The position numbers and the translations under genes are program-made. Shown in pieces: positions 1-64,000 of a stretch of DNA of 64,000 nucleotides; within the stretch, counting starts at the first letter, position 1, and every line of letters starts with the position of its first letter. The stretch lies in NCBI GenBank assembly GCA_951406725.2, contig OX597815.1:196788001-196852000 (forward strand). Direction: 5' to 3'. The DNA comes from Octopus vulgaris. Taxonomy: Eukaryota. The notes beneath the pieces were generated by a model. It was given only the letters and a program-made list of their open reading frames with translations. It searched no databases and was not told where the DNA came from.

Positions 1-769
1 CTTCATCTCTTCATCGTCTGGGGACGTCCACACAACATCTACACACAACCCTCCAAAGGAATTCAACGTCTTAGTATTTCAAGCAAATCAGTTTGCAATC
101 GTCAATAATTTCGGTTTTAGAGGGCATGCAAAACCACTGACACAGATATTACCCTGAGATCAAGGAAACAAAATAAAAATTTATGTTTCCTGGAACAAGT
201 ATGATCCGCCAGCCGGCTTAGAAAATGAAAATATTGAAACACAATGGAGCTTTGGCATAACAAAATACCAGGAGGGAGTGTCATAATAGTCCGCAAGCCA
301 TTCTTATTAACAAATTTATCATCAGAGTATGCATATATAAAGCAATGCCTAATTACTATATCGTTGTCCACAGGCGAATTCTAAAGCAAATTAATTACTT
401 AGGCTGACTAATCTATCAGAATATAGAATAACATCATTATATCAATTAAATATATATCTCTTCCAGTTTCTAATTCAAACAACTTGTATAATATACGCCC
501 ATTTCTCTCAGCACATTGACACAAATTATGGAATAAATATAGACACTATCTAGAAAATATCAAAGCCAGGTTCTGCGAAGAATGTTAGGGCATACTCGCA
601 AAGCTGCTTTTAGCCATAAGCCATAATATAAAACGAGCACATATCTATATCATTCGTTCATATAATTTCCACATTGTTTATCGATTCGTTGGTTGAATTT
701 ATGTTACTCTATTATCCTTAAATCAAGTTATCCTTCTTACATTCTTTCCGGCTGCTATGGAATAATCTC

Positions 770-860
<91 letters not shown>

Positions 861-1492
861 CGAGCGCGTGCCCTATTTATGTATGTGTGTATATGTTTGT
901 GTGCGTATAAGGTTGATCGGATTGATTGTCCTTTTTTTTCGCTTCCCATGCAAGATAACATGTCCCGAGACGTAATATATCTTATTCGTGCTGGGTTTGC
1001 AAACTCTACTGGTGTTATTAGGAGAAATATGTTTCTGAACTAGGAAAGCGCCTCAGAGTATATCTTACTAGGAATTGAAATTATTTCGTGTTCGTCTAAC
1101 ACATAGAGAGCATATCGCTTCCCCACTAATGCGTGGTGAATTCACTCAGTTGCTAGCAATCAGGAGGGTGACTCGGGTTGGAGGATAACTTCATTTTACA
1201 CTCCTTCCAGCAATAATGAAAGATCATACAACTGCCTTTCCTATAATAGGTGCCTTTGTATATGTATGTGTGTGTGAGTCTGTGTGTGTGTGTGTGTGTG
1301 TGTTTCTGTCACGTGCTAATGAGTCAATTGACATTTTTGGAAGAAATTCTTAATTTATGGTGAAGAGGAAGAAGCAACTGTAACACTTGTTATGTCCTCA
1401 GAACGAAAACCTGATCTGTACTAACGGCGTCGATTGTTTTTACGGTGCTATATACCAAGCCTTGGATTAATTTTGCCAGCTTATGCAATTTT

Positions 1493-1682
1493 GACGCCAT
1501 GATAGATCGTTAGCTCCAACACGCATTTTTTCTCTCCTTGTTTTTTTCTTCGTATCTTTCTGTCGAAGAGCGTAGGCTCGAAACGTAAAAGATTTTTCTA
1601 TTCCTGAGCGCTATACTAATACATTTGTTTGTTTGTACTCCACCTGCCTTCGTCTTTTGTTTATTTTCGTAAACTTTCCCTT
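1493..1682 (+). mobile_element. Family G short repeat with minimal hammerhead-like fold (Penelope-derived, non-autonomous)
   Basis: Five similar copies in the window. Contains ATCTTT-CTGTCGA-A-GAGC-GTAG-GCTC-GAAA-CG-TA-AAAGAT (1554-1593); 3' end abuts (TA)n. Confidence 0.75.
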
Positions 1683-2845
1683 TATATATATATATATATA
1701 AATTAAAATTAAGGGTATCTAAAAGATACCATCATGCTAGAGATAGCAGTCAAAACTCTAAAACCACATCAAAAATTCATACAGCACCAGGAGAGAAGAC
1801 TAAATATATATTATGGCTTATGGATAAATAATTATTACCTATGAGATCTTTATTCCCATGCTAGCCACTTGATATGTTCGGTATTTTAAATAACGATCTT
1901 ATCCTTATATATATATATATATACATCGATATTTCAAAATTTGGATCTCCGAACTTAATTTGAATGAACACTTACACAGGTTTTAGCACATTTCAATTTG
2001 TGAATTATATTCTTTGACATTTGGACATGATTCGAAAAGATGTTTTACCATTAGTTTATACTTTATATTTATTCTCAGTTATTGGCCATCTTTTTATCCG
2101 TTATCTAATATGTACTTCGACTTTAATACACTTTGGCGTGATTTGATGAGAGGTTCACTAACGTTTTACGCAGATCGTGTGATAGGCTGTGATTTTCTTG
2201 GTGACTTATTGAAATTTTGAACTGCTTTCTGGGATAATAAGCTACTGGTTAACACTGATAGAGAAAATCAATGATCAAATTTATTCCAGCCGTAACAAAT
2301 CCATCCTTTTTAGGGCAACTATGAAAACATTATCCAACTGAGAAAGATTTGATTTGGGGCAGATTTGGATATTTCTATCTCAGCTCAGATAAATTAGTTT
2401 CATATATTTGTTTGAAGAAGAAATACAGTATATTAATTTACAGATAAACTGAATTAATGTAGCCTCGGATTAGTTATAATTCTATTTATTAACGTTTTAT
2501 GTAGCAGGCAACTAGCTTGCTAACAAGCAATTCTCCAATAAAGCAAACTCAATATTTACGAACGTATGAACATATCTAAATATGAAAAAGTATGCAGCCA
2601 TGTACGTATATGAATCTCTGATCGTTTCTATGTATTCATATGCATTCATATATCTAAATATTAATATGTACATGGCCGTATGCATATTATGCGAGACACA
2701 TACATGGATATATAAGTGTATATGTATACGTACATACATACACACAGATGTATATATGTGTGCGTATGTATGTGTTTGCGTGTGTGTGTGTACGAATATT
2801 TATGATCGCTTCACTGTCCTTGTCTCTTTTTTCTTTCTGTCGTTC

Positions 2846-2881
<36 letters not shown>

Positions 2882-2932
2882 GTTTTCTCTCTTAATCTCT
2901 TTCGTTCGTCTACCTCTCTCTTTCATTCTTTA

Positions 2933-3160
2933 TACTCTTTTACTTGTTTCAGTCATTTGACTGCGGCCATGCTGGAGCGCCGCCTTTAATCGAGAAAACT
3001 CGACCCCGGGACTTATTCTTTTTCTAAGCCCAGTACTTATTCTATCGGTCTCTTTTGCCGAACCGCTAAGTAACGGGGACATAAACACACCAGCATCGGT
3101 TGGCAAGCAATGCTAGGGGGACAAACACACTCACACAAACACACACACGCATATATATAT

Positions 3161-3191
<31 letters not shown>

Positions 3192-3355
3192 CGACGGGCT
3201 TCTTTCAGTTTCCGTCTACCAAATCCACTCACAAGGCTTTGGTCGGCCCTAGGCTATAGTAGAAGACATTTGCCCAATGTGCCACGCAGTGGGACCGAAC
3301 CCGGAAGCATGTGGTTGGTAAGCAAGCTACTTACCACACAGCCACTCTTGCGCCT
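2933..3355 (-). mobile_element. tRNA-derived SINE family A, full length
   Basis: A box TGGCTGTGTGG and B box GGTTCGGTCCC on the minus strand, internal (TA)n(TG)n, AAACAAGTAAAAGAGTA tail; more than 15 similar copies in the window. Confidence 0.9.
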
Positions 3356-3388
3356 ATGTACGTATCCATTATATGTGCCCCTGTGTGT

Positions 3389-3453
<65 letters not shown>

Positions 3454-3832
3454 CCAGGACAAGTTTTTGTTTTGTATGGATGTGTTTCCCTGCGTGTTTG
3501 TGGTATGTGCATGTGTGTGTTTAAGTGTTGCATGGAAGTGTGTGTATATGAGTGCGTGTGTGAACGTGTACATGCTCAGATATATTTGTATTCGATTACC
3601 CGCTCTGCATAAGCTATCAATCTAGCTTTGGATACTATCCTCAATGATACGACTATTCTGTCGTCTCTATCGGAAAAAAGATTAAGATGAGGTCATTCCT
3701 AAAATGTTATTAATATATTCGCCGTATCAATGTGATATATCAATGAATAAATACATCAATAAATCAAAACACGCATAATAATGTATCTAATTAAAAATGC
3801 ATCGAAGTTGCTCTGCAGAGATACATCCGTTC

Positions 3833-3863
<31 letters not shown>

Positions 3864-3942
3864 TGTATGTATGTATGTATGTATGTATATATCTGTTCGT
3901 CTATCTATCTACCTATATATGTGCGTAGTATGTACGTACGTA

Positions 3943-4003
<61 letters not shown>

Positions 4004-4005
4004 AT

Positions 4006-4165
4006 AGGAATGGCTGTGTGGTAACTAGCTTGCTTACCAACCACATGGTTCCGGGTTCACTCCATCTGTGTGGTACCTTGGGAAACTGTCTTCTACTATA
4101 GCCTCGGGACGACCAAAGCCTTGTGAGTTGATTTGGTAGACGGAAACTGAAAGAAGCCCGTCGTA

Positions 4166-4234
<69 letters not shown>

Positions 4235-4455
4235 ATTCGTGCGTCTGCTTGTGTGTCTGTGTTTGTCCCCCCAACATCGCTTGACAACCGATGCTGGTGT
4301 GTTTATGACCCCCTAAATTAGCAATTCGGCAAAGACATCGATAGAATAAGTACTAGGCTTACAAAGAATAAGTCCTTGGGTCGATTTGCTCGACTAAAGG
4401 CGTTGCTCCAGCATGGCCGCAGTCAAATAACTGAAACAAGTAAAAGAGTAAAAGA
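4006..4455 (+). mobile_element. SINE family A
   Basis: Head TGGCTGTGTGGTAAC, internal microsatellite, tail GAAACAAGTAAAAGAGTAAAAG. Confidence 0.9.
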
Positions 4456-4511
4456 ATATATATATGCGTGTGTGCGTCTGTGTGTGTGTATACATACGTA
4501 CGTGCGTATAT

Positions 4512-4549
<38 letters not shown>

Positions 4550-4876
4550 CTGGTCTAGAAAGAGATAGATGATAAATAATATACTATGCAAATCATCCTG
4601 GTAGTGATAAGAGAAATGATAGAGCGGCATTGTAAAGATCAGTGACCTTCAATGAAGCAGCGAAAGAGAAGTCTGACTCACTGTGGACTGCAATCGAGGG
4701 GAATGGAACATATAATGAAATTTGGGATATGAATCCAAACGCAGAAATTGCGCGTTAGTTACAAATGAACATTCAAGCACTTTCATGCGAATACAAACAT
4801 ATATACAGCTTGCACACACAGACTTATCCAAACACATCCTTCTCTTTCTCTCTCTCCCCTCTCTCTTTCTCTCTCT

Positions 4877-4914
<38 letters not shown>

Positions 4915-4919
4915 GTATA

Positions 4920-4968
<49 letters not shown>

Positions 4969-4996
4969 GTATATATATATTTGTAAGTATATATAC

Positions 4997-5060
<64 letters not shown>

Positions 5061-5117
5061 TTGTGGTTGAGCATTGGCCCTGATTTTAGCAATCGGTATT
5101 ATATACTCCACTGAATC

Positions 5118-5167
<50 letters not shown>

Positions 5168-5323
5168 AATAGTTGAATGAATTATCCTATTTTTATCGTC
5201 AGCATGGAAAATTCGTTGAACCGAAACCAGGATAGCAAATTCACGTCAGAAACACGGTTGACGCGACCTGTCCAAGGGTAGAAACTTCGGGTTCATGTGC
5301 AGAAATTTGTGTGTTGTATGTGA

Positions 5324-5891
5324 ATAAATGAAAGAATGGAGTCGAACGATAAGGGCAGGAGATTTTCTAACATTTGCAACTCTGAACTCTTCCATATTTC
5401 TTCCCTAAGGTTCCCCTTGTAAACACACTCATAGAAAAATCATACAAATGTACACACTGGCAGAAACATACTTTCTACTCATATAAATGATAACGATAGT
5501 CACTGTGGTTTGAACAATTAGCTTAACGTGCACTCCACTTCAATAGCGAAATTCTTTCCTAAGCCTTCGAGCATTCTTTCAATCAACGTACCCTTCCCTC
5601 TCCACTTGTTCCCTACCTATTATTCCTTTAACCCTTCTCTTCCTACTATCTATCTTTGACGTCAATTCTTCTAACGGTTTTTTTAAAAACACTCATTATC
5701 GTTTTGTTTACCATGTAGGCAGTCATCGAAATTTTTGTTTATCTTGTTTTCGAGAGAGGCTCCCTTTCTTTCCTGATGAGAAGATTGCATCATACACCTT
5801 TTATTCCTTTAGAATGAAACCATGTTGTCTAAGAAACATATGTCGAGAGTAAAGGAATTTTGTTAACATCTTCGTTCGACTCCATTCTTTC

Positions 5892-5897
<6 letters not shown>
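5324..5897 (+). mobile_element. Penelope-like element 3' remnant with inverted ends and hammerhead motif
   Basis: Perfect 26-bp inverted repeat 5324-5349/5872-5897. Decayed peptide (T)LAETYF...GLN near 5455-5516 (needs a frameshift) resembles a GIY-YIG C-terminus. CTGATGA...GAAACATATGTC at 5773-5844. Confidence 0.6.
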
Positions 5898-5940
<43 letters not shown>

Positions 5941-6000
5941 CATATATATAGTTATACAAATATACTTACGTATATATATATATATATATCTTCTTTTATT

Positions 6001-6216
6001 CTTTTGCTTGTTTCAGACATTTGACTGTGGCTATGCTGGAGCAACGCCTTTTAGTCGAAGAAATCGACTCCTGGACTTATTCTTTGCAAGCCTAGTGCTT
6101 TTTCTATCCCTTTCTTCTGCCGAACCACTAGGTTACGGGAACGTAAATATACCAACATCTGTTGTGAAGCGGTGGTGGTGTGGGCAAACACAGACACAAA
6201 AGCACACAAATATATG

Positions 6217-6284
<68 letters not shown>

Positions 6285-6350
6285 TGCGTGTGTGTGTGTG
6301 TGTGTGTATATACATACAGTTTCCGTCTACCAAATCCACACGCAAGACCT
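6001..6350 (-). mobile_element. SINE family A, 5'-truncated and diverged
   Basis: Similarity to family A tail and body. Confidence 0.8.
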
Positions 6351-6597
6351 TTTCCCAAAATTTTACCTTGTAAACTGTTTTTAACATTTTATCATTATTA
6401 TCAAAGAATGTATATATGTATAGTATTATTTTGTGACAACCAGTACCTAACACAACAAAGCTTTTACAAGTTACTTTTGACAATTTTTTTCTAAAAAAGT
6501 GAAACCGGTCAAGTGAATAAACATCTTTTAAATTTGCATTTTCAAATCTTCTTTCATATATAATTCCACTCCTGCGGTACCTTACAACTTCACTTTG

Positions 6598-6632
<35 letters not shown>

Positions 6633-6635
<3 letters not shown>

Positions 6636-6821
6636 GGAAAGTTTACGAAAATAAACAAAAGACGAAGGCAGGTGGTGTACAAACAAACAAATGTATTAGT
6701 ATAGCGCTCAGGAATAGAAAATTCTTTTACGTTTCGAGCCTACGCTCTTCGACAGAAAGATATACAGAAACAAATGGAGAGAAAAAAATGCGGGTAGGAG
6801 CTAACGATCTATCATGGCGTC
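6633..6821 (-). mobile_element. Family G hammerhead-like repeat
   Basis: Reverse complement of 1493-1682; abuts (TA)n; fold at about 6723-6760. Confidence 0.75.
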
Positions 6822-7619
6822 CTAACTTCGGACATATATATACATACATGCACAGTATACAGGGCAGGAGAGAGAGACAAATAGACAGAGAATTAGGCCT
6901 TTCGTTATGCCTTGATTGTCGTACCTCTTAATGAATATCCTTATTTTGTCAATGCCTGTACCTAATCAATTAGACATGGTTACGTTTCTATAGTGGCTCC
7001 ATTCTTTTAGATGCATATAACAACCAGAATCAATGTGGTCATCAAATAATCAGCTTCTCGATATTTACTGAGATACATTATTAAGAAAATGCACCCTCAA
7101 TAACTTATAAAGCAAGAGAAAGAGGAATTACAAAAATCGCACATTTTTGTTTATTATAAGATAAAATATGGGCATCATTGTTCAAACTTGAAAATATTCA
7201 CAAATACGATGTTATTGAAAATAAAGTGGTATTTTGGTTTCAAAGTTGGAAAAGTATTTTAAAATCTTAAAATAATTTTTAAAATTCGTTATTAAATGAA
7301 CACAAAAGATATTCTACATGTCTCATATTAGAACGTACAAGATTCGTTTAAAATTTAATTCCCTCATATCAGCTTTGGAGCATTATCATAAGTACTCTTA
7401 CAGGTTTCCTGACGTCAACACACATATTTACTTAGATTTTTCTCTATAGTTTTATTTCTAGAGAAGTTTGTTGTTACATTATATCAACCAATATAGGCGG
7501 AAGATTGTGATAGCGTTTGTAAATGTCAATTAAAGTAAATCTCCTTCGAGCGGAAATTTAAATGAGCATTAGATGCACAATCCACATGAACATATCTACA
7601 TTCATTCATTCCTATACCT

Positions 7620-7737
7620 ATTTCTTTACAACCCACAAGGGGCTGAACACAGAGGGGACAAACAAGAACATACAAACGGATTAAGTCGATTATATCGACG
7701 CCAGTGCGTAACTGGTACTTAATTTATCGACCTCGGG
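7620..7737 (-). mobile_element. SINE family B, 3' fragment
   Basis: TTTCTTTAC..CCCACAAGGGGCT.AACACAGAGGGGACAAAC tail shared with other B copies. Confidence 0.8.
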
Positions 7738-7974
7738 GAAGACGAAGGTTACAACCTGATATCCTGTAATAATCATTAAACATAGAAATGCCGACTTTCA
7801 CGTCGGTGATATGATTTTTATTGTAGCGCTTCGAATCGTTGCTTTCAAAGATATTATTTGGCAAATCGGTTGATTTGATAATATGGATTGTAATTACTAT
7901 TTAATATTTTCTCTTGTTAGATACGCGCATTTTAGCTCAGGTCCAGCCATGCCTGTCTTATATTCTGTAATACC

Positions 7975-8184
7975 TATTTTTTTACTACCCATAAGGGGCT
8001 AAACACAGAGGGGACAAACAAGGACAGATAAACGGATTTGCGTAACTGGTACTTGTCTAATCGACCCCGAAAGGATGAAAGGCAAAGTCGACCTCGGTGG
8101 AATTTGAACTCAGAACGTAACGGCAGACGATATACGGCTAAGCATTTCGCCCTGCATGCTAACGTTTCTGCCAGTTAGCCGCCT
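7975..8184 (-). mobile_element. SINE family B with 25-bp TSD
   Basis: Head GGCGGC..ACTGGCAGAAACGTTAGC, B-box-like GAGTTCAAATTCC. Flanks TGCCTGTCTYATATTCTGTAATACC at 7950-7974 and 8185-8209. Confidence 0.9.
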
Positions 8185-8423
8185 TGCCTGTCTCATATTC
8201 TGTAATACCATCAGAATTAGGTTCAGTTTATATATATTTACTTCCTATGTAATTCCAAGTTAAATGATGAAAGGCAAAGTCGACCTCGGTCAATCTGCTA
8301 CATCAGCGCATTATGAGGTAACAGTTCCGTTGCTACAGACCTGTGATTAGGGTGTCACTGGAAAGAATCGCAAAACATACATCAAGACGAGCCAACCGGT
8401 AACAGACTGAGAGGTAGACCCAG

Positions 8424-8643
8424 GCAGAAACGTTAGCGGGCGGCAAGCTGGCAGAAACGTTAGCGCGCCGGGCGAGATGCTTAGCGGTATTTCGTCTGTT
8501 GCTACGTTCTGAGTTCAAATTCCGCCGAGGTCGACTTTGCCTTTCATTCGTACGGGATCGATAAATAAAGTATAATCGTCTTAATCCGTTTGTCTGTCCT
8601 TGTTTGTTCCCTCTGTTTGGCCCCTTGTGGGTAGTAAAGAAAT
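8424..8643 (+). mobile_element. SINE family B with 12-bp TSD
   Basis: TSD AGGTAGACCCAG at 8412-8423 and 8644-8655; short duplicated GCAGAAACGTTAGCG at the 5' end. Confidence 0.9.
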
Positions 8644-9058
8644 AGGTAGACCCAGAACAAAATGGTTAAACAGTATCCACAGTCTGACTTGAGAATCCAA
8701 CAGAAAAGTCTAATGAAAAGACCCTAGGGAGGAGATGCCTGAGGACACATTCCACACGACCCTTGCATATATAATCAGAGCAGAAGATGAAGAATGGAAA
8801 GGTTGGTCATTCCCCTAAAATTCTGTATAAATACTTAAATATGATTCTTTCTCTATATATGCTTCAATACAACCATGTTTTTTTATGAACTTAATTATAA
8901 ATATATGTTACAACCTATTTTGAACACTTTAATGTAAATTGTTTAAACAAAAAGCCCCTCTTAACATTTTCTTCTCCTTGTCAAAGATTCTATTTATTAA
9001 CATTTTCTGATCATTATCAAAGACTGTATAACTGTACTTTAATACAATTATGATAACC

Positions 9059-9133
<75 letters not shown>

Positions 9134-9134
9134 T

Positions 9135-9199
<65 letters not shown>

Positions 9200-9250
9200 C
9201 AGATGGGATGGGATGGATGGATAGATGGATGGATGGATGAATGGATGGAT
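9059..9250. repeat. (GATA)n/(GGAT)n microsatellite
   Basis: Direct reading. Confidence 0.95.
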
Positions 9251-10213
9251 ACGCAAACTACTTAGAAATATTGATAAGAAATAATGCATGGTGATGGGAA
9301 ATAACTAGCTACATTGATGTGATGTCATAGGAAGGTAAAAATCCGAAAGAAAATGCAAATTTAGATTTATAGAAATATAAACATATTTGCCGTTAAATTG
9401 ACTGCGAAATATATGAATAGATCAATGTTATGTAATTTTGAATTACTTCGCAATGACTGTAGCTTAAGTTTAAAGATGGCTCGCGAAAAACTTTAATCTG
9501 TTTAAGCTAAATGTTTATTTCGAAGAGAAATGTAAAGGAGATTAAAAACACTCACAAAAACAAGAAATGCAGCAATATTTGAGACACTAATATTGATTTC
9601 TCAATCAATCTCTATTTGCAAATATTTTACTTACTTTGGAGTTTTACAAAATACCGTTAAATCGAGTTATGTTCTCCATTTTCAATAAAATATCTTTCTT
9701 GGATATTCAAATCGATAACAGTAACAATCCTTTTCGATACCAGTTTCATTTGCTAAATGATTTCTGTCATCTTAATTCAGACACACATACACCGCCTCAC
9801 CCCATATGCAAGACAGAAGATGAACGATGGAAAGCCTGATCATTGCCCTAAAATCCTGTATAAATACTTAAATATGATCCCTTCTGTATATATATGCTTC
9901 TATACAACCATGATTTTTGATGAACTTAATTATAAATTTATTTTAATCCCTATTTTGAACACTGTTTAAACAAAAAGCCCCTCTTAACATTTTCTTATCA
10001 TTATCAAAGACTATATAACTGTATTTTAATACAATTATGATAACCATTCTAACACAACAAAACTTATACAAAGCTTTACCTTTTACTTTTGATAATCCTT
10101 TTTTTAAAAAGTGAAACCGGTCAAGTCAATGAACATCTTTAAAGTCCTCTGCATTTTCAAACCCTGTTTCGTATATATTTCTCACTCATGCGGTGCCTTG
10201 CAATTTTACTTTG

Positions 10214-10326
<113 letters not shown>

Positions 10327-10342
10327 CATACATACATATATA

Positions 10343-10420
10343 TGCCCCTTGTGGGCAATAAAGAAATAAGAAACGTTAGCACGCCGGATGAAATACTTCG
10401 CGGTATTTCATCTGTCTTTA
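10343..10420 (+). mobile_element. SINE family B dimer-junction fragment
   Basis: B tail ...GTGGGCAATAAAGAAATAA joined to GAAACGTTAGCACGCCGG, the same junction as in 10757-11186. Confidence 0.7.
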
Positions 10421-10422
10421 AA

Positions 10423-10465
<43 letters not shown>

Positions 10466-10756
10466 GAAAGAGTATATATATATATATACATATAGAGAGA
10501 AAGAGAGAGAGAGAGAGAGTTTACGGTATGCTTTTTTATGCAATACAGTATTTCACCTGAAGTTGTTGCGATACGTAACTACATAAGCTGGATAAATGTA
10601 AACGAATGCCTATTTCATGACACCGTTCACATAAAATGGAAATTGGATTGACTAAAAAATTTGAACCTAGGTGAGATCTTTTCAGAAATCATGCACCCTC
10701 ATTTCTCTGTAAGCGGGGCATGTGTATCTTTTAGCAATTCATGAGAACTCAATATC

Positions 10757-11186
10757 CTTTTCTACTCTAGGCACAAGCCCCGAAATTTTGGGGGAGGAAG
10801 CCAGTCGAGTAAATTGACCCCAGAACGCAACTGGTACTTAATTTATCGACCCCGAAAGGATGAAAGGCAAAGTCGACCTCGGCGGAATTTGAACTCTGAA
10901 CGTAAAGACAGACGAAATAACGCTAAGCATTTCGCCCGGCGTGCTAACGTTTCTTATTTCTTTACTGCCCACAAGGGGCTAAACACAGAGGGGACAAACA
11001 AGGACAGACAATCGGATTAAGTCGATTATATCGACCCCAGTGCGTAACTGGTACTTATTTAATCGACTCCGAAAGGATGAAAGGCAAAGTCGACCCCGGT
11101 GGAATTTGAACTCAGAACGTAGCGATGGGCGAAATACCGCAAGGCATTTCGTTCGGTGTGCTAACGTTTCTGCCAGCTCGCCGCCT
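10757..11186 (-). mobile_element. SINE family B head-to-tail dimer
   Basis: Two B units with different 3' tails inside one TSD pair ATGAGAACTCAAYATC (10741-10756, 11188-11203). Confidence 0.85.
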
Positions 11187-11579
11187 TATGAGAACTCAAC
11201 ATCATGACTCCACTGTACCACGTAGTCCAATTTGCATAAACAGTTGTTCCTTTTTTCCGTAAACACGTATTTATTTATTAAAAGAAAATTGTTCGAAATA
11301 TGGAATATTCCGTAAGGAATATCATTATAAACAGTGCAATTGTTTCCAGTCTTGTTTGTTTCCATTAACGAAAGCAGAAACTTTTTTTATATTTGTCAAG
11401 TGCATTCGATTACACATGATACCGATAGCAAAAAGTGGTTCTCGTTTCTGTTACCCACATAATACGTCCATTACAAGTTCACTCTTTTTTTACCGCATCA
11501 GTTATTAGCACTTGATGAAAAATCACTATTCATGCAATCACAAACGAAAAAGCATTATTTATGCAATCACAGCGATTGA

Positions 11580-11790
11580 TTCAGTGAAAAAACTGTATAG
11601 AATGGCTTCTACCAATATTTCTCTTCATCACTAGGAAAAGCATACAAGCATTCATGTCCAAGTGTCTGTATATTGTCCAATGCGCGGTGCAACACTCTGA
11701 ACAGTGTCTGTTGATATATATTTAACTTGACAATCCCTGAGCATCCAGAAATGCCGTTATTTATGGCTTCATCGTCCTGATTATATAGAT
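11580..11790 (-). pseudogene. Possible highly decayed L1-like ORF2 C-terminal remnant
   Basis: Minus frame reads ...IYQQTLFRVLHRALDNIQTLGHECLY... with stops, resembling the segment preceding the L1 zinc knuckle. Confidence 0.3.
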
Positions 11791-11793
11791 TGT

Positions 11794-12211
11794 GGGCGGC
11801 GAGCTGGCAGAATCGTTAGCACACCGGGCCAAATGCTTAGCAGCATTTCGTCTGTCGCTACGTTCTGAGTTCAAATTCCGCCGAGGTTGACTTTGCCTTT
11901 CATCCTTTCGGGGTCGATAAATTAAGTACTAGTTACGCACTGGGGGTCGATGTAATCGACTTTATCCCTTTGTCTTTCTTTGTTTGTGCCCTCTATGTTT
12001 AGCCCCTTGTGGGTAATAAAGAAACAGGTATTTCGTCTGCCGCTATGTTCTGAGTTCAAATTCCGCCGAGGTCGACTTTGCCTTTCATCCTTTCTGGGTC
12101 GATTAAATAAGTACCAGTTATGCACTGGGTTCGATATAATCGACTTAATATGTTTGTCTGTCCTTGTTTGTCCTCTCTGTGTTTAGCCCCTTGTGGGTAG
12201 TAAAAGAAATA
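11794..12211 (+). mobile_element. SINE family B head-to-tail dimer
   Basis: Full unit followed by a second unit starting at GGTATTTCGTCTG (about 12027); imperfect TSD TRTATAGAYTGT (11782-11793, 12212-12223). Confidence 0.85.
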
Positions 12212-12415
12212 TGTATAGACTGTAGTTGATGGTAACTATTTCTTCTTTCTTATTTTTTAAAGCATTCGTTTCTAAGCATTTTCCGTCAGTTGCTCACAAC
12301 ATATCATTTATTTCTGTATTTAACCAAGAATTTTGACAGTCTCGTTTTTATTGTTGTTGTCTTATAATTTCGTATAAATGCTCTGGCGATTCTGTCGAGT
12401 ATTAGTCAAGGAAGA

Positions 12416-12811
12416 GTGGAGGCGCAATGGCCCAGTTGTTAGGGCAGCGGACTCGCGGTCATAGGATCGCGGTTTCGATTCCCAGACCGGGCGTTGTGAG
12501 TGTTTATTGAGCGAAAACACCTAAAGCTCCACGAGGCTCCGGCAGGGGATGGTGGTGATCCCTGCTGTACTCTTTCACAACAACTTTCTCTCACTCTTAC
12601 TTCCTGTTTCTGTTGTACCTGTATTTCAAAGGGCCGGCCTTGTCACTCTCTGTGTCACGCTGAATATTCCCGAGAACTACGTTAAGGGTACACGTGTCTG
12701 TGGAGTGCTCAGCCACTTACACGTTAATTTCACGAGCAGGCTGTTCCGTTGAATTCGGATCAACCGGAACCCTCATCGTCGTAACCGACGGAGTGCTTCC
12801 AAAATAAAAAA
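12416..12811 (+). mobile_element. tRNA(Arg)-like SINE family C with 10-bp TSD
   Basis: Head GTGGAGGCGCAATGGCCCAGTTGTTAGGGCAGCGGACTCGCGG, B box GGTTTCGATTCCC, A tail; TSD AGTCAAGGAA (12404-12413, 12812-12821). Confidence 0.9.
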
Positions 12812-13185
12812 AGTCAAGGAATGTTTTATTGTCGTTATAGTTTGGAAATCATATCGTGGACTTTCTTCTTGGTTTTTCTCTCATCTTTTTTTTTTAATAT
12901 TCACTGCAGTTATGTTCTTATTTCAATCCTTTTTTCATTATTGTCGTAAGCATTTGTTATTTCCTCATATACTTAAACACTGTTTTGTTTATTTCGTGTT
13001 CATTTGTCACACAATTCAGTCTAACTTTTGCTGAAACCGAAGTGTTTTCTCCTCCCGCTGTTATATTGTAGTACTTCTCTATTTCTCTCAGATTCCATTT
13101 TCCTATGCGTTGGATCAGTATCTTCTGATTAATAACCTTTGGGATTTCGACTTTGAAATAATTATAATACTTTTCAAATCATTCA

Positions 13186-13339
13186 GAGTGGCTGTGTGGT
13201 AAGTAGCTTGCTAACCAACCACATGGTTCCGGGTTCAGTCCCACTGCGTGGCATCTTGGGCAAGTGTCTTCTGCTATAGCCCCGGGCCGACCAATGCCTT
13301 GTGAGTGGATTTGGTAGATGAAACTGAAAGAAGCCCGTC

Positions 13340-13385
<46 letters not shown>

Positions 13386-13595
13386 TTGTGTGAGTGTGTT
13401 TGTCCCCCTAGCATTGCTTGACAACCGATGCTGGTTGTTTATGTCTCCGTTACTTAGCGGTTCGGCAAAAGAGACCGATAGAATAAGTACTGGGCTTACA
13501 AGGAATAAGTCCCGGGGTCGATCTGCTCTACTAAAGGCGGTGCTCCAGCATGGCCGCAGTCAAATGACTGAAACAAGTAAAAGAGTAAAAGAGTA
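13186..13595 (+). mobile_element. SINE family A
   Basis: Near full-length match to other A copies. Confidence 0.9.
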
Positions 13596-14622
13596 TGCTA
13601 TGTGATTCGTTTCATTTACATTTTTATAAAATCGAAAATATATTCAACAATTGTCATGGCAAAACTCTTTTATATTAAACATGCTTGTTTATAATACTTT
13701 TTTTAACTTGGACATTTTGCTTCCTTAAGTTACAAGTGTAGTATATTTTCTTTCCTTTATACATATGTATAGTATATCTTCTATCTTCACTATATTATAC
13801 TTTCACTGACATTTTAAATACAAAACTCTCTTTTAACTGCATCAGTTATTAGTACTTGACTCCGTTCAAACGAAAAATCACTCAATTTTTAAAATACGCT
13901 TTGCAAATTTTACACTAATAAGTTAAATCACTTAAAAAGTCTGTGTCTAAGACGACAATTTCTGTATTTGTATAAAATAGTTTTTAGTTTTGCATAATAC
14001 ATCACTTTTACTGTAATTATTGTAAAATCTGAGTTCATTAGCAGATTTCCGTAGACGCTTAGGTAAGTGTTGAATTGTAAATCATTCATCTGGAGGAGGT
14101 GGTTTATTATTTGTAACCGAGTTCAGGCTAATGGAGATAGATAAAGTCCCTGAATGATTCTTAATCTTAAGTGGCATACACATCTGAAGTTTATTTTCTC
14201 CATTTTCTTTACCTGCTATAATAGATATGTTCTCCAGTTACTACTCCTTACAGCTATAACACATCATTTACGCTCCTTTAGTTTGCTGCTGCTTTCCGGC
14301 GAGTCGTCAAGGTATTTTACAGTAAGGGTACTAGCGATTCTTAGATTATCAACTATCTTATAGGCCAGTAGTTTTGAAAGTTAATATCAGGTGGTCCTCC
14401 AGCAATATTAAATAACTAACCTGAACAGCTTCCGCTATTGTTCTAGGGGCTAGATGCGTTTGTACTTGTCAGATACTTCAAATGGAAATTATTGACTTTA
14501 TCAATGCTAGAATATATACAGTGGCTTGTTGGTGAGTTACTTATTTTGCTAAACATTTCTGCGGTGAATTCCGTTGTAATATGCATACAATTCTGTTAAC
14601 TGATTTGTTCTCTAATGTTACA

Positions 14623-14713
14623 CTTTTACTTGTTTCAGTCATTTGACTGTGGCCATGCTGGAGCACCGTCTTTAGTCGAGCAAATCGATCCCAGGACTTA
14701 TTCTTTGTAAGCC
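14623..14713 (-). mobile_element. SINE family A, 3' fragment
   Basis: Tail similarity. Confidence 0.8.
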
Positions 14714-14851
14714 TTGTACGTAATCATAATAATTTGGATTGGGACCATGTGGAATCAGCCAACCCATTTTCCAAAACCTTATAATCTTCATTGCTTGAGC
14801 CTCTCTTTTTTATCCAGGGTATCTTCTGCTTTTATAGACATAATTTTAAAC

Positions 14852-15216
14852 TATTTACATTATTTACATTTGACGGATATTCGTCCTAATCTTGTTTGTT
14901 GTTAACACAACGTTTTGGCCGATATACCCTCAAGCCTCCATCAGTCTTGGGGAAATTTCGAACCTGGTTCTCATTTCTAAGATATTTTTCGATGTTGTTG
15001 TTATTATTATTAGTAGTAGTATTAGTATTAGTATTGTTATTCAGGTTAATACCTGGAATCGAGCTCGGAATCTTGGGGTTAGTAGCCCTCGCTCTTAACC
15101 ACTACGCCATATGCCCACGGGCATATGGCGCAGTGGTTAAAATGAAGACAAATATCAGTCAAATGTAAATAATTTAGATAACGTACGTAATTCCTCATCT
15201 CTTAAATTTAGATCTG
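14852..15216 (-). mobile_element. Family H fold-back element: tRNA-like head, microsatellite, hammerhead tail
   Basis: Central 22-bp hairpin 15095-15140; tRNA-like head on the minus strand 15116-15042; decayed hammerhead about 14904-14947; inverted tail copy 15142-15216. Confidence 0.75.
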
Positions 15217-16223
15217 TATAATTTTTAATTATTTGCCTTTTTTTTTTTTTTTTTTGCTTTCTCGCTCTCTCCGTTTCACCACCTGAAATCGTACCGATTT
15301 TACCACGTTTTGTACTCGCATACTAATGTTTCTCTCTTCTATTAATACTACGCATTTACTATTTTCTGCATTGCAGATGGCTCAGGAGGTTTTGATTGTA
15401 TTGGGATCAGGTTTACAACATAATAGATTTAATAATTAAGTTTATTAATGTTCGAGCAGTATACATCCATGAACCTGCAGAATTCTATTGTATTTATTTA
15501 TGGAGTTGCTTCTTCGAGCGTAGAACGGGAATGTATTTAAACTCATCCATGTTCAACGATTTTGATGTTCTCTTCTATTGTTTCTGTCAGAAACTCCTTC
15601 AATGTTATTGCTGGTTGATTGGTTTTGGTGTTTGGACGTGTGTAGGGTTGTATTAAAATCATATGTAGTTACGTATAGATCGAATGGTATAGTTCACTAT
15701 CGATGTTTGTTTGTTTTTGTTTTTGTCATTTGATTGAGTTTTTCACTTGGACCTTCTTTTTGATCTTCATCATCACTATTTTTTATAATACTTCTTTTGT
15801 TTATATATTTACATTTGATATGCTGTAAAACTTTTTTTCATTCTTAAAATGTGAATGCTTTAGTATTTTTTTCATTTTGTTTCCGTGGTGATTCACTTGT
15901 GAGTAGGATAGTTTCAATCGTGGGTTTTTTAATTATTATTTTCAGGGTATAATCCTCCTCTGAATCGTTCTGTTTCAATTTTTATTATCTTACGTTTATG
16001 ACGAATCTCAAACGTTCGCTAATATGTCTTTATTTAATCTGTTTTCCGTTCTTTTTATTTTTGTTTCACAATTTATATATTTTCTCTCTCTTATTGCATC
16101 GTGGGTGTTAGATATGGTTATAATATTGTTACTGATCCACGACAAATATTATTAGCATACCCCCGATCAAAGGTATTCTACCATTGAGTGCCACGTCTAT
16201 TTTGAAATGTTTCTAGGACTGCA

Positions 16224-16356
16224 TTTGCCTTTCATCCTTTCGGGGTCGATAAATTAAGTACCAGTTTCGCACTGGGGTCGATGTAATCGACTTAATCCGT
16301 TTGTCTGTCCTTGTTTGTCCACTCTATGTTTAGCCCCATGTGGGTAATAAAGAAAC
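16224..16356 (+). mobile_element. SINE family B, 5'-truncated
   Basis: TTTGCCTTTCATCCTTTCGGGGTCG through the tail. Confidence 0.85.
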
Positions 16357-16912
16357 AATTATCTAAAAGCTTTTCATTTAAGACGGTAGGATGTGATACG
16401 AAATATATCTTCTGCTTGTCGGGAAATGTGGTCGATGGATGTCCCACAATGGCGTTTTATAAAGGATTAGTGGTGTGTAAGCTCGACGACGTCCGAGGAA
16501 AAAGACCTGGACGTCCATGAACATCACCTTGTAGGTCTTTCGAGGGGACTATCTGGCTAGAGTCCATGGATAAGTTCCAGAAATTCCCAGCCCAGCAGTG
16601 TTACTGGAGAGCGTTTCAGGCATGATAGTGTCGTCAGATGCACCTTCTTGAGATGCACACAGAGACGAACGAAAATTTGCACACCCTCGAACAATGCTGG
16701 AGAATTGCTAAATTGTAGAGCGATATCTAATAACTGTTATCACTTTTACAACAGATTTAGCTTGGGGACTGCTTTGCCGTTTTCGTTCTTTGGTGAGGAA
16801 GGGCGAGCCATTTTCCTCTGTCTGGTGACTATGGCGAAAGTAGTTCTGTGGTAGATGTGACTGAAAGGACTACTGACAGACACTTTTTTCTTTCTACCAA
16901 GCCATCAGCGTT

Positions 16913-17093
16913 TTCTTCTTCTTCTTCTTCTTCTTCTTACTTCTCCTTCTTCTTTTTCTCCTTCTCCTTCTTCTTTTTCTCCTTCTCCTTCTTCTTCTTC
17001 TTCTTCTTCGTCTTCTTCTTCCTTCTTCTTTCTTCGTCTTCTTCTCCTTTCTTCTTCTTCTTCTTCTTCTTCTTCTTCACTCCTTCTTCTTCA

Positions 17094-17124
<31 letters not shown>

Positions 17125-17183
17125 CTCCTCCTTCTCCTCCTCCTCCTTCTTCTTCTTCTTCTTCTCCTTTCTTCTTCTTCTTC
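16913..17183. repeat. (CTT)n/(CCT)n polypyrimidine microsatellite
   Basis: Direct reading. Confidence 0.95.
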
Positions 17184-17509
17184 AAAAGGAAAGTGAGGAT
17201 TGAGAAGGAGTAAATTAGTAAAAGGCTTGCATCATATGGCGAGAATGACCAGAGTAAGAGTCTCCAGTCAAAGCATGCGCCTGTTGACTAAAATGCAGAG
17301 AAGAGAGAGGAGCAGTTCTATTGAGCAGGTTGATTCAGGATCTGTGGAGCTCCTTCTTCGCCTCCGGCTTCGTGAATTTTGTTGTTATAAATATTTGTTA
17401 ATTGTTACTGTTTAGTTTATTTTACATATGTTTATGCAAATTCCGACTATCCTTTTTTTCTTCTTTCTTAAACTAAACGGTTTTGCTGTGTTTGTGACCA
17501 GTACAGAAT

Positions 17510-17524
17510 ATTGTTATTATTATT

Positions 17525-17581
<57 letters not shown>

Positions 17582-17707
17582 ATGGTTGTTGTTGTTGATG
17601 ATGATGATGATGATGATGATGATAATGTTGTTATTGTTATTATCGTTACTGCTGCTGTTGTTGCTCTGGCCTTTTGCCAAAATTAGAAAGAATAATTTTT
17701 TTACTAC

Positions 17708-17760
<53 letters not shown>

Positions 17761-17914
17761 ACATCACCACCACCATCACCACCACAACCACCACAACCAC
17801 CACCGCCACCGCCGCCACTACCACCACCGCCAACACGAACACCATCACCACCATTACTACTACTACTACTACTACTACTAATACTACTACTACTACTATT
17901 ACTACTACTACTAT

Positions 17915-18006
<92 letters not shown>

Positions 18007-18007
18007 T

Positions 18008-18062
<55 letters not shown>

Positions 18063-18092
18063 GCTACTACTACTACTTGCTACTACTACTAC
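17510..18092. repeat. Compound trinucleotide microsatellite (TTA/TTG/ATG then ATC/ACC/ACT)
   Basis: Direct reading. Confidence 0.95.
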
Positions 18093-18217
18093 TGCACATT
18101 GTAATAACAGTTGCAAAGTTGCAATTAGGTGTACATTCAGCATATTACTCACATATTATTATGTGCGAATAAACATTTCCAGCAGTAATATGCATTAGTA
18201 ATGGAGAAAAGAAGAAT

Positions 18218-18301
<84 letters not shown>

Positions 18302-18600
18302 TCCGTATATGTGGTAATTACTGAAACATATTTAGCGCTGATGACCATTACAATACGTAATATCTGGAAGAAATGGCGTTTGCTACATAAAATATCTAGG
18401 TGAACGTTTTTTTCTTTTTTATTTCCTGTTTTCCTGTAACTGATTTCGTAATAGCACGATGACATTCGCTAGCGCTGGACAAACTAATTACCATAACGTC
18501 GTATGAGATGGAGTAAAGTTTCGGATATTATGTAGCAATTATTAGTTAATCTAACGATGAAAAGAAAATTATATTCTTATGTTCGTATATTCTTGTATTC

Positions 18601-18819
18601 TCTTTTACTCACTTTTTACTCTTTTACTTGTTTCAGTCATTTGACTGCGGCCATGCTGGAGCACCGCCTTTAGTCGAGCAAATCGACCCCGGGACTTATT
18701 CTTTGTAAGCCCAGTACTTATTCTATCGGTCTCTTTTGCCGAATCGCTAAGTGACGGAGACGTAAACACACCAGCATCGGTTGTCAAGCAATGCCAGGGG
18801 GACAAACACAGACACATAA

Positions 18820-18852
<33 letters not shown>

Positions 18853-19024
18853 CATATATACGACAGTCTTCTTTCAGTTTCCGTCTACCAAATCCACTCA
18901 CAAGGCTTTGGTCGGCCCGAGACTATAGCAGAAGACACTTGCCCAAGATGCCACGCAGTGGGACTAAACCCGGATCCATGTGGTTGGTTAGCAAGCTACT
19001 AACCACACAGCCACTCCTGCGCCT
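18601..19024 (-). mobile_element. SINE family A with probable 16-bp TSD
   Basis: ATRTTCGTATATTCTT at 18579-18594 and 19025-19040; lies beside an older A tail remnant (about 19038-19075). Confidence 0.9.
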
Positions 19025-20206
19025 ATATTCGTATATTCTTTTACTTGTTACGGTCATTGGAGTTTGGCCATGCTGGTGGAGTGAATCTGAAGTCATGTTT
19101 GCGGCATGGACTTTTTAAAGACACACCCATGGATATCTTTGCCTCAGTAACGAGATTTCTGAAACTACAGAGTTTTAGTTGTTCACAGCAATGATTATAA
19201 TGATAATAATATAATGGTCATGTACCTCATTAACATCTCTATATGCTAAGGAATATTTAATATTAATTTTTGTTTGTAATATTAGATATGAAATTAAATA
19301 CTCATACCACTGACTTACATATGTACCATGAATAAATATATAAATATCAATTTTCAATTCAGAATTATTCAAAGCTGTTTAATACGCTGGAAGAGAAGAA
19401 AGCAGTTTTCACAGCTATAGTGATAGAGATTGTTCAGAGGCTGATATGATTGGAGAAAAATAGTTTTGTTTGATTAAGTTCATGGTTCTTTTCGATTAAG
19501 TTCCCATCGAATTTCCTAGCTTCACTTGAAGTAAGTGAGTGTGGAGGAAAAGTGCTGCACTCTAATGAATTGATTAAATGTTATGATGTTTTTATTTCGG
19601 CAATTTGGTCAGGTTTCCAATCAAGACCCCATCACTAAACGCGTACACACATGCACAAACAGTATTCGTCCTTTCATACTACCTAAATGTTGAAAATATT
19701 TTTCTTGTTCTTATTTATAGAGAGTGTTATTGTGTTTACTTTTGTGATGCGGATGTATCGTAAGTTATTCGTGTCTTAGAAGTGAAAGTATCTACATTTT
19801 TCACGTCATGTTGCTGTTTTTAAGAAATCTCCTTTGTGCGCAGGTGAGGTGAAACAATTGCATTCATTGGTTTGTGGATAAAAGGTGTAGATTTGATGGT
19901 ATCGGATATAATCCTCATCATTTCATTCAACTTCATTTCGAGTGTATTGCTATGGAGAATATGGAACAATCTGCAGGAAAAAAGGCGTATCCAGGTTTGT
20001 GAACAAAATTCGATTATTATTGTAGCACACAAAGTCAATAAAGATGTTCGACGCAGAATTTGAGATTCTAACCTGATGTTCGAGTTACCTTCTTAACCAA
20101 CATTCCCTAGGATTTAGATTACATAGTCGCATAACACACACACACACACACACACACAAGGAGACAGAGGTGCATACATATACAAACACACGCTCACCCA
20201 TGCACA

Positions 20207-20575
20207 CATACATAGAAAATACACAAAGACGGACATGCAAGCACATGAATATGCAGGATACATACTTACAGATGCACACACATAAATACATATATACATA
20301 TGCATGCACACACATATACATACATACACACGCATACATACAGACACACATACATACGTACATACATACATACATACATACATACATACATGTATGCTTG
20401 CATAGGCACACATACACACATACATAGAAAATACACAAACATGGACATGCAAGCACATGAATATGCAGGATACATACATACAGATGCACAAACATAAATA
20501 CATATATACATATGCATACACACACATATACACATACATAAACACGCATACATACAGACACACATACATACGTAC
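20207..20575. repeat. Tandem duplication (about 210-bp period) of degenerate CA/CATA-rich sequence
   Basis: CATAGAAAATACACAAA...GGACATGCAAGCACATGAATATGCAGGATACATAC occurs at about 20211 and 20423. Confidence 0.85.
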
Positions 20576-21090
20576 GTGCATGCATGCATAGGCACACACA
20601 CACTGACCCACGCACATGCGCACAAACAAACAAAGAGGAACGCAGTGTAAATAACGGACAGTGTCAAGACTATTGAAAAAGGTTGCAAGACGCAACGAAA
20701 ATTGTCGGAAAATAAAAATAATAAATAAGTGGAAAATTTACCGGTGAGTGTGTTAAATAATAAGGCACTAAAAGAAAATTACTTTCCCCAGACACAACAA
20801 TAAAATATAGTATTTTGCCGGGTACTACTACAAAGCATCCGGGTGTCTTTTCCGAATGTTTCAGACTGTTTTTCATCTATATTTGCAGTTTTTACTATGT
20901 CTTATGCTTGTTGAAGTCGGATAAAGTAGTCACTTTTTTGTGTTGGCTGTTAGATATCAGCAGGAAAAAGGTTTCGGAATTTGATTGATGCTCCTACATA
21001 TCATCTCTATTTCAGTCGCAATGTTTGATTGGTGGGCTATAGCTACGTCTACTGTACGTCTAAATTTAAGGAGTCTCTTCTCAAGTATGT

Positions 21091-21313
21091 TACTCTTTTA
21101 CTCTTTTACTTGTTTCAGTCATTTGAATGCGGCCATGCTGGAGCACCGCCTTTAACCGAGCAACTCGACCCCGGTATTTATTCTTTTTGTAAGCCCAGTA
21201 CTTATTCTATCGGTCTCTTTTTGCCGAACCGGTAAGTGACGGGGACGTAAACACACCAGCATCGGTTGTCAAGCAATGCTAGGGGGACAAACACAGACAC
21301 ACAAACACACACA

Positions 21314-21350
<37 letters not shown>

Positions 21351-21510
21351 GACGGGCTTCTTTCAGTTTCCGTCTACCAAATCCACTCACAAGGCATTGG
21401 TCGGCCCGAGGCTATAGTAGAAGACACTTGCTCAAGGTGCCACGCAGTGGGACTGAACCTGGAACCATGTGGCTGGTAAACAAGCTACTTACCACACAGC
21501 CACTCCTGCG
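21091..21510 (-). mobile_element. SINE family A
   Basis: Full-length similarity. Confidence 0.9.
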
Positions 21511-21744
21511 TTGTTGATATAAATATTGTAAAAACTCATTTTCCTGCTCTGGTCACTGAGAAACCTATAAAGTAATCCATATATATATATATTTTTAATT
21601 TTAAATGTTCACTTAAATTTAATGAGTTTGGAAAGTATTAATATAAGACGTTCATGCCAAACAGAATCGTAAGCGGCCGAGAAATCTATAAAGATACTAT
21701 GTGAATTCAAACTTTATTCTTAATATGAATCGCTGTAAAATTGT

Positions 21745-22135
21745 GTGGAGGCGCAATAGCCCAATGGTTAGAGCAGCGGACTCGCGGTCATAGGATCGCG
21801 GTTTCGATTCCCAGACCGGGCTTTGTGAGTGTTTATTGAGCGAAAACACCTAAAGCTCCACGAGGCTCCGACAGGGGATGGTGGTGATCCCTGATGTACT
21901 CTTTCACCACAACTTTCTCACCCTCTTACTTCCTGTTTCTGTTTTACCTGTATTTCAAAGGGCCGACCTTGTCACTCTCTGTGTCACGCTGAATATCCCC
22001 GAGAACTACGTTAAGGGTTCACGTGTCTGTGGAGTGCTCAGCCACTTACACGTTAATTTCACGAGCAGGCTGTTCCGTTGATTCGGATCAACCGGAACCC
22101 TCGTCGTCGTAACCGACGGAGTGCTTCCAAAAAAA
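21745..22135 (+). mobile_element. SINE family C with 11-bp TSD
   Basis: TSD TGTAAAATTGT (21734-21744, 22136-22146); near-identical to 12416-12811. Confidence 0.9.
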
Positions 22136-22832
22136 TGTAAAATTGTAAGGTATTAAATCTTGACTCTATGAGTTTCATTTCTAATATATAACCAGTGTAT
22201 TCCGTGTGTTTGTCAGTTTCGAGAATTGATAATAATCACGTGAGCATGATTTATTCAAACAATTTGAAAAGACAGCTGACTTGTTGGATTACTCAATGAC
22301 TATCTTTGGCAGTCGGTTGGCGTCCTTAGCTTTAGCATGGTTAAAATTTTACCATATTTCCAGGTTCAAAGATATTCATATTTATATCCGATGTCTGTTA
22401 AACGTTGGCAAGTTGCGTTATAATTCCGCTGCCAAGGTTTGTAATCATTTCAGGATAAATTCCATCGGCGCCTGCAGTTTTGCACATTTTCAGTATTGTG
22501 CTTTATTTAGTTATTTATTTATTCATTTTATTTTATTTTATTTTATCATTTGGTTTTCAAGTCTTGTTTTGTTTGTTTTTGTTTTTTTTTGTTTTTTTTT
22601 TAAATTCAAATTGCTGCATCGCATTCCATATTTTGGCAGGTTCTAACAAGGTGGTGATACTCTAGCCTTGCAATTCTTTCAAATTTCTGTTTGGTTGTGT
22701 CGATCTGTTTTGGCAGTGATAGGTGTATTTGAATTGCTAGATTGTGGTTTTTCTGGGTTTAGGTTTTTTTACTTAGTAATTTAGTAAAAATCCAGTAATT
22801 TTAGCATACCTAACATATTGCCAGCTACCTAG

Positions 22833-22875
<43 letters not shown>

Positions 22876-22877
<2 letters not shown>

Positions 22878-23047
22878 TCTCCTTGTTTCCCTCCTTGTTT
22901 TTTTTCAGTGTATCTTTCTGTCAAAGAGCGTAGGCACGAAACGTAAAAGACTTGGTCTATTTCTATTCCTGAGCGCCATACTAATATATTCGTTTGTTTG
23001 TACTAGACATGCCTTCGTCTTTTGTTTACTTTCGTAAACCTTCCCGT

Positions 23048-23048
<1 letters not shown>
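22876..23048 (+). mobile_element. Family G hammerhead-like repeat inside (TA)n
   Basis: Similarity to 1493-1682; (TA)n on both sides. Confidence 0.75.
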
Positions 23049-23078
<30 letters not shown>

Positions 23079-23084
23079 GGGTAA

Positions 23085-23412
23085 AGACCCCCTTCGGTCA
23101 TGAATGACCATGGGATTGCACCTAGAAAGTTACCCTCCTAGACACAAGTCCGGGCAAGGTTGTTTATGGAAGACCAGCAGTCGCCCATGCATACCAGCCT
23201 CCCCTCTCCACTCCACCAGTGTTTTCCAAGGGAAAGACAAAGGTCGATACAGCTTGGCACCAGTGACGTCGCAACTCATTTCTACAGCTGAGTGAACTGG
23301 AGCAACGTGAAATAAAGTGCCTTGCTCAAGAACACAACACCCAGCCCGGTCCGGGATTCGAGATCACAACCTCACGATCGTAAGCTCGACGCTCTAACCA
23401 CTGAGCCATGCG
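23085..23412 (-). mobile_element. tRNA(Arg)-like CORE-type SINE family E
   Basis: Head ATGGCTCAGTGGTTAGAGCGTCGAGCTTACGATC, CORE-like TTCTTGAGCAAG.CACTTTATTTCAC, tail CATGACCGAAGGGGGTCT. Confidence 0.85.
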
Positions 23413-23627
23413 ATATAACATATGTCTTATTCGCCTACCCTCTTGGAGGGAGTTCAACTGCTCATCCACAATGTTAAGGTCCTGTGTGTTTTCATATTCC
23501 CACTCAATATCACCACTACTTCCTGGAGGAACAGGACATGTGTCGGGTTATGTTTTCTTGAGAAGAGCTTCTTACTGTAAGCATTATTAAATCTCAGAGC
23601 GAGATGTAAACAGTAACCGCTCGACAA

Positions 23628-23984
23628 TGTAAAGTATAAAAGCCATCTCAATATGGCTAACCACTAAGGGTGGGTGTTACTGTAGCTTTTAGCCCCAGGA
23701 GATCATCGTCTCCAGCTGGCTTTAGACACACTTTCTGTGTCCTTGAAGTATTTTCAAAGGGAGGTCACCCCTTCCTCGTAAGCCTGAGTGATACGCACGG
23801 ACCGGTTTCGAGATTATTGTCTCTTATCAACGGGCGGTAACCACTCCCTTTGCAAATACTTCAAGGACACAGAAAGTGTGCCTAAAGCCAGCTGGAGACG
23901 ATGATCTCCTGGGGCTAAATAGCTACAGTAACACCCCCCCACACTTTGTGGTTAGCCATATTGAGATGGCTTTTATACTTTACA
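23628..23984. mobile_element. Fold-back element (about 136-bp inverted arms) with a hammerhead in the spacer
   Basis: Arms 23628-23763 and 23844-23984 are near-perfect reverse complements. Confidence 0.85.
23794..23836 (-). ncRNA. Minimal type-I hammerhead ribozyme, U3-A8 variant
   Basis: CGCCCG-UUGAUAA-GAGA-CAAUAA-UCUC-GAAA-CCGG-UC/CGUGCG: stem I 5 of 6 pairs, stem II 4 bp, palindromic helix III, GUC cleavage triplet. Confidence 0.7.
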
Positions 23985-24098
23985 GCTTCTTGCTATTTTA
24001 CACAAACAGTTTGTTGGATCTTTCTACAGAGCAGTGTGTTATTTATCTTCTGTTATAAAGTTTTTTTTTTAATATAACACATATACTATTTCCTTTTT

Positions 24099-24342
24099 GT
24101 GGAGGCGCGTGGCTTAGTGGTTAGGGTGTCAGCATCATGATCGTAAGATTGTGGTTTCGACTCCTTGACCGGGCGACGCGTTGTGTTCTTGAGCAAAACA
24201 CTTCATTTCACGTCGCTCCAGTCCACTCAGCTGGCAAACATGAGTAACGCTGTGATGGACTGGCGTCCCGTCCAGCTGGAGAACGCATAGAAACCTGGAA
24301 ACCGTTTCCGTGATCCTGGCTAGGCTTTAAAAAAAGGGCGCA
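24099..24342 (+). mobile_element. SINE family F (tRNA head, CORE-like block, V-like block)
   Basis: A box TGGCTTAGTGG; middle shared with family E; GATGGACTGGCGTCCCGTCCAG shared with family D. Confidence 0.75.
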
Positions 24343-25000
24343 TTTATTTTATTTTTACAATTTCCTTTTGGCTTACTGATTGTTCCATCTCGCTTATAGC
24401 AGTCGATTTATCTTTGCGATTTTGGTTCCCGTTGACAATATGGGAAGTTATTGATAGCCTCTTCTTCCTCAGAAAGAGATTCATATATATATATATATAT
24501 TTCATTTTTTTATTATTTCTTTTGTGCACAGAATAACTTCATAATAATGGCATACATACTTCTAGAATTTGGATATTTTTGAATTTATTCTAAAGAACAT
24601 GGATTCGAAAAGAAAGTCGAGAACAGACAGAAAAAAATGTTAATGATATATAAAAAAAATGAAATTCTGAATAAACGTCATCCATCATAGAAAAATACAA
24701 CTTGTCTCGTACTGTAACAATTTTATCGAAGAAAGACCAAAGAAAAAAGTGGACAGTTCTTAAAATGCCCGCAAAAGATTGTATAAGATACACGCGAGAA
24801 TGATTTGATGTATCACATAACTGCTCACCGACTTTCATTGGACAATACAATGGTTTAAAAGCGCAAAACTAGGAACACACAGCAGCATTGAATCTCGCTC
24901 ATTCTTACCATTTCAATATACTGAGAAGTGGTTGTATGTACCCAGGTGACTATGTTTTCGGGCGGATTCTGCATAAATATGTAGTTTCTTAAAAGAAATA

Positions 25001-25070
25001 GTGAAAGCGTATGGCTTAGTGGTTAGAGCGTCGAGTTTACGATCGTGAGCTTGTGAGTTCGAAATCCGGA
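25001..25070 (+). mobile_element. SINE family E, head only
   Basis: tRNA-like head similarity. Confidence 0.7.
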
Positions 25071-25083
25071 CACACATTCTCAG

Positions 25084-25126
<43 letters not shown>

Positions 25127-25127
25127 T

Positions 25128-25461
25128 GTGAAGGCTCAAGGCTCAGTGGTTTGAGCGTCAAGCTTACGGTCGTGAGGTTGTGAGTTCGAATCCCGGACCG
25201 GGATGCGTGTTGTGTTCTTGCGCAAGACACATTATTTCACGTTGCTCCAGTTCACTCAGCTGTAGAAATGAGTTGCGACGTCACAGGTGCCAAGCTGTAA
25301 CAGCTTTTGCCTTTGCCTTGGATAACACTGATGGCGTGGAAAGAGGAGGCTGGTAGGCATGGTGACTGCTGGTCTTCCATAAGCAGCCTTTCCCGGACTT
25401 GTCCCTGGCAGGGTAACTTTCTAGGTGTAATCCCATGGTCAGTCATGACCGAAGGGGGTCT
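25128..25461 (+). mobile_element. SINE family E, full length
   Basis: Matches the reverse complement of 23085-23412. Confidence 0.9.
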
Positions 25462-26116
25462 CAGATATTAGGACTACAAAGATGTACCACATCATAAATG
25501 CAGAAAAGATATTGCAATATTATTCAGAGCAAAAAGATAATTTTCAACACAAATGAGCTTACAAAGGACCTGACGGCTTTACTCTGATGACCAGTCAAGT
25601 AAGACAGAGAGGTGAGGGTGACATATAACAACAAAGTTTGTTACAACAAAAGAGTCTCTGAAACGGCTGTCCCTACAACTGTATCAGTGCCGCTCTAACA
25701 ATGGCTACAAAAAGCAACTCGTTGCAGAAATTGGTGGTGTGTAGGTTAAGACCTTCTTCCAGCAGAACCACTCCATCATCATCATGCAATGGATTTATGA
25801 CAAGAAGATGGGGGCATGGAAAGGGTAGCAAACCAGAGATGATGGTTAAAAGCAAAGAACGAGAGGAAGAAATGACAAATAAGCGCAATAAAAGTTGTCC
25901 TCATTGAACAGGAAGGATGGCAAAGATCGCACATACGTTCACGTAAAAGAAAGCTAGAGAGAGGTCGGGGAACTAGAAATAAATAGGAACAGAAAGCAAA
26001 TAACGTGGTTCTCATAGATTTACGGGTGGGCTTCCTTAAATGTCTATTTACAAATTTAATCACGTACATGTGCGTGTGTGTGTGTGTGTGTGTATGCGTG
26101 TGTGTGTGTGCGTGTG

Positions 26117-26186
<70 letters not shown>

Positions 26187-26191
<5 letters not shown>

Positions 26192-26435
26192 ACTTGTAGC
26201 ACACGCTCTTCAGGATATGCAATGGATTCTAAACAACTTCTCGCGTGCATCGAAGGTTTTTGGTCTGACCATCAGCATCAAGAAAACTGAGCTTGTCGTG
26301 ACTCTATATGTTGATGGGAAAGCATTAAAAACGGTTTCCTCTTTCACTTATCTTGATTCTGTTGTGTTCAATGTTGCTAAGATGGATAAAGAAATCGAGG
26401 CCAGAATCAGGAAGGCTAGCTCCGTGCTCGGTAAG
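26187..26435 (+). pseudogene. RTE-clade LINE reverse transcriptase fragment
   Basis: CALVAH..QDMQ..LNNFS.AS..FGLTISIKKTE...FTYL.S......DKEIEARIRKAS is typical of the RTE RT just after the catalytic motif. Confidence 0.85.
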
Positions 26436-26782
26436 CAAGAACGCAAAACATCCGGACAGCTAGGTGATACAAAAAGGGACAACAAAACATCCAGATAGAC
26501 GATACAAAGAAAACAAGGACGGTTCATGCGAAGCCTTCCATCCTCAGTCAAGCACCAGATTATCATCGCAATTTCGGCTGATTATTCTTGAGATAGCTAA
26601 AATCTAGCCAGTTCCAAGGAAAACTAAGCCAAGGGAATTAGATTCCTTTGAAGAAAGCAGCGAATGTATACAAAAACAAGGACCTAAAAAACGGACAAAG
26701 TTACACAAATATAAATGCAATAACAAATCCAATGAAAATAATAAAAATAATAATAGGATATATATACAGGTAGGATATATAA

Positions 26783-26918
26783 CGGCAAAAGAGACCGATA
26801 GAATAAGTACTGGGCTTACAAAGAATAAGTCCCGGGATCGATTTGCTCGACTAAAGGCGGTGCTTCAGCATGGCCGCAGTCAAATGACTGAAACAAGTAA
26901 AAGAGTAAAAAAAGAGTA
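26783..26918 (+). mobile_element. SINE family A, 3' fragment
   Basis: Tail similarity. Confidence 0.85.
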
Positions 26919-27754
26919 GGTACATATTCACATACACACGCATGTATTATACAAACGGTTGAGTTAGAAAATGGTGCAAATAAAAGTTGACTTAGTTTCT
27001 GATTTACCCTCCTATACGCAAGTATATATGTATGTACATAACTATCAATGTGTGTGTGAGTGTGTGTGTGTGTGTGAGTGTGTGTGTGTGTGTGTTTGTG
27101 TGTATTTATGTATGTGGTGTTTTCCCAAAATCATTGCTTTTATTTTTTTAAATCGATATTTGTACATCATGCTTGTCCTCAAACCATCTACTGAAAAACA
27201 CTATTATGAATATCCTCATCTTTATCATAATCTTCATTTTTCCCTCACCATCATCAGCATCATTGTCATTACCACATCACCTGCACTACCTTTGTTAGCA
27301 TTTGATCAGTCATGTCACCGCAGAGACGATTTAGTCTTTTCAATCACCGTTTCAGCATTCACGATTTCATTTAATATCGCATCCTTCTCCACTCCCTTTT
27401 TCTAATTAAGATACATGGATTTATAGTTTCTTTTGATTTACTTATTTTTGGATCGAATTCAAATAGATATTCTGTGTACGAAGTGTTCCCATTTCACCCA
27501 ATCAAATTGCATGCTACCATACTGTTTATTTTAATGTTTCCTTTGCTAAAAAAAATAAAAAATAAAATAAAATATATATAACAGAAACAAATCACTTACA
27601 AAGTGTTGAATCTCTTTTGTTGGTGTTCAAACAAAATCAGTCTCTACATTCATGTGTATCTGTGTATACATATGTAAAAACGTACATGTAGGTGCATGCC
27701 TGCATCTAAAGACGTATATATATATATAAGTTATGTGTATCTGTCTATTTTTCC

Positions 27755-28108
<354 letters not shown>

Positions 28109-28256
28109 TCATCAACTTCTTCATTTACACTTTCATGAGATTTCAAAAGAAAAAAAAATGGAGAATGTCTGAGAGATCAAGGCAGTTTTTGTCGATTGAA
28201 TGATTCTGGAGAATTGAAGAACACAGGTTTCCACTTTGTTCTTTAACAGGCCCTTG

Positions 28257-28301
<45 letters not shown>

Positions 28302-28304
28302 ATA

Positions 28305-28335
<31 letters not shown>

Positions 28336-28421
28336 ATATATATATATATATGCGTATTTATATATGTGTGTATATATATATGTATATGTATATGTATATA
28401 TGTATATATATATATGGATAT

Positions 28422-28518
<97 letters not shown>

Positions 28519-28951
28519 AGTCTTTTCATATTTTCAGAGAATGGCGGACGACATTAATAAGAAGCTATGCAAATATCGTATATAACTTTCAGTAAAGCTT
28601 CCCAATGGATGTGTACAATAATTTCTGAATGCAAACGTGTACATAAGCATATGTCTAATTGCATACATGTGCGTATTTCTGTATGTCCACGCATGTATGT
28701 ATGTGTCTATGCAGTTTTATACATTTGTATATATGCTTGTAAGAGAAAAAATTTTACATGAATGTTGAGAAGGGAGAACGGATATATGGATCGTGGAAAG
28801 GACGGTTGGATGTTCGTATCTATTACACGTTTTTCTCCTACATATGTATATGTGTGCAGACATGCGCGCTTAACGTGGAAACTTTCACGAAAATAACGAA
28901 TATGTTACTGTGCTTACTGCCAAACACGTTCTTTCTGTTGTTAATATCGGT

Positions 28952-28984
<33 letters not shown>

Positions 28985-29049
28985 GCAGTTGTTCCTGGAT
29001 ATTCTTGTGCTTACTACTACTACTACTACTACTACTACTACACCAGCTT

Positions 29050-29084
<35 letters not shown>

Positions 29085-29399
29085 GCACCGTTTTGTTGTA
29101 TCTGTTCCAGCTGCAGCTGTTTTAAACTTTATTCTTCTTCGCTGCAACTCCAATCCACTGCTGGTTGCAGAAACTACTGCTATATATCGACTGCAGTTGC
29201 CTTGTTGCTATCAAGTGTTGCTGCTGCTGCAACTGTTGCTGCTGCTGCAACTGTTGCTTGTGATGCTGACACTGCATCAAAATTTTATTGTTGCTTTCAC
29301 TGCAGTATATATATTTTTTTTCTTTTTACTATTATTCCTAACTATTGATTTACATAAGCCTCAAAATCATATACACCCACGCAAACATGCACTTGCATA

Positions 29400-30800
<1,401 letters not shown>

Positions 30801-31490
30801 TTCTCTTTACGAATATAATATGGTGCATTCACATCTGTCAACAATTCCGGAACAAAAGGTAAAGCTGCTGTAGTTTAAGTACGTTAAACTTATCTCAGGT
30901 TTTCAGACACGAGCTGTTTTGCATGCATCTTACATGTGTTTGTAGGGGGAACTGATAATGGTGAGCGAGTATGTATGCGAGTAAAAAGAAGAAAAAACTA
31001 ATACTGTATTTTCTCTTCTCTGCCAGTTGCGAGACATGTCGTCTGCACTTTCAGTTTGGTCACGTGACGCACACTGTCGTCTGCTCAACATTGTGATATT
31101 CTCAGAAAGCTTAGTTTTTTCTGTCTGTTGTCTCTTTCACTTTCTTCTTTCTCTTTTTAGCTCGGCTCTTTCACTTTACAATTGATTTTTTTTTCAACAT
31201 TCTATTACTCTGTCCCTAAAAGATATTTTCCATCTTTGAATTCAGATTCTCGGCAAACAAAATCAAACAGAGCACAAATTCACACAAACGGGTGAACAGA
31301 GGCGCGTATACAAACACACATGAATAAATATCTTTACATACACACAGGCACAGCCACACATATATATATGAGCATCCATACGAAGGCACGTGAGAGACTA
31401 CTTGATTAAACTGCTACGCTCATGATTATAATGTTGTGAGTTCAATTCTTAAAGCGGGCGGCGCATTGTATCTTCGAATAAAATATATTA

Positions 31491-31854
31491 GGATCTTTTC
31501 ACTTTGACCGGCAGATTTTTTTAATAATTTTTTTGTAACTAAACACTTTTAAACTTCGTATACTGGTAGTGTGTTACATAAAACATATTTTTCTCTTGGC
31601 TTTCTTCAGAAAATTCTGTAGTTTGTAAGCTATTTGTTGTTTAAGTTTTTGCATTTCGGCAATTTCAACCAATCAATGACGTCTATTGCCGTATTTTCTC
31701 AACAACAGGGTATCTTTTTTCTCATAAATAACAGTGACAAATTGATATGACACAGCCAGAAAATGCTGTTGACAAAATTCAGCAGATATTGTTTAAAAGT
31801 GTTTAGTTAGAAAGAAATTATTTTAAAAATCTGCCTGTCAAAGTGAAAAGATCC
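31491..31854. mobile_element. MITE with about 62-bp TIRs and 8-bp TSD
   Basis: GGATCTTTTCACTTTGAC.GGCAGATTTTT at both ends inverted; flanks ATATATTA and ATGTATTA; nested in a decayed E/F-type SINE head (about 31380-31875). Confidence 0.85.
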
Positions 31855-32042
31855 ATGTATTATTCCACGTTACTCAAGAAAAAATACATTTCAGTGAAAT
31901 ATACGAGTATCGTTCAGTCTGCTCTAGCATTTAGGTAATCGTTGATCCGCGGGGTCAAAATCACGATGGTCTTCGAGCTGTAGTTTATGTATACTAATTT
32001 CCTAAAATGCTAATTAGCAGAAGCATTGTACTAGTTACAATG

Positions 32043-32089
<47 letters not shown>

Positions 32090-32281
32090 TAAATTAGAGA
32101 TAAAGCCACTATTAAGCAAATCAAACAGTGAAATCATAAGCCAATACATAGAAATAAAATTAATTAAAAAATATATAAAATAAAAGATATAAAAAATATT
32201 AAATTCCAAATTAAAATATTTAAATTAAAGTTAAAATTTTAAAAATTATTTAAATAATTTAAACTTATAAATTTTAAATAT

Positions 32282-32524
32282 AGATGTTTATATGCCATTT
32301 AAGAACACACAAAAGCCGTTAGTTTCCTTTCAACATTTAATTTTAATTTGTGTCAAAATATTTTCGTCGCTTTTAAACCGCGACCTGTTGGCTGACAAAA
32401 CTTCGTGCTGTCAGTGAACAGGTCGCAGTTTCAAAGCGACGAAAATATTTTGGGACAAAGTAAATTTAAATGTTGAAGTAAAATCAATAGTTCTTGTATG
32501 TTCTTAAATGGCTTACAAACATCT
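32282..32524. mobile_element. Family J fold-back element with a hammerhead-like fold in each arm
   Basis: Inverted arms 32282-32397 and 32409-32524; plus arm UGUCA-GUGAACA-G-GUCGC-loop-GCGAC-GAAA-AUAU-UU. Confidence 0.75.
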
Positions 32525-32597
32525 TCCACACTGCAATTGTTTTTGTTTCAGCACACGATCTCAGATCAAGTCACTTACTATGCAAGTACATCTTTAT

Positions 32598-33040
32598 GCC
32601 GCCGCGAGCGGTACATCATTTGTACTATGTGGAGAATATACCGCCAGCATTGCCCAAACGACTTGAACCTTAGTTTCAAGGTTCATCCAAGGCTGGGACC
32701 ACGGGCCATACGTCCCCTGCCCAATTCAGGATCACAACATATAGGTACACTGCGATACAATTTCTTTTCCTCAACAGGCGCTGCCCTGTTTAACATTGTC
32801 CCAAAACTGATCAAAGAGGAAAAGGATCCCATCACCTTTAAACGGAATCTGGACAGAATTCTTCAAGGAATACCAGATAAGCCACCCATACCGGGATACA
32901 ACTCACTCAACAAGAACTCACTACTTGAATGGACCATAAACAAAACTTGATTTTAAAAGGATTTAGATAATCCTATCAGGTGGTGCTATTAAGATAGACA
33001 TGGCCTGGACTAATCTTTGGTCGAAACAAATCTAAGTTTT
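32598..33040 (+). pseudogene. CR1-group LINE 3' end
   Basis: RRERY.I..MW.I...PN...LFN.VP......FK..LD..L..IPD.P.......NSLLEW C-terminal motif, then a 3' UTR. Confidence 0.8.
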
Positions 33041-33184
33041 ATAAAATTTAGATTCAGATGAATATGGTACGTAAGTTGAGGCATCAGAATTTAGTATGAT
33101 ATTATCAATTTAAAATAAGGTGATTATAATCAAAATAAGCAACAAGGCTATCCAGAGGTTATCTTTGTAGCTTACTTTGATTTT

Positions 33185-33261
<77 letters not shown>

Positions 33262-33764
33262 TCAGGCGTTCAACCCATTTCAGTTATATCACTCAACTTA
33301 CATTTTATGATAATGAACATTACTTCTGGCAAAAATCTTTTCTGTTTCTCCGTGTATAAATTTTGGTTCTCTGATAAAAGACACTTTGATGAAATCTCGT
33401 CTAATGAAATTAAATCTTGTACGTTGCTCACACATTGCCTGCTAATGAAGCTCAGTGTCACCATTTATGTATGATAATCAAATTTTATGTGAAATTCATT
33501 CTTAAATTTTGAAATTATCGCGACGTTTCTTTGATAGTGTCTAGTATTTGACATCAAGGTTTATTTTTCTCTTCCCTAACTAATGGCAAATTGCATACAC
33601 ACGCGCGTGAGCATACGCGATTATATAAATGTATACAAACATACATGCATACATATATACATACATACAGCGCACACACACACATATATAAAAATACATA
33701 CGTACATAGATACCTACCTACCTACATGCATACATGTATACATACATCCTTACACCGTTTACTT

Positions 33765-33935
33765 TTTACTAATTTCAGTCGTTGGACTGTGAACCCGCTT
33801 GAGGACGTCTGTAATTATATTTCAAGGACAGGTGTTTATTCTGTCTGTGTTGTGCCGAGCCGCTAATTAAAAGGGACACAGATGAAACCAACAATGATCA
33901 CACACGCACACATAACTACACACACACACACACAC

Positions 33936-34007
<72 letters not shown>

Positions 34008-34097
34008 GACGGTCTTCTCTACGGTTCCCGTCAGCCAGTTAAATCAAAAGGCATTGATCGCCCATGGTGCTGCGCTGCTGAGTTGAACCCGAATCCA
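33765..34097 (-). mobile_element. Old diverged SINE family A
   Basis: Same order of blocks around an internal (CA)n(TA)n. Confidence 0.55.
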
Positions 34098-34134
34098 AGC
34101 GGTAGCAATTCAAGCTTTCATATATATACGTGTG

Positions 34135-34184
<50 letters not shown>

Positions 34185-34224
34185 TATATACATACATACA
34201 TACATACATACATACATACATACA

Positions 34225-34257
<33 letters not shown>

Positions 34258-34258
<1 letters not shown>

Positions 34259-34612
34259 GGCGCAGACATGGCTGTGTGGTAAGTAGCTTACTTCCCACCC
34301 ACATGGTTCCGAGTTCAGTCATGCTGCATGGTACTTTTGGGAAAGTGCCTTCTACTATAGCCTCGGACAGACCAAAGCCCCGTGAGTGGATCTGGTTGAC
34401 GGAAACTGGGAGAAGCCCGTCGTGTATGTATATACATATGTGTGTCTGTCTGTGTTTGTTCCCCACGCCATCGCTTCACAAAGAGACCGATAGAATAAGT
34501 ATTAAGCTTACAAAGAATAAGTCTTGGCTCGTTTTCTTCCACTAACACTCTTTAAGGCGGTACTCCAGCTTGGCCGTAGTCAAATGACTGAAACAAGTAA
34601 AAGAATAAAGGA
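34258..34612 (+). mobile_element. SINE family A
   Basis: Head and tail present, internal deletion. Confidence 0.85.
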
Positions 34613-34623
34613 ATATATATATA

Positions 34624-35463
34624 TGAGGTCTGAGCAATAAGTATTCGTACTGTTGCCATTGTAACGAAACTAAAGCACACAGAGTGCAGCCGCTTGGAAA
34701 CGCACTATGTTCTAACGTTCTAGCTCACTTCTGCTGTTTACAGCTTCGAAACATGTGTAGGATGTGAACGTCGCATTGACCATGACAGTGAAAATTGTCA
34801 TGGCGATACCGGTTCAGAGGTCTACGCAAAGTTGCAGAAAGTGTATGGAGAGCAGTGTATGATTGGTTCAGATGTTTCCAAGATGGCCGAAAAATGTCGA
34901 TATTGACGACCGTTCTGGGAGACCTCCAATCATCAGGACTGAGAAATGCATCGCAGATGTGCGTGCAGCTTTGAACGGAAATCGTCAAATCACCCTTCGT
35001 AAGTTATCAGAGGATTTGCAGATTAGGTACAGTTCAGTTCAGTCTATTATCGCTAAAGGTTTAGGTATGAGACGCGTGTTTGTCAAGTTTGTGTCTAAAC
35101 TGCTTTCAGCTGATCAAAAACCCACTCGAGTTTCAGTTGCACAAGATCTCCTTGATTGAACGAGAATCATGAAAACTTTTTGAAAACTTTACGTAGATCT
35201 CTGAGCAGGTATCGCCAAGCTTTTGGCAAAATTTGATGCAGATTCTCTGCTCAACTTTCTCTCTCGTCTTCAATGCGACGATCACACGCAATGTACCTTA
35301 CATCTAAGCACTGTTGTAAACAACGGAGGTGAGTTGGAGCGTTAAAACTTAGTGCGCACGCACGGCATAGTTCAAGGTTAATCTTTGCCCAGTAGCTTTA
35401 CTCTGCGTACTTTAACAGTTCGTTACTATGACAACAGTCCGGATACTTATTAATCAGACCACG
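34624..35463 (+). mobile_element. mariner-derived non-autonomous transposon
   Basis: TIRs of about 65 bp flanked by TA; transposase N-terminal remnant DDRSGRP...ITLRKLSEDL...GMRRV..KFV.KLL (34810-35159). Confidence 0.9.
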
Positions 35464-35812
35464 TATATTTGTTTTTCATCATTCAGGATATCACAAACGC
35501 CATTAAGAGATATACATACTCATCGCGTGTACACATACGCACGCACGCACACACACATACACATACACACACATTCAGGCACACACGTGTAACTCGAAAT
35601 AAGCGATTTTTAGAGCATAAAAAAACAATGAACACTAATTGCAGAAGCGACTGAATACAATTACAGAGTCTAATTTTACTGAGAATGACTTCAAGATTTT
35701 TCTGAAAAATAGGCGTTCACCCATCCCTTAGCCAATGTGGATTTTTGGAATAGTACACATGCTTTATATGTGGGTTTTTGTAGGAGGCAGCGCTTGCTTT
35801 ATCGATATGATT

Positions 35813-36235
35813 TACTCTTTTACTCTTTTACTCTTTTACTTGTTTCAGTCATTTGACTGCGGCCATGCTGGAGCACCGCCTTTAGTCGAGCAAATCGACC
35901 CCGGGACTTATTCTTTGTAAGCCCAGTACTTATTCTATCGGTCTCTTTTGCCGAACCACTAATTGACGGGGACGTAAACACACCAGCATCGGTTGTCAAG
36001 CAATGCTAGAGGGACAAACACACAGATACACAAACATATACGTACACATACATACATATATATACATATATACGACAGGCTTCTTTCAGTTTCCGTCTCC
36101 CAAATCCACTCACAAGGCATTGGTCGGCCCGAGGCTATAGCAGAAGACACTTGCCCAAGATGCCACACAGTGGGACTGAACCCAGAACCATGTGGTTGGT
36201 AGGCAAGCTACTTACCACACAGCCACTCCTGCGCC
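35813..36235 (-). mobile_element. SINE family A with 7-bp TSD
   Basis: TATGATT at 35806-35812 and 36236-36242. Confidence 0.9.
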
Positions 36236-36752
36236 TATGATTGAATATACTTTTGATAGGTCTGTTGATAGGGGTATCTTTAGTTTTAAAATATTTGCTT
36301 AATAAATCTTGGGTTCACAATTATTGCAAAGTTTGACACTGGGGGAAATTACACCATCGGGATTTTATATCTATACGGACATCTCGTATCAGGATGCATG
36401 TAGAAGCATTTGTTTGAATGTCATATCATAAAAAGTACTGCTATATTTCTTATTTCTTATTTCAACGTTTATATTTTAAAATGAAGTGATGCTACAAGCC
36501 GAATTTATACGGGCGCCATGGAGGATTGTGATCGTATATGTGCAGTTCTTTTCTAGGTCCCTGTGTGACAGACAAATAGTCTGGTCATTGACTTCGTCAC
36601 AATATGATCAGGCATATGTGTCCGTATGAATATATATATATATATATACACATATATATATATATATGCGTAAATATGTACATATAGATGCGTGTATATA
36701 TATATATACATATATGTATGCAGATGCAGATGCATAAATATGTATGTATATA

Positions 36753-36946
36753 TACTCTTTTACTCTTTTACTTGTTTCAGTCATTTGACTGCGGCCATGC
36801 TGGAGCACCGCCTTTAGTCGAGCAGATCGACCCCAGGAATTATTCTTGGGAAGCCTAGTACTTATTCTATCGGGGCTCTTTTGCTGAACCGCTAAGTTAC
36901 GGGGACGTAAACACACCAGCATCGATTGTCAAGCGATGTTGGCGAG

Positions 36947-36985
<39 letters not shown>

Positions 36986-37156
36986 CATATATACGACGGG
37001 TTTCTTTCAGTTTCCGTCTAGCAAATCCACTCACAAGGCTTTGGTCGGCTTGAGGCTATAGTAGAAGACACTTGCATTTGGTGCCACGTAGTGGGACTGA
37101 ATCCAGAACCATGTGATTGGTAAGCAAGCTACTTACCACACAGCCGCTTCTGCGCC

Positions 37157-37157
<1 letters not shown>
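36753..37157 (-). mobile_element. SINE family A
   Basis: Full-length similarity. Confidence 0.9.
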
Positions 37158-37222
<65 letters not shown>

Positions 37223-37244
37223 CATACATACATACATACATACA

Positions 37245-37276
<32 letters not shown>

Positions 37277-37285
37277 CACACATAT

Positions 37286-37372
<87 letters not shown>

Positions 37373-37387
37373 ATATACATATATATG

Positions 37388-37900
37388 CAGGGTGCGATGG
37401 GTAACATTTTAGATTGTTAATTTTGCGCATGCAGATTGTTTACGGAGGAGGTAGTGCTGCCCTGGGTCAAGAGGGTGTTTGCTGGAAGACCCTATGTCTA
37501 ATAACAGGGCTCTTTACCATGTCACATAGGCAAGAGAACCCAGTTATGGCTGTCAGACAATTTCTGCAACCAAATCACCGCTAACATCTGGCCACCTAAC
37601 TTGATTATTATGTGTGGAGCGCAATTGAGTTAGAGAGCAACAAAACTTGTAACACCACAGATGAACTGAAGGCAAGGATTGTGACAGCATTCACCAACTT
37701 AAACAAGGAGACCGTCCACAAGGGTTGCTTTAGAATTTCGAAGTCGCCTTGACCCCGTGGTTGAAGCCAATGGCGATTTTACTGAATAAATTTACTCTTT
37801 AGATATTTTCATGTAAATCTTAGTAGATTTACCCCTTAAAATGAAATGTCAGTGCTGTTTTCATATTTGCGTTATTTGGACGACAATTTATTCACCGAAC
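37388..37900 (+). mobile_element. Decayed Tc1/mariner-superfamily deletion derivative
   Basis: Remnant ...NIWPPN..DYYVWSAIE...NTTDELKARI..AF.NL...EANGDFTE of a transposase C-terminus; starts CAGGGTG; ends at (TA)n. Confidence 0.65.
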
Positions 37901-37901
37901 C

Positions 37902-38256
<355 letters not shown>

Positions 38257-38266
38257 TTTTATTGCA

Positions 38267-39171
<905 letters not shown>

Positions 39172-39817
39172 CGGCATGTTTTAGCTTCCATTTCTTTTAA
39201 TTGTTCGTTATAAAGTAAATGAAATGCAAAAAATAAATAAATGAATAAATAAATAAACAAACAAACAAACAAACAAACAAACATTTGTATAGTAAAGCAT
39301 TATAGTATAGTAAAGCAAAACAGAATAGTAGCAATGTAATTTTAGCAGTACCTATCTAGTATGTGCATCTTTTAATTTATCTCTTATTTTCTTCGTGCGT
39401 GCTTCCATCCGTGTTTGAGTTTAATCGTTACACCAGTATCGCAATCTTTACTTTACATTCTATAGTACTGACACAACATTGAATGATTAATTTCGCTTCA
39501 TTCATATTATCTGAAAGCATATTCTTGCAGTGGCAGGTGTTGCCAAAAAGTGGACCGAAAACAATTTTGGTTGCTATTCATCACTCTGGATAGGCAAGTA
39601 TGATAGTGATAGGCAGTTGATGATATATTAAGGATGTAGAGATACTAAACGATGTATAATGGTTTGCATTTATTACATGAAGTTCACTTACTTTCATGAA
39701 GCAAACGTTTTCGATAAATCACTAGATTAAGTAACGCTGTTCAAAGACAGCAGTAGAATTTGACGTAAACAGCTTTCCCGCTACATATATCAGTGTGTCT
39801 ATTTCTTTATTATTGTT

Positions 39818-40031
39818 TTCAAATTTTGGCACAAGGCCAGCAACATTTATGGGAGTTGGAAGGTCGATTTCATCGACCCCCGTGTTTGACTGCTAATTAT
39901 TTATCGAACTTAAAAATAATGAAAGGCAAAGTCGAACACGGAGGAATTTGAACTGAAAGTTGAAGAGACGGAAGAAATATTGTTAAGCTTCTTTTTCCGG
40001 TGTGCTAAAAATTTCTCAGGCTCACCACCTT
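39818..40031 (-). mobile_element. Old SINE family B with the alternative tail
   Basis: ATGAAAGGCAAAGTCGA...GGAATTTGAACT core; GGCACAAG tail as at 10770. Confidence 0.7.
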
Positions 40032-40037
40032 AAAAAT

Positions 40038-40337
40038 GTAGAGGCACATGGCCTAGTGGTTAGAGCAGCGGACTCGCGGTCGTGGGATCGCGGGTTCGAA
40101 TCTCAGACTGGACGATGTTTGTGTTTATGAGCGAAAACACCTAAGCTCCACGCGACTCCGACAGGAGGTAATGGCGAACTTCAGCTGACTCTTTTGCCAC
40201 AATATTCTCTCACTCTTTCCTACTGCATCTTGCAGCTCACCTGCGACGGACCGGCGTTCCGTCAAGGTGGGGAACACATACGCCAAGGAAACCGGGAAAT
40301 CGGCCCCTTATGAGCCAGGCGTGGCTCTAGAAGGAAA
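40038..40337 (+). mobile_element. SINE family D
   Basis: tRNA(Arg)-like head shared with C; V-like GACGGACCGGCGT.CCGTC.AGG block; tail GAGAAGGAAC-like. Confidence 0.85.
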
Positions 40338-40349
40338 CGTAATTACATA

Positions 40350-40507
40350 ACGCCAGCCTCAACTGTTGCTTATTCTATTGGCCCCGAGATGAAGAATGAG
40401 AATGTTAACCTCGGTGGTATTTCAGCTCCGTATGCCATAAGTCTGAAGAAATACCACTCTAAAGACTTTTGTCCCATACGCTAACGATTCTGCCAATTCA
40501 CCGCATT
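40350..40507 (-). mobile_element. Old SINE family B remnant
   Basis: GCTAACGATTCTGCCA.TTCACCGC head and degraded core. Confidence 0.55.
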
Positions 40508-40525
40508 GCACTTCTTTTTTTAATA

Positions 40526-40907
40526 TACTCTTTTACTTGTTTCAGTCATTTAAACTGTGGCCATGCTGGAGCACCGCCTTTAGTCGAGCAGATCGACCCC
40601 AGGAATTATTCTTTGGAAGCCTAGTACTTATTCTATAGTGTCTCTTTTGCTGAACCGCTAAGTTACGGGGACGTAAACATACCAGCATCGGTTGTCAAGC
40701 GATGTTGGGAAAGGACAAAAACAGACATATACACACACATACATATACATACATATATACGACGGGTTTCTTTCAGTTTCCGTCTACCAAATCCACTCAC
40801 AAGGCTTTGGTCGGCCCGAGGCTATAGTAGAAACACTTGCCCTAGGTTCCACGCAGTGGGACTGAACCCGGAACCATGTGGTTGGTAAGCAAGCTACTCC
40901 TGCGCCT
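40526..40907 (-). mobile_element. SINE family A
   Basis: Full-length similarity. Confidence 0.9.
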
Positions 40908-40997
40908 ATATTTAGAAGATAATTTTACAAACGAAAGACGTTTCATCAGAAGGTCTCACAAATCTGTATATCCACAAATATATATATATATATATAT

Positions 40998-41152
40998 AAC
41001 GGGAAGGTTTACGAAAATAAACAAAAGACGAAGGCAGGTGGAGTACAAACAAACAAATGTATTAGTATGGCGCTCAGGAATAGAAATAGAACAAGTCTTT
41101 TACGCTTCGAGCCTACGTTCTTCGACAGAAAGATACACAGAAGAAAAAACAA
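40998..41152 (-). mobile_element. Family G hammerhead-like repeat
   Basis: Similarity to other G copies; abuts (TA)n. Confidence 0.75.
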
Positions 41153-41153
41153 G

Positions 41154-42058
41154 TGGGTCATCCCATAAATAATGCAGGGTTTTTATATACTTCTTTTATC
41201 TTTCAAATTTAAGATTTAAAAATTCTTTTTTAATCTAATATATACTATCCTTCATTTTCTACAATGCTCTTCATTCTATCTGGTAGACTTGCAATGGCTC
41301 TTTTTCAAAATATGAAAAATACTCCTCCATTATTGTTCTGACCTCATCTGCAGAATTCATATTTTTCAGTCCAAATGATTTTGAAAACTGTGGAATTACT
41401 GATAATCAGAAGGCGCAATGTCCGGCGAATATGGTGGGTGGGGCACCATATCCTATTCAAACTGTTCCAGCCTTTGGAAGTTATGCTCAGTGTATGTGGC
41501 CGAGCATTATCCTGATGGAAGAACACCTTTCAACTCGAAACCAAAGATGGTCGTGTTTCTTCTGGTTCTGGTGTCGATGAATGGTTGAATGACCAAATCC
41601 AAGTTTCTCTGCTAGGTCCTCAACAGTTACGATGGAATTTTGTACCACTAGGGTTTGCAGGACATCCTCGTCCAGCTCTACAGATCTTTGAGGACGAGAT
41701 TCGTCCTCTAGGCTGTAGTTTCCGGCTCGGAATTTCTGGAACCACTGTTGACACTGACTTACGCTTATTGTTCGACCTCCATATATTGCATTAATATTCT
41801 GCGCACTTTCCGTTGCATTGTTGCTTTTATTGAACTCATAAAGCAAAATATGCCGAATATGCTTCTTTGTCACTTCTATTATAACTCTGAAAAGTAACTG
41901 TTAAAATCGAACTACGCTCTTCAAAACTTGCACTAAGAATAAGTACAAGGTAAAATTTCTACCTGCTTTTATAGCAAGTTGGTGGAGGTAGTTTATCCCG
42001 TCCCCTTCTGACGTTAATTCCTTCAATTGAAAAAGTGCATTATTTATGGGATGACCCA
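41154..42058 (-). mobile_element. mariner transposon, internally deleted
   Basis: TIRs TGGGTCATCCCATAAATAATGCA (41154-41176, 42036-42058); HTH ORF 41873-41487; FHQDNARPH and HPPYSPDIAPSDY motifs; first catalytic Asp region missing. Confidence 0.92.
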
Positions 42059-43085
42059 ATCTACTACATATGCGGGGGAATTTCTGTCTGTGTGTGTGTT
42101 TGTGGAGTTGTTAGCTTACTCCTCCTACATCGTTTCATCAATTTTGATGGAACTTAACACGTGGGTAGAGCTTATGTCTGGAAACCTCATGGCATACTTG
42201 GATTGTTGAAAAAGTCGTGAATAGGGCCCCTGGAAGGAATCCTTATATATATCTAATATATTTTATTTTAAAAGCCAAGGAAAATAACCCATTCGCCTCT
42301 GGATGGGATCCTTATATATATAGCCAAGCGAAATAACCCATTCATTTTCCTAAATTATTTTGTACAAATCAAATTGAGTATGCTTAATTATTAGTATTTG
42401 AACTGTTAGAGTTATTTTCGCAATTTATCCAGTACAATCCTTAAACAAGTAAATAATATTTCGGTTAGTGACTTATTCACGAATATACCAACACTAGCGT
42501 CCCTGAGGGCAATATTCTCTGGAAACATACAAAAGTCCTTTTCAGAGTTATTTACTTCGAATTGTTATTATCTCTTATCTGATTAATCTGTTATTAAGTA
42601 ACATTCTTCACGAATTTAGTATACATACCTTATTAGCATTTCATCCTAAGTTCTATATATTCTGGGAACGCCTTAAAGCCCTTTTCGGGGCTACTTTATT
42701 TGGAAAGGTGTAAAAGCACCATGTCTGTCCAGTGTTGCCCCTTGTCGGATTCCCAGACACGTTTCTAGCTCTTATCCCTTATCCATGGGCTCACAATTAT
42801 AGTTGTATTTATGCGAAATATATATATATTTCATCCTATATATATATATACATGTGGAAATATATACACAGATATATTGCTTTCATTAGCATGTTGAGAA
42901 AGAGACGGTATTTAAAATTTACATCTTTATAAAGTTTTATAGCTAACATTCAAACTAAATCGGCCACCGTCTATTTTTACTAAAGAGATTTTTATGTAAA
43001 AAGGATTTTTCTTTATTTAAGTGTTGTATACATTCTTGAGTCAAAATGTAGAATAAAGAATACGGTATATTATTATTATTATTAA

Positions 43086-43156
<71 letters not shown>

Positions 43157-43750
43157 ACAATATTAATATTAATAATGATAATGGAGAATGAGACATCAAA
43201 TATTGATATATATATATATATATATGCGTGCGTGTGTGTGTGTGTGTGTGTGTATTAATACATATACACTCATATATATACATATGCATTCATACATACG
43301 TATACATAAACATAAATATACATGTATATGTGGGCGCGCGCGTGTGTATACAAACACGCAATTCTACACCAGCCTGCTTATTCAATCTAAAAATTCGTAA
43401 ATCTTAATAATTCCTGTTCGAAGATATTTTCATAAGAATGCAATTTTTATGGTCTATTTGTGGGATTCAAAATGGTTGTCATCCTGTTGCAATCAAATTG
43501 AAAGAATGATTCTAAATCACTGACATGTCTGCTACCTCTCTCCTTTTTTAAACCTATTCCTTTATGTTTCGCTTCCTGTGTTTGATATACTTCGCATACG
43601 CAAATATTCATATATCTTTTCATTCTGAGCCGAAAGGGACGAAGAGATACAATACTGTGCGAAGAACATCGAACAGAGATCCTACTAAACGGTGTGGTTT
43701 GGATAGAAAAGTAATACAACGACGATTGGAGATAGCTGTTATACAATATA

Positions 43751-43875
43751 GGCGTAGGAGTGGCTGTGTGGTAAGTAGATTGCTTACGAACCACATGGTT
43801 CCGGGTTCAGTCCCACTACGTGACACCTTGGGCAAGTGTCTTCTACTATAGCCACGGGCCGACCAAAGCCTTGTG
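43751..43875 (+). mobile_element. SINE family A, 5' part
   Basis: Intact tRNA-like head. Confidence 0.85.
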
Positions 43876-44249
43876 CACTCAAGCAGCTGACACAAAATCC
43901 TGTTCCATTATTTGCTGGTGCGAGTATATGTGTATACATATAGATATATTCTAGACTGGTGTAGAATGATTAATATCCTCAAGCCTAAACAAGGCAATCC
44001 GACGTAAGCTAATGCAACAACTGCTTGAATAAGCCAAATTAACGGGCTCGCAAAGGATCCATGGATGTTATAAATAATATTTAATAAAATCCTATGGCTA
44101 TGGTTAAATTCTCCCATGAATTACATGCAATGATGAAACATATGTAGCAATGTGTTAATAAAAATGTAAAATCTCCATCTGTGAAGTATTTCTCTTTATT
44201 AATGTACGTGTGTGTGTATTGGTTTGTGTGCATGCTGGTGTGTTTGTGC

Positions 44250-44603
<354 letters not shown>

Positions 44604-45233
44604 ACCGTTATAGACTTAACGGTGCAAATTTCGTTTCAAATTATCTGCAGCCAATTCATTCACAATGTGTGTATATCATATCACTACCATCACTTAATCA
44701 GTATACATGTAGAAATGTCTGGATCAATATTTATATAAAAGAGTAACCGCTTCACAAGTATGTTTACAAAATTGTCAGAAATGATGCAACTCCACACCGT
44801 GGTCTTTTTTTTCTATTTTTTTTTTTTTTTGGTTCTTCTTTTTTTGCTTTTTACGTCGGTAGTGGCATTACTTCTCACAGACACCATATGAAATAGCGAA
44901 TGCGTGTGGTGTGAGCTAAGTCAAAACATCAACAATTATTAGTGTTAACCAATTCTTTAATGGTGTAATACACACATACTCGCTGTATCTGTTTAGATCA
45001 AGATCGACAAGGGTGTAATATAGATAAATGTGTCGGCCGAAAAATACAGCAATGCGTCAGAGATGTACTTAGAGCGAATATATTCGGATTTGGCAGTAGA
45101 GCAAGATATTTATTAACAAGAACAGCCCGCAAATCAAGCTGCTGTGGTCCATCATTAATGGGTAACACACAAACGAAGACACCCACACATTCATACAACA
45201 CATGTGCACACATAATTTATACATGCACACGTA

Positions 45234-45317
<84 letters not shown>

Positions 45318-45775
45318 CATATATATATATACATAACTATATACAAGCACTTTAATACACAAATATATATCCATATATGTCTATATATATTTGTATGCAT
45401 GTATGTATGTACGTATGTGTGTATGTATCTATGTGTGTATATGTGTATGTATCTATGTATGTAAGTGTGTGTGTATGTATGTGTGTGTGTCTGTATGTAT
45501 GTATGTACGTACGTATGTACGTATGTATGTATGTATGTATGTATGTGTGTATGTGTATGCATGTGTGTATGTATATTACTTGTTCAGTTGCACTTTGATA
45601 TACAATTTTCAGAGAATGTCTTATGTTGTTCGACTAAAGTATATTATTGATATACTCTGATAAAATTACATTAGATATACTTGAGTGTGTGTGAGCGTGT
45701 GTGTGTATTTATGAACTATGCATCTGTGTATGTGTGTGTGCAATATGTCCATATACATACATACATTTATCTATC

Positions 45776-45860
<85 letters not shown>

Positions 45861-46139
45861 ATCGTACATCATATCATGTGTGTGGAATTGCTTGTGCTGC
45901 CTTTAATTCGAACTCATCTTTGGCACTATTTATCTTATTTACTTCATTTGTGTTGCTACTTCATTAACTAACTTGGATCTGTAATTATGCCGATGATTAA
46001 TTTTTTTATCCTTCTTCTGTTATTTTTGTTATTTGTCATATGATAAATAGATAGATGGAAGTGCAGTTTTATATTCGCACAACCACATGAAAATATGTTT
46101 GTGTATATAATTATACATATGTGTATATGTGTGTGCGTG

Positions 46140-46189
<50 letters not shown>

Positions 46190-46211
46190 CATGTATGTAT
46201 GTATGCAGTTT

Positions 46212-46856
46212 GGTAGGTAGGAAGGAATGTAGGTAGGAAGGAAGGTAGGTAGGAAGGAAGGAAGGAAGGTAGGTAGGTAGGTAGGTAGGTAGGTAGGTAG
46301 GTCGTCGTCGTCGTGGTACTCCGTCGGTTGCGACGACGAGTGTTCCAGTTGATCCGAATCAACGGAACAGCCTGCTCGTGAAATTAACACAGACACGTGT
46401 ACCCATAACGTAGTTCTTGGGGAGATTCAGCGAGACACAGAGTGTGACAAGGCTGGCCCTTTGAAATACAGATACAACAGAAATAGGAAGAAGGAGTGAG
46501 AGAAAGTTGTGGTGCAAGAGTACAGCAGGGATCACCACCATCACCTCCTGACGGAGCCTCGTGGAGCTTTAGGAGTTTTCGCTCAATTAGCACCCACAAC
46601 GCCCGGTCTGGGAATCGAAACTGCGATCCTACGATTCGAGTGCACTGCCCTAACCACTGGGCCATTTCGCTTCCACGGTAGGTAGGAAGGTAGTTAGGTA
46701 GGTAGGTAGGTACGTACATAGGTTGGTAGGTAGGTAGGTAAGTAGGTAGGTAGATATGTAGGTAGGTTGGTTGGTAGGTAGGTAGGGTGGTAGGTAGGTA
46801 GGTAGGTAGGTAGGTTGGTAGGTAGGTAGATAGGTAGGTAGGCAGGCAGGTAGGTA
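46212..46856. repeat. (AGGT)n microsatellite interrupted by a SINE
   Basis: Direct reading. Confidence 0.9.
46301..46676 (-). mobile_element. SINE family C with (GAC)n tail
   Basis: Reverse complement of family C with a small internal deletion. Confidence 0.88.
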
Positions 46857-46884
46857 TATCGTTAGCTTTCATTATTTGAAACCG

Positions 46885-47200
46885 CCTCTAATATATCTTA
46901 TTTGGTGAAAGAGGAGGTTTGATGCTGCTGCCCACATCTGTATTTCGTGGGGTAGGCTCATCCGGAAACTTTGACAGGAGGAGATCCAGATTGGTTTTGA
47001 AGACACTTACATCCACAGCATACAGCTCTCTGGAGATATTTCGAAGTATATTGAAGAGTTGTGGGCCCTTGAAACCCAAGCTGCTGCGGTATCTAGTTCC
47101 GTATTTTGATGGCGATGTTGGGATTTTGGCACACTATTCAGCGGTGCCCTATTCTTCTGTTTGTATAAATTAGTTATAAGGATTCTATAGCGTATTGACA
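46885..47200 (-). pseudogene. CR1-group LINE 3' fragment
   Basis: FKGPQLFNIL...R.L..V.V.VFK..LD.LLS..PDEP motif. Confidence 0.75.
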
Positions 47201-47268
47201 CATCAACTGATAGAATGCCAGAAATGGTTAGATACACAATGAGTTCACAGTAAGGTAAACAAAAATGT

Positions 47269-47570
47269 GTGGAGGCACATGACCTAGTGGTTAGAGCAGA
47301 GGATTAGCGGTCGAGGGATCGCGGGTTAGAATCTTAGACCGGGCGATGTGTGTTTATGAGCGAAACACCTAAGCTCCACGCGGCTCCGGCAGACGGTAAT
47401 GGCGAATTTCTACTGACTCTTTCACCACAACTTTCTCTCACTCTTTCCTCCTGCATCTTGCAGCTCACCTGCGACGGACAGGCGTCCCGTCCAGGTGAGG
47501 AATCTATACGCTAAGGAAACCGGGAAACCGGCCCTATGAGCCAGGCATGGCTTGAGAAGGAATAAACACA
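47269..47570 (+). mobile_element. SINE family D
   Basis: Matches 40038-40337. Confidence 0.9.
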
Positions 47571-47815
47571 AAAAAGACAAACAGCAATGAAAATATCAAG
47601 TGTTAGTAAGATACTGTAGGTGCGTAAGAAGCAAAGCAAATTTAGACCGTATATCCGATTCAGGAATTGATTCCAGGTGAGTCGTAGATGTAAAAAGGGA
47701 ACACAAATGGTGTTTAAAATTTACGGTAGTTGCTTCGATAAAATTTTATTCGTGTGTTCATAACACATAAGCCACCATCTTCAGGTTAAACTTTTAAAAA
47801 GGAACGATGCCAAAC

Positions 47816-48320
<505 letters not shown>

Positions 48321-48574
48321 ATAGTAACAAAAGATGCTACGCATGCGCACAAGGAGTGTAACCACCAAACTGAGTGTAATCAACAAATTTCGAGCGCCTG
48401 AGCATCTTTAAAGCTTGGAAACAAACGCTGATGAGGGGCGCACCGTTCCATGGTTGACTCTTATCTTTGTGAATTTATCTAACGAACGACGTGTGAGAAA
48501 GGTAATTTATTTTATAAAATCCTAGAGTGTATTGCAAACTTTCGCTCTTCAGTTTTTTTTACTAATAAATGTTT

Positions 48575-48741
48575 ATACATTTCTATATTTTTGAGATGAG
48601 GAATTATTTACATTATTTACATTATTTACATTTGACGATATTTGTCCTCATCTTGTTTGCTGTTAACACAACGTTTCGGCTGATGTACTCTCCAGCCTTC
48701 AGCAGGTGTCCTGGGGGGAATTTCGAACCTGGGTTTCCTAG
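48575..48741 (-). mobile_element. Family H tail with minimal hammerhead
   Basis: GACAC-CUGCUGA-A-GGCUG-loop-CAGCC-GAAA-CG-UU-GUGUU at 48710-48665. Confidence 0.8.
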
Positions 48742-49168
48742 AAGATTTTAAATATTTAATTTGCTCGTGAATATCTTTAATGTTTTTCAGTTTACTTTGC
48801 TCCTGTATATTTCAATGTTTTGACTGTTATTTCTAGCAACTCCTGCTGGTTTACTCGTAGCGATTAAATATTTAATTTGCTCGCGAATCTAATTATGTTT
48901 TTTTACTGTTTACACTAGCGAGTTTAATGAATTGACATAGCAACCCCCACCCTCACACACTCACTTCTCACTACTTTGACAGATGATGGAAGAGGCAGCA
49001 AAAGCGCCGTTTTCTGATTGGTGGAAAATTCTGAAAATTATCAAAATTTAAGCACCTCTAACATTCTCACCAGATTTTTCTGGAATAAATGAATAGCAAA
49101 TTCGGATTCAGTGTCAAAAATTACATCTATATGATACATTAAAAATTTGTTTTAAAGATTGCGACATA

Positions 49169-49410
49169 GGCGCAGAAGTGGCTGAGTGGTTGTGTGGTAA
49201 GTAGCTTGTTTACCAACCACATGTTTACCAACCACATGGTTCCGGGTTCAGTCCCACTGCGTGGCATCTTGGGCAAGTGTCTTCTACTATAGCCTCGGGC
49301 CGACCAAAGCCTTGTGAGTGGATTTGGTAGACGGAAAGGTGCCACGCAGTGGGACTGAACCCGGAACTATGTGGTTGGTAAGCAAGCTACTTACCACACA
49401 GCCACTCCTG
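49169..49410. mobile_element. Two fused, inverted SINE A 5' halves
   Basis: Plus head 49169-49336 joined directly to minus head 49337-49410. Confidence 0.85.
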
Positions 49411-49449
49411 TTGATTTCCGGTTCATCATTTCGGTGTCGATAATCTAAG

Positions 49450-49784
49450 TTCGGTCATGACTGACCATGGGATTGTACCGAGAAAGCTAACCCCACCTCC
49501 CAAGGCACAAGTCCGGGCAAGGTTGTTTATGGAAGACCAGCAGTCGTCCATGCATACCAGCCTCCCCTCTCCATGCCATCAGTGTTATCCAAGGGAATGG
49601 CAAAGGGGCCGAAACAGCTGGGCACCTGTGACGTCGCAAGTCATTTCTACAGCGGAGTGAACTGGAGCAACGTGAAATAATGTGTCTTGCTCAAGAACAC
49701 AACACACAGCCCGGTCCAGGATTCGAACTCATGACCTCACGATCGTAAGCTCGACGCTTTAACCTCTGTGCCATGCGCCTTCAC
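49450..49784 (-). mobile_element. SINE family E
   Basis: Full-length similarity; flanks ATAATYTAAGT. Confidence 0.9.
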
Positions 49785-49842
49785 TAATAATTTAAGTACA
49801 AAATGGAAAACACACACACACACTCACACATAATTCATATCA

Positions 49843-50210
49843 TTTACTTGTTTCAGTCATTTGACTGTGGCCATGCTGGGGCACGCTTTAAAAGGTTTTA
49901 GTCGAACAAATCGACCCCTGAACTCTTTTACTCATTTACTTGTTTCAGTCATTTGACTGCGGCCATGCTGGAGCACCGCCTTTAACGAGTAAATCTACTC
50001 CAGGACTTATTCTTAGTAAGCATAGTACTTTTTCTATCGGTATCTTTTGTCGAACCGCTAAGTTACGGGGACGTAAACACACCAGCATCGGTTGTCAAAC
50101 GATGTTTGGGGGACAAACACAGACACAAACACATACATACACACACACACACATACATATACATATATACGATGGGCTTCTTTCAGTTTCCGTCTACCAA
50201 ATCCACTCAC
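49843..50210 (-). mobile_element. SINE family A, two adjacent truncated pieces
   Basis: Tails at about 49843 and 49923. Confidence 0.8.
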
Positions 50211-50330
50211 CTTCTTCAGGTAACTTGGGGAAATTTCGAACCTGGGTTCTCATTCCTAGGTATGAGAACTATCCGTCGAATGTAAATAATGTAAATAATG
50301 TACATAATTCCCTTCTCTTTAATATAGAAC
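50211..50330. mobile_element. Family H fragment with inverted junction
   Basis: Minus-strand piece ending CCTGAAGAAG joined to the plus-strand tail TATCCGTCGAATGTAAATAATGTAAATAATG. Confidence 0.7.
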
Positions 50331-50382
50331 AATATATGTATATATCGATATAGATATATACGTATACATATATACACATAAA

Positions 50383-50437
50383 TACATACATACATACATA
50401 CATACATACATACATACATACATACATACATACATAC

Positions 50438-50468
<31 letters not shown>

Positions 50469-51305
50469 CATACATACATACATACATACATACATACATA
50501 CATACACACATACATACATACATACATACATACTTACATGCATACATACATACATACATACATACATACATACATACATGCATACATACATACTTACATG
50601 CATACATACATACATGCATACATACTTACATGCATACATACATACATACATGCATACATACATACATACATACATACATACATACATGCATGCATGCATA
50701 CATACATACATACATACATACATACATACATACATACATACATACATACATACATACATACATACATAGGTACATACATACATACATACATACATACATA
50801 CTTACATGCATACATACATACATACATACATACATACATACATACATACATACATACATACATACATACATAGGTACATACATACATACATACATACATA
50901 CAAACATACATACTTACATACATACATACATACATACATGCATACATACATACATACATACATACATACATACATACATACATACATACACACATACATA
51001 CATACATACATGCATGCATACATACATACATACATACATACATACATACATACATACATACATACATACATACATACATACATACATACATACATACATA
51101 CATACATACATACATACATACATACATACATACATACATACATACATACATACATACATACATACATACATACATACATGCATACATACATACATACATG
51201 CATACATGCATACATACATACATACATACATACATACATACATACATACATACATACATACATACATACATACATACATACATACATACATACATACATA
51301 CATAC

Positions 51306-51336
<31 letters not shown>

Positions 51337-51428
51337 CATACATACATACATACATGCATACATACATACATACATACATACATACATACATACATACATA
51401 CATACATACATACTTACATACATGCATA
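50383..51428. repeat. (CATA)n microsatellite, about 1 kb
   Basis: Direct reading. Confidence 0.97.
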
Positions 51429-52091
51429 TATGAAATGGCACATAGATATATTTATGCATATGCATACACACACACACATTTCATATATAATTGGCAGTGG
51501 GTTACAAAGTAACTCAACGGCCGCGAGGTTTGCACGTGCCTTCAGATTATTGTTATTATCAGTTGTTCGTTTTCTCTTTCTCCATATTAATCTTTTGACA
51601 AAAGTAATTCGTCTCCAGAAGAGATTTGATTTGTTTTATTTTTGTTTGACTTGGTTTCTGTTTTTCTTTTTCGTTTTTTCCTTTTTTTTTTTTGTCTTCT
51701 TTCTTTTACAGTGTATGGTAATGATTTTAGTGAATATGCTCTTGTATTATGTGTATTTGCGGCATTTTACAGCTTAGATAAATCATAGGTTACTGAGTGC
51801 CCAGCAAAAAGAAACGTAATAAATTGTATTACACTTATGTGTTGGAACAAAACATTTCAACGTAAAATGGCCCATACGAACACAGGAGTATAATTATTAT
51901 GAATGAAGAAGATGATGAGCAGGCTTGAGGTTCACATATCTATTTGTTAAATTGATTGATGTATTATAAAGATGTCGCGTTAAAAATGTTTATTATAGTG
52001 TAGGGCTAAGACAAAAATAAATATGTAGGCAATGTATAAATTTAAAAGTATTTTAGAGCGAAAAGTATGAGCTTGTTACTTCTATATTGTC

Positions 52092-52494
52092 GTGACTGTG
52101 TGGTAAGAAGCTTGCTTCCCAACCATATGGTTCCGGGTTCAGTTCCATTCCGCGGTACCTTGGGCAAGTGTATTCTACTATAGCCTCGCGTCGACCAAAG
52201 CCTTGTGAGTGGATTTGGTAGACGGAAACTGAAACAAGCCCATCGTATGTGTATATATATATATATATTTGTGTGTGTGTGTATGTGTGTGTGTGTGTTT
52301 GTGTTTGTCCCCACGACCATCGCTTGACAACGGATATTGGTACGTTTATGTCGCCGTAACTTAGCGGTTTGGCAAAGGGGACTGACAGAACAAGTACTAG
52401 ACTACTACAAAGAATAAGTTCTGGGATCGATTCGTTCGACTGAAGGTGGTGCTCCAGCATGGCCGCAGTCAAATCACTGAAACAAGTAAAGAGA
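52092..52494 (+). mobile_element. SINE family A
   Basis: Diverged full-length copy. Confidence 0.85.
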
Positions 52495-52575
52495 AAAACA
52501 TAGAGCAAGATAATTGGAAATGAAGCAGTGTAGATGCATTTTTCAGTGTGTGAGAACGAAGGATACCAGAATATA

Positions 52576-53729
52576 TCTCTATATATATAAAACTGAGAAT
52601 GTGTGTCTGTCTGTGTGTTTCCTTAAAACTTGAGAACTACACAACCAATTTCCTTCAAATTTTACACATGCCTTACTTAGGGTCCGGGGAGTGTCATCGG
52701 CAAATAAAATGTTTAACGTTTTGCCTAGGGCGAGCCCACAGCAATATCATATCTTCTCCACTACGATTCCCTAAAACTTGAGAACTACACAACCAATTTC
52801 ATTCAAATTTTACACATGCCTTACTTAGGGTCCATGTAGTTTCGTGGGCAAAGAAAATGTTCAACTTCTTGCCTAGAGCGAGCCCATAGCAATATCATAT
52901 CTTTTCCACTATTTCAGTATTACGTGTTAAAAGGAAAACGAAAACGTTTCTCTATTTTATGTCAGATACTTCCACTTTAACAATAAAAATAATAATAACA
53001 ATTGAATTATATGTAGTAAGTAATAATTAAAATCAAACTAAAGTATAATATAATCGTAACATAACAAAAGTAAAAATAGCAATTGGTATAAAATTGCATC
53101 AATGACTTGAACTTGAATATGTGGTTTCACATGAACTGGGAATAAATTAAAAATAAAATTAGCGTGCAGGAATGGAATAGTCCAGATGGATAATAAAAAA
53201 TTAAATTAAAGAAAAGATTATTGTCTATAAAGTATACAATGTAGAGAAAAAAAGATTTGAACACCTGGAGGAAAGCACCATCGAAAAGTGTCTTAGTGCG
53301 ACTATGAAAGATATCTAACCAGAGGCGGTAAATTCGCCACAATAGAAGAAAGGTTCGAGTCAACGGAGCGTGCAAAGTGGAAATATTTTATTTTTGCCTT
53401 TATATCTGGGACGTAGGACATGCCGGATAAAAATTTAAAATGCCCCCTCCCCGCCCCAGAAGTTGAGGTAGGCTAGATTGTAGCCACACTTCTATACAAG
53501 CGGGAGGACAAGATACAATTGATCGAAATTGCAAGAGACGGGCTTACAATTCCAGTCTGTTATATATTTTGAGTATTGTTATCACTAGCGATATCAAGAT
53601 ATAACTTTGTATTTTGTATTTTATGTGTAGATGTATATATATAGATGTACATGTAATATGTACACATATATATACACATATATACATGCACTAGCACTAT
53701 GACCCGGCAACGATGGGTCATAATGCTAG
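52576..53729 (+). mobile_element. Non-autonomous Helitron-like element
   Basis: Starts A|TCTCTATATATATAAAA; internal tandem duplication of about 150 bp; candidate end is hairpin ATGACCC..GGGTCAT then CTAG|T. Pairing of the two ends is inferred. Confidence 0.55.
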
Positions 53730-53932
53730 TATATATATATATATATATCCGCGCGCGAAAAAAGTGCAGAGAAGATAAAATAACAAACATTTTGTAAAGT
53801 AATTCTAAATTTGAATACATATTTCATGATAATATTTGACTGAATATGGAAAGAGTGAAATTATCGAAGGACTATTCAATTATTGCATACCATTAGAAGA
53901 CTGGTACTGTCGTGGTGATATATGCTGACTAG

Positions 53933-54266
53933 AGACCCCCTTCGGTCATGGCTGACCATGGGATTGCACCGAGAAACTTACCCTCCCAGGCGCAAGTTCG
54001 GGTGAGGTTGTTTATGGAAGATGATCAGTCGCCCATGCATATCGGCCTCCCCTCTCCACGCCACCAGTGTTATCCAAGGGAAAGGCAACGACTGATACAG
54101 CTTGCCACCTGTGACGTCGCAACTCATTTCTACAGCTGAGTGAACTGGAGCAACGTGAAATAAAGTGTCTTGCTCAAGAACCAACACGCATCCCGGTCCA
54201 GGATTCGAACTCATGACCTCATGATCGTAAGCTCGACGCTCTAACCACTGAGCCATGCGCCTTCAC
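53933..54266 (-). mobile_element. SINE family E
   Basis: Full-length similarity. Confidence 0.9.
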
Positions 54267-54267
54267 A

Positions 54268-54560
54268 TCTATATATATATATAAAGCTGAGAATGTGTGT
54301 GTGTCTGTCTGTCGGACTGTCTGTCTGTCGGTCTGTGTGTCTGCATTTTGCCCTGCATCACTGTGTGCATCACTAAAACTCGAAAACTACCCAACGCATA
54401 TTACACATGCCTTACTTAGGGTCAATGCAGCGTCATGGGCTAAAAACAATTTCAACTTCTTGGCTAATGAGAGCCCGAGCAATCTGTTATATCTTACACT
54501 GTTTCCGCATCACGTGTCGAAACTGAAACAATAACATCTCTATTAATACTTTCAATATTA
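54268..54560 (+). mobile_element. Helitron-like element 5' part (same family as 52576)
   Basis: A|TCTATATATATATATAAAGCTGAGAATGTGTG...TTACACATGCCTTACTTAGGGTC; possible decayed 3' end at about 56157-56188. Confidence 0.55.
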
Positions 54561-54675
54561 TATGGTTTCCTTTTCAATTACTTTCATTATATATATATAT
54601 ATATATTAGTTTAATTTCTATTACTTTCAATATGTATTTATGTACATGTTTGTGTGTGTATATATATATATATAT

Positions 54676-55695
54676 TGTTACGAAGGTGGGAACCTCCGAT
54701 TCGAACTGTTACGGAATCCCTCACACCCGGGCCCGTTCGATGCAGCGAATATTTCCGCTACGGAAACTCGTCGGAGAGGAGAGGAGAGATACAACAACAA
54801 CTGCAGCAGCAGCACAGAGGCAATCGAGAGAGACACAAAGAGGCAAGGCACAACTGGCTTACATTTAACAACTAGTTTATGACAATCAATTGTTACAACA
54901 TCAAAGCATTTAAACATGCAAGTAACAGAATCAACACATCATACAGGTATACCACAGATCAAAGCATTTAAAGAAAACAACATGCGGATACAATAAACAA
55001 TGTTCATAGACAAACAAGTTCAAATCAAATAATGTTCACGATACGTTACAGTCCAATCAGAACATTTCAATACATTATACAATGTTCGTATCACAACAAT
55101 TCACGTTACAGTTCAAAGTCTTTAACGACTATATCAGAGTCCTTCTTTTTCTCTCTCTTTCTTCTTTCTCTTCTTTTCTTTTTTTACAGTCTCTTTACAT
55201 CGTAACACGTATCAATACATAATTAAATACCTTTAGTTCCTACTAGAATAGCCAGTGTCCCATATTGTAGTTCCTCTCTCTCAGTACTGCTAACTCCAAC
55301 TTGCCAAGCTCTTGCCCCGAATTCCCAAATCCTTGCTCCTAAGTCCAACCGCTCGCGTTGACGACCAAAATCCGACTGTCACTATCTCACTCCCCTCAAT
55401 CTGTCTCTGCCCACTAATATCCTCTCTATCCCGCCTGGTCCTATGTCCCTATCTCTATCGGCGCTGCTGCTGTCATTCTCTCATGACAGCTCTCAGATCC
55501 CTTACTCTATCTTTCTCACTACTTTCTTCCTTACTCTATCTTCCTCTTCTTCAAGGGGTGTTTAGAACGAACTTCAATTCACCCGACAGGGGTCGCAGGT
55601 CTACCCAGAGCCGATCAATCCACCTGAATCTGACAGAACAATGGGTTTATCCCCAAAGTAGGTCACCAGCTCTGTCCTTAAGCTGAACCACAACA
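54676..55695. mobile_element. Probable solo LTR
   Basis: About 1020-bp unique block bounded by TGTT...AACA with ATAT on both sides; no recognisable coding content. Confidence 0.65.
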
Positions 55696-55702
55696 ATATA
55701 TA

Positions 55703-55850
55703 TAAGGAAAGTTTACGAAAAAGTAAAAAAGACGAAGACAGTGGGTGTAGAAAACAAACAGATGTATTAGTATAACGCTCAGGAATAGAAAAAGTCTTTT
55801 ACGTTTCGAGCCTACGCTCTCCTACAGAAAGGGACACAGAAAAAACAACA
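55703..55850 (-). mobile_element. Family G hammerhead-like repeat
   Basis: Similarity to other G copies; core decayed. Confidence 0.7.
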
Positions 55851-55867
55851 CATATATATATATATAT

Positions 55868-56132
55868 GAAACTGAAAGAAAACTGTAGTATATAAGTGTA
55901 TATTTGTGTGTGTGTGCGTGCGCTTGAGTCTGTGTGCCTGTGTTTGTACCCCCACCATTCCTTGATAACCGATGTTACTGTGTATACGTTCCCATAACTT
56001 AGCGGTTCGACACAAAAAAACACTGATGGAATAAGTACTAGGCTTACAAAGAATAAATCCTGTGGTCGATTTTTCCGACCAAAGGCGGTGCTCCAGCATG
56101 GCCGCAGTCACATGACTAAAACAAGTAAGACA
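55868..56132 (+). mobile_element. SINE family A, 3' part
   Basis: Tail similarity. Confidence 0.8.
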
Positions 56133-56275
56133 ATAAAAAAAAACTATGCCATTTTAATCCCGAGCAAGGCCGAGTTTTTCTGATAGCATATATTAAAAGT
56201 ACTACAGTTTTTCGGACTTATGAGAGCAACCAATTTGTTACCTACTTATGTGTGTGTTAGTTCGCAATGACAGAT

Positions 56276-56583
56276 GTTGTTTGTTCCTTCTCGAGCCATG
56301 CCTGGCTCATAAGGGCCGGTTTCCCGGTTTCCTTGATGTATAGGTTCCCTACCTGGACGGGACGCCAGTCTGTCGCAGGTGAGCTGCAAGATGCAGGAGG
56401 AAAGAGTGAGAGAAATTTGTGGCGAAAGAGTCAGCAGAAGTTCGCCATTACCTTCTGCCGGAGCCACTTCTGCCGGAGCTTGTGTGTTTCGCTCATAAAC
56501 ACACACATCGCCCGGTCTAAGATTCGAACCCGCGATCCCTCAACCGCGAGTCCGCTGCTCTAACCACTAGGCCATGTGCCTTC
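56276..56583 (-). mobile_element. SINE family D with 9-bp TSD
   Basis: AATGACAGA at 56266-56274 and 56587-56595. Confidence 0.9.
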
Positions 56584-56971
56584 AAAAATGACAGAGGGGA
56601 AAATACATACAGAAGAAATAGTGGAATATCCCTAACAAGAAAGAAAGATTCTAAGTCACAAGCAGTGCTCCACTTCAGTGACGTGAGAACTCTGCTGGCG
56701 AGATCAACTTGTTGTTCGCATTAACTCATTGAGCACCGCTGTAAGTTTATATAATTGCTTCGTGTAATACAAGTACGACTGAGTTTATTTAATTACTCAC
56801 AGTGTAAAACGATATTGTGGATAAATAAACTAACTTAATCTTTTTAATCCTATCTTAGACGTTGAAGTCAAGTAAATGACTTTGTGGTACTAAGAAGCTA
56901 ATTAATCTTGAATTAGAAAGCGTATATCAATCTGTTTTCATTAATTTCAACATCGAAGCGACTGAATACAT

Positions 56972-57133
56972 GCGGTTGTATGGTAGACATTTTGCTTCCC
57001 AACCACATGGTTCCATGTTCAGTCCCCACTGCATGACATCTTGGGAAATATATTCCGGTCGATCAAAGCATTATGAGTGAATTTGGTAGACGGTAACTGT
57101 AAGAAGCCCATACTATGTGTGTGTATATATACA

Positions 57134-57165
<32 letters not shown>

Positions 57166-57309
57166 CAATCATACATATATATATATATATACATATATAT
57201 ACAAACACATATATATATATATATATATATATATTCATACATACATATACAATCATACATATATATATACATATATATATATACATACACATATATATAC
57301 ATATAAGTT

Positions 57310-57394
<85 letters not shown>

Positions 57395-57580
57395 GTGTAT
57401 TTTGGTGTTGCGTTTGTCCTCCAACGCCGCTTCTCAACTGGTGTTGTGGTTTGTTTTCATCTCCATAACTGAGCGGTTCGGCAAAAGCAGCCGATATGAT
57501 TAGTACGAAGCTTAAGAAAACTAAAACACTTAAAGGTGTTGCCCCACCTTAGCTGCAGTCCAGTGACTGATATGAGTCAA
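56972..57580 (+). mobile_element. Old SINE family A with expanded internal microsatellite
   Basis: Decayed head, body and tail in the expected order. Confidence 0.65.
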
Positions 57581-57689
57581 AGATAAAATATATAGCAAGT
57601 TGCAATGAAATATGTACTATGACGATCATACGTACTATGACTATCAGTGCCCTTGTCGTAACGCCCCAAGCACATCGAGAAGACACCCT

Positions 57690-58335
57690 CCCATGACAGT
57701 GCGCCAAAGTAAAGGTGTCTGGCATAATCGTCATATCCTTTTCCATTTCATCAATGTCTTCAAAACGACTGCCCCTGAGGTTCTGCTTCAGCTTGGAAAA
57801 CAGCCAAATATTACAAGGAATAAAGTCTGGATTGTAAGGAGAGTGGAGGAAATAGTTGGTTAACAGAAATGAATTGTGAACAGGTGTATTTTCCTGGTGC
57901 AGGTGTTCGTTTCTTTAGCGCTGAAATCTCTTCCTGAACTCTCTCAAAACCTCCACAAGGTAATCATTGTTGATCATCAGCCCAGAGGGAACCCAGTGCA
58001 TGTTAAGGATACCCTTTCTCTCAGAAAAAGAGATCATTATGAGCTTTTTGGTGAACCCTTTTTTGCCTGGCTTCTTGTCCTGGTGAAAAAAAGAGAAGAT
58101 GCTCGGTTCATACATATTAACCTATTAGCAGTCTTATACATTTTACATGTTTTTGTGGCCTTTTCGCCCAGTGTGACACAAAACCTTATTGCATACCGAA
58201 CTTCCAACTTGTCTTCACGTCCCGACAGCACTTTGCAAACTGATCAGCCGTGGCAAACAGTGTTTCCTAGGGATTGTTCAAAGTGTTTTTGCAGCTGTCT
58301 CCTTCAGTCTGGAATATCAAAAGTTGGCAGGCCAG
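57690..58335 (-). mobile_element. Decayed mariner transposase remnant
   Basis: EVRYAIRFCVTLGEKAT; GIL..HWVP.G..IN.DY..EVL..FRKRF; HQENTPVH; HSPYNPDFIPCNIWLFSKLK..LRG.RFEDIDEM. Confidence 0.85.
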
Positions 58336-58347
58336 CGTAGATGTATG

Positions 58348-58523
58348 CTGTTTGTTCCTTCTCGAGCAATGCCTGGCTCATAAAGGTCAGTTTCCCGGTT
58401 TCATTGGCGTACAGTACCCCACCTGGACGGGACGCCAGTCTGTCGCAGGCGAGCTGTAAGATGCAGGAGGAAAGAGTGAGAGGAAGCTATGGTGAAAGAA
58501 TCAGCAGAAGTTCGCCATTACCT

Positions 58524-58572
<49 letters not shown>

Positions 58573-58743
58573 GCGCGTGTGTGCATACATAAGCTCTTTA
58601 TATGTTCATATATACTTCTGTCGGAACTGCGTGGAGCTTAATTGTTTCGCTCATAAACACATACAACGCCCGGTCTGAGATTCGAACCCGCGATCCCACG
58701 GCCGCGAGGTCGCTACTCTACCCACTTGGCTATGTGCCTCCAC
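58348..58743 (-). mobile_element. SINE family D with 11-bp TSD, split by an insertion
   Basis: CGTAGATGTAT at 58336-58346 and 58747-58757; insert at 58525-58617. Confidence 0.88.
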
Positions 58744-59256
58744 AACCGTAGATGTATAGTAATGAAATACTAAAATTACAATAATATCGAACAGATATTG
58801 ATGCCTTGCCTAAAGGAGTCTCAAAACTTTTAGAATGCACCTCGAAATCTGTACAACACGATCGCCATACTTCGTTCCGTTTGAGTGAAACCAGCCATCT
58901 TCTATATTATCCTACTTCATAGCCTCATACCGATTGATTAGTGGTTTATCACTATCTCTGTTCGATACCAAGCACTGATTAAGAATCGGCGTAACACAAG
59001 GGATAAAATCGTGCCTCTTGTAGCTTTCCTGATACTTTGTATCACATTTGCATTATTTAATCTAAGATTTATCTGCTAATTTCTTGGTGTATAAAATTTT
59101 TGTCTTACTTCGTACGAGTATTCGATTTTGTTAATAAACATTTTGCAGCATTATTATGTTCACTATCGAGAATAATTGTGGATAATAACGGAATTGATTA
59201 AAAGAAATTGGGTTGATATATCAGTGTGCGATGATGATTATGATGATGGTAATATA

Positions 59257-59320
<64 letters not shown>

Positions 59321-59861
59321 TGTATGTATGTATGCATGTATGTAGATATTTGATGTGAATATATATAATATATACACACGCAATTAATATCAACATTAGC
59401 TCATTTCGTTTATATATACATGTATGTGCCTCTATGTTTGTGCGTGCGTGTATGTATATATGTATATGCAAGTGTGTGTGTATATATATATATATATTCA
59501 TAGATAGATAGATAGATAGATAGGATAGATAGATAGATAGATAAATATGTAAGTAAATACTTATATATATGTGTGTGTTTATGTATAAATATGTATGTAT
59601 GTATGTATGTATGTATGTGTATATATATATATACATGTATATATATATACACACATACATACATGTATACATACATATACATACATACATATGTGTGTGT
59701 GTATATATGTATGTATATATATATATATATATATATATACATACATATATACACACATACATATATGTATACATACATATACATACATATATATGTATGA
59801 ATGTATGTATGTATGTATGTATGTATATATATGTATACATATACGTATGTGTGTATATATG

Positions 59862-59896
<35 letters not shown>

Positions 59897-60332
59897 GCGT
59901 GTGTGCATACATAAGCTCTTTATATATTCATATATACTTATATATCACACGGTAGCAATTCTTCGGTAACCATTCGACGTAGAGTGTAGAGCTTACGATA
60001 TTTAAAGGCACACCAATTTAATTTGCTCTCTGTAACTGTGAAACACTTACTAAGCAAAATTAATTTTCGGTTGTCTAATAAACTATGCTGCAGAATTTAT
60101 TATAAATATAATGCGCTATAAAATCTGACCAATGGTAGAGTAAATATTGGGAAAAGTTTATGCTGTAATGAAGGTCTGCAAGAAAATAATTAACTGATAA
60201 TTAAAGAGACAGGACTATAAAAGCGTACAGTTAATTCATCAGAATTTATTATATGACTGGGAAGCCTGGGCTCTATGGATACGTACGTGTGTATACACAT
60301 ATATGCTAGTTATATGTGTGTGTGTGTGTGTA

Positions 60333-60404
<72 letters not shown>

Positions 60405-60428
60405 AACGTGCGTACAGAGTAGGATAAC

Positions 60429-61677
60429 TTTCTTTCTTTATTGGCCAAACAGGGCTGAACAGAGAGGGGACAAATACAAATGTAGAGCTTTTTTTTTCGA
60501 AAATGAAAAAGAAAAAGGGGAAAAAAAGGGGAACAAATTTAAAATTTCGATCAAATGGGATCGGGGGGAAAAAAAGCGTTCAAAAGAAATCGTTTATCAC
60601 AGAATAAATTTTTAAAAAGTAAGAAACAAGATTATGTTTATCCGCGGAAAGAAAAGCCTACGGAAAAGACCACGGTAACCTCAGGCAGGGAGGAAATAAA
60701 CACATGACAGCAAAGTGCTCTCTCTCACACTCTCCCCCCTCTCTCTCTCCCTCTCTTTTATGATTTACAGGATCAAGCTCAAAGTAGTTTCGTCGCTCGC
60801 ACGCACCATCTTTCCTACATTCACAAACTTTTTTTTGAAACTTTCGCGAGCCAAAACCTGCCTCTCCATTCTCACCTTCCTTTTCAAGTGGTACTTGAAA
60901 AAGTTGATGAGCGATTGGCCAGAGAGGTAAGTGTTTGTCTCTAATCCTTTCGCTCGAGTCCACCACACACATTCTTTCACCATGGCCACCAGTATGATGA
61001 AGACTGCCTTGCCTTCCCGGTTGAGGGAAGGTGGAGTAGCGACTTTTAAATCAGAGTTGGCCGACAGGCGGACTCGTCCCACTCGTGACAGCAGTCGTTC
61101 GCATAAGCCCACAGGTCCGAAATGGTTGGACACTGTACGAGTACGTGCAGAACAGTTTCGCCGCTTTGACCGCATCTCGGGCAAGTCGGTCCAGTGTGTC
61201 TCGAACCGTGCCTGTAGAGTTTATCCCGAAGAGGTAATGCTTCTCGATAGCACTGCCAGGCCAGGGATCTTTAGTGATTGTTCATAGGTCCCGGCCCGAA
61301 AGTTGTCCTGAACTGTCGGGTCAGGTGTTCCTCGTCGACGCCCAGATTCTGCCCGAGAACATCGTCGCATCTCCCCTCCACTAATCCTCTATAGAACACC
61401 TTTGTTGTAATGAAGTCGCACAAGTTTGGTCCCGGAAGGCAGAATTACTTGAGAGCAACGCGACACTCGCGGTGCCATTCACCTAGCCTCGGTCTCTGTT
61501 TGATCCACGACCGTAGTTCGACCAACGAGACGAGCTGCGAGAAAGCGCGCCGCCCAAAAGGCGACCACATCTGTTCACCATCGAATATGAAGCTTCGGGG
61601 ATGTCGCGGTCTCGGCGTATGTCTGTGCATCATCAACCACAGCATGTCTCGCCCTCCATTTAGCGGGTGGACAAGCA
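60429..61677 (-). mobile_element. 5'-truncated, frameshifted L1/Tx1-clade LINE
   Basis: ORF pieces 61645-61445 and 61184-60765 align to the C-terminus of the 62162-64000 ORF; shared 3' UTR blocks. Confidence 0.9.
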
Positions 61678-61787
61678 GATTGATAGACAGACAGGCAGTT
61701 TGACAGACAGACAGACAGACAAACAGACGGACAGACAGACAGACAGACAGGCAGGCAGGCAGACAGACAGACAGACAGACAGATGTG

Positions 61788-64000
61788 TTTCTTTATTAGC
61801 CACACAGGGCTGCACACAGATAGAACAAATTACAAGGTAGAGCTTTTCTTTTGAAGGTTTAAAAAAAAAAAAAAAAAAAAGAAAGGGGGTAGTTTCGATC
61901 AAAAGGGATCGTAAAAGGAGAGAAGGAGGACAAAAAAGGGGGGTTAAAAAAAGGGGGGAGAGGAAAAAAATGATCAATAGGGATCGTTATCACAGAAATG
62001 TCAATATGAAGTGTAAAGGGGAGGACAGATGAGGTTTACCCGTGGAAAGAAAAGCCTACGGAAAAGACCACGGTAACCTCGGTCAATGAAGTCACATTTT
62101 ATATTTCTTTTTTTTTTTTTTTTTTTGCAAATAAGCAACTCTCTGTTTTCAATTTCTGGGTTCATAGGATTATGCTCAAGGTGGCTTCGTCATTCATACG
62201 TGCCATTCTTGCTACATTCACCCATCTTTTTTTAAAACATTCGCTAGACAAAACTTGCCTCTCTACTCTCACTTTCCTTTTCAAGTGGTACTTGAAGAAG
62301 TTGATGAGAGATTGACCAGAGAGGAAAGTGTTTGTCTCCAATCCTTTCAGACGCGTCCACCAGATACATTCCTTCGCCATAGCCACAAGGATGATGAAAA
62401 TGGCTCTTCCTTCCCGTTTGAAGGAAGGAGGCGTGACAATATTGACGATAGACTCAGCTGATAAACCGACTCGTCCCACACGTGACAGCAGTTGTTCGAC
62501 ATAAGCCCACAGGTCGGAAATTGTTGGACACTGAACGAGTGCGTGCAGAACGGTTTCGTCGCTCTGACCGCATCTCGGGCAGGTCGGCCCCGTGTTTCTC
62601 GAGCCGTGTCTGTAGAGCTTATCCCGAACGGGTAGCGCTTCTCGGTAGCACTGCCAGGCCAGGGATCTCTGGAAGTTGTCCATGGGCCCTGGCCCGAAAG
62701 TCGTCCTGAACAGGCGGGTCAGGTACTCCTCGTTGACGTCCAGGTTCGCCCCGAGCTCGTCGTCGTACCTCCCCACTAAACCCCTATAGAATGCTTTGGT
62801 TGTGTTGAAGTCACTTAAGGTCGACCCAGGACGGCAGAGTTGCTTGAGAGCAACGCGACACTCGCGGTGCCATTCGCCCTTCATCGGCCTCTTTTTGATC
62901 CACGACTGCAGTTCGGTCATGGAGACGAGCTGCGGGAAAGCGTGCCTCACAAACGGCGACCACACCTGTTCACCGTCGTCTACATAGAGCCAGAGATGTC
63001 GCAGTCTCAGCGCGTGTCTGCGCATCATCAACCACGGCATGCCCAGCCCTCCTTTTAACGGGTGTTGACAGCAAATGGATCGCCTGACCATCGGGACGCA
63101 TCCTTTCCACAAGAAGCGAAAGAGAATGCGTTGTAGTTTGGTGATGGTAGGGTCGGGACAAGGTACGATGGTCAGGCGGTAGTAGATGACGGACGCGATG
63201 TACGTGTTCGCCACCTCCGCTCGACCTTTTAGGGACAGTTTCCTCTCGGCCCATTGCCGGGCGAGAGTGACCACCCTACTCGTTATCTCGTTCCAGTTCT
63301 TCTCCACTTGGAGGTCCGGACCAAACCAGACCCCGAGCAACTCAACCGGGCCGTCGGTCCAACGTCCCACGACGGAGGCGCTGGTGGACGGCATGGGCTT
63401 GCTTCTCCAGGTGCCTAGTCGCAAGCCCACTGACTTTTCCCGGTTGATTTTCGCTCCTGTCACCGCTTCGTAGTTTTTCAGTGTCTCGCCGACCAGCTCG
63501 ATGTGCTCGTGGCTTGACACTATGACGGTGACGTCGTTCGCGTATGCAGACACGCTCGTCCAGCATCCCAATTCTCGCGGGATGCCCCTTAGAGTCGCCA
63601 GCTTCCGTAGTAGTGGCTCAAGAGTCAATACGTATAGAAGCGCCGAGAGGGGGCATCCCTGACGGACCGAACGTGCAATGTTGAAAGGTCTCGATAGATG
63701 TCCATTTACGCGAATTACCGAACGGATGCCTCTGTACAAGGCAGCTATCCAGCCGCGGAAGACGGGACCGAAACCAGCCGCTCTCAGGACTGCCTCCAAG
63801 TATCGATGGTCTACCCTATCAAAGGCTTTCGATTGATCCAAGTTGATCAGGGCCCCACCCATGCCAGGTTCGTTAACTACCCTGTCTATGATGTAGCGCA
63901 TCAGATGGAGGTTGTCATGGATGCTCCGGCCCGGCACGGCGCACGTTTGTGCATTGTCGACCAGTTTCTCGATGACAAGCGCCAACCTCTTGGCTAACAC
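61788..64000 (-). mobile_element. L1/Tx1-clade LINE, 3' part (runs off the window)
   Basis: GC-rich ORF2 plus a 3' UTR ending AATAAAGAAA at (GACA)n. Confidence 0.92.
62162..64000 (-). CDS. L1/Tx1-clade ORF2 partial: reverse transcriptase and C-terminal zinc knuckle; catalytic motif reads YAND
   Basis: LDQSKAFDRVDH, VRQGCPLSALLY, SAYANDVT, GGLGMP, CPRC....ETVLHAL..CP; open for 612 codons to the window edge. Confidence 0.9.
   Translation of the reverse strand: MLAKRLALVIEKLVDNAQTCAVPGRSIHDNLHLMRYIIDRVVNEPGMGGALINLDQSKAFDRVDHRYLEAVLRAAGFGPVFRGWIAALYRGIRSVIRVNGHLSRPFNIARSVRQGCPLSALLYVLTLEPLLRKLATLRGIPRELGCWTSVSAYANDVTVIVSSHEHIELVGETLKNYEAVTGAKINREKSVGLRLGTWRSKPMPSTSASVVGRWTDGPVELLGVWFGPDLQVEKNWNEITSRVVTLARQWAERKLSLKGRAEVANTYIASVIYYRLTIVPCPDPTITKLQRILFRFLWKGCVPMVRRSICCQHPLKGGLGMPWLMMRRHALRLRHLWLYVDDGEQVWSPFVRHAFPQLVSMTELQSWIKKRPMKGEWHRECRVALKQLCRPGSTLSDFNTTKAFYRGLVGRYDDELGANLDVNEEYLTRLFRTTFGPGPMDNFQRSLAWQCYREALPVRDKLYRHGSRNTGPTCPRCGQSDETVLHALVQCPTISDLWAYVEQLLSRVGRVGLSAESIVNIVTPPSFKREGRAIFIILVAMAKECIWWTRLKGLETNTFLSGQSLINFFKYHLKRKVRVERQVLSSECFKKRWVNVARMARMNDEATLSIIL

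Follow-up and report, generated by a model that had tools for sequence, protein, structure and literature searches.

The window, that is, the whole stretch of 64,000 nucleotides analysed here, contains a fold-back of 357 bases (23628-23984). Its left arm (23628-23763, 136 nt) and right arm (23844-23984, 141 nt) are separated by a spacer of 80 nt (23764-23843). When the arms were aligned with each other, 132 of the 141 columns were matches, the others being 4 substitutions and 5 gap columns, and identity reached 97% across the ungapped columns; the near-perfect arms and 80-nt spacer described in an earlier reading of the sequence (the original prediction) were thus recovered. The folding energy of the fold-back was -265 kcal/mol (z -30), and none of 100 shuffled sequences was equally stable. 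This agrees with the earlier proposal that a transcript would form a long dsRNA.

The whole unit is larger than the fold-back. It spans 411 bp (23574-23984), with about 54 bp beyond the left arm and nothing beyond the right arm, and is bracketed by an 8-bp direct repeat (23566-23573 and 23984-23991); no longer exact repeat of the right boundary occurs within 23530-23632. The chance of finding a repeat of at least 8 nt in the same geometry was 0.0008, as calculated across 12,652 random positions. Because this repeat and the cover by contigs of the same repeat family (see below) bracket the same span, the limits of the element were placed at 23574-23984, with a one-sided tail. The extension of about 54 bp past the left arm, the outer 8-bp repeat and a C-U mismatch at 23833/23797 come in addition to what the original prediction had described. 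No second copy of the element was found by blastn within the 64,000-nt window. The parts of the locus are as follows:

23566-23573, no strand: probable target-site duplication, left copy, AGCTTCTT (exact 8-bp repeat)
23574-23627, minus strand: 3' tail of the direct copy, about 54 nt, on one side only (contig cover in four runs)
23628-23763, minus strand: left arm, the 3' part of the terminal repeat in the hammerhead-bearing direct copy (arm alignment; peak family depth)
23764-23793, minus strand: linker 3' of the ribozyme, with the outer 3' strand of helix I to about 23786 (HH9 alignment)
23769-23763, minus strand: GGUGACC, in or next to the linker, predicted to compete for helix I's 5' strand (P 0.75-1.0 when the full fold-back is modelled)
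23794-23836, minus strand: type I hammerhead core (motif reading, descriptors, Rfam alignment)
23837-23844, minus strand: 5' strand of the internal loop in helix I (GUUAC, which fits the HH9 consensus) and 5' end of the direct copy
23844/23845: inversion junction (other copies run past 23844 with different sequence)
23844-23984, plus strand: right arm, an inverted, 5'-truncated copy of the same 3' end, placed head to head and lacking both tail and ribozyme (arm alignment)
23984-23991, no strand: probable target-site duplication, right copy, its first base common with the arm end (exact repeat)

Two further points of anatomy concern the ends of the copies. The junction is self-complementary, GGTAACC (23836-23842) being able to pair with GGTCACC (23763-23769). 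On the ribozyme strand, folding of the tail and arm end predicted two stem-loops, which may possibly serve as start signals for the enzyme.

Such long inverted arms, present at high copy number and accompanied by many short elements running from arm to arm, recall a MITE or a fold-back DNA transposon, in which the arms would be TIRs and the hammerhead a captured passenger. We consider this highly improbable. The direct repeat is separated from the left arm by 54 bp of one-sided family sequence, and the ends are asymmetric; junctions vary between copies, and the copies that carry the hammerhead run upstream into non-arm sequence. The original prediction had itself named a transposon with TIRs and a regular target-site duplication as the finding that would speak against it, and the repeat does not adjoin both arms.

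The hammerhead is read on the minus strand. Its core consists of UUGAUAA, GAAA and GUC, with U3 at 23830, A8 at 23825, U16.1 at 23801 and C17 at 23800, and it lies 172 nt from the arm end. Helix I (23836-23831/23799-23794) has five of six pairs, the exception being the C-U mismatch already mentioned. Helix II (23823-23820/23813-23810) has 4 bp and is closed by loop 2, CAAUAA; it is followed by GAAA (23809-23806). Helix III is reduced to one pair and the palindrome CCGG (23805-23802). Judged by its sequence, the motif has the features of a hammerhead core (3-8 pair, GAAA, UH site), and the putative U3-A8 pair retains the 3-8 pair. Cleavage is predicted between 23800 and 23799, in accordance with the original prediction.

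A comparison with Rfam was consistent with this reading. The model Hammerhead_HH9 (RF02275) aligned end to end with 23778-23848 of the minus strand at 36.5 bits (E 1.4e-7 for 601 bases and 1.5e-5 in the search of the whole window), and the alignment takes in GUUAC, on one side of the internal loop in helix I, as well as the CAAUAA loop 2. The gathering score of 52 bits was not reached, and at the gathering cut-off there were 0 matches; the motif resembles HH9 without qualifying as a member. A strict hammerhead descriptor found a single site in the window, compared to 3 in 300 block-shuffled windows. The U3-A8 hammerhead motif with its GUC site stands as quoted in the original prediction and is not attributable to chance. 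Among the 150 of 420 Rfam matches listed for the whole window, it was the only ribozyme, the remainder being microsatellites that hit miRNA models, plus two pestivirus UTR matches, both weak. A loose descriptor also picked up an AT-rich candidate at 7215; this second site was absent with the strict descriptor and was rejected. Among viral contigs, a degenerate U3-A8 pattern gave 87 matches, none of them with both stems.

The repeat family was characterized using contigs from four public runs (X1, X2, X5 and X10), one per organism label, aligned to 23420-24090; these are 4 of the 20 runs with matching words, none of which contains half of the query words and none of which is on record as RNA. 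The numbers of contigs aligned to the element in the four runs were 4545, 2069, 1384 and 105, indicating an abundant repeat. The tail was covered in all four runs over 23579-23627 (the pieces listed begin at 23579-23590). Depth was zero over 23420-23557 and, on the right side, at 23995-24040, with no counterpart of the tail past 23984. In X1, summed depth, which is not a copy number, fell from a maximum of 1.8 million in the left arm to 18,000-53,000 over the spacer; the profile was alike in the other runs, with a strong bias toward the 3' end of the ribozyme strand.

Joints between distant parts of the element were then considered, 15 of 21 being listed. Nine of these 15 link the left and right arm on the same strand, each with its own breakpoint and each in one contig, and in one further joint, also found in one contig, the ribozyme side ends at 23837. 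Two 'opposite strand' joints at 23843/23844 could be read in two ways and were excluded. In other copies (12 contigs in X1 and 5 in X5) the sequence past 23844 is not that of the arm. The loose ends of contigs also revealed another subfamily, whose tail is much shorter and which has the TAAGCATT motif in common near the far end.

The history of the two arms can be followed through their differences. At 23640/23972 both arms carry one allele, and 93 to 98% of the family depth has another letter at this place; each arm also has a private change, at 23754 on the left and at 23920 on the right. Since a family-rare allele is common to both arms and private changes are found on each side, we infer that both were made from one template and drifted afterwards by about 3%. 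Divergence amounts to 4 of 136 bases (95% CI 0.8-7.4%) plus two indels, that is, six places. The insertion, called 'young' in the original prediction, can accordingly be regarded as recent, not as brand new. These same six places, with private changes on both sides, bear on whether the fold-back might be an assembly artefact, a read having turned on itself. The flanks are without cover in all runs, and none of the 32 pieces listed out of 8153 crosses 23844/23845, as such an artefact would have it. Besides the arm differences, however, an 8-bp duplication brackets the unit, and similar junctions occur in independent contigs, so that the probability of an artefact is close to negligible.

In one of the runs, X10 (presumed to be RNA), several A-to-G differences were seen over 23660-23705 at about 18 to 20%, compared to less than 4% in the DNA-type runs, other changes being raised too. 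This gives no evidence of RNA editing: the excess of A-to-G plus T-to-C in X10 was 24:12, compared to 11:13, 11:12 and 11:14, which is not significant (p 0.11-0.18), and the run has another organism label.

Variants within the family inform on the ribozyme. Positions 23803 and 23804 vary at near-equal depth (0.62/0.62 in X2, 0.62/0.58 in X5 and 0.32/0.24 in X1), which turns CCGG into CUAG, and one X10 contig has CUGCAG as loop 3 together with G-C in place of A-U at one pair of helix II, A8 being kept. That loop 3 is palindromic in other copies suggests selection at the family level for cleavage as a dimer; the CG-to-TA change could also be a double CpG decay in one ancestor. A change at 23811, present in 37 to 56% of the depth in the three DNA-type runs, breaks a pair of helix II, and no compensating partner change was found among the 40 of 83 variant rows listed. 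The same 40 rows contained no change at 23830 (U3) or 23825 (A8). Since every row listed attains about 16% in at least one run, a C3-G8 form would probably not be common among contigs 80% alike. Loss of the core in relatives was the other finding that the original prediction had set against itself, and the core is kept where visible.

We then asked what activity would be expected of the copy at this locus, using folding models that leave out tertiary contacts and proteins. Forcing helices I and II cost 3.3 kcal/mol for the ribozyme by itself or as long as the 3' arm is not yet transcribed, and 7.1 kcal/mol in the full hairpin. Helix II was stable (P 0.77-0.96), helix I had P 0.17 or less, and the ACCGGU self-duplex was estimated at -8.3 kcal/mol. 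In the full hairpin the arms zip onward through GGUUACC/GGUGACC (P 0.75-1.0), and the P of helix I drops to 0.0. As modelled, a complete helix III requires two copies, and the hairpin, once finished, would compete with the ribozyme and displace helix I. A tandem partner is absent, and the inverted arm has no second ribozyme. Because a second ribozyme would be needed as partner, self-cleavage of the lone copy is predicted to be poor. A cut at this locus would need two transcripts meeting before the 3' arm exists; once finished, the RNA is predicted to be double-stranded over a long stretch, its helix I displaced.

A precedent is found in the axolotl HHR_Amex1, which has a one-pair helix III and a palindromic tetraloop, and is described in PMC7229834 and in the review PMC6765202 as weak as a monomer and better as a dimer. 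It is likely that the ribozyme of the parent family works in the same way, as a dimer through a palindromic helix III. These predictions run counter to two earlier claims. The ribozyme had been described as 'held' in the loop of the hairpin, and the finished hairpin is predicted instead to pull helix I apart. It had also been ranked first among the candidates for an active variant ribozyme. It is indeed the sole hammerhead-like match in the window, among the matches listed and with the strict descriptor, but its dimer-type helix III without a partner, its helix I mismatch and the modelled displacement of helix I by the hairpin do not sustain its rank with respect to activity.

The opposite possibility, that this copy is an efficient stand-alone ribozyme steadied by loop 1-loop 2 contacts and closed by the arms, is improbable. 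A U3-A8 pair is reported to be active in vitro (PMC3088659), helix II is stable and the loop motifs fit HH9, and the penalty is just 3.3 kcal/mol before the 3' arm is made. Helix III, however, has one pair and a palindrome, helix I contains the C-U mismatch, and the arms are predicted to compete with helix I rather than to close it. Moreover, in a preprint (10.64898/2026.07.22.740005), 8 of 9 predicted Xenopus retrozyme dimers are reported without cleavage.

The interpretation that we prefer, with a probability of about three in four, is that the 411-bp unit is a single 5'-truncated insertion made by the enzyme of a Penelope-like retroelement (PLE), with a ribozyme that is predicted to depend on dimer formation for cleavage and to cut poorly as a lone copy. 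An RNA uncut at the GUC site would be reverse-copied from a start about 54 nt past the arm end, through the ribozyme, and copying would halt at the outer edge of helix I (23844). The second arm would be made from the same template, with a start at the tail-less site; alternatively, the new DNA would fold back, GGTAACC pairing with GGTCACC. Integration would duplicate 8 bp, and the arms would then drift by about 3%. The intact GUC site fits a template that was either uncut or re-ligated.

The anatomy of endonuclease-bearing PLEs, as outlined in PMC3846280, PMC8557442 and PMC8969392, comprises inverted pLTRs placed head to head, an optional one-sided tail, a TSD of 8 to 10 bp and junction palindromes; the published tail is 30 to 40 nt long. 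For a lizard PLE, PMC11167929 states that the tail spans the stretch from one RT start site to another, that the main substrate is unprocessed RNA and that the ribozyme is protein-assisted. Several hallmarks of PLEs were found at the present locus: an inverted, 5'-truncated copy placed head to head, a one-sided tail, a probable 8-bp TSD, 5' truncation, and a hammerhead motif in the terminal repeat. The insertion unit known from Adineta Pen2a (PMC3846280), from the PLE scheme of PMC8557442 and from the tail mechanism of PMC11167929 has in common with this locus the head-to-head 3' ends, the optional one-sided tail and the 8-bp TSD, and also strong 5' truncation, a hammerhead in the terminal repeat and self-complementarity of the junction. 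By contrast, the tail here is about 54 nt rather than 30 to 40, the ribozyme is canonical rather than minimal, and no ORF was seen or linked. A Pfam search of five reading frames over the element returned no family, with no RT or GIY-YIG ORF linked to it, and exact family patterns, two of which were searched in metagenome contigs, gave 0 and 0 matches. Membership among the PLEs thus rests on anatomy. The Penelope-type inverted-end insertion of the original prediction gains support from the one-sided tail, the 8-bp direct repeat, the 3'-biased family and the varied junctions.

A further point speaks against a PLE origin: in PMC4209133 and PMC7229834, the 6+4-bp form and the loop-contact motifs are linked to retrozymes rather than to metazoan PLEs. 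Non-LTR retrozymes are short, rod-like, circularising RNAs with tandem units, each with a type I hammerhead, and with linear and circular RNA of 170 to 400 nt. The parent could be a non-autonomous element of this kind, mobilised by PLE proteins and having no coding parent, the locus then being a truncated, inverted monomer inserted by the same chemistry. The canonical helix sizes and HH9-like loop motifs would fit, and so would the sequence found upstream of 23844 in other copies: of the 30 letters visible, 26 pair by eye with 23787-23755 (22 Watson-Crick and 4 G-U pairs on the ribozyme strand, with three bulges). Because these 26 letters pair, helix I seems to be prolonged into an imperfect rod in the parent RNA. 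Such a longer imperfect rod recalls the highly self-paired retrozyme RNAs of PMC7229834, and the preprint 10.64898/2026.07.22.740005 derives retrozymes from PLE pLTRs. However, the window has a single hammerhead copy with no tandem unit, no go-back joint was seen among the 15 of 21 joints listed, the loose ends of contigs at the termini differ for the most part from one another, and a bias as steep as this toward the 3' end is in keeping with truncated copies that are dispersed. We regard a retrozyme-type parent as unlikely.

A wider reading, which we hold to be rather unlikely, would combine these features at the level of the abundant family: a canonical hammerhead of the tertiary-contact type with a fixed U3-A8 pair, located at the tip of a long imperfect RNA rod and cleaving as a dimer (CCGG, CUAG, CUGCAG), in a protein-free retrozyme whose insertions bear all the Penelope marks (tail, inversion and TSD). 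If true, the anatomy of these insertions would give direct evidence for the use of PLE machinery by retrozymes, and the turning of copies at the edge of helix I would be accounted for by the rod.

Returning to the probable insertion by a Penelope-like enzyme, we compared its hammerhead with known ones. A U3-A8 core is already published, including in PLEs. It is presented as an active compensatory pair in vitro in PMC3088659, and about 1,300 minimal U3-A8 hammerheads are tied to Schistosoma Cercyon PLEs in PMC4209133. The core pair is the same here as in the covariants of PMC3088659 and in the Schistosoma motifs, which, according to PMC4209133, are PLE-linked and mostly single. The latter have a helix II of 7 to 8 bp, a helix I of 4 to 5 bp and a poorly defined loop 1, whereas the motif studied here has a helix II of 4 bp, a helix I of six positions and HH9-like loop motifs. 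With HHR_Amex1 and HH9 it has in common (PMC7229834) the one-pair helix III, the palindromic tetraloop and the loop 1/loop 2 contact motifs, and by analogy with HHR_Amex1 a dimer requirement would be expected; it differs from them by its U3-A8 core, its solitary rather than tandem arrangement and its score of 36.5 bits against 52. For the giant squid, 235 hammerheads are mentioned, without detail, in PMC6962438. No description of the family was found in the literature searched on U3-A8 hammerheads, on hammerheads of octopus Penelope elements and on cephalopod retrozymes, repeat databases and most subscription papers lying outside this search.

The locus itself is ordinary retroelement debris. 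The family is a modest addition, as an animal repeat of high copy number that carries a U3-A8 hammerhead of canonical shape; its natural variants test the dimer model, and it offers a handle on the question whether ribozymes of the retrozyme type ride on Penelope-type insertions.

Several other repeats lie in the window. The element is flanked by two SINE-like repeats with tRNA-like heads, recognized by eye, at about 23076-23412 (minus strand) and 24100-24320 (plus strand), both directed away from it; similar heads are present near 21747 and at 25008-25140, and ARAGORN found no tRNA. A reverse transcriptase fragment (63701-63997, minus strand, Pfam RVT_1, E 2.9e-7) is located in the GC-richer end of the window, 40 kb from the element. 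A mariner-type transposase fragment was found at 41490-41900 (minus strand, Pfam HTH_48, E 3e-20), and fragments resembling it lie near 34863 and 57552, without a matching Pfam hit. Finally, repeats several hundred bases long and containing microsatellites (D17, D19 and D20) form a dispersed family, with copies at 2919-3365, 18603-19034, 21085-21523, 35815-36246, 36747-37167 and 47816-48383.
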